A model generated the notes under the pieces. That model did no database searches, had not been told where the DNA came from, and saw only the letters and a list, made by a program, of their open reading frames with translations. DNA of 28,695 nucleotides from Fimbriimonadia bacterium (GTDB lineage Bacteria; Armatimonadota; Fimbriimonadia; Fimbriimonadales; JABRVX01): positions 1 through 28,695 of the forward strand of contig JBGPGO010000029.1 of NCBI GenBank assembly GCA_041483895.1. Reading direction: 5' to 3'. Below, one piece after another: positions 1 through 28,695 of the stretch (within the stretch, counting starts at the first letter, position 1; each line of letters begins with the position of its first letter). The position numbers and the translations under genes are program-made.

Positions 1-1
1 G

Positions 2-709
2 ACGATCGTCGGCCTTCCGCAGGACGGCGGTTATTACGTGAGCGTTAATCTGGCGGGTGGCGGGCTGGACTTCGACGTTGCTGGCCGCGTAGTTTTCGGT
101 GAGCGGTTCTACAACCAGTCGTTCGGCGCCGGCGGATCGACCGGTCCGTACTTGGCTGGCGGCAACGTGGGTGTTCCGTTGGGAATGGCCGTTGACTACG
201 ACGCCGGCAACTACTACCTCGGTAGGGGCGCTGCCGCTAGTTCGGTCCTTATGACCCGCCTATCCGATGGCGGCTGCTACTGGTTCGGTGGCAATCCGAT
301 GGCGAACTTTATGGAAGAGATGACCGGTCGCTACGGCATCGTCTGCCAGTTGGCTAACGATTACGGCGGACTTGGCAGCGTCGGGGCCCGTGGAATCTCA
401 TGGTGCATTTGCTGGCAAAGGAAGGACGGTGAATGGCGTCACACCTACGGGCATCTCGGTGGCGCGGATCCGGCCTTTTCGGACATGTTTACGATCCCGG
501 TTGGAGCTGCTGTTGCCGCCTTGAACATCCAATCGATGGCTCAGAACGGCTACCTCAGCTGTACCGTTTCGGATATCGCGAATGACCTGACCTTCTCGAG
601 CGCTCCGGCAGTGTTCAATCTCGTAGCTGGTGATGGCAGTGGTGACAACACTATTGGCACCGGCGACCTTAACGCGGTGTTCATTAACTTCGGCCAGACC
701 GGTACCTAA
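2..709 (+). CDS. 5'-truncated putative secreted protein with C-terminal dockerin-like (EF-hand type) motif
   Basis: Frame is open from base 2 (TIVGLPQDGGYYVSVN...), so the gene starts outside the window. C-terminus AGDGSGDNTIGTGDLNAVFINFG resembles a single dockerin Ca-binding loop-helix repeat. Confidence 0.6.
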   Translation, partial: TIVGLPQDGGYYVSVNLAGGGLDFDVAGRVVFGERFYNQSFGAGGSTGPYLAGGNVGVPLGMAVDYDAGNYYLGRGAAASSVLMTRLSDGGCYWFGGNPMANFMEEMTGRYGIVCQLANDYGGLGSVGARGISWCICWQRKDGEWRHTYGHLGGADPAFSDMFTIPVGAAVAALNIQSMAQNGYLSCTVSDIANDLTFSSAPAVFNLVAGDGSGDNTIGTGDLNAVFINFGQTGT

Positions 710-735
710 TAACCGTTCCAGACCGATAAGAAACA

Positions 736-774
736 ATCCGTGCCTCCGCTTGTCGGAGGCACGGATACCTTTTT
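736..774 (+). terminator. Intrinsic terminator
   Basis: Perfect 13-bp stem ATCCGTGCCTCCG/CGGAGGCACGGAT, 5-nt loop, then ACCTTTTT. Lies between convergent genes. Confidence 0.8.
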
Positions 775-785
775 AAGCCTAATAG

Positions 786-2321
786 CTAAGACGACTTTTT
801 TCGAGCCTTTGGTTTCGTCGGCGCAGGCGGATCCTCTGGAACCGTGGCGGGACGTGCCCGCAGCTTGGACCAGGTCCGCAATTCGTCAATCTCCTCCCAC
901 ATCATCCGAGATAACGGAACGATGGCCTTCGCCTCGGAAAGGATGTCCGCGGTCGTCAGCTCGCCGCCGCGGGCGAACGCCGCAAACATGCCTGCAATGA
1001 CGGTCTGTTCGATCTCCGCGCCGCTAAACCCCTCAACCGCCGTCGCCAGCTTCTTGATGTCGAATTTGGCAGGATCCCGGCTGCGCTTCTTTAGGTGGAT
1101 CCGGAAAATATCTTCCCGTTCCTTTACCATCGGAAGATCGACAAAGAAGATCTCATCGAAGCGTCCTTTCCGTAGCAGTTCGGGAGGAAGCTGCGTGACG
1201 TCGTTGGCGGTCGCCACCAGAAATACCGCCGCGCTCTTTTCCTGCATCCAATTGATGAACGTCGCAAATACGCGGGCGGTCGTTCCCGCGTCGGAGAAGC
1301 CCGAACTCTGCAGGCCGGCAAACCCTTTCTCCAACTCATCCGTCCACAAAACGCAGGGCGCCACCGACTCCGCCACCCGAATCGCCTTGCGCATGTTCTC
1401 CTCGGAAGATCCAACGATACCGCCAAATATCTTGCCAACGTCCATACGCAGCAGCGGCAGCCCCCACATGGAAGAGATCGCTTTTGCCACCAGGCTCTTG
1501 CCGCAACCCTGCACGCCGATGATCAGCACGCCCTTGGGCGGCGGAAGGCCGAAGGCCTTCGCCTTTTCGGTGAAAGAGGCCGTGCGTTTCTCCAGCCAGC
1601 TCTTTATCGCATTGAGTCCGCCAACGTCCTTCATTTCGACCTGGAACGGATAGTATTCCAATATGCCGGACTTGCGAATAAGCTGCTGCTTTTGGGTCAA
1701 GACGGCATCTACGTCCGCCGTCCCCTTCTCCACAATGGACCGGGCCAGCACATCCTCGATCTCCGAGATGGTCAGCCCTAGACAGGCATTGATCAGCTTG
1801 TCGCGATCCTCGCTGGATAGCGGCTTGACCTTGTCTTGAGCACACGCCATCGCGTCGTCCACCGTCAGCCCGATCTCGTCGGCGCCCGGCAGGGCAAATT
1901 CGACGACGGTGATCTCTTTCTCGACCTCGACAGGCAGCTTCAAAACAGGCGACAAAATAATTACGGTCTGGGACTTCCCACGCATTCGATCGCTCAAGTC
2001 GCGCAGCAATCGAATGACCCGCTGATCGTTCATATAAAAGTGAAAGTCCGTAAGGATGAAGATCGACTTCTCGGGTCCGTGATGGACACCCGCCAGCGCC
2101 TCGATCTCAAGCGGCAGGCCCGATTTCTGTTCGGCCGCTTGACCCGATAACGGTGGCTGCGTGCCCTTCGTTAACGACCACACGTGTACCTGCCGCCCCA
2201 ACTCGTGGCCGCACACCTGAATGGCATCGAGGACTCTTCGCTCCTCCCATGACAGCACATAGATAATGGAATACTTCGCTCGGATGAGCAGCTCGAGTTC
2301 ATCGAGCTGAGATTTTGCCAC
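786..2321 (-). CDS. Ycf46-like AAA+ ATPase
   Basis: Walker A GVQGCGKS, Walker B VLWTDE, second region of homology ATAN...LPPELLRKGRFD, Ycf46-like N-terminus ELELLIRAKYSIIYV. GGAGG RBS before the GTG. Confidence 0.85.
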   Translation of the reverse strand: MAKSQLDELELLIRAKYSIIYVLSWEERRVLDAIQVCGHELGRQVHVWSLTKGTQPPLSGQAAEQKSGLPLEIEALAGVHHGPEKSIFILTDFHFYMNDQRVIRLLRDLSDRMRGKSQTVIILSPVLKLPVEVEKEITVVEFALPGADEIGLTVDDAMACAQDKVKPLSSEDRDKLINACLGLTISEIEDVLARSIVEKGTADVDAVLTQKQQLIRKSGILEYYPFQVEMKDVGGLNAIKSWLEKRTASFTEKAKAFGLPPPKGVLIIGVQGCGKSLVAKAISSMWGLPLLRMDVGKIFGGIVGSSEENMRKAIRVAESVAPCVLWTDELEKGFAGLQSSGFSDAGTTARVFATFINWMQEKSAAVFLVATANDVTQLPPELLRKGRFDEIFFVDLPMVKEREDIFRIHLKKRSRDPAKFDIKKLATAVEGFSGAEIEQTVIAGMFAAFARGGELTTADILSEAKAIVPLSRMMWEEIDELRTWSKLRARPATVPEDPPAPTKPKARKKSS

Positions 2322-2383
2322 TGACCACCTCCATGGTTCGATTCGCGGTTCCGGGTCCGATTCCTGTCAGGTAACATGGCCTC

Positions 2384-3175
2384 ATGGACCGCGAAAAGAT
2401 GACCGTGCCGAAGTTCCGGGCGGCCAAGGGCAAGCAGCGACTCGTCTGCATTACGGCCTACGATGAGCCGACCGCTCGCCTTGCCGACCAAGCCAACGTC
2501 GATCTTATCCTGGTTGGGGACTCGCTTGGCAATGTGGTCCTGGGCTATGCGAACACGCTGCCGGTCACGCAGTCGGAAATGCTGCACCATGTCCGCGCGG
2601 CGAGCCATGGCGTCAAGTCGGCCCTTCTGGTGGCGGATATGCCGTTCGGAACCTTCCAAGGCTCGGTGGACCGCACGGTGGAATATGCCTGCGAGATGAT
2701 CAAGGCCGGTGCGGAAGCGGTGAAACTGGAAGGTGGGAAGGCGGTCGAAGCCGCGATCCAGCGATTGACGGAAGTTGGCATTCCCGTCATGGGCCACGTC
2801 GGAATGACCCCGCAATCGGTCAACGCTTTTGGGGGATTCCGGGTCCAGGGGCGAGGCAACCAGGCCGATGCGCTCGCCATGGAAGCGCGACGGGTCGCCG
2901 ATGCGGGAGCGTTCGCCGTTGTGTTGGAAATGGTCCCTGCGATGGTCGCGGAGCGGGTGACTTCGGAGACACCCATCCCCACGATCGGCATCGGCGCAGG
3001 CGTGGGATGTGACGGTCAAGTACAAGTTTTCCACGATATCTTGAACTTAGGAACCTTCCATCCCAAGCATGCGAGAGTCTTTTTCGATGCAGGCGCGGCA
3101 ATAACCAATGCAATTTCTAATTATGCGGATTCGGTCCGAGCAGGTAGCTTTCCGACGGACGAAGAGTCTTTTTAA
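2384..3175 (+). CDS. panB: 3-methyl-2-oxobutanoate hydroxymethyltransferase
   Basis: Motifs TAYD, LVGDSLG, ADMPF, VKLEGG, GHVGMTPQS, TIGIGAG, DGQVQV. Confidence 0.97.
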   Translation: MDREKMTVPKFRAAKGKQRLVCITAYDEPTARLADQANVDLILVGDSLGNVVLGYANTLPVTQSEMLHHVRAASHGVKSALLVADMPFGTFQGSVDRTVEYACEMIKAGAEAVKLEGGKAVEAAIQRLTEVGIPVMGHVGMTPQSVNAFGGFRVQGRGNQADALAMEARRVADAGAFAVVLEMVPAMVAERVTSETPIPTIGIGAGVGCDGQVQVFHDILNLGTFHPKHARVFFDAGAAITNAISNYADSVRAGSFPTDEESF

Positions 3176-3187
3176 GGAGCGATCTCT

Positions 3188-3430
3188 ATGGCAGGTGTGG
3201 AGGATGTTGCGGTCGTCAAAATGGTTCGCCGAGAACTCAATCGGCGCAAAATCGATTGCGCGCTGGTAGATGTCCGCGTGTCGCATGGGGTGGTTTTCCT
3301 CCGCGGCGTGGCAAAGCCGATGCGGGGCGGCGCCACAGATGTGAAAGGCGAGATTGAAATTGTGTGTAGAGTTCTGCGCCAGAAAGCGGAGATTAGAGAC
3401 GTGATCGCGGAGCTCATCTACCGAACTTAG
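3188..3430 (+). CDS. Small protein, possibly a single BON-like domain
   Basis: AAGGAG RBS right after panB. The pattern D-x-x-V...VDVRVSHGVVFLRGV...IRDV resembles BON domains. Confidence 0.6.
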   Translation: MAGVEDVAVVKMVRRELNRRKIDCALVDVRVSHGVVFLRGVAKPMRGGATDVKGEIEIVCRVLRQKAEIRDVIAELIYRT

Positions 3431-5694
3431 AAGTCCACGCCGGTGCTGGTATCCAGCGGCTGGCCCGACGGTCCGATCCCAAAGTCCGAACGGTAGGGAA
3501 GAGCCTTGATCCGAATTGCGAAGTTGAATTCCTTGCCATTTCGGAAACCAAACGCCGTCTCGCTATAGCTCAATACAGCTTCCACGCAGTGGAGGTCGTA
3601 CGTCAGATTCAACTGGCGGGATTCAAACTTCCGAAGATATCCATTGTAGAGCGCCATCGCCGAGACCTTGGTCCGCCCCCATGTGAAGCCGTCTACCCGA
3701 AGATTCAGGTTGCCCCAGATGTGCTGCAGCGCGTCGTACCGCGCCTCCATCCCAACCTTGGTTGCCCCCGCTTTCCAGTCAATGCGGAATCGTGATGTTG
3801 ACCACGCCTTGGCAACCGGATCGTAAACCGTTGAAGCCACCGTCTTGAAATAGGGAGCAGGTTCCCATTTCATCGCCGCCCCAACCGTATTCCAAGCGAT
3901 GTCGCCCCGCTTTTCGCGAAGCAGGTCGTACCCGCCGCCCACTCTCAGCGTCAGCTTTTCCCCTACGGGCGACTCCATGAGCAGCGTCACCAAGTTCGTC
4001 TGACCCCTTCGGTCGAGTGAGAGCGGTGTAAATCCGTAGGGCCGCAAATAATCGTAGCGCAACAAAAGTGATTGAGACGTCTTCTTGTCGCTGAAGCCGT
4101 AGCGACTTTCCACGCTCTCTTGCAAAACGTATTGCGCCGTATCGTCGCTGTACATCGATTGATAAAACTCCGAGCTGTAGCCGAACGACAGGCCGCGTTT
4201 CGACTTCGAGCTCTCGGACGAACGCGCCCCAAACCCGTATCGATTGACCTCCTGATCGGTAAAATTGTCCAGGTACTGTCCGACGCTCGTTTCTAAGTTG
4301 ATCCGGGGAAGACTCTGGAGTCCCAACAGCCGGCGGCTATCCGATCGCAAAGTCAAAACCGGCGTCCGATTGGATCCCGAGATAAAATTTGTCGTCTCGC
4401 CGATCGGAACCAATCGCTGATACGACAGGTCCCCATCATATCGTTTGGAAGCATATGACAAGCCAAGCCCCAGGTCAACCTGCTCGCGCTCGGACAGTGT
4501 TTGGCTGCCTTGCGCCGTTGTGGAGTTGGAATAGGTCATGCGATTATTTAACGAGAATCCGTTGCCGAGGGGGCGGGAATCCGATAGGCCGAAGGACTGA
4601 TTCGTGTTGCTGTAGGTGCCGGATTCATTGCGCGAGTCTATGAAGTTCAGTTGTGTGCTGCCTCTTCCCGCGCGGTAAAGGGCAGATGTGTTCGTGACCA
4701 TCGAGCGGCTGTCAGGAAACGTAAGATAGATGTTTTGGTGGAAGTCGGATCGGAATCGAACGCTCAAATTGCCGAATGTTTGATTGTGAAATAAGTCTCC
4801 CGTAAAGCTGTTCTGTCCCCGCTGATTGTCATATAGGTTATAGAACTGCAGGTCGCCCTGAGAGCCTTTGCCGCCCCATTTCTGATCCAATCCCAACCCG
4901 AGACCCAGCTTTTCCATGAAGTCGGTCCGGAGAATCGCCGCATCTCCGCGAAGAATTCCCGCGGTGAATTTCGACTTCACGTATGTGCCTTCGAGTTCCG
5001 ACCGGCCGACGTCCGGCAGATATCCGTTGTATTCCGGTCGATTCAGTGGAACCGTCAAATGCGGCAAAGCGACCAATGTCTTTCCTAGCGCGCGCAGACG
5101 GAAATTGCGAAAAATGATCCGGTCCCCAGGCTTCACATCGAACTCTGCGGCTTCCATTTCAAAGTGCGGGTGCCCGAGCGGGCAGGTCGTCACTTCGCCG
5201 TCGAAGAGCGTTTGCTCCCGATTTGTGCCTTCCGAGCTGGCTCCCCGCGCGTACAGATCGGAGAGCAGTCGGCCATCGAACAGCTTCGGCATGAGGTCTG
5301 ATCTGCCATTTTCAAATCGGTATTTCTTCTCCTTGAAGTCCACCCAGACCTGATCGCCCGTAGTGACCTGATCGGAACCGCGAACGATGACATCTCCCGA
5401 CAACATGAACTGCTCCAAGTCCACGTCGCCCGATATCTCCTTGGCCTTGACGTTGTAGCCGCGAAACTGGAACTCCACGCCGCCAACCGCATGGATGTTC
5501 GAACCTTCTTTTGTGAGGTTGCCGAACGATTTCCAGTGGACGATGCGATCGTCCGGCAGATTCGGATCGGGAGCGCCGATGGAGTATTTAGGCGGCTTGG
5601 GAGGCTCAAATCCGCCGGGAGCCAGCGGATTCTTCTGTTGTGCCTGCGCCACCGTAATCAGAAAGCAAATACAGCAGATAGCCTTCCATCTCAT
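3427..5694 (-). CDS. LPS-assembly protein LptD-like outer-membrane beta-barrel
   Basis: Signal peptide, OstA-like N-terminal region, TTC...PHF motif, long amphipathic beta-strand region with YDLHC near the end, terminal F. ATGA-coupled to the LptF/G gene. Confidence 0.75.
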   Translation of the reverse strand: MRWKAICCICFLITVAQAQQKNPLAPGGFEPPKPPKYSIGAPDPNLPDDRIVHWKSFGNLTKEGSNIHAVGGVEFQFRGYNVKAKEISGDVDLEQFMLSGDVIVRGSDQVTTGDQVWVDFKEKKYRFENGRSDLMPKLFDGRLLSDLYARGASSEGTNREQTLFDGEVTTCPLGHPHFEMEAAEFDVKPGDRIIFRNFRLRALGKTLVALPHLTVPLNRPEYNGYLPDVGRSELEGTYVKSKFTAGILRGDAAILRTDFMEKLGLGLGLDQKWGGKGSQGDLQFYNLYDNQRGQNSFTGDLFHNQTFGNLSVRFRSDFHQNIYLTFPDSRSMVTNTSALYRAGRGSTQLNFIDSRNESGTYSNTNQSFGLSDSRPLGNGFSLNNRMTYSNSTTAQGSQTLSEREQVDLGLGLSYASKRYDGDLSYQRLVPIGETTNFISGSNRTPVLTLRSDSRRLLGLQSLPRINLETSVGQYLDNFTDQEVNRYGFGARSSESSKSKRGLSFGYSSEFYQSMYSDDTAQYVLQESVESRYGFSDKKTSQSLLLRYDYLRPYGFTPLSLDRRGQTNLVTLLMESPVGEKLTLRVGGGYDLLREKRGDIAWNTVGAAMKWEPAPYFKTVASTVYDPVAKAWSTSRFRIDWKAGATKVGMEARYDALQHIWGNLNLRVDGFTWGRTKVSAMALYNGYLRKFESRQLNLTYDLHCVEAVLSYSETAFGFRNGKEFNFAIRIKALPYRSDFGIGPSGQPLDTSTGVDF

Positions 5695-6764
5695 TCGATC
5701 CGCCGCGCGGCAACCAGCGCCGCGATAAGGAAGATGATGTTCGGCCCCCAGGCCGCGACCAACGGCGAAACGATCCCTTGCTCGCCCAACACTTTGGTAA
5801 AAAGCAGCAACCCATTGATATGCGCGAACACCAAGAAGACGGACAGCAGGATTCCCGTGAATCCGCCGCTGCGCGAAAACGCAAGGCTGAAGACGGGACC
5901 GAAAATGGCGAAGATGACGCAGGCGAAGGGGATGCTCAGCTTCGTATGGTACTGGACCTCTTTTTCCAGCGACGGCCGGCCGATGGCCCTCGACCGCTCA
6001 ATATCCTCGCGCAATTCCGCGCGCGTCATTTCGTCCGGCAGCAACGGGCTTACGATATCTTGAAGCGGCACTCGCTTGTCGATCCGTCCAGTCTCGCCCT
6101 CTAGGTACTCCATATCCTTCCCTTGACGAAAATGCCAGACCTTGGCGTTCGTCAATCGCCAAACGCCGTTATCGTACCGAGCCTTCTCCGCCCGAAATAT
6201 CTTGGTCTCCTTTAGACCGACGGTGCGGATCGCCGTCATGTCAGTAACATCGTAAACATTGTCCGAAACCTTCTCCACCAAGCCGAGAATGAACTTCCAA
6301 TCCTCCACAGTGACGACTTCGTTGGCGGTAAACCGAGGCGTGCTCTGCATCATCGCTACCTGAAACAGCAGCTTCTTGAACCGATTCCCCGACTGCGGAA
6401 CGACATTTTCTTGAAACCAGTAGGTAGCTCCAAACGCCGCAAAACCGAGAAGCATGTAGGGGATCAATATCCGCCAAACGCTGACCCCGGCCATCCGCAT
6501 CACCAGTATCTCTTGATCCCGCGCCATCCGCGTGACCGCCATCGCAGTGCCGACCGCAATCGCGACCGGCGCGGCAATCACGACGAGAAATGGCAATCGG
6601 TAAAGCACGAGCTGTCCGACCGCTGCCAATGTCACCCCGCGATCGAAGAGCACCCGGCCGTTCTCATAGAGAAGTCCCCCAGTCAGCAGCATGATCGCGG
6701 ACACGGCGCCGATCAGAAACGGCACAAACGTCTCTTTTAATAGGTACCGGTCCATGAGCTTCAT
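5691..6764 (-). CDS. LptF/LptG (YjgP/YjgQ) family LPS export permease
   Basis: MKLMDRYLLKE start, RMARDQEILVMRMAGVS, KLSIPFAC, AAWGPNIIF. Start set at ATG 6764, overlapping the upstream stop (ATGA). Confidence 0.9.
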   Translation of the reverse strand: MKLMDRYLLKETFVPFLIGAVSAIMLLTGGLLYENGRVLFDRGVTLAAVGQLVLYRLPFLVVIAAPVAIAVGTAMAVTRMARDQEILVMRMAGVSVWRILIPYMLLGFAAFGATYWFQENVVPQSGNRFKKLLFQVAMMQSTPRFTANEVVTVEDWKFILGLVEKVSDNVYDVTDMTAIRTVGLKETKIFRAEKARYDNGVWRLTNAKVWHFRQGKDMEYLEGETGRIDKRVPLQDIVSPLLPDEMTRAELREDIERSRAIGRPSLEKEVQYHTKLSIPFACVIFAIFGPVFSLAFSRSGGFTGILLSVFLVFAHINGLLLFTKVLGEQGIVSPLVAAWGPNIIFLIAALVAARRIE

Positions 6765-7534
6765 TTGGTTACAGTCCGCCAAAAGAGGTATACGCCCGCG
6801 GCAACCGTCAACAAGATAAGCGGTACGGCTACCAGTGAATGAACGCTAGACCCAATGTAGGGCGCGAGAACAAGGACGCAAACAACGATAAGCCAGAGTC
6901 GGACGAGCCGGCCCGCCGCCCGTTCCGGCAGCCAGGCGCCCCCCGCCAATGAGGCAAGGATATCGCGGCCGCATCGTTTGCATCGGACTTCGGTCGGGTG
7001 GTTCTTGAAGCCGCAGTCGGGGCAAGTGTTGGGATTGTCGTCCGGCGTGCCCTTCAGATCGCGGCTGACCCACTGCAGCATGCGCTTTTCGTCGAGCATG
7101 TGATGGGGAGCCGCGGCAACAGCGCGTTCCAGCAGGCCGACGGCGGAGGCCGTCAAGCCATACTTCACGCACAGTCGGCCCAATTCTCCGAGTGCACTAG
7201 GGTTGTTGGCGCTGCCGCCTAGAATTCCGGAAAGCTTTCGCATCCGCTCGATATCGATGGCCAACAGTGCTTTGCCGTGGAGAAATCGGCCCACAATCGG
7301 GACCGTAAGGGCCGACAGCCATAAGATCGATGCGCAGCTCACCCGCATCCAAAGATGCTCGTTGGTATGCCCAATCAGGGCCACACCGATGGCCGCCCCA
7401 ATGCCGAGCGCAGCCTCGGGGCCGCCGAGGTCGGCCATGATGGCCTGCTTCGTAAGGTGCATGATCCAGTAGAAGGCCGGTGGCCAGATGAAGAACCACG
7501 CGAACCCTATTTGAAGCAGCCAGCCAAGATCCAT
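6761..7534 (-). CDS. Membrane protein with a TPR-like helix pair and a CxxC-x10-CxxC zinc ribbon
   Basis: About three N-terminal and two C-terminal hydrophobic helices; NPSALGELGRLCVKYGLTASAVGLLERAVAAAP (TPR-like); CPDCGFKNHPTEVRCKRC. Confidence 0.75.
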   Translation of the reverse strand: MDLGWLLQIGFAWFFIWPPAFYWIMHLTKQAIMADLGGPEAALGIGAAIGVALIGHTNEHLWMRVSCASILWLSALTVPIVGRFLHGKALLAIDIERMRKLSGILGGSANNPSALGELGRLCVKYGLTASAVGLLERAVAAAPHHMLDEKRMLQWVSRDLKGTPDDNPNTCPDCGFKNHPTEVRCKRCGRDILASLAGGAWLPERAAGRLVRLWLIVVCVLVLAPYIGSSVHSLVAVPLILLTVAAGVYLFWRTVTK

Positions 7535-7706
7535 GCTGACGCTATTTTGGCACCATTATCTGCGAACCTTGAGAAGCAGTTTATTTGTGAAAAAAGTAGC
7601 AATCTTTTCTTGCCAATTTGAGGCGACTTTCCATGCAAATCTCCTCAAACGAGCCGCCCGCACCCCGAAACAGCCGATATTTAAGCTAACGATGCATTAA
7701 TATTCA

Positions 7707-7715
7707 TGGTATTAT
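7707..7715 (+). promoter_or_regulatory. Putative extended -10 promoter of nadA
   Basis: TGgTATTAT in an AT-rich intergenic region about 90 nt upstream of nadA; no clear -35. Confidence 0.45.
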
Positions 7716-7734
7716 AGATGTAGCAACCTCTAAA

Positions 7735-7790
7735 TCCTTGGAAACGGGCAACAACTCCGTTCGAAATTTCACGAACTGCTCGCCAAGGAG
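7735..7790 (+). ncRNA. NAD+-I (nadA motif) riboswitch-like aptamer, single compact domain
   Basis: UCCUUGG-AAA-CGGGCA-[ACAACUCC bulge]-GUUCG-loop-CGAAC-UGCUCG-CCAAGGA. The P1/bulge/P1a arrangement matches my recollection of the nadA-motif core (CA-ACAACCCC-GU...AC-UG), and it sits directly upstream of nadA. Confidence 0.65.
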
Positions 7791-7804
7791 ACCGGTGGTC
7801 AATT

Positions 7805-8923
7805 ATGTATCAACCGCCTCTCGATGCCGCCTACTCACAGGCGACCGAAGAAGAACTGCATACAAGAATTCGTGCCGCCAAGCGCGCCTTGGGGAGTCGA
7901 ATCGTAATCCTTGGGCATCACTATCAGCGAGACGATATCATTCAATATGCCGATTATCGCGGCGACAGCTACAAGCTTTGCAAGGATGCCCAACGTCATC
8001 CCGAAGCGGATGCGATTGTATTCTGTGGCGTCCACTTCATGGCGGAGAGCGCCGATATCCTGAGCGCGGACCGCCAGACGGTCATCCTCCCGAACCTGTC
8101 CGCCGGGTGCAGCATGGCCGACATGGCCAACATTCACCAGGTGGAACGGGTCTGGGAAGAATTGGGCCAGGTCACGGATGTCTCGCGGATCATCCCGATC
8201 ACCTATATGAACTCCGCCGCGGACCTCAAAGCGTTTGTCGGCGCCCATCAAGGAGCCGTTTGCACCAGCTCCAACGCGCGAAAGGTGATCGAGTGGGCGC
8301 TCGACCGCGGGGATAAGCTGCTCTTCTTCCCCGACCAGCATTTGGGCCGGAACACGGCCTGCCGGATGGGATTCGACGTCGAGAGAGATATGCTGGTCTG
8401 GGATCCCAAGCAGACCCTAGGCGGCAATTCGCCGGCCAAAATCCAAGATTCCACCGTCTTACTTTGGAAAGGACACTGCTCGGTGCACGGCCGCTTCACG
8501 CTCGAGCAGGTCACTCTGTCCCGCAAAGTGCATCCTAACATTCACGTCGTGGTCCACCCGGAATGCACCAAGGATGTCGTGGATGCGGCGGATTCCTTCG
8601 GCTCTACCGAGTTCATCATTCGGGCCGTGGAAGCCGGCGAACCCGGTAGCAAATGGGCAATTGGGACGGAGATCAACCTTGTCCACCGCCTCGCCGCGGA
8701 GAACCCGGACAAGTTCATCATGTGCCTAGACCCGATCACCTGTCCCTGCAGCACGATGTATCGAATCCACCCGAGTTTTCTCTGCTATGTGCTGGAAAAG
8801 CTGGTTCAGGGCACAACGGTCAATCGAATCGATGTGCCGGACGACATCAAACGCCATGCCATCACCGCGTTGGAGCGGATGATCGCAATCACTGAGCAGC
8901 TGCAGAGCGCACTAGCCGTCTAA
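7805..8923 (+). CDS. nadA: Quinolinate synthase
   Basis: ILGHHYQ, GDSY, FCGVHFMAE, AGCSMA, TYMNS, CTSSNA, FFPDQHLGRN, CSVH, HPEC, GSTEFI, CSTM motifs. Confidence 0.97.
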   Translation: MYQPPLDAAYSQATEEELHTRIRAAKRALGSRIVILGHHYQRDDIIQYADYRGDSYKLCKDAQRHPEADAIVFCGVHFMAESADILSADRQTVILPNLSAGCSMADMANIHQVERVWEELGQVTDVSRIIPITYMNSAADLKAFVGAHQGAVCTSSNARKVIEWALDRGDKLLFFPDQHLGRNTACRMGFDVERDMLVWDPKQTLGGNSPAKIQDSTVLLWKGHCSVHGRFTLEQVTLSRKVHPNIHVVVHPECTKDVVDAADSFGSTEFIIRAVEAGEPGSKWAIGTEINLVHRLAAENPDKFIMCLDPITCPCSTMYRIHPSFLCYVLEKLVQGTTVNRIDVPDDIKRHAITALERMIAITEQLQSALAV

Positions 8924-8964
8924 GAACGACGGCGCAACAGAGTCGCTGCCAGTCCAAATAGGAA

Positions 8965-8994
8965 TTCGCCCATCCCGCAAGCGGGATGGGCGAA
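8965..8994. terminator. Likely bidirectional terminator hairpin
   Basis: Perfect inverted repeat TTCGCCCATCCCGC/GCGGGATGGGCGAA between convergent nadA and PEP-CTERM gene 1. Confidence 0.75.
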
Positions 8995-9034
8995 ACCGTT
9001 TCTAGGCAAGTGTTATCTCGGGTCTAAGACGAGA

Positions 9035-9745
9035 TTACTTGCGGCGTCGCAATGCGGCGATACCGGCAAGACCGGTTACGATCGCGACAATGCTACCTGG
9101 CTCAGGAACAACGCGGACCCTATTGTCAGTGATGTCCTTTGTTTTGCCCGCCTGATCCAGGATGCTGGTGTTCACACCTGTGGGTGAGACAACGCCATCC
9201 TTTGTCCAGTCCAGTATGTTGCCAACGCTGCCGGGGGCCACGGTGAACTGGTAAAGCATGACATCCCAGTCATGGGCTCTTGTCTTGTTGCCGTTCATGC
9301 CGAACAAGACATACATGCCGTTGTTGCAGACTATCGGCTGGCCGGAGGTGCCGTCAGTCGGGTCGATCGAGTTGTCGTACATCACACTAGCGTCACTGAT
9401 GCTGTCAAAGAGGATAGTCGTCAGGATGTCACCTGCCGGACCACCACTCGCCTTTGCCGCAGTAAGCTGCGGTTTCCAACTGACCTCATCTGCTGCGCTA
9501 ACCAACGACAGTCCGTCGAGACACAGAGTGACCCGGAGGGTACCCCACTTAAAAGGGTTAACGGTGTCAGAGGCGTGGAAGTGATACCAGATCTGGATAT
9601 TATCGCCGACACTGGCATCGACTGTTCCTGCTGCTTGGTTATTGGTGGTCGTGTTCCAGAAGTGCAGCCGGCTAGTATAAGCCGCATAGCTGCTCCCGGC
9701 AAGCGCGGTCGCCAATCCAAGGACCATGAGATTTCGGATTACCAT
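9035..9745 (-). CDS. PEP-CTERM surface protein, paralog 1 (cohesin-like beta domain)
   Basis: Signal peptide MVIRNLMVLGLATALAGSSYA; C-terminal VPEPGS + TM helix + RRRK. Start moved to ATG 9745, downstream of AAGGAG. Confidence 0.88.
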   Translation of the reverse strand: MVIRNLMVLGLATALAGSSYAAYTSRLHFWNTTTNNQAAGTVDASVGDNIQIWYHFHASDTVNPFKWGTLRVTLCLDGLSLVSAADEVSWKPQLTAAKASGGPAGDILTTILFDSISDASVMYDNSIDPTDGTSGQPIVCNNGMYVLFGMNGNKTRAHDWDVMLYQFTVAPGSVGNILDWTKDGVVSPTGVNTSILDQAGKTKDITDNRVRVVPEPGSIVAIVTGLAGIAALRRRK

Positions 9746-9903
9746 ACGTAGGAGACTCCTTTTTCTTAGCAACTTAGACCAGCTAAGTGGAGGCTGTGCC
9801 TACAAACAGCGTGAAGTTTAGAAGGCCTTTCCGACTTCACGTAAAGCAGAATTTGATCTATTTGGAGTGGAGTTCCCAAGTCCGCTTCTCAGCGGACATC
9901 CCT

Positions 9904-9931
9904 ATTATATTCGGAAAACCGCAAATGTCAA
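9904..9931 (-). promoter_or_regulatory. Sigma70-type promoter of paralog 1
   Basis: Minus strand TTGACA-16 nt-TATAAT. Confidence 0.8.
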
Positions 9932-9997
9932 GCAAAATGCACAAAGTTTTTCGAACTTTTTCCGATCACTACACTCAAGGGGCCGCCTTCCGCCACG

Positions 9998-10031
9998 AAA
10001 TAAGAAGCCCGCTCCAGAGATTGAAGCGGGC
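9998..10031 (-). terminator. Putative terminator after paralog 2
   Basis: GCCCGCT/AGCGGGC stem followed on the minus strand by TTCTTATTT. Confidence 0.55.
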
Positions 10032-10062
10032 AACTGAGTACAAAGAAAACTTCAACTGCAGT

Positions 10063-10752
10063 TCATTTGCGGCGGCGAACGGCTATCAAACCGATCACTC
10101 CGGTGCATAATGCGAGGATACCGGTCGGCTCCGGAACCACTTTAACATGGTTGTTGGTGAGGTCCACAGTCGCGTTCTTTTGGTCGAGAATGCGAGTGGA
10201 CAGTCCGGTACTCGTATTTCTCGCATCAAGCGCCCAATCCAGGGTCTGCCCGATGGAACCGGCCTGTACGGTGAACTTCCAAAGTTTGACATCCCAGTTC
10301 TGGGAGCGAGCCTTGGTTCCGTTGATCCCAAGGAAGACATAAAGGCCGTCGTCACACATTTTTGCCTTCGTATCGTCCGTCGGATCGAGGGAGTTGTCGT
10401 ACAGGATTCCGCTTCCCGTCACCGTCGTCAAAAAGTCGCCGGCAGGGCCGCCGGTTACTTTCGCGGCGGTGATCGAAGCATCCCAGGTTCCCTTGTCGGC
10501 CGCCCCGACGAGGGTCAGGCCGTCAAAGCACAAGGTCACCTGAAGGGTTCCCCACTTGAACGGATTGACCGCGTCAAGGTCATCAAAGTGGTACCAGATC
10601 TCGATTACGTCGCCCACATTAGCACTGACTTGACCAGCGTTCGATGTGCCTTGCGTTGCATTCTTGAAGAACAAACTAGCTGCATAGGCCGCAAAACTGC
10701 TGGTTGAGAGCGCAGCTGCGAGGGCTAAAACAAAAGCAATCCGAATCTTCAT
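10063..10752 (-). CDS. PEP-CTERM surface protein, paralog 2
   Basis: Signal peptide MKIRIAFVLALAAALSTSSFA; VPEPTG + TM + RRRK. AAGGAG RBS before ATG 10752; the ORF-track extension to 10986 crosses the promoter. Confidence 0.9.
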   Translation of the reverse strand: MKIRIAFVLALAAALSTSSFAAYAASLFFKNATQGTSNAGQVSANVGDVIEIWYHFDDLDAVNPFKWGTLQVTLCFDGLTLVGAADKGTWDASITAAKVTGGPAGDFLTTVTGSGILYDNSLDPTDDTKAKMCDDGLYVFLGINGTKARSQNWDVKLWKFTVQAGSIGQTLDWALDARNTSTGLSTRILDQKNATVDLTNNHVKVVPEPTGILALCTGVIGLIAVRRRK

Positions 10753-10910
10753 CACGGATACTCCTTTAACAATCAATTTAGTCCTACAGCTGAGGCATTG
10801 CCAAAGAACAAATCTGGATGAAGAATCGGAGAAGGCCAGCCCATACCCATCCAGCAAATAATACAATTTCCCACGTTGGAGTGGAATCCGCGCCGGATCG
10901 GTTCCGGCAG

Positions 10911-11270
10911 CTACACTGACATAATACCAGGAGATCGGGGTTTTGTCAAGGACAAAATCGCGAAAAGAATGGAACACGTGACCCATTGAATCCGGGGCTG
11001 CCCACGTCGCCGGCGCGCCGCATAGGATCCAAGGCCGAGCAGGGCCGCAACGAAGCCTCCTGGCTCCGGGACAACCGTCACCCAGTTGTCCGTGACATCC
11101 ACGCTATTGCCTTTCTCGTCCAAGATTCGGGTGGATAGGCCTGTGCCTGTTTGCCGCCCATCGAGCGCCCAATCGAGTGTCTGACCCCCGCTTCCCGGTT
11201 GAACAGTGAACCGCCATAACATGACGTCCCAGTCTTGCGCCCTCGATTTGGTACCGTTGATGCCGAGCAA
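10911..11270 (-). pseudogene. 5'-truncated PEP-CTERM paralog (C-terminal third only)
   Basis: LGINGTKSRAQDWDVMLWRFTVQPGS...VPEPGG-TM-RRRR aligns with the neighbours' C-termini. No signal peptide or RBS; it starts at the terminator of paralog 3, and the frame reads on past the basic tail. Confidence 0.8.
10921..10949 (-). promoter_or_regulatory. Sigma70-type promoter of paralog 2
   Basis: Minus strand TTGACA-17 nt-TATTAT. Confidence 0.8.
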
Positions 11271-11273
11271 CGC

Positions 11274-11311
11274 AAAAAGCCGTCCGCCCTGGCGCTGCCA
11301 GAGCGGACGGC
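11274..11311 (-). terminator. Intrinsic terminator of paralog 3
   Basis: Minus strand GCCGTCCGCTCTGGC-AGC-GCCAGGGCGGACGGC-TTTTT. Confidence 0.85.
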
Positions 11312-11327
11312 GGAACGTTGCCGAATT

Positions 11328-12017
11328 TTACTTGCGGCGGCGAATGCCGGCAATGCCGGCGAGACCCGAAAGAACCGCGGCGATGGTGCCCGGCTCCGGA
11401 ACCACTGTGACATGGTTGTCGGTGATGTCCTTGGACACGTTCTTTTGGTCGAGAATGCGAGTGGACAGTCCGGTGCTCGTCGTTCTCCCATCAACCGCCC
11501 AATCCAGGGTCTGCCCGACGGAACCGGCCTGAACGGTGAACTGCCAAAGCTTGACATCCCAGTTCTGGGAGCGAGGCTTGGTTCCGTTGATCCCGAGGAA
11601 GACATAAAGGCCATCGTCACAAATTTTGGCCTTCGTATTGTCCCCCGGATCGATAGAGTTGTCGTACAGGGTTCCACTTCCGGTTACCGTGGTCAAGAAG
11701 TCGGCGGCAGAGCCACCGCTTACTTTCGCGGCGGTGATCGAAGCATCCCAGGTTCCCTTGTCGGCAGCCCCGACGAGGGTCAGGCCGTCAAAGCACAAGG
11801 TCACCTGAAGGGTTCCCCACTTGAATGGATTGACTGCGTCGAGGTCATCAAAGTGGTACCAGATCTCGACTACGTCGCCCACATTTGCATTGAGCTGGCC
11901 GGCGTTTGATGTGTTTTGCGTTGCGTTCTTGAAGAACAGGTGTGCTTGGTACGCTGCGAAGCTGCTGCTTGTGAGCGCAGCCGCCAGCGCCGTCACGATA
12001 AAATTGCGAATCTTCAT
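11328..12017 (-). CDS. PEP-CTERM surface protein, paralog 3
   Basis: Signal peptide MKIRNFIVTALAAALTSSSFA; VPEPGT + TM + RRRK; very similar to paralog 2. Confidence 0.9.
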   Translation of the reverse strand: MKIRNFIVTALAAALTSSSFAAYQAHLFFKNATQNTSNAGQLNANVGDVVEIWYHFDDLDAVNPFKWGTLQVTLCFDGLTLVGAADKGTWDASITAAKVSGGSAADFLTTVTGSGTLYDNSIDPGDNTKAKICDDGLYVFLGINGTKPRSQNWDVKLWQFTVQAGSVGQTLDWAVDGRTTSTGLSTRILDQKNVSKDITDNHVTVVPEPGTIAAVLSGLAGIAGIRRRK

Positions 12018-12342
12018 TTCTTAACGGAGACTCCTTATTGATTGCAACTCAGTCCAACTTGCCGTGTTCACAAATGAGCCGGAAATTGCGCGAAAGGCCT
12101 TTTCCTCGCAATCCGGAATGCCAATAGCTCCTTACTGCTCCAGCGCCGCTGGTACGACTCCCTGTGACAGATCACAACTGGTTTGGCTCCGGTTTGACCC
12201 AAAGCCGGTGGTTTCTCAGTTTTCAGCTAAACAGGAGGGGGCAAGAATCAGACCAATCAGGGAAAATCAGGCGGGATTTCCGGCAATTCAGCAGACCCCG
12301 TAATTCCTATGTGGTTGGTGACCAGCGAACGCCAGTGACCGT

Positions 12343-13038
12343 TTATTTGCGGTGTGGACGAAGAAAAACCAGGCCGATCAACACAGACATCGCCGCAAGT
12401 CCGCCTGGTTCCGGCACAGCTTGCAGGTGATTGTCGGTAATGTCGGCGGTCGAGGCGTTCTTGTCGAGGATCCGGGTGGACAGCCCGACGCCGGTGTCAC
12501 GGGCGTCGAACAGCCAATCCAACGTCTCGCCCGCGAGGGCGCCAGGGGCGACAGTGAACCTGAACAGTTCCTGCGGCCCGAAATCGTGCGCCTCAGGCTT
12601 GTTGCCCAAAACCCCGATCAAGGCGTAAAGTCCTCGTTTGGTTACCAGGGGTTGCGTGTTATCCGTGGGGTCGATGGAAAGATCGTACATAGGCCCGTCA
12701 TCCGTATCGAACAGAATTTTTGTCGTGAAGGTTGAATTCGGCAGGAACCCCGCATCGAGCTGGTTGCTCCACGTACTGGCTTCTGCGTCGGTGATGAGGG
12801 TGATTCCGGCCAAGTCCAGCGTCGCTTGGAACAGGCCCCACTTGTCGCTGGCGTCATCGGTACTGCCTATGTATTGAAACCAGATGGAAACGCTGTCGCC
12901 AGGAGATACCAGCACCGCGCCGCTATTTTCCAAGCCGGTCGTATTGTTCTTGAACCAGAGACGCGCTTGAAAGGCGAAGCTTGAGGTTGCAAGAAGCACC
13001 GCAAAAATGCTGGCAATGATGGCATGTCGGGTAGCCAT
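12343..13038 (-). CDS. PEP-CTERM surface protein, paralog 4 (most divergent)
   Basis: Signal peptide ending ATSSFA; shared motifs KWG..Q.TL, YD.SIDPTD, GLSTRILD, DITDNH; VPEPGG + TM + RPHRK. Start ATG 13038 after AAGGAG. Confidence 0.88.
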   Translation of the reverse strand: MATRHAIIASIFAVLLATSSFAFQARLWFKNNTTGLENSGAVLVSPGDSVSIWFQYIGSTDDASDKWGLFQATLDLAGITLITDAEASTWSNQLDAGFLPNSTFTTKILFDTDDGPMYDLSIDPTDNTQPLVTKRGLYALIGVLGNKPEAHDFGPQELFRFTVAPGALAGETLDWLFDARDTGVGLSTRILDKNASTADITDNHLQAVPEPGGLAAMSVLIGLVFLRPHRK

Positions 13039-13186
13039 GAGTCGGTCCACTCCTTCTACTGCAAAAATCTAGGGGACCGCCGAAGAGGTCCATCCAGTCA
13101 ATCAAAACATAAAATTACGTTTGGCTCAAGTCTGAGCCTATGTTAGGATTCGGCGCCTTCTCACGCCTACCACCTATTATTAAGGA

Positions 13187-13215
13187 AGGATAGCACGGCT
13201 TTACCAATCTGTCAA
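13187..13215 (-). promoter_or_regulatory. Sigma70-type promoter of paralog 4
   Basis: Minus strand TTGACA-17 nt-TATCCT, with TG at the extended -10 position. Confidence 0.65.
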
Positions 13216-13268
13216 ATCATTACCGAGGGTTCGCGTGAAAAAAGGCGAACCTACCGGGTGGCCGATCG

Positions 13269-14381
13269 CTACCGTTTGAAAAGCAACAGCAGCGTGATTA
13301 GTAGGGACCCGTACCGCAAAAACTCTTGGGTCGACATGGGCCGAGAAGGATAGGGCACATTGATCGTGTCGCCCGGCTGAATCTCCGGGTCCGAAGCCTG
13401 GCCGCGCACGACAGCGTTGAGGTCCGCTTTTGTCGTGACCGTCTTCCCGTCCTCGATGCGTTTGATCTCGACCTTGTCGGTCTTTGCGCCATCGCTCGGT
13501 TCTCCGGCGCCGTGAATGGCTTGCGAAAGCGTCATCTTGTCCCGGTATGGGACCAACCCCGGATTTCTCACCGCGCCCCGAACCATCACATACGATGATC
13601 CGGCAACCATCGGTACGAATACCTGGTCGCCCTTCGCCAACTTAATGTTGCCGCCCAAAGTTGCGAAGTCAACAACTACCTGCTCGCCGGCCCGATGCTT
13701 GATCTGAATCTTTGAAATGTCGCCGTCGCTCTTTTGTCCGCCCGCAGCAAGCAGCGCCTCTGCCAGAGTCATCCCCTCTTTGAATTCAATCACGCCCGGT
13801 TTGGCCACAGCGCCCAGCACCGTGATGTCTCCTGCTACCGGTTGAATCGTCAGGTAGATCGTGGACCCAGCAGCAATTTTGGGGTTGCCGGCCGCGGCGC
13901 CGCGGCTCTTGAAGGAGAGATAGTCAATGCTGTTCACCGTGCCGTCGGACAGCGTTACTCGAACCGATGCCAGGTCGGCGGTCTCCGTCGGCTCCGCTTT
14001 CTTAAGGAGTTCGTCGAGGGTTGTGTTGTCATCAACCTGATAATCGCCCGGCTTTAGCACCGCGCCGGAAACGCTTGCCTTGCTCGGCGGTTTCTCCGCG
14101 CCGGCAAAGGAGACGGTCACTTGAGGTTCGAGCACGACCCGCTGGTCGCCCAGAATCTTCTGAATCTTCGCTGCGGCGGCGGCCAACGTCAGCCCCTTGA
14201 CCTCGACTATCCCAATGAACGGCATGATGATCGTGCCGTCCGGACCAACGTCGTAGTCCTTCGTCAGGTCCTTGCTGTTGGATACGGTAATGGACAGCTT
14301 GTTCCCTGGGGCGATTGTCTGTTGAGCGGCGGCCAATGACAGGCACACGAATATGGCGACGAAGACAAGAACTGATCTCAT
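13269..14381 (-). CDS. Polysaccharide export (Wza/Poly_export) protein with SLBB repeats
   Basis: IAPGNKLSITV...VGPDGTIIMPFIGIVEVKGLTL; three V.GAV.KPG-type SLBB repeats; signal peptide from ATG 14381 after GGAGG; C-terminal hydrophobic helix. Confidence 0.88.
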   Translation of the reverse strand: MRSVLVFVAIFVCLSLAAAQQTIAPGNKLSITVSNSKDLTKDYDVGPDGTIIMPFIGIVEVKGLTLAAAAAKIQKILGDQRVVLEPQVTVSFAGAEKPPSKASVSGAVLKPGDYQVDDNTTLDELLKKAEPTETADLASVRVTLSDGTVNSIDYLSFKSRGAAAGNPKIAAGSTIYLTIQPVAGDITVLGAVAKPGVIEFKEGMTLAEALLAAGGQKSDGDISKIQIKHRAGEQVVVDFATLGGNIKLAKGDQVFVPMVAGSSYVMVRGAVRNPGLVPYRDKMTLSQAIHGAGEPSDGAKTDKVEIKRIEDGKTVTTKADLNAVVRGQASDPEIQPGDTINVPYPSRPMSTQEFLRYGSLLITLLLLFKR

Positions 14382-14476
14382 TCCGAACCCTCCTAGTCCA
14401 CTAGATACGCGATCGGCGCCCACATCCCTGCAACGATTGCCGGCTGTAACTTTGGACGGGTTGCGTGGCACAAGTG

Positions 14477-15811
14477 TCACTTGCCGATGCAAAAGTCTGA
14501 AAAAATCCGCTCGACGATGTCGGCAGTTGCGGTTTCGCCGGTCACCAATCCGAGCGCGTCGAGCGCCCCCCGCAGGTCGATACACAGAAAGTCGGTGGGA
14601 ACATCGACGGAGAGGGTCTCGTTCCCATGGGCGATCGCGCCTCGCGCCTCGAGCAGCGCATGCTGATGACGTTCTCGGCTGACCAGCGCCGATTCGACAG
14701 GCACGTCCCCTAGCAGACGCCGCCGCAATTCGTGCCGAAGCTGATCCAGCCCGGTTCGCTGCGTTGCGGAAACTTCAACCATGCCCGGGAATCGCTGCCG
14801 AACCGCTGACATGGTTTCCTCACCGGCGATGTCCGCCTTATTCAGCACCACCAGCGGCATGCGGTCGAGCAATTCATCGTTGGAAGGAGTTTCCCAATCA
14901 TCCGGGCTGAGCAGCAGCATCACGAGGTCCGCCGACGAAACGGCTTCGCGCGTCCGCCGAACACCGATCTCCTCCACCACGTCGCTCGTCTCCCGCAGAC
15001 CGGCGGTATCAACGAGCGTCACCGGCACTCCCTCCAGATTGATCTGGTCTTCAATCGTGTCCCGCGTCGTGCCCGGTACGGACGTCACAATCGCCCGCTC
15101 CGTCCCCACCAGCGCGTTCAGCAGGCTGGATTTGCCCACGTTTGGCAGGCCGACGATGGCAACCACCGCCCCTTCCCGCACCAACCGGCCCTGCGCAAAC
15201 CCGGCGAGCAGTTCGTCAACTGTCTTCAGCGCCTGATCCAAGTTCGCTCGGGCCGCGACGGTGTCCAGCTCGCCGACCTCTTCGCTGAAATCTACCGCGG
15301 CCTCCGCCGCCGCGAGGACCGACATCAAACGGTCTCGCACCTCCCCCACGCATCGGCTCAGCTCCCCCTCGATCTGCCGCAATGCCAGTCGCCGCTGCGC
15401 CTCCGCTCCCGCGACGATCAGATCGCAGACCGCCTCCGCCTGTGCCAGGTCCAACTTGCCGTTCAGAAATGCGCGCTTGGTGAACTCCCCCGGTTCCGCG
15501 GGCCGCGCCCCCTGCGCAAGGCACAGCCGAACGACCGCTGCAAGGGTCAGGCTTCCGCCATGACAACAGAATTCTATGACGTCCTCGCCGGTGTACGAGT
15601 TGGGCGCGCAGTAGGGAAGGACCACAACGTCATCGACCGGAGCTCCCGCCTCGTCAACGATCTGGCCATGCCTCATCCGATGACTTTCCAGGTCGCCGCG
15701 AAATAATTGTGATGCTATGGGAAACGCATCCGGCCCGGAAAGCCGCACGATCCCGATTCCGCCATTGCCGGGCGGAGTGGCGATCGCGACGATCGTATCG
15801 GAGGCGATCAA
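14477..15811 (-). CDS. mnmE: tRNA modification GTPase
   Basis: DTIVAIATPPG, SYTGEDVIE, GEFTKRAFLNGK, GLPNVGKSS, GTTRD, DTAG, NKAD, terminal FCIGK. Start probably TTG 15811, overlapping the araD stop. Confidence 0.95.
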   Translation of the reverse strand: MIASDTIVAIATPPGNGGIGIVRLSGPDAFPIASQLFRGDLESHRMRHGQIVDEAGAPVDDVVVLPYCAPNSYTGEDVIEFCCHGGSLTLAAVVRLCLAQGARPAEPGEFTKRAFLNGKLDLAQAEAVCDLIVAGAEAQRRLALRQIEGELSRCVGEVRDRLMSVLAAAEAAVDFSEEVGELDTVAARANLDQALKTVDELLAGFAQGRLVREGAVVAIVGLPNVGKSSLLNALVGTERAIVTSVPGTTRDTIEDQINLEGVPVTLVDTAGLRETSDVVEEIGVRRTREAVSSADLVMLLLSPDDWETPSNDELLDRMPLVVLNKADIAGEETMSAVRQRFPGMVEVSATQRTGLDQLRHELRRRLLGDVPVESALVSRERHQHALLEARGAIAHGNETLSVDVPTDFLCIDLRGALDALGLVTGETATADIVERIFSDFCIGK

Positions 15812-16494
15812 TCCTTTTGCCCGTAATACGCGCCCGGGCCGTGCTTGCGGCGAAAGTGCCTGTCCAGCAGCTCCTGCGAAATCGGCTTCGCGCTGGGATT
15901 GAGCATGAGAGTATGCAGAGCCATGCGAGCAACCTCTTCCAGCACCGTGGCATTTTCCAGCGCCTCCGTGGGTGTTGCCCCCCATGCGAATGCCCCGTGG
16001 CCGGCGACCAGCGCGGCGGGCATTTCAAGCGGGTCCTGGCGCCCGATACATGCGATGATGGCCTCGCCCGTTGCAGCCTCGTATCGCTCACCCGTGTCGC
16101 AGTCGTCCGTGACCGGTACGGGTCCGTGGAAATGGTCCGCGTGAGTGGTCCCGAAGCAGGGAATCGGCCGCCGGGATTGCGCCCATGCCGTCGCATAATG
16201 GGAGTGGGTGTGAACGATTCCGCCGACAGCGGGCCAGGCTTTATACAGCGCGAGATGGGTGGGAGTGTCTGTGGACGGCTTCCGGCTTCCCTCCGCCTGG
16301 TTGCCGTCGAGGTCCACGGTCGCAAGGTCAGAAGGGGATAAGCCGCCGAATGAAATGCCGGAGGGCTTGATGGCGATTTTCCCCGTCGCACGGTCGATGC
16401 CGCTTGCGTTTCCCCATGTCCCCAAGACCAATCCACGAACCGGCAGCTCGACGTTCGCCCGCCATACTTCTTCCAAGAGTTCCTGCCACTTCAC
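15808..16494 (-). CDS. araD: L-ribulose-5-phosphate 4-epimerase
   Basis: TWGNASG, IKPSG, PSTDTPTH, HTHS, GTTHADHF, HFRRKHGPGAYYGQ. Confidence 0.93.
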   Translation of the reverse strand: MKWQELLEEVWRANVELPVRGLVLGTWGNASGIDRATGKIAIKPSGISFGGLSPSDLATVDLDGNQAEGSRKPSTDTPTHLALYKAWPAVGGIVHTHSHYATAWAQSRRPIPCFGTTHADHFHGPVPVTDDCDTGERYEAATGEAIIACIGRQDPLEMPAALVAGHGAFAWGATPTEALENATVLEEVARMALHTLMLNPSAKPISQELLDRHFRRKHGPGAYYGQKD

Positions 16495-17549
16495 AGTTCG
16501 ATCACCACTTTGAGACAGTTGTCGCGATATCCGCTAGCGGTGTCAAAGGCCTTCTGCGACTCCGCGAGCGGAAATTTGTGACTGACCACTTTCTCCAGCG
16601 GCAGACGGCAGGCAATCTCGGCGGCGCGCTCCAGGGTGTTTCGTGAACGGCGGACCATGTAGAACGTCAGGCCCTTGCGCCTTGGTTCGTGCCCCGCGAG
16701 GACGATTTCAGCGTTCGGCGGGGTTCCGATGATGGCGATCTTCGCGCCGGGTTCCGCGAGGGTCAGCATGTCCTTGTGCGCGCCCGCGTCGCCGGAGCAT
16801 TCGATGACATATTGATACGATGCTTGATCCGATGCGACCGGTCTCCTGACCGTGTCGCCTGTGTCGCCTGTGTCGCCTGTGTCGCCTGTGTCGCCTGTGT
16901 CCAGCTGGCCTCCTGACCTCGCCGTTGCCACATAGTCCGCTCCGATCGACAGTGCCGCCTCCCGTCGGTGGGGCAACGGATCGGTGCAAAGAATCCGCCC
17001 CGCGCCAAAGAAGCGGGCGAGCACAAGGCAGCACAGCCCGATCCCGCCGCATCCAAGTATCGCCACGTTGCTGCCCGCCTTGAACTTCAGCAGATCGAAG
17101 GCGTTGAGGGCAACCGACATCGGCTCAAGCAGCGTCCCGGCCGCGCCGGACAGACCGTCCGGGATGGGCTCCAAAAGGTCCGGCGGATGCCAAAGCGTAT
17201 CACGGAGCATTCCCGCATCCGGCGGCAAACTCAAAAATCGTTGATCCAGGCAGAGATTCGGATTCCCCCGATAGCACTGTTCGCAATGGTGGCAGGAGAT
17301 GGTGGGTTCGAGCGAAACCCGCCGACCCGCAAGGGGACCATCTTCAACAACACCCACCCCTTCGTGTCCCATCACGAACGGGAACTGTGCCTTCGCGGAA
17401 CCTATGCCGCCGTGCCGATAGATGTGCAGGTCGGAGCCGCAGATGCCGACGTGCGTCATGCGCACCTTGGACCAGCCCGGCGTCGGCGTCTCCGGGTCCA
17501 TCTCGCCCAGTTCAATCCGGCCGGGCGCGATCAATTGGGCGCATCGCAT
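16491..17549 (-). CDS. Zn-dependent (MDR family) polyol/alcohol dehydrogenase
   Basis: GICGSDLH, GHEGVG, structural Zn site CHHCEQC...NLC, GCGGIG Rossmann motif. ATG 17549 overlaps the araB stop (TAATG). Confidence 0.9.
   Translation of the reverse strand: MRCAQLIAPGRIELGEMDPETPTPGWSKVRMTHVGICGSDLHIYRHGGIGSAKAQFPFVMGHEGVGVVEDGPLAGRRVSLEPTISCHHCEQCYRGNPNLCLDQRFLSLPPDAGMLRDTLWHPPDLLEPIPDGLSGAAGTLLEPMSVALNAFDLLKFKAGSNVAILGCGGIGLCCLVLARFFGAGRILCTDPLPHRREAALSIGADYVATARSGGQLDTGDTGDTGDTGDTGDTVRRPVASDQASYQYVIECSGDAGAHKDMLTLAEPGAKIAIIGTPPNAEIVLAGHEPRRKGLTFYMVRRSRNTLERAAEIACRLPLEKVVSHKFPLAESQKAFDTASGYRDNCLKVVIEL
16852..16901. repeat. Perfect 9-bp tandem repeat (GTGTCGCCT)x5 plus a partial unit, inside the dehydrogenase
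   Basis: Read directly; encodes DTGDTGDTGDTGDTGDT. Confidence 0.97.
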
Positions 17550-19186
17550 TAGCGCCGTGCCCCCTCGCGGATGGCAATCAGCTCTTTCATCACATGCCCC
17601 AGGTTCCCGTGCCACTGCTGCGTCCCAAAGGCATCGTGCAGGTCCTTATATAAGGAGAAGATACGGCGATAGATACGATGCGCATCCGGGTTTGGGCGAT
17701 AGCTCTTTTCCTTGAGACCGGTCACCCGATCTTGCGCGGCCTCAAACGTCGGATATTCGCCCGCCACGACAGCAGCCGCGATCGCCGACCCCAGCGCGCA
17801 GGTCTGGGAGGAGCGAGAGACAAACATTTCGCGCCCCGTCACATCCGCATAGATCTGCATCACCATCGGATTCTTCTCGGCGATGCCCCCGCAGTTGACA
17901 ACGCGCTCGACCTTCACGCCATATTCTTCAAACCGCTCCATGATCACGAGCGCGCCAAAAGCGGTGGCCTCGATCAGCGCGCGGTAGATCTCGTGCGGCT
18001 TTGTGTGCAGCGTCTGGCCGACCAGTAGGCCGGTCAGCAGCGGGTCGGTGAGGATGGTTCGATTTCCGTTGTTCCAATCGAGGGCGAGGAGGCCGGACTG
18101 GCCGGGCCGGAGCGCTTCCGCCTGCCGAGTCATCGCCTCATGCGTCAGTCCGAACTCATCGACGAACCAGTTGAAGATGTCGCCGACAGCCGATTGCCCC
18201 GCTTCCATGCCGTAGTGATCCGGCAGAACCGAGCCGTTGACGATGCCGCACAGACCGGGAATATCGGCCAGGTCGGTCGTCGTCGGCTCCACCATCATGT
18301 CGCAGGTGGAAGTGCCGATGATTTTGACCAGCGTCCCAGGGCGGATGCCCGATCCGACCGCGCCCAGATGCGCGTCGAAGGCGCCGACCGCGACCGGAAT
18401 CCCCGCCGGCACGCCAAAATCGGAGGCCCACTCTTCCGTCAAACTCCCCGCCGAAACATTGGCGGGATAGGCCTTGTCGAACAGGCGTTGGCGCAATTCC
18501 CCCATCTTCGGGTGCAGCGCGCCAAGAAACTGCGCATCCGGAAGTCCGCCCCAGCCATCGTTGTACATAGCCTTGTGTCCGGCGGCGCAGACCCCCGCCT
18601 TGTATCGCCCTGGCGCTTGATTGCCGGTGAGAATCGCCGGGATCCAGTCCGCGCATTCGATCCAGTGATGCGCGGCGTCGAACACTTCCGGATCGGTTCG
18701 CAGGCAGTGAAGGATTTTGGAAAAGAACCACTCCGATGAATACTTCCCGCCGCATTTCTTGAGGTAGTTGGGCCGCATCTTCGCCGCCATGTCCGTGATC
18801 TGGGCGGCTTCCGCGTGCGATGTATGGTCTTTCCACAGCCATGCCATTGCGTTGGGATTCGCGGCAAATCGGGGATCCAGCGCCAGCGGCATCCCCGACG
18901 CGTCGCACGGGATGGGCGTGCTACCCGTGGTATCCACTCCAATCCCGACGATCTGTGAAGGATCGACGGCCCCCTCCGCCATCGCGCCTTGGACCGCCGC
19001 CTCCATCGCCGTCAGATAGTCGCCGGGATGCTGCCGGGCCAGGTTTGGATCGTTGTCGTCGTAGAGGACGCCCTCATCGCCATGCTCGTAGGGCGCAACG
19101 GATGCGGCAATTTCCGCGCCGTCATCCGTCCGGACCAGCAGCGCCCGGACCGTATTCGTTCCAAAGTCAAGACCTAGCGTAACCAT
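17549..19186 (-). CDS. araB: Ribulokinase
   Basis: GLDFGTNTVRA, RQHPGDY, DTTGSTP, WKDHT, YSSEWF, CAAGHKA, GAFDAH, GTSTC, GQSAVGD, LDWNNGNRT, EATAFG. Confidence 0.93.
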   Translation of the reverse strand: MVTLGLDFGTNTVRALLVRTDDGAEIAASVAPYEHGDEGVLYDDNDPNLARQHPGDYLTAMEAAVQGAMAEGAVDPSQIVGIGVDTTGSTPIPCDASGMPLALDPRFAANPNAMAWLWKDHTSHAEAAQITDMAAKMRPNYLKKCGGKYSSEWFFSKILHCLRTDPEVFDAAHHWIECADWIPAILTGNQAPGRYKAGVCAAGHKAMYNDGWGGLPDAQFLGALHPKMGELRQRLFDKAYPANVSAGSLTEEWASDFGVPAGIPVAVGAFDAHLGAVGSGIRPGTLVKIIGTSTCDMMVEPTTTDLADIPGLCGIVNGSVLPDHYGMEAGQSAVGDIFNWFVDEFGLTHEAMTRQAEALRPGQSGLLALDWNNGNRTILTDPLLTGLLVGQTLHTKPHEIYRALIEATAFGALVIMERFEEYGVKVERVVNCGGIAEKNPMVMQIYADVTGREMFVSRSSQTCALGSAIAAAVVAGEYPTFEAAQDRVTGLKEKSYRPNPDAHRIYRRIFSLYKDLHDAFGTQQWHGNLGHVMKELIAIREGARR

Positions 19187-19834
19187 CTAACCCTGGAGTC
19201 TACTCGCAAGCCACGCGCGAACGTCTGCCCATTCCTCTTCCGATAACGTGTGCTCGACGGGATATTCCCGATAGGTCAGGTCCACTCCGTACTCCAAGAG
19301 CCGTTCCCTTGCCGCTCGGCCCATGGCGATGGGAACGACCGGATCTTGAATACCGTGCCCAACAAAAATCGGCTTCCCCCGCGCTTCCGACACTTGATAA
19401 TGGTTTCCATTATCTTCCGGCAGAAAGCCGCTCAACGCAATTGCACCCGCCACACGATCCGGAACAGCCAACATCGTCGTCATGGCGACCACGGATCCCA
19501 TGCTGAATCCGAACAGATAGAGCCGCTCCGCATCGATCGGATACTCCTCGACGGCCCCGGCAAGAAATTCTCCCATCCGGCCGGATATTTCCGCGACCGC
19601 CGTCGGGTTCAGGTTGAAGGTGGGGTCGCGGTCGTACCACTTGTAGCCCCCGATTTCGTAGGGGAAAGGGGCCCGGACGGAGATGACAGCCAGTTCGTCG
19701 GGCAAATCACTTGCTAACGCAAGCAGCTCGTATTCGTCCGAGCCAAGACCGTGAAACAGAAATATGGCGGGGGAACTATCCTGCGCCAACAGGCGCGGCG
19801 GAATGTAGATGTGGTGGAGGCTGAGATCGGGCAT
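19187..19834 (-). CDS. Phospholipase/carboxylesterase family alpha/beta hydrolase
   Basis: HGLGS, GFSMG nucleophile motif, HGIQDPVVP, VEH catalytic His. Confidence 0.9.
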   Translation of the reverse strand: MPDLSLHHIYIPPRLLAQDSSPAIFLFHGLGSDEYELLALASDLPDELAVISVRAPFPYEIGGYKWYDRDPTFNLNPTAVAEISGRMGEFLAGAVEEYPIDAERLYLFGFSMGSVVAMTTMLAVPDRVAGAIALSGFLPEDNGNHYQVSEARGKPIFVGHGIQDPVVPIAMGRAARERLLEYGVDLTYREYPVEHTLSEEEWADVRAWLASRLQG

Positions 19835-19896
19835 TCGGCGGAACTGTACCCGTATTGCGGTAGAGTCGGGCCGCGCTCAGGGAGGAGCCAAATCGT

Positions 19897-20508
19897 TTGA
19901 AGAGCACTTTCATATTTTTCGCCGTCTGCGTGGCGGCCGCCTCATGGGGTGAGCGGCTGTTTCGCATCCCAACCGGCTTCATATTGAGCAAAGGGGAATT
20001 CCGATTGGAGTTCGATTCCCCGTTCCATTCCTCCCAAATCCATCATGAGTGGCTGCAATACGGCATCACCGATCACTTTGAGCTGCAGATGTCGAGCGAC
20101 TCCGGCCCTGGCATCGATTCCCGCCAAGGCTTGGATATCGCCTACAACATCCTCCCTCCGATATTAGAAGAGCTTCCCGGCATCAGCCTCGGGGTGCGCG
20201 ATCTGTTCGATCGAACCGACCAAGGACGTTCGTACTATCTGGTTACTACCTTTCGTACTGCTTTAGAGAACAGCCCGGCGGGAGAAAAGCAGCTTTTCCT
20301 CCATTTCGGCTATGGTGTCGGCGGAATCAAAGGTGTTTTTGTCGGGTTGGACCTTCCTCTTGCCAACAATCTTAGTGTCCAGGCCGAGCACGATTCGCGG
20401 CAGATCAGCGCCGGACTCCTATGGAATCCTGCCAAAGCGTTGGGAATACGGCTGTTTATGCAGGACCAGCGGGCCGCGTGGGGCGTGACGTTCAGCCGCC
20501 GCCTATAG
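19897..20508 (+). CDS. Secreted or outer-membrane beta-strand protein (YjbH-like)
   Basis: GGAGGAG RBS, signal peptide, RIPTG start and alternating beta-strand pattern. The family call is by resemblance only. Confidence 0.6.
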   Translation: MKSTFIFFAVCVAAASWGERLFRIPTGFILSKGEFRLEFDSPFHSSQIHHEWLQYGITDHFELQMSSDSGPGIDSRQGLDIAYNILPPILEELPGISLGVRDLFDRTDQGRSYYLVTTFRTALENSPAGEKQLFLHFGYGVGGIKGVFVGLDLPLANNLSVQAEHDSRQISAGLLWNPAKALGIRLFMQDQRAAWGVTFSRRL

Positions 20509-20543
20509 CAGTGCTCGGTAGATTTCGGACAGGAGTACTCTCC

Positions 20544-20780
20544 GTGCCTTGGAGACGACGAATTGCCTTTGACGCCGAAGTGATGGCCGGCGCGCCGCAC
20601 CTGATTGGGGCCGGGATGGGCGTGGATGCTGTTTTGGACCTACTCGCGCAGGGCTGGGATAAGGCCGACATCCTGCACAGCTATCCCACTTTGCAGCCGG
20701 AGGACATTCGGGCCTGTCTGATGTTCGCGAGCGCGCTCGTCCGCGGCGAAGTGGACTCGGACCTGCTCCTCGCCGCGTAA
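20544..20780 (+). CDS. DUF433 family protein
   Basis: RIAFDAEVMAGAPHLIG...VDAVLDLLAQG...ILHSYPTLQPEDIRACL; AGGAG 8 nt before GTG 20544. Confidence 0.85.
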   Translation: MPWRRRIAFDAEVMAGAPHLIGAGMGVDAVLDLLAQGWDKADILHSYPTLQPEDIRACLMFASALVRGEVDSDLLLAA

Positions 20781-20846
20781 CGCTGGCATCTTGGCGGCAT
20801 CGGACTGATCGGACGTATAAGACTTATAGGACCTATGTGTCCTATG
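20777..20846. repeat. Degenerate REP-like palindrome followed by a degenerate 9-bp tandem repeat
   Basis: GTAAC-GCTGGCA-TCT-TGGCGGC, then GGACTGATC GGACGTATA AGACTTATA GGACCTATG TGTCCTATG. Confidence 0.55.
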
Positions 20847-20930
20847 TAGCACGCCTTCTCTGCTTCCTTGCTGCCGCCGCCAGTTGGTGTTACGGTACCA
20901 TCTGCCCATGACCGATATCGTGATCCTGCG

Positions 20931-21947
20931 ATGAGCGAGCTGCGCTGGCATCCGTTCCGAAAAGAGTGGGTCATCGTCGCCACCCACCGGCAGGACCGCA
21001 CCTTCTTCCCGCCCGACGACTACTGCCCGCTCTGCCCAACCAAACCCGGCGGCTTCCCGACCGAAATCGAGCGTGATGACTACGACATCGCCGTGTTCGA
21101 GAACAAGTTCCCATCGCTGCAACGGGATGCCCCTGCGCCGTCGGTGGCCGGGACAGACGTCTCGCCGGTGATGACTGCGGGCGGCGTGTGCGAGGTGGTC
21201 TGCTATACCTCCGACCACAACGCAACCTTCGCCGATCTCTCGCTTCAGCGCGTCCGGCACTTGGTAGACGTGTGGGCGGATCGCACCGCGGAACTCGGCG
21301 CGCGGGAAGATGTGAAGTACGTCTTCATCTTCGAGAACAAGGGCAAGGAGATCGGCGTCACGCTCAGCCATCCGCACGGGCAGATCTACGCCTATCCGTT
21401 CATCCCGCCGGTGATCGCGACGGAGTTATCGGCCTCCGAAGAACACTTTGTACAGACGGGCCGGCGGCTGATGGCGGATGTGTTGGACGCGGAGCTGAAC
21501 GACGAGCGGCGGCTGGTGTCCGCGCACGGGATTTGGCGCTCGTTCATCCCCTTCTTCGCGCGCTATCCGTACGAGGTGTACATCGCGCCGCTGGAGCATC
21601 GGGGTTCGCTGCCCGATCTGTCGTCGGAGGAGCGGTTGGACTTCGCCCGGATGCTGCTGGATGTCACTCAGCGCTACGACAAATTGTGGGGCTTCTCGCT
21701 GCCCTATATGATGGTGTTCCACCAGCAACCGCCTCGGAAGAACCCCCCCACCCCAGCCCTCCCCCCCGGAGGAGGGGAGGGGAAGTATGACCACTACACC
21801 TTCCACGTCGAGTTCTATCCGCCGTTCCGCACGCCGGAAAAGCTGAAATACCTCGCGGGTTCCGAGGCTGGTGCGGGAGCCTTCATCAACGATACGTTGG
21901 CGGAAGAGAAGGCTGCGGAGTTGCGAGCGATCCAGATCGACCTGTAG
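20931..21947 (+). CDS. galT: Galactose-1-phosphate uridylyltransferase
   Basis: MSELRWHP...RQDRT, CPLCP, FENKFP, FENKG..IG.TLSHPHGQ (HPH catalytic motif), KYLAGSE. Confidence 0.95.
   Translation: MSELRWHPFRKEWVIVATHRQDRTFFPPDDYCPLCPTKPGGFPTEIERDDYDIAVFENKFPSLQRDAPAPSVAGTDVSPVMTAGGVCEVVCYTSDHNATFADLSLQRVRHLVDVWADRTAELGAREDVKYVFIFENKGKEIGVTLSHPHGQIYAYPFIPPVIATELSASEEHFVQTGRRLMADVLDAELNDERRLVSAHGIWRSFIPFFARYPYEVYIAPLEHRGSLPDLSSEERLDFARMLLDVTQRYDKLWGFSLPYMMVFHQQPPRKNPPTPALPPGGGEGKYDHYTFHVEFYPPFRTPEKLKYLAGSEAGAGAFINDTLAEEKAAELRAIQIDL
21743..21782 (+). repeat. C-rich/G-rich palindromic element inserted in frame in galT
   Basis: CCCCCCCACCCCAGCCCTCCCCCCCGGAGGAGGGGAGGGG, encoding PPTPALPPGGGEG between HQQP and YTFHVEF. 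Confidence 0.7.
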
Positions 21948-22014
21948 CCGCTACGCCGATGTCCCAATGTCGTCAACTCTGCCGGCATCCTAGGCTACAA
22001 TGACAGATACGTAG

Positions 22015-24258
22015 ATGCCCAAACAAGAAATCGATCAGTCAGGCCAGGGTAACGTTGCCACTGTCGTCCGCGGCGACGGCAATTCTGTCACTGTCTCCTA
22101 TGGCAACGCCAAGCTATCGCTCGTTGAAAGGCACAAGAGGAAGGGCGAGATCGAGAAGGAACTCGATATCCTCGATCCCAATCTGCGAAAGATTCCGTTT
22201 GTCGGTTTGGCGGACCAGGGGTTGAGGCAATGGCTCGATGGCGACGGCATTAGAATTCGCTGCATGATCGGACGCGGCGGCAGTGGAAAGACTCGCCTTG
22301 CGGTTGAACTCTGCGAGTTCGCGGAAGCTCAGGGTTGGACCTCCGGATTTGTGTCGCGCGACGAGTTGGAGCGTTTCCAGAGAGAAGGACACCTACCCAA
22401 GTGGCGATGGGAGAAAACGCTCATTGTCGTGGATTACGCCGCTGGGTCAGCACGGATCCTTCGCGCTTGGTTCGAGGTCTTGAGCTCGCTGCACGAGCCG
22501 CAACAGCCGCTCCGAATTCTCTTGCTCGAGCGCCATGCAGACCGAGAGGTCGGTTGGTGGGCGGATACGATTCGTCTCACCGGGGCCTCGTACCGAATCG
22601 ACAAACTGATCGATTTGCCTGAGCCAACCGAGATTGCAGGTATCCGCGACGCAGGACAGCGACGCGAACTGCTGGCGCATGTAATGCGGTTGGAGTGCGA
22701 GCGCCTAAAAGTACCCATTTTGCGGCCGCCGTCTCCGGGCTCAGATCCGGCGTTTGATGCGCGGACGGCAGATGACCGGCTGGAGAACGAACCTCTGTAC
22801 CTCGCGATGGCGGGCATTGCCGCCGTTGAAAAGGGCCTCGCGAATGTGCTACCGATGACGCGGACCGATCTCGCAGATTACCTTGCCCAACGAGAGAAGA
22901 GACGCATCGAAGGTGTCGCGCAAGATCGTGGCATAGATCCCGCGTTCCTCACCCACTTAGGAGCTTGCGTGACCCTTGTGGGGGATACGGGTAAGGATGA
23001 ATTGGTCGCGATGGCGCGAGAAGAACGGGAGGGCCTAGATTTCCCGCACACCCAGCATCCGGAAGCTTTGGCCTCAGCTTTAGTCGAGGCATTGAGTAAT
23101 CAGTCTACGAAGAAGGCGCAGGCGATCCGCCCAGACTTAGTCGGCGAGGCGTTCCTCCTGGATAGGATTTCGGCTTGCTCTTCTTCCGCACAGAAGGGGA
23201 TCATTGGCCGGGCAACGGCAAGACCCGGATCGTTGGTTGCCGAGACGATAGTGCGAACAGCCCAGGACTTCGTCGGCGATGAAACCCGGCATCCGATTTT
23301 GGACTGGTTTAGTTGGCTGGTTGGAGATACATCTTGCGTGGACACCCTACTTAATATCATGGACATAATTCCGAAAGACACACTCTGCCTTGCACAACCA
23401 GCAGTAAGTTTATTGAATAGGCTATGCGAAAGAATATTCGCGGAGGGCGGTCCTCGTCTTGGATTTCTTCCGGGGCTCTACGTGAACCTCGCTTCACGAT
23501 TGTCCGCGACGGGCCGTTTCCAGCAAGCTGCTTTGGCCTGCGAACTCGCTGTAGAGTTGTGCCGCAGTGTGAGCGGCGAGGATGCAAAGATGCTTCGCCC
23601 GGTGCTTGCCATGGCACTTAGCAATTTGTCAATGTGCCGAAGCAACACGGGTCAACTAGAAGCAGCATTAGATGCGGCAAGCGAGTCGACTAAGATTTAT
23701 GGTGAGATGGTCGATATTGGCACCAGATTTGATAGATTTGAGCAGGCCATGGCACTTGTCAATCTGTCAACTCTCTTATTCGAAGGTGATTTTTTCACTG
23801 AGGCTCTTACTGTTATTGAGGAGGCGATTGCAGTTTGTGAAAGCGCTCCACCGAGTTCGCATTATGATTCACACGTAGTACTAGCAAGTTGCCTCATCAA
23901 CAAAGCAACTGTGCTCGTCTGTATGAATAAGAAGCAAGAGGCGGGTGAGGCCTCGTTCCATGCAGTGGCAGAGTTCCGCAAAGCAGCAGCTGTAAAGCCA
24001 GATGCATATCGTCCACAGTTGGCCCACTCTCTCGCCAATACTGCTGTCACGCTCTTATCATTGGGCGATTCTCAGAATGCACTCGCATTCTCTAGTGAGG
24101 CAGAGCAACTGTATCGGATCTTGGCCGACCGATTTTCCGAATTATTCCTCCCACACTTGGCCAGGTCGTTGAGCATACAGTGTCTCATTCTCAAATCTAA
24201 TCGAGACTTTGGTGGTGCTATGCTAAAGGTTATGGAGGCCCTCGGAATATTCCCATGA
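22015..24258 (+). CDS. STAND/NLR-like P-loop NTPase with C-terminal TPR repeats and an N-terminal amyloid-like motif
   Basis: Walker A GRGGSGKT, Walker B LIVVD, sensor-like ILLLER, TPR-like repeats (LAMALSNLS, AMALVNLS, LASCLINKA, LAHSLANTA, LARSLS). The frame stays open 47 codons past the TGA, to TAA 24400-24402. Confidence 0.85.
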   Translation: MPKQEIDQSGQGNVATVVRGDGNSVTVSYGNAKLSLVERHKRKGEIEKELDILDPNLRKIPFVGLADQGLRQWLDGDGIRIRCMIGRGGSGKTRLAVELCEFAEAQGWTSGFVSRDELERFQREGHLPKWRWEKTLIVVDYAAGSARILRAWFEVLSSLHEPQQPLRILLLERHADREVGWWADTIRLTGASYRIDKLIDLPEPTEIAGIRDAGQRRELLAHVMRLECERLKVPILRPPSPGSDPAFDARTADDRLENEPLYLAMAGIAAVEKGLANVLPMTRTDLADYLAQREKRRIEGVAQDRGIDPAFLTHLGACVTLVGDTGKDELVAMAREEREGLDFPHTQHPEALASALVEALSNQSTKKAQAIRPDLVGEAFLLDRISACSSSAQKGIIGRATARPGSLVAETIVRTAQDFVGDETRHPILDWFSWLVGDTSCVDTLLNIMDIIPKDTLCLAQPAVSLLNRLCERIFAEGGPRLGFLPGLYVNLASRLSATGRFQQAALACELAVELCRSVSGEDAKMLRPVLAMALSNLSMCRSNTGQLEAALDAASESTKIYGEMVDIGTRFDRFEQAMALVNLSTLLFEGDFFTEALTVIEEAIAVCESAPPSSHYDSHVVLASCLINKATVLVCMNKKQEAGEASFHAVAEFRKAAAVKPDAYRPQLAHSLANTAVTLLSLGDSQNALAFSSEAEQLYRILADRFSELFLPHLARSLSIQCLILKSNRDFGGAMLKVMEALGIFP

Positions 24259-24401
24259 CTTAGCAGCGCTAGTATCAAGCCACATGGACAACTGGTCGCA
24301 GCTATGATCAGAGACTATTTCGATTTATGCCGACACATGGGGCGGTCGGCCGATCCTCACTTTCTAGCTCCGATAATGCAAAAGCTACAGGAGATTGAAT
24401 A

Positions 24402-24800
24402 ATGTCCATAGATCCCAATGCAGCGATCATAGCCACTCAGGTCGCTAACGCCATCTCTCCGTTTCTACTTGAGGCTACCAAGGGGGCAGCAAGCAAACTG
24501 GGAGAGGAGGCGGCTACCGGCGCGGCAGGGTTATTCCGTTGGCTGAAGGAAAAGCTTGGCAGCCGTGCAAGAATGGCGCTGGAAGAATTTCGGAAGGATC
24601 CAGAAAGCAAGGGCAGTCAGACAGCCTTGAGCGAAGAGTTGGAGAAAGCATTGCGAGAGGATGCGGCTCTGATGGAAGGGCTTCGCAAGCAGTTCGGCCC
24701 TTTGCTCCTGGCAGGAGAAAAGGCTCAGAATATCGTCCAGTCTGGCGATTTCAACAGTGCAGTCAACATTCAGGGTTCAGGCAATACCGTCGACCAATAG
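24402..24800 (+). CDS. Bell-like (HeLo/HeLL-analogous) helical effector with a C-terminal amyloid-like motif
   Basis: Hydrophobic N-terminal helix, then LEEFRKDPES...QTALSEELEKALREDAAL, then G/N/Q tail QNIVQSGDFNSAVNIQGSGNTVDQ. AGGAG RBS and TAATG coupling. Confidence 0.75.
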   Translation: MSIDPNAAIIATQVANAISPFLLEATKGAASKLGEEAATGAAGLFRWLKEKLGSRARMALEEFRKDPESKGSQTALSEELEKALREDAALMEGLRKQFGPLLLAGEKAQNIVQSGDFNSAVNIQGSGNTVDQ

Positions 24801-24834
24801 ACACCCGTCCCCAACCGGGTAAAATGCCGGGCAT

Positions 24835-25296
24835 ATGGACCCTGGGTACTTCGCCATCCTGTTGCTGTTCGCCATCGGGGCTGCGGTCTGCTTCGTCATG
24901 GTGTTCGGCAGCTACCTGCTCGGGCCAAAAAAGAGGACCCCGTACAAAGAATCCCCATTCGAGTGCGGCGTCGAGCCGGTCGGCGACACCCACGAACGTT
25001 TCCCCATCAAGTTCTTCCTCGTCGCCATTCTGTTCATCATCTTTGATATTGAGGGCATCTTCCTCTACCCCTGGTACACGGTTTTCAAGCACGGCACGCC
25101 CGCGTTCCAGCGCTTCACCCTCATCGAGGTCGGCGTGTTCTTCCTCATGCTGGTCGCCGGATATGTGTACGTGATCAAGAAGAACGCCATAGATTTTGAA
25201 GAGCCGATGGCCAAGCCGGAATTGGAGGGCTCCGCTCTGGAGGGCTCCGTTCCATCGGAGCCGAACGACCGAGGGGCAAAGGAAAAGGTGGCGTAA
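24835..25296 (+). CDS. nuoA: NADH-quinone oxidoreductase subunit A
   Basis: KESPFECG, FFLVAILFIIFDIEGIFLYPW; C-terminal extension contains REP-like DNA. Confidence 0.95.
   Translation: MDPGYFAILLLFAIGAAVCFVMVFGSYLLGPKKRTPYKESPFECGVEPVGDTHERFPIKFFLVAILFIIFDIEGIFLYPWYTVFKHGTPAFQRFTLIEVGVFFLMLVAGYVYVIKKNAIDFEEPMAKPELEGSALEGSVPSEPNDRGAKEKVA
25238..25262 (+). repeat. 25-bp REP-like element, copy 1 (in nuoA), with a partial copy at 25223-25234
   Basis: TGGAG-GGCTCCG-TTCCAT-CGGAGCC. Confidence 0.9.
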
Positions 25297-25297
25297 G

Positions 25298-25924
25298 TTG
25301 CCCATTCCCGTCGTGGACAACGTGCGTTTGGACGTCAGAAAGTTGATCGAGAGATTTGGCTCCGATGGAACGGAGCCCTCCAGGGGCGCGATACGCGATA
25401 TTGGTGAGCATCGCGGCGATATCCGCATCACCATCCAAACCGATAAGCTCCCGGAAATCGTCCGGTTCCTCCGCGACGACCCGGAGTTGGAATACAAATT
25501 TTTCAGCGAATGCCTAGGTGTGGACTACTCGACATGGAAGCACCCTCGGACTGTGCCGGAACGGTTTGAGGTGGTCTACAACCTCGTCTCCCTGCGCCAC
25601 TTTTCGCGCATCTTCCTAAAAGTCGCCGTCAACGATGGGCAAGAGGTGCCGTCCCTCACCCCTATCTTCCCCGGCGCAAACTGGCCCGAGAGAGAAGTCT
25701 ACGATATGTACGGCATCCGCTTCGCCGGCCATCCCGAAATGGTCCGCATCCTCACGCCCCCCGGCTGGGTCGGGCATCCGCTGCGAAAAGAGTTCCCGCT
25801 GGGCGGCGAGCGCGTGGACTTCCCCGGCGGAACGCAAGGCCCCGCAGTCGGTGAGGTCCAGATGCCCTACGCGGGCGATTCGTGGGAAGGCAAAACCGGA
25901 AGCGAGGATGTGGGAGGCAGATGA
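25298..25924 (+). CDS. nuoC: NADH-quinone oxidoreductase subunit C
   Basis: GVDY, RFEVVYNLVS, ANWPEREVYDMYGI.F.GHP, GHPLRKEFPL. Start probably TTG 25298, just after the nuoA stop. Confidence 0.93.
   Translation: MPIPVVDNVRLDVRKLIERFGSDGTEPSRGAIRDIGEHRGDIRITIQTDKLPEIVRFLRDDPELEYKFFSECLGVDYSTWKHPRTVPERFEVVYNLVSLRHFSRIFLKVAVNDGQEVPSLTPIFPGANWPEREVYDMYGIRFAGHPEMVRILTPPGWVGHPLRKEFPLGGERVDFPGGTQGPAVGEVQMPYAGDSWEGKTGSEDVGGR
25358..25382 (-). repeat. 25-bp REP-like element, copy 2 (in nuoC, inverted)
   Basis: Exact reverse complement of copy 1. Confidence 0.9.
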
Positions 25925-27156
25925 GAACCGAATCCGGCATGCAGCCGCAGGAATACATGCCCGACACCCTGCCGACCCTCGAAAAAAAGGGCGAGAACAC
26001 GATGGTTATCAACATGGGGCCGCAGCACCCGAGCACCCATGGCGTCCTGCGCGTGGTGCTGGAGTTGGACGGCGAAACGATCGTCGGCCTGCGCAGCGAA
26101 ATCGGCTACCTTCACACCGGCATGGAAAAAGAGGGCGAGTACCTGGACTATCGCAAAGCCCTGACCATGACCGACCGCATGGACTATCTGGCCGCCAACT
26201 CCAACAACCTCGCCTACACGCTTTCCGTGGAGAAGCTTCTTGATTTGGAAGTGCCGCCGCGCGGTCAGTATTTGCGCGTGATGCTGACAGAGCTTTCCCG
26301 CATCGCAAGCCACTGCGTCTGGCTGGGGACGCACTCGCTGGACCTGGGCGCGATGACCCCGTTTTTCTACATCTTTACGGAGCGCGAAAAGATACTGGAG
26401 ATGTTCGAGATGTTTTCCGGCGTGCGGATGATGCCGAGCTGGATCATCCCCGGCGGTCTGCGCGGAGATATGCCGGATGGGTTTGAGTCTAAATTGCGAA
26501 CGTTTCTGAAAGAGTTTCCCGCCAAGTTGGTGGAGGCCGAGGCGCTGCTAAAGACCAACCCGATCTTCATGGCCCGTACCCAGGGAGTTGGCTACATCAG
26601 CGCGGAACAGTGCATGGCGTTGGGGGTCAGCGGGCCGACGTTGCGAGCGGCAGGCGTGGGCTGGGACCTGCGAAAATCCAACCCATATTGCGGGTATGAG
26701 AAGTTCCAGTTCAGCATCCCGACCACAACCAACTCCGATGTATACGACAGATTCCTGGTGCGGATGGCGGAGATCCGCGAGAGTGTGAAGATTTTGCAGC
26801 AGACCATCGACGAGCTGCCCTCGGGTCCGTGGAACAGCGATGACCGAAAAGTGGTCCCTCCGCCGCGCGAGGAGTTGGACACCTCGATGGAGGCGGTCAT
26901 CCATCATTTCAAAATATACACGGAAGGGATCAGCCCTCCGGTCGGAGAGGCGTATGTGCCGATCGAGGGGCCGAAGGGTGAGATCGGGTTCTACCTGATC
27001 AGCGACGGGACGGCGATGCCGTATCGGTTCCATGTGCGCCCGCCCAGCTTCATGAATTTACAGGCGCTGGAGACGATGTGCCTCGGCCGCATGGTCGCGG
27101 ATGTGGTGGCCATCATTGGGTCCATAGATATCGTTTTGGGAGAGATCGATCGATGA
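25921..27156 (+). CDS. nuoD: NADH-quinone oxidoreductase subunit D
   Basis: NMGPQHPSTHGVLR, GYLHTGMEK, DRMDY, ELSRIASH, EGPKGEIG, terminal DIVLGEIDR. ATGA overlap with nuoC. Confidence 0.97.
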   Translation: MRTESGMQPQEYMPDTLPTLEKKGENTMVINMGPQHPSTHGVLRVVLELDGETIVGLRSEIGYLHTGMEKEGEYLDYRKALTMTDRMDYLAANSNNLAYTLSVEKLLDLEVPPRGQYLRVMLTELSRIASHCVWLGTHSLDLGAMTPFFYIFTEREKILEMFEMFSGVRMMPSWIIPGGLRGDMPDGFESKLRTFLKEFPAKLVEAEALLKTNPIFMARTQGVGYISAEQCMALGVSGPTLRAAGVGWDLRKSNPYCGYEKFQFSIPTTTNSDVYDRFLVRMAEIRESVKILQQTIDELPSGPWNSDDRKVVPPPREELDTSMEAVIHHFKIYTEGISPPVGEAYVPIEGPKGEIGFYLISDGTAMPYRFHVRPPSFMNLQALETMCLGRMVADVVAIIGSIDIVLGEIDR

Positions 27157-27824
27157 AACACATGGAGGGCTCCGTTCCATCGGAGCCAAAAATGGAGGGC
27201 GACGCTCCGTCGTCGCCGCTCTTGCAGTTGGGCCAACGCTTCGACCGGCCCAAACCTCCTTCGCCCGAGTCGGTGGAGATGAAGTTCTCGCCCAAGGCAG
27301 TGAAAGAGTTGGAGGCGCTGCTAACCCACTATCCGGACAAGAAGTCCGCCATCCTGCCGGCGCTCTGGATCGCGCAGCGCGAATATGACGGCTGGCTGCC
27401 GCCGAACGCGATCGCCGAGGTGGCGCTGCGGCTGAGCCGGCCGTATGCGGAGATCGAGGGCGTCGCGACCTTCTACACGATGTATGAAAAGCATAAGGTG
27501 GGCAAGCATCTGATCGAGGTGTGCACGTGCCTGACCTGCCATGTAAAGGGCGCGTATCGTCTGCTGGATCATCTACGCGCGAAGCTGGGCATCGATTTGG
27601 GCGAGACCACGCCGGACGGCATGTTCACGCTAAAAGAGGTGGAATGCTTGGACGCCTGCGACCGCGCCCCGGTCTTGCAGCACGGCGCCGACTACATCGG
27701 CCCGGTGGATGAAAAGCAGATGGACGAACTTCTGGAAAAATGGCGCAACGATGACAAAGACCACGTCATCCAACTTGCGAACGACGTGGTCCGATGCCAA
27801 CTCCGCGCTGACGAAGGCAATTAA
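27153..27824 (+). CDS. nuoE: NADH-quinone oxidoreductase subunit E
   Basis: SAILPAL..AQ...GW, GVATFYTMY, [2Fe-2S] ligands CTCLTC and ECLDAC. ATGA overlap with nuoD. Confidence 0.95.
   Translation: MKHMEGSVPSEPKMEGDAPSSPLLQLGQRFDRPKPPSPESVEMKFSPKAVKELEALLTHYPDKKSAILPALWIAQREYDGWLPPNAIAEVALRLSRPYAEIEGVATFYTMYEKHKVGKHLIEVCTCLTCHVKGAYRLLDHLRAKLGIDLGETTPDGMFTLKEVECLDACDRAPVLQHGADYIGPVDEKQMDELLEKWRNDDKDHVIQLANDVVRCQLRADEGN
27163..27217 (+). repeat. REP-like element copy 3 (27163-27187) and a stem-variant copy 4 (27193-27217) in the nuoE 5' end
   Basis: Copy 3 is identical to copy 1; copy 4 is TGGAG-GGCGACG-CTCCGT-CGTCGCC. Confidence 0.9.
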
Positions 27825-28324
27825 GAAATCGGTATTAGTCCAAGGTCCTTGCGGGCCTGCGCGAGAATTCTGGATTCACAATCCTCAATCGCCTTGAGTT
27901 CCACCTCAACCGCCACATCTTCGCCGGCTACCCGTGCAGTGTAACGGCACTCGGAGAATGCTTTGCGGAGATCGCTCAGCGCGCTAGTAACTTGCTCGTT
28001 TGCCATCAGCTGGGCGGTGACCAAAGCGTCGTCAAGCGTTCGCCTCGCTTCTTGATAGTCAAGTTGATGTTGCGCAATAGTCTTGTCGTCTTCGCGGTAC
28101 TCTGGATGCTGAAAAAAGTCCCGCATTGATTTGTTGAGAGGCTTCAGCCTTGCCAACGCTTTGAGGATTTTGTCGTATGCCTCGTGATTGTGCTCCCAAA
28201 GTTTTTCTTTTCGAAACTGAGTGATGGCAGGTATGACGCTAACATAAGAAACTACAAAACCGCCAACGACGGCAGCGAAGATGAGCGTTACCAGTTCCAC
28301 GAAGTGGTCGAGGTAATTGACCAT
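27821..28324 (-). CDS. Hypothetical protein, N-terminal TM helix plus helical domain, antisense within the nuo cluster
   Basis: 167-aa ORF filling the nuoE-nuoF gap, with hydrophobic LVTLIFAAVVGGFVVSYVSVI and a TAGCAT box 9 nt upstream of the ATG. Confidence 0.7.
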   Translation of the reverse strand: MVNYLDHFVELVTLIFAAVVGGFVVSYVSVIPAITQFRKEKLWEHNHEAYDKILKALARLKPLNKSMRDFFQHPEYREDDKTIAQHQLDYQEARRTLDDALVTAQLMANEQVTSALSDLRKAFSECRYTARVAGEDVAVEVELKAIEDCESRILAQARKDLGLIPIS

Positions 28325-28389
28325 GACGCAATGATGCTACCTCAGAAGCTCTCAATGTTCTGTGGCGCCTCCGCCTTACGCCGTCGGTC

Positions 28390-28427
28390 GGTTCGGTCTC
28401 CCGACCGAAACCCCGAAATGTCGGGGT
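28390..28427. repeat. Intergenic REP-like hairpins
   Basis: TTCGGT-CTCCCG-ACCGAA and ACCCCGA-AATG-TCGGGGT. Confidence 0.5.
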
Positions 28428-28544
28428 GTCCCCAGTGCAATCTATATTCAGGGTCTCCGCCCCGATTTACCTCGGCCAAACAGCCTCCTCGACGACTGTG
28501 GCAGTGGGGACAACGAGAAGCTCGGCGATGGTACAATTCCTCTG

Positions 28545-28695
28545 ATGGCCGAAATGAAACTCCTCCTCGAACACGCCCACGACCCCGAATACGCCACCCT
28601 CAAGGGATACGAGGCCAAGGGGGGCTACGCCGCGCTGAAGAAGGCCCAAGGCATGGACCGCCAGGCCATCATCGACGAGGTCAAAGCGTCGGGCC
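28545..28695 (+). CDS. nuoF: NADH-quinone oxidoreductase subunit F (5' part; absent from the ORF track)
   Basis: Manual translation MAEMKLLLEHAHDPEYATLKGYEAKGGYAALKKAQGMDRQAIIDEVKASG matches the NuoF N-terminus preceding LRGRGG; follows nuoE. Confidence 0.9.
   Translation, partial: MAEMKLLLEHAHDPEYATLKGYEAKGGYAALKKAQGMDRQAIIDEVKASG

Follow-up and report, generated by a model that had tools for sequence, protein, structure and literature searches.

The closest described relatives of the RNA element reported here are the NAD+-I riboswitches (the nadA motif, Rfam RF03013). The class is said always to use two aptamers (PMC9481103), no single-domain examples are known (PMC10702441), and neither domain was found alone, single stem-bulges coming only from cut metagenome contigs (PMC6859854). 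In crystals, the ligand and Mg2+ are contacted by C6–G47, A7, A8, C9, A10, C14, C15 and G16, and C13 and C14 pair with a loop of domain 1 (PMC7297122, PMC7708056). The 7-bp P1a, RGYG internal loop and P1b of domain 1 brace the bulge and give an affinity of 20–300 micromolar (PMC7297122). Domain 2 has been crystallised with NAD+ (PMC7708056), and a Kd of 3.4 mM for ADP is quoted in PMC10702441; in isolation, neither in-line probing, with 10 constructs (PMC6859854), nor ITC (PMC10702441) gave a sign that it binds. The pocket of the class cannot distinguish NAD+ from ATP (PMC10702441). The puzzle is that domain 1 recognises no more of NAD+ than its ADP half and so admits ATP as well, and that binding by domain 2, the one with the ribosome site, is weak or absent. 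Because of this weak or absent binding, the role of domain 2 is disputed, the candidates being a second sensor, an NMN reader and a scaffold.

Three further systems bear comparison with the single-domain nadA elements (hereafter singles) described below. The ubiB motif of Nocardia, too, is related to the nadA aptamer, occurs outside Acidobacteria and has its Shine–Dalgarno (SD) sequence in a hairpin apart; unlike the singles, it is described as a variant of domain 1 in which key positions differ, and it precedes ubiB (PMC6859854). Singlet glycine riboswitches provide a precedent for single-aptamer forms of a tandem class, in an unrelated fold, but usually retain a 'ghost' aptamer (PMC9481103), whereas no remnant of a second domain was found for the nadA singles. 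The NAD+-II (pnuC) riboswitch likewise regulates NAD supply genes, but has a different fold and binds the nicotinamide side; it gave no Rfam match in the window, in positions 7600–7860 or in 20 singles scanned. In the open literature we found no description of a single-domain NAD+-I form and no riboswitch papers on Armatimonad nadA or Fimbriimonas; the 240 original nadA representatives of PMC5737381 may include Armatimonadetes.

The nadA leader of the window

The window, the whole 28,695-nt stretch from a Fimbriimonadia bacterium (Armatimonadota) that was analysed, carries the following features in and around the nadA leader.

7707–7715, plus strand: predicted extended -10 promoter box, TG-n-TATTAT, aligned with TGGTAGAAT of two genomes of the same family, with shared upstream bases
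7725–7730, plus strand: AACCUC, a copy of the CC(A/U/G)C leader motif, 4–6 nt before P1
7735–7741, plus strand: outer stem, 5′ arm, the anti-SD UCCUUGG, in both the MFE and the centroid fold
7742–7744, plus strand: AAA bulge of 3 nt, absent from the initial annotation
7745–7750, plus strand: P1 5′ arm; C7749 is C6 and A7750 is A7 in the published numbering (PMC7297122, PMC7708056)
7751–7758, plus strand: J1, the 8-nt one-sided bulge, ACAACUCC; the consensus is ACANCCCC, with C13 changed to U here
7759–7763 and 7772–7776, plus strand: P1a hairpin, GUUCG/CGAAC with an 8-nt loop, without an RGYG internal loop
7777–7782, plus strand: P1 3′ arm; U7777 is U46 and G7778 is G47
7783–7789, plus strand: outer stem, 3′ arm, covering AAGGA of the first SD
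7785–7790, plus strand: first SD-like sequence, AAGGAG, 14 nt before the ATG at 7805, paired in the MFE fold
7794–7798, plus strand: second SD-like sequence, GGUGG, 6 nt before the ATG; anti-SD duplex of -5.8 kcal/mol
7805–8923, plus strand: nadA, quinolinate synthase, 372 aa; TIGR00550, 322 bits against a cut-off of 263
8965–8994, no strand assigned (listed on the minus strand): perfect 13-bp hairpin separating nadA from the convergent gene that follows

Both stems, the bulge, the outer stem, AAGGAG and GGUGG had been described in the initial annotation and were recovered base for base at the same positions; its naming of the downstream gene as nadA is borne out by the TIGR00550 score. The 55 nt from 7735 to 7789 take the described fold at -20.2 kcal/mol (z = -4.13), a value reached by none of 200 shuffles; for the longer segment 7725–7830, z is -2.42 and 5 of 200 shuffles are as good. 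A descriptor made of the bulge and both stems has a single match in the 3.95-Mb genome, which is the element itself. All ligand-contacting bases of the published structures are retained (C6–G47, A7–U46, A8, C9, A10, C14, C15 and G16, at 7749–7759 and 7777–7778). The C-to-U change in the bulge falls on C13, whose pairing partner the singles do not have. Contigs from three of four public sequencing runs, one of which is possibly the source sample, span the element with zero differences, and the fourth stops at 7759; since the covering runs give identical letters, the change is not an assembly slip. By its anatomy the element resembles the NAD+-I aptamer and, judged with the relatives described below, it is a real and conserved RNA.

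The aligned -10 box predicts a transcription start near 7722, and thus not downstream of 7745, where the P1 5′ arm begins. The box was listed neither by a consensus promoter scanner nor by the -10 pattern used in the census below. With this start the element would lie at the very front of the nadA transcript. The hairpin at 8965–8994 is probably a two-way terminator, which makes a transcript of nadA by itself likely. Among 80 loci listed, the named NadA nearest to that of the window, with 76% identity, comes from a metagenome-assembled genome labelled Fimbriimonadales (L070); a locus labelled Chthonomonadaceae (L009) has a NadA 62% identical to that of the window. Both carry the element, and their labels point to Armatimonadota as the most likely phylum of the host.

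Several other features of the window were recorded. Three adjacent genes for PEP-CTERM proteins occupy 9035–12017 on the minus strand, and near them lies a polysaccharide-export gene (13269–14585) with a ComEA-like stretch. Divergent from nadA, two minus-strand ORFs of 257 aa (6761–7534) and 755 aa (3427–5694), both without an NCBIfam match, flank a gene for an LptF/LptG-like permease.

Relation to the NAD+-I domains

Rfam scans of the whole window and of 7600–7860 gave no nadA match at E values up to 10, and RF03013 run over the genome of the window, with 150 of 507 candidates scored, gave three matches below the cut-off, all elsewhere. The same model matched 16 of 20 singles from relatives at 17.9–35.2 bits, all under the 37.5-bit gathering cut-off, so that the singles escape annotation. 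The assignment of the element to the nadA motif made in the initial annotation, as a homologue, is upheld. As a control, nine of 101 genomes of an acidobacterial class exceeded the cut-off, every one with two tandem matches. A pattern scan of metagenomes yielded at least 119 stretches, among them 43 nadA-linked loci: 38 complete tandems, one cut tandem and four singles, the last with NadA proteins 63–65% identical to that of the window. Of the other 76 stretches listed, four resemble acidobacterial domain 2 and come from loci that are short or cut; the remainder are for the most part inside ORFs and lack P1 pairing.

Two properties place the singles beside domain 2 rather than domain 1. Of 47 copies of domain 1, 41 have the RGYG loop, compared with 4 of 47 copies of domain 2 and 2 of 79 singles, and the window has none; and 60 of 79 singles have a P1a profile nearer to that of domain 2, among them the window (+11.4 log-likelihood). 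The search pattern itself accounts in part for the invariance of CCCC in the sets of domains 1 and 2, which was not used as evidence. From the missing loop and the P1a profile, the element is a stand-alone domain-2-like unit and not a cut-down domain 1. The reading of the initial annotation as a stripped-down single aptamer therefore holds for 'single', and not for the implied trimming of domain 1; the lack of an extra junction, which it took as a sign of reduction, is the normal state of domain 2 (PMC6859854, PMC7297122).

The likeness to NAD+-I domain 2 extends to the order P1, 8-nt ACANCCCC bulge and P1a, to C6–G47, A7–U46 and G16–C45, to a P1a that begins GUYC without an RGYG loop, and to a position immediately before the ribosome site of nadA. 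The differences are that the singles have no upstream domain 1, belong to another phylum and score under the Rfam cut-off; that their P1 is longer, free in sequence and stronger (-14.3 versus -9.3 kcal/mol), whereas domain 2 has a fixed GCUUU/AAGGC helix; and that their SD lies mostly outside P1. With domain 1 the singles share the pocket and bulge and the place as first element of the transcript, but not the 7-bp P1a, the RGYG internal loop or P1b. A form with one core in place of a tandem pair, without the parts of domain 1 and outside Acidobacteria is, by these comparisons, a new variant of the NAD+-I class.

We also note that five nadA leaders of Acidimicrobiia type (L024, L029, L034, L054 and L056) have a related 8-nt bulge, ACAUACCC or ACAACCCC after a C–G step, in a different scaffold.

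Distribution and conservation in Armatimonadota

A census covered 169 genomes of the phylum with one nadA upstream region each, made up of 29 loci and 140 of 144 listed stretches. The sample favors genomes with a window-like NadA, plus 10 of the 18 genomes of family f4 that have another NadA type (f1, f2 and so on are codes for families within the phylum); about 240 further matches fall outside it, and one unpublished genome, G036, was left out, so that no claim depends on it. The element is present in 85 of the 169 leaders, in exactly one copy each and in two copies in none. This agrees with the initial annotation on two counts, a single rather than tandem arrangement and an occurrence outside Acidobacteria. 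By family, it was found in 3/3 leaders of f1, 16/42 of f2, 1/1 of f3, 8/10 of f4, 14/16 of f5, 23/24 of f11, 10/10 of f18 and 10/14 of f30, and in none from f8 (0/23), f10 (0/6), f32 (0/5), f29 (0/3), f6 (0/2) and ten singly sampled families. A similar finder applied to the reverse strands gave no matches.

A second core was not found 40–140 nt upstream of any of the 85 copies, 83 of which have at least 140 nt of upstream sequence, nor was a remnant of a second domain found. A -10-like box occurs within 55 nt of the C6 pocket in 42 of 85 copies, compared with 6 of 247 control windows; these 42 all come from the 52 copies outside f11 and f30, which account for 0 of 33. The box is frequently 1–14 nt from P1. 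Since at least 62 nt separate the two cores of tandem riboswitches, there is often too little space for a domain 1.

A genome-wide search of 151 genomes of the phylum with a second model was lossy, as only 36 candidates were scored per genome and the window copy itself was missed; its 20 best matches (29 bits or more) all precede nadA, and the 10 examined of the 13 weaker matches all lie inside ORFs. The same search, with the same 36 candidates per genome, gave no singles in 151 genomes of Chloroflexota or 151 of Acidobacteriota. Loose patterns run over the genome of the window and 401 genomes of the phylum were swamped by chance matches and are uninformative, and one look-alike (G000:C6) was dismissed as lying inside an ORF.

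The NadA of f4 is of another subtype (NF006878, above cut-off) and only 32% identical to that of the window, yet the element stands before its gene too, in 8 of 10 leaders, which argues that it follows function and not one gene lineage. The subtype at L442–L447 of this family has a long N-terminal extension and most members keep the leader RNA; two f4 members of one genus are without it. A FastTree phylogeny of NadA, midpoint-rooted and silent on the order of events, intermixes f2 singles with element-free f2 leaders (26 of 42) and sets the acidobacterial tandems on a separate branch. On this distribution, the element was lost in several lineages. Several f2 leaders without the element (L095, L107, L084 and others) have a -10-like box about 10 nt before the nadA start codon, and their sequence suggests that f2 nadA mRNAs are leaderless where the element was lost.

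Conservation of bulge and stems with covariation, on which the initial annotation had staked its reading, is evident in the related leaders. The covariance-model alignment of 59 distinct copies is fitted to the structure and includes kin that are not independent, so its figures lean high: 91.2% of cells are paired versus 66.3% in shuffles, 11 of 13 pairs are changed on both sides, and the covariation score is 0.557, where shuffles reach 0.153 and slid controls no more than 0.110. When 17 copies were aligned with MAFFT, unfitted to the structure, double-sided changes were seen in 9 of 13 pairs, and a second alignment set of 69 copies gives the same picture. Among the 59 copies, P1a is 99% paired with double-sided changes in three of its four pairs, C6–G47 is kept in all 59, A7–U46 in 58 (the one change is to G–C), and G16–C45 is invariant. 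Pocket bases are invariant among the singles and the flanking pairs are variable. The bulge is ACAUCCCC in 74 of 85 singles, ACAACCCC in three, ACAUCUCC in three, ACAACUCC in the window alone, and carries other single changes in four; the consensus ACANCCCC is matched exactly by 78 of 85, and exactly or nearly by 79, and C13 varies in five. Read from these alignments, the structure is under selection.

The CC(A/U/G)C leader motif is present in 10/10 copies of f18, 18/20 of f11, 9/10 of f30, 4/7 of f4, 2/16 of f2 and 2/12 of f5, compared with 45 of 309 background windows, and is also kept 4–6 nt before P1 in f1 and f3 (examples are L167, L188, L241 and L155). No pairing partner was found for it. 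Pairing of the leader CCNC with the SD was set aside (within-family p = 0.11), as was a general hairpin between the leader and the P1 5′ arm, which has support in f18 alone (permutation p about 0.01, close kin) and not in five other families.

Ribosome-site position, switching and alternatives

The first SD of the window lies inside a 3′ arm by way of the outer stem, and two relatives in the family have a different 5′ arm matched to their own SD. The initial annotation proposed that the outer stem buries the SD; this stands for the window and these two relatives, and not as a rule. Across 78 copies, the SD overlaps P1 in 13, lies 1–15 nt past it in 46, and is 18–58 nt away behind a second hairpin in 19; near SDs are thus directly against or inside P1 in 59 of 78. 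Because burial is seen in only 13 copies, it cannot be what the family as a whole conserves as its mechanism. In f2 and some f5 leaders, the aptamer and SD are separated by a sequence-variable second hairpin or three-way junction (L097, L099, L104, L127, L132, L149, L085 and L089–L091); these leaders have no U-tract and hence no evident terminator.

In the window, the duplex of AAGGAG with the anti-SD is worth -8.0 kcal/mol and freeing the SD costs 7.9 kcal/mol; GGUGG is predicted to pair with the leader or early coding sequence. During transcription, a weak 5′ hairpin is predicted to hold the anti-SD arm until the SD emerges. The aptamer fold beats its best alternative by 6.5 kcal/mol without ligand, and that alternative retains the SD stem; the SD-open fold leaves the pocket intact, so that both predicted states contain it. 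For these reasons, folding by itself gives no evident link between ligand and SD in the window. Of 78 copies, 37 have an alternative fold within 3 kcal/mol, 18 of the 20 in f11 among them; in 35 the bulge region is then paired to the G-rich 5′ arm. This alternative eases opening of the ribosome footprint in 3/3 copies of f1, 10/12 of f5 and 15/20 of f11, and gives no easier access in f2, f4, f18 and f30; overall, access is easier in 37 and harder in 30 of the 78. The complementarity of 5′ arm and bulge (-4.7 kcal/mol, versus -0.7 for the complemented arm) is barely above that of a shuffled arm (-3.7, exceeded in 45 of 79) and is therefore largely an effect of G-richness. Two further ideas were abandoned. 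Pairing of the C-stack of the bulge with the SD has too variable a geometry. Docking of the transcript's own 5′ ATP or NAD cap in the pocket, an idea prompted by the tolerance of the pocket for a 3′ phosphate (PMC7297122), was rejected as a general mechanism because many f2 and f5 copies have their -10 box 1–7 nt from P1 and no free leader.

The reading we prefer, with a probability of roughly one half, is a translational OFF switch of low affinity, formed by a stand-alone domain-2-like NAD+-I aptamer where the nadA mRNA is predicted to begin. NAD+ through its ADP part (or else ADP or ATP) would dock, together with Mg2+, on C6–G47 and the ACA-N-CYCC bulge as in the crystals. Without the bracing loop of domain 1, a response would come only at millimolar ligand, which is the cellular range of NAD+. 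The ligand would favor the full P1 helix over folds that pair the G-rich 5′ arm with the bulge, and the completed helix would cover (window, f1) or abut (most families) the ribosome site and lower nadA translation. High levels of NAD+, or of a related adenine nucleotide, would thus be likely to damp nadA translation. For this switch we count the conserved fold, the conserved pocket bases, the single copy and the exclusive link to nadA, as well as the near balance in the window between the cost of freeing the SD and the gain of pairing it, the alternative folds that ease ribosome access in f1, f5 and f11, and the ADP binding and NAD+ crystals of domain 2. Against it stand the location of the SD mostly outside P1, the lack of eased access in f2, f4, f18 and f30, the stability of the window aptamer without ligand, a P1 stronger than that of domain 2, the negative binding tests on isolated domain 2, a pocket that does not separate NAD+ from ATP, and, in the window, the off-consensus bulge at C13 and the missing RF03013 match.

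Some of these observations could be read in other ways. The presence of invariant pocket bases in singles that lack the brace of domain 1, together with the strict link to nadA, could mean that the pocket serves a different and tighter effector, another ADP compound of NAD metabolism such as NaAD or ADP-ribose, or NAD+ with a co-ligand; both PMC6859854 and PMC7708056 allow for an undiscovered ligand or co-ligand of domain 2. We rank this highest among the alternatives and still consider it unlikely, as the pocket is that of domain 1, whose crystals contact the ADP part only (PMC7297122), and the single domain has no extra conserved bases to read a nicotinyl ring, the only candidate being the CCNC leader motif of some families. 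Somewhat less probable is that the RNA is no switch by itself and that the bulge binds a protein, alone or bridging a nucleotide, that represses nadA translation or sets mRNA decay. A P1 that is stable without ligand would suit such a site, a bound protein would tolerate the widely varying SD position better than strand exchange would, and a protein co-factor for domain 2 has been raised (PMC9481103); the invariant bases, however, coincide exactly with the contacts to ADP and Mg2+ in crystals that contain no protein, and the acidobacterial form is functional in E. coli (PMC6859854).

The output, rather than the ligand, might be different: a sensing aptamer could act on the stability of the mRNA 5′ end or on Rho-type termination instead of occluding the ribosome site. 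The location of the element at the extreme predicted 5′ end, with a -10 box near in 42 of 85 copies, and the distant SD of 19 copies fit such an output, but the SD directly against or inside P1 in 59 of 78 does not, and we hold it to be quite unlikely. Moreover, a stabilised 5′ hairpin usually lengthens the life of an mRNA, which is the wrong sign for feedback. There is, finally, a slight chance that the family is functional and the window copy is a decaying, unresponsive relic, given that it alone has ACAACUCC, that it has no RF03013 match and that the element was lost elsewhere (the element-free f2 leaders intermixed on the NadA tree). Every ligand-contacting base and all stems are nevertheless intact in the window, and C13 pairs solely with the domain-1 loop that singles lack (PMC7297122) and varies in other singles as well.

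If the preferred reading of a low-affinity OFF switch is correct, the element would be among the smallest cofactor-sensing RNAs. Dozens of natural domain-2-like singles keep every pocket base, which shows that selection acts on this unit even where domain 1 is absent. It is tempting, although we lean against it for now, to go further and regard domain 2 as a complete, autonomous sensor, a bulged hairpin of about 40 nt that responds phylum-wide to millimolar NAD+ or another nucleotide of the NAD pathway, with the acidobacterial tandem a later elaboration. The natural single-domain form makes the question of what domain 2 does directly testable, and the singles are short, naturally optimised constructs with which its ligand and mechanism may be found.

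Follow-up and report, generated by a model that had tools for sequence, protein, structure and literature searches.

Gene content of the locus

The window, i.e. the whole stretch of 28,695 nucleotides analysed here, carries two collinear genes for which our ORFs and coordinates agree with those of an earlier sequence-only reading of this DNA (22015–24258, 747 aa, and 24402–24800, 132 aa). The first encodes an NLR-like protein with a STAND NTPase and TPRs, and the second a small Bell-type protein. The features discussed below are the following.

22015–24258, + strand: NLR-like sensor gene, 747 aa, with motif, STAND P-loop NTPase, helical arm and TPRs (from the ORF list)
22024–22095, + strand: sensor-side motif QEIDQSGQGNVATVVRGDGNSVTV, sensor residues 4–27
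22270–22293, + strand: Walker A (P-loop) GRGGSGKT, residues 86–93 (from the sequence)
23338–24240, + strand: TPR repeat region, about residues 442–742 (from AF2 helix pairs and Pfam)
24256–24258, + strand: in-frame TGA at which the sensor ORF stops, 47 codons short of the usual end of the family (from translation and family HMM)
24259–24402, + strand: 47 more in-frame codons plus TAA (24400–24402), conserved sensor tail (from HMM and BLASTP)
24389–24393, + strand: AGGAG Shine-Dalgarno-like site, 8 nt upstream of the Bell ATG (read from the sequence)
24402–24800, + strand: Bell-type effector gene, 132 aa (from the phmmer family)
24402–24716, + strand: helical domain, residues 1–105, consisting of hydrophobic helix 1 (7–27) and four more helices (from AF2)
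24726–24797, + strand: effector-side motif QNIVQSGDFNSAVNIQGSGNTVDQ, Bell residues 109–132, which form the C-terminus

The small protein is of the Bell type

The 132-aa protein matched no family in Pfam, PADLOC or NCBIfam, and a word-based homologue search returned only the protein itself. A phmmer search retrieved 147 cluster representatives at E≤1e-3, including 9 at ≤1e-10; these relatives are aligned end to end, and 130 of the 147 are 110–150 aa long. The protein starts with MSIDPNAAIIATQVANAISPFLL, with an aspartate at residue 4, and the family consensus reads MxDP...LA..AV, with D or E inside residues 2–5 in 123 of the 135 relatives shorter than 160 aa. A hydrophobic N-terminal helix and an acidic residue around position 2–3 (the ‘MEPIS’-type region) are the published hallmarks of Bell domains, and both are present in the protein from the window. 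Moreover, its AF2 model (pLDDT 81.5) contains helices at residues 7–27, 32–51, 54–65, 70–86 and 88–104, so that its length of 132 aa and its layout of five helices between residues 7 and 104 fit the published description of the Bell domain.

The assignment as a Bell-type effector is made because some members of the family carry published BASS motif classes. As judged by eye against the published set, the relative P0091 has a tail of the RHIM-like BASS3 type, and P0095, P0125 and P0142 have tails of the published ‘ASGERSVAVGG..TGD’ class. Furthermore, in the available part of the PMC8086366 supplement, the C-terminal halves of Bell proteins such as BAY13571.1 show, also by eye, the same ...P.D.D....L..QL.K.L..D..L..E... 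pattern.

At the level of structure, the comparison with Bell, HeLo, HeLL and MLKL domains that had been proposed along with the sequence-only reading did not add to this assignment. Foldseek of the Bell model against the PDB gave 0 matches at E≤1e-3, and PDB sequence and profile searches with the Bell family gave nothing significant. A wide VIA-align search gave a best Z of 5.6 (2au5_A), with ZAR1 (6j5t_G) at rank 12 and Z 4.6, all of which lie within helical-bundle noise. Thus, neither Foldseek nor VIA-align found a fold link between the Bell model and HeLo, MLKL, CC or Bab structures.

A STAND–TPR protein as the putative sensor

The 747-aa protein shows the layout of STAND proteins, in which a P-loop NTPase with Walker A and B motifs is followed by a helical arm and a sensor domain of repeats. 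Residues G86, G89, G91 and K92 of Walker A are invariant across the 48-member sensor alignment A3, as is D140, which ends the hydrophobic strand of Walker B. Pfam matches comprise TPR_12 (4.6e-13), TPR_10 (1.2e-7) and, below the cut-off, nSTAND_NTPase5 (3.4e-5). In agreement with these, Foldseek of the AF2 model (pLDDT 90.7, pTM 0.90) ranked the TPR-containing STAND protein 6mfv_A first (E 7.5e-11), and EfAvs5 (9jap_A) is among the matches. In sequence and profile searches of the PDB, the sensor family matched only TPR proteins, with the TPR region finding the TPR domains of KLC, OGT and LGN. This region is presumed to be the ligand-sensing part; at 0.48–0.51, its GC content is the lowest in the locus.

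The NTPase gave no NB-ARC or NACHT match in Pfam at E≤1, which places the sensor outside the published definition of the NLR partners. Among its relatives, nSTAND_NTPase5 is found in 39 and AAA_16 in 40 of the 48 members of the family, and NB-ARC and NACHT fall outside the 25 commonest families. The family is large (211 relatives at E≤1e-5 among 8000 scored), and named members of the clade come from Alphaproteobacteria, Acidobacteriota, Chloroflexota and others. Of 119 listed relatives of the sensor, 109 have, by a loose pattern, a segment of the G-x-x-N type ahead of the NTPase. In relatives fused to TIR or other N-domains, this motif is internal, between the N-domain and the NTPase.

An in-frame stop codon cuts the sensor ORF

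The sensor ORF ends at a TGA from which the reading frame continues to a TAA that overlaps the ATG of the Bell gene as TAATG. The distance between the sensor and Bell genes is 144 nt; read-through of the TGA would turn it into a 1-nt overlap. The codons behind the stop belong to the family: residues 703–794 of the read-through product align to positions 794–885 of 893 in the A3 HMM (40.3 bits, E 5.8e-15), and the BLASTP alignment of the read-through sensor to P0031 continues across the TGA. Because the TGA stops the ORF 47 codons before its conserved end, the copy of the sensor in this genome may be weakened or rely on read-through.

These observations raise the question of whether the pair is a decaying remnant, i.e. 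Bell/BASS by descent, with a sensor truncated by a nonsense mutation and no longer signalling. Apart from the TGA and the conserved tail that follows it up to the Bell start, such a decay would fit with the presence of the stop in assembled contigs from runs X1 and X3 (the 2 of 4 runs that cover the site), which show no differing letters, and with our failure to find the pair in any of the five nearest relatives. However, only the last ~6% of the sensor would be lost, and both ORFs are otherwise intact and free of frameshifts. The Bell gene also retains its own AGGAG ribosome-binding site. Moreover, since the codons after the stop are still well conserved, the stop is either recent or read through. 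We therefore regard a remnant that has ceased to signal as unlikely.

A motif shared by the two protein termini

The sequence-only reading had noted a gapless similarity between the N-terminus of the sensor and the C-terminus of the Bell protein, and this similarity was reproduced in our analysis. Sensor residues 4–27 and Bell residues 109–132 align without gaps at 11/24 identities, and the top gapless BLOSUM62 segment between them scores 50 over a length of 22 residues. None of 2000 composition-keeping shuffles reached this score, neither for the 40-mers containing the motifs (maximum 42) nor for the 24-mer cores (maximum 44). As a genome control, we compared the termini of 1839 neighbouring co-oriented ORF pairs of the same genome, corresponding to 3678 comparisons; the sensor/Bell pair ranked first with its score of 50, followed by a runner-up at 40 (mean 17.2, sd 3.8). 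Beyond the motif, the two proteins showed no further match, as had also been claimed. The motif-coding DNA is identical at 37/72 nucleotides, with 9/24 at third codon positions, which argues that the likeness is kept at the protein level and does not stem from a recent duplication.

The description of the motif as two 10-residue units with a G-x-x-N turn applies to both copies, in which G-x-x-N occurs at positions 7–10 and 17–20 and thus with a period of 10 residues. Published amyloid signalling motifs are rich in Q, N, G, V and I and poor in K, P and L. The sensor and Bell motifs share this composition: they are Q/N/G/V-rich (V5 G4 Q3 and Q4 N4 V3 S3 G3) and K, P and L are absent from both 24-mers.

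Two low-complexity termini could in principle resemble each other by chance or composition. G, N, Q and V are abundant in both segments, and the motif match taken alone has an E of about 0.3 when the whole genome is searched in six frames. On the other hand, neither the composition-preserving shuffles nor the other terminal comparisons in the genome reached this score, and the same match between termini is seen, with co-variation, across 9 homologous pairs, as described below. Together, the shuffles, the genome-wide control and the co-variation refute a chance match, to which we assign a negligible probability. Weak tblastn matches elsewhere in the genome (C4, C17, C24 and C1), considered as extra motif copies, sit in unrelated or off-frame ORFs and were rejected.

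The motifs co-vary in homologous gene pairs

Whether homologous pairs keep matched motifs had been named in the sequence-only reading as a test of its proposal. Related loci were taken from a 12-row Bell alignment and comprise 3 genome loci and 8 metagenome loci. The matrix of pairs consists of the window, P0031, L018, L023, L024, L012, L011, L015 and L013. Loci left out were L016, L017, L019, L020, L021, L022 and L026, which are too short to show the partner, as well as L025, whose Bell ORF breaks off after 93 aa and has no tail, L009, with Bell at the contig end, L010, with no adjoining sensor, and L014, in which Bell is fused to the sensor and the motif is absent.

Among the 9 pairs, the cognate partner scored best in 8 of 9 rows. 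The motifs co-vary within pairs, since the observed sum is attained by the true pairing alone among 362,880 permutations; for the six pairs of the same class, the true pairing likewise stands alone among 720. The motifs of L011, L013 and L015 are quite unlike the others, yet they are matched inside each pair. The expected co-variation was thus seen, and together with the membership of both proteins in their families it supports the central claim of the earlier reading, an NLR-like receptor and a Bell-like effector coupled by a motif of the amyloid-signalling type.

The suggestion of a new motif family was not confirmed. The motif type of the window is the commonest among the Bell relatives found, and 43 of the 147 relatives have the strict pattern G..N-x6-G..N within their final 45 aa. 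By eye, the motif is nearest to the ‘cya03’ cluster, a published cyanobacterial class that we equated with BASS9 only from the equal set size (38), and it is also close to BAY13571.1, with 1–2-residue indels between them. In the available part of the PMC8086366 supplement, BAY13571.1 is an example not assigned to a numbered BASS class, and exact 6-mers of our two motifs do not occur there. Curlin_rpt was absent among the Pfam matches of both proteins at E≤1; short motifs can drop below the HMMER filters.

A candidate mechanism and an alternative

Our preferred interpretation, to which we give a probability of about 0.75, is that the locus represents a two-gene module of the Bell/BASS type for regulated cell death or immunity, and thus a known kind of system with a variant sensor. 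For amyloid formation, templating, membrane damage and a role in defence, we infer the properties from published relatives. By this analogy, the STAND–TPR protein would be the sensor, consisting of a short N-terminal signalling motif, the P-loop NTPase and the ligand-sensing TPR arm, and the Bell protein would be the executioner, in which a five-helix bundle buries hydrophobic helix 1 and is followed by the C-terminal copy of the motif. Binding of a ligand to the TPR arm would lead to oligomerisation of the NTPase, which would gather the N-terminal motifs into a cross-beta nucleus. This nucleus would in turn template the matching Bell tail and thereby free helix 1 for an attack on the membrane.

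The shared segment may alternatively be a folded docking element, a beta-hairpin or meander, with the Bell tail adding strands to a mini-sheet of the sensor in a stoichiometric, non-amyloid complex. In that case, the effector would be kept bound to the sensor, or set free from it, through ordinary protein–protein binding, similar to a toxin/antitoxin or adaptor pair. AF2 predicts beta strands in the sensor N-terminus at residues 14–18, 24–29 and 32–37 (pLDDT of the block 76–91), and these strands within residues 14–37 could be a folded, non-amyloid element; in the monomer model of the Bell protein, the motif has no structure (pLDDT 59–72). A period of 10 residues with G-x-x-N suits tight hairpins. 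Moreover, in relatives with a fused TIR or other N-domain the motif lies internally, which would be expected of a structural module belonging to the sensor and is not predicted by a simple ‘free N-terminal tag’ picture. However, published amyloid signalling motifs have the same Q/N/G/V-rich and K/P/L-free composition and likewise occupy the termini of both partners. The same Bell family also has BASS3-type tails, and fibrils and prion behaviour are reported for BASS1 and BASS3. Furthermore, the AF2 strand contacts are driven by coevolution and may equally reflect a cross-beta state. We therefore consider docking improbable and favour the Bell/BASS reading. A complex prediction with three copies of sensor residues 1–45 and Bell residues 93–132 scored 0.02, with controls not run, and counts neither for nor against either view.

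Relation to known systems

In fungal NWD2/HET-S (HRAM) and related NLR/HeLo pairs, the N-terminal motif of the NLR templates the prion-forming C-terminus of a neighbouring pore-forming helical effector. These systems are built of 21-residue pseudo-repeats that form a beta-solenoid, a HeLo effector domain and a NACHT-WD NTPase, whereas in the window the motif has two 10-residue G-x-x-N units, the effector domain is of the Bell type and the sensor is a STAND–TPR protein. The repeats of the curli subunits CsgA and CsgB follow a consensus of the form Q-x-G-x-G-N-x-A-x3-Q. Our motif resembles them in the Q-S-G-Q-G-N-V-A of the sensor and the G-D-x-N...Q..G-x-G-N of the family consensus, and templated folding from a nucleator would be a common principle. 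Unlike curli, both proteins of the window are cytoplasmic and carry no signal peptide, a curli operon is absent, and the motif has just two short units. The fold of the sensor, with P-loop NTPase, helical arm and TPR superhelix, is that of 6mfv and of Avs-type STAND NTPases (9jap), in which, by contrast, enzymatic or DNA-binding effector domains are part of the same polypeptide, whereas here a separate effector appears to be addressed via a short motif.

The closest counterparts are the bacterial Bell/NLR pairs with BASS1–10, which we compare here as described in the available parts of Dyrka et al. 2020 (bioRxiv 10.1101/2020.01.06.895854). Like these pairs, the window combines a protein of 120–140 aa, comprising a helical domain of ~100 aa with a hydrophobic N-terminal helix, with an adjoining collinear NTPase-repeat sensor, and a Q/N/G/V-rich motif of ~25 aa at the C-terminus of the former is repeated at the N-terminus of the latter. 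As in those pairs, the motifs match inside pairs and differ between them. Differences concern the sensor NTPase, which by Pfam is nSTAND5/AAA_16-like and not NB-ARC/NACHT, and the host, which lies outside the filamentous Actinobacteria and Cyanobacteria that dominate that set. Because NB-ARC or NACHT was required in that screen, it would have missed the sensor of the window.

A second counterpart is Bab/Agp, an antiphage abortive-infection system from E. coli ECOR25 (Ibarlosa et al. 2024, bioRxiv 10.1101/2024.11.07.622273). As in our locus, the executioner is small and helical, has a hydrophobic helix 1, for which release was also proposed there, and bears a C-terminal amyloid motif, and the adjoining TPR-containing sensor has the motif at its N-terminus. 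In Bab, however, a ‘Babybell’ domain of ~80 aa is combined with BASS11, compared to a helical domain of ~105 aa here. Agp has a TPR-GreA/B-C-PIN architecture without a STAND NTPase, whereas the sensor of the window has a STAND ATPase and gave neither a PIN nor a GreA/B-C match in Pfam. Bab/Agp also lies in a prophage defence hotspot, unlike the locus described here, which has housekeeping neighbours and no matching PADLOC model.

Genomic setting and distribution

The genes around the pair (galT, DUF433, an esterase and nuo genes) are housekeeping and not defence genes. The pair had been described as an island between galT and nuoA. This description stands in part: the GC content of the locus is 0.543 compared to 0.579 for the genome, and the Bell family was not found in 5/5 nearest relatives. 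The flanks do not bear it out, since galT and the nuo operon are found in different contexts in relatives; with galT and nuoA not collinear and no empty site found, no clean insertion site can be drawn. A promoter and terminator scan at the locus did not rise above shuffles. Among 401 genomes sampled from the phylum of the host, 7 carry the module.

Signalling by amyloid templating from an immune sensor to an executioner that attacks the membrane is already known from fungi, filamentous bacteria and one E. coli antiphage system. Our locus would represent the same design with another clade of sensor ATPases, in a lineage where the module is rare, and not a new principle. It does draw attention to a sizeable sensor family that earlier screens would have missed by construction. 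Possibly, although we hold this to be rather doubtful, the sensor is one member of a large clade of nSTAND5/AAA_16-type STAND–TPR proteins missed by the NB-ARC/NACHT screen, in which the motif is the sensor's own oligomerisation nucleus, copied by effectors. This idea is based on the retention of the motif between N-domain and NTPase in the fused relatives and on the predicted beta-meander. If the clade generally pairs with Bell effectors, amyloid-type signalling would be far wider than the ‘multicellular Actinobacteria/Cyanobacteria’ picture and would also occur in small-genome sediment bacteria. Moreover, the two 10-residue G-x-x-N units offer compact peptides to probe the minimal sequence for specific templating, and the natural truncated allele of the sensor provides a handle on the role of the conserved C-terminal tail.

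A terminal motif shared by two neighbouring proteins

The NLR-like sensor and the small putative effector (Bell) of the window are encoded by neighbouring genes, arranged as follows:

22015-24258, + strand: sensor gene, 747-aa product
24256-24258, + strand: in-frame TGA of the sensor, followed by 47 open codons
24400-24402, + strand: TAA closing the extended sensor frame, overlapping the Bell ATG as TAATG
24402-24800, + strand: Bell gene, 132-aa product, 144 nt downstream of the sensor ORF

Sensor residues 4-27 can be aligned without gaps to the 24 C-terminal residues of Bell, with 11 identities; G-x-x-N stands at positions 7-10 and 17-20 of both copies, and both are devoid of K, P and L. Under BLOSUM62, the best gapless segment has a score of 50, which was reached by none of 2000 composition-preserving shuffles of the 40-residue termini (maximum 42) or of the 24-residue motif cores (0/2000; maximum 44). 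As a control with real sequences, termini were compared across the same genome in every one of its 1839 pairs of adjacent co-oriented ORFs; sensor/Bell ranked first of the 3678 comparisons with 50, ahead of a runner-up at 40 (mean 17.2, sd 3.8). Shuffles and genome-wide comparisons together exclude a chance match. Since the motif-coding stretches have 37 of 72 bases in common and agree at 9 of 24 third codon positions, the likeness is held at the protein level and does not reflect a recent duplication. Outside the motif, the two proteins gave no match to each other. The sequence-only reading, which had claimed a shared terminal motif in otherwise unrelated proteins, is thereby confirmed on both points.

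The small protein as a Bell-type effector

From its sequence, the 132-aa protein is a predicted Bell-type effector. It had no match in Pfam, PADLOC or NCBIfam, and a word-based homologue search returned only the protein itself; exhaustive phmmer against 1.84 billion representatives yielded 147 relatives at E<=1e-3, nine of them at <=1e-10. These align end to end, with lengths of 110-150 aa in 130 of the 147, and D or E occurs within residues 2-5 in 123 of the 135 shorter than 160 aa. The AlphaFold model (pLDDT 81.5) has five helices (residues 7-27, 32-51, 54-65, 70-86 and 88-104) and an unstructured tail. Its helices agree with the published descriptions of the Bell domain as a five-helix bundle with a hydrophobic first helix (bioRxiv 10.1101/2020.01.06.895854) and of the Babybell domain, in which helix 1 is cupped by four helices (bioRxiv 10.1101/2024.11.07.622273). 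Two links to the named Bell proteins are indirect. Bell C-terminal halves printed in the supplement of the former study (PMC8086366) show, by eye, the same helical signature, and the tails of four Bell relatives (P0091, P0095, P0125 and P0142) are of two classes found in those authors' data set of bacterial amyloid signalling sequences (BASS), RHIM-like and 'ASGERSVAVGG..TGD'. Fold searches with the Bell model, by which the sequence-only reading had meant to place the helical domain, gave matches no better than noise.

The strict pattern G..N-x6-G..N occurs in 43 of the 147 tails, and the commonest tail in the family is Q.....GD.N...Q..G.GN.V.I. By eye, the latter is nearest to the cyanobacterial cluster 'cya03' in the authors' data files; cya03 is taken as BASS9 solely on the agreement of set sizes (38). 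It is also near, by eye, to BAY13571.1, an example not assigned to a class, and 1-2-residue indels separate it from both. The motif is thus not shown to form the new family that was proposed. As for the suggested curlin likeness, it is real as a pattern against the curlin consensus, but Pfam Curlin_rpt matched neither sensor nor Bell at E<=1, in a search whose HMMER filters can miss motifs this short.

The large protein as a STAND-TPR sensor

The 747-aa protein is a STAND-TPR sensor with a Walker A motif at residues 86-93; the term NLR-like is apt for its design, but not in the sense of NB-ARC or NACHT. Its Pfam matches are TPR_12 and TPR_10, with nSTAND_NTPase5 only below the cut-off. Among 8000 candidates scored, 211 proteins belong to the family at E<=1e-5, with named sources including Phenylobacterium, Allosphingosinicella, Acidibrevibacterium, Granulicella aggregans, Ktedonobacterales and Thermoanaerobaculia. 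In 48 aligned members, nSTAND_NTPase5 is found in 39 and AAA_16 in 40; the 25 families met most often include neither NB-ARC nor NACHT. The confident AlphaFold model (pLDDT 90.7, pTM 0.90) best matches the STAND-TPR protein 6mfv_A (E 7.5e-11) in the PDB; SAMD9 and EfAvs5 are also among the structural matches listed.

In most of the N-termini listed for relatives, a G-x-x-N ... G-D-G-N segment precedes a conserved L-x-L..RH linker. Sought by a loose pattern, the segment turns up in 109 of the 119 relatives listed, including some false positives (e.g. the N-truncated P0260). Motif and linker are also kept internally, ahead of the NTPase, behind a TIR domain (P0184, P0195) or another N-domain of about 260 aa (P0173, P0180, P0200, P0202, P0259), and a Bell-fused relative (locus L014) is without the motif. 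In the sensor model, residues 14-37 form three strands (block pLDDT 76-91). The internal motif and the predicted strands misfit the simplest picture of amyloid signalling and support the alternative that the shared segment is a folded docking element, as does L014; we nevertheless consider this alternative improbable. The motif may belong to a module by which the sensor itself assembles.

Matched motifs in homologous pairs

The sequence-only reading depended on homologous pairs keeping matched motifs, and nine pairs do. Besides the window's, these are four loci from its phylum (L011, L012, L013, L015), one from a Phenylobacterium MAG among named genome contigs (L018), two from metagenome contigs (L023, L024) and P0031, a 1178-aa fused call of sensor and Bell whose sensor part is 39% identical to the window's over 727 residues. 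Left out of the pair matrix were seven loci too short to show the partner, L025 (Bell without its tail), L009 (Bell at a contig end), L010 (no adjacent sensor) and L014 (Bell fused to the sensor). When all Bell tails were scored against all sensor N-termini, eight of the nine tails scored highest with their cognate sensor; only the L012 tail did better with the sensor of the window (52) than with its own (42). Among 362,880 permutations, the true pairing alone reached the observed diagonal sum. For the six pairs of the window's motif type, it is unique among 720 permutations (diagonal mean 53.5 versus off-diagonal 33.7). The L015 motif is RHIM-like (BASS3-type), L011 and L013 have other types, and each matches its own partner. 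The sensor precedes Bell in the window, P0031, L018 and L023; Bell precedes the sensor in L011, L012, L015 and L024.

At L013 (G184:C1, about 5492-5499 kb), one long-tailed Bell gene lies between two sensor genes. The N-terminus of the upstream sensor resembles the distal half of this tail (score 36-41) and that of the downstream sensor, more weakly, another part (24-31); one effector may serve two sensors.

Relation to known systems

Beyond the observed architecture, homology and motif co-variation of the pair, published work on other members suggests that the sensor would template fibril formation, that helix 1 would be released and the membrane damaged, and that the pair would act in defence. 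Fibrils and prion behaviour are described for BASS1 and BASS3 in one study (bioRxiv 10.1101/2020.01.06.895854), and abortive infection with a helix-1 model for the E. coli pair Bab/Agp in another (bioRxiv 10.1101/2024.11.07.622273). This kind of system is already published. What differs here is the NTPase clade of the sensor, the sporadic presence in a lineage outside the classical filamentous groups and an in-frame stop. The published screen took in only NB-ARC and NACHT partners within 5 kb (bioRxiv 10.1101/2020.01.06.895854) and would have missed this clade; literature searches of partial coverage, on nSTAND proteins and amyloids and on bacterial Bell-domain amyloids since 2021, gave no account of the clade with BASS motifs.

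The in-frame stop of the sensor gene

Read through the TGA (X at the stop), the sensor translation matches the family profile at model positions 794-885 of 893 (40.3 bits, E 5.8e-15), and therefore the DNA after the stop still encodes the conserved C-terminal tail. Of the four runs compared, two sediment metagenomes (X1 and X3) have contigs across the site, and these show no differing letters. The TGA thus does not look like an assembly error, with the caveat that the runs and the source may share their origin. Judged from the sequence, the present sensor would either lack its last ~6% or rely on read-through. Bell carries an AGGAG site of its own, 8 nt ahead of the ATG. That the truncated sensor makes the whole locus a remnant seems to us a minor possibility.

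The metagenome contig L025 (5001-5889) is a further example of decay in such pairs: its homologous Bell gene ends after 93 aa, short of the tail, beside an intact-looking, motif-bearing sensor N-terminus.

Distribution and surroundings

A sample of 401 genomes of the phylum gave 7 with the Bell family, that of the window included, and none in three other families of its order (0/47, 0/3, 0/3). Housekeeping genes surround the pair, with an FGGY kinase, an esterase, a DUF433 protein and galT upstream and nuoA onward downstream, and no mobile-element or known defence genes directly beside it. The view of the pair as an island between galT and nuoA is favoured by GC content (locus 0.543 versus genome 0.579; TPR part 0.48-0.51) and by a search for the Bell family in the five nearest relatives (two of the same family, three more of the order), which did not find it, but no clean insertion site can be defined because the surroundings of galT and the nuo operon differ in relatives.

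The DUF433 gene (20421-20780, + strand; 1.6e-15), just upstream of galT, overlaps the end of a 203-aa ORF of no known family (19897-20508). DUF433 proteins are often antitoxin-like. Between nuoE and nuoF lies a 167-aa ORF (27821-28324, - strand) with an N-terminal hydrophobic stretch, a GC content of 0.506 and no Pfam family; nuoF directly follows nuoE in two same-family genomes, and the ORF has the look of another small accessory insertion, in this case within the nuo operon. A GC-rich palindromic REP-like element of 28-29 nt has four copies, in both orientations:

25237-25265, REP-like copy
25355-25383, REP-like copy
27163-27190, REP-like copy
27193-27220, REP-like copy

All four fall within the nuoA, nuoC-region and nuoE frames or at their ends, where they form in-frame EGSVPSEP-type inserts.
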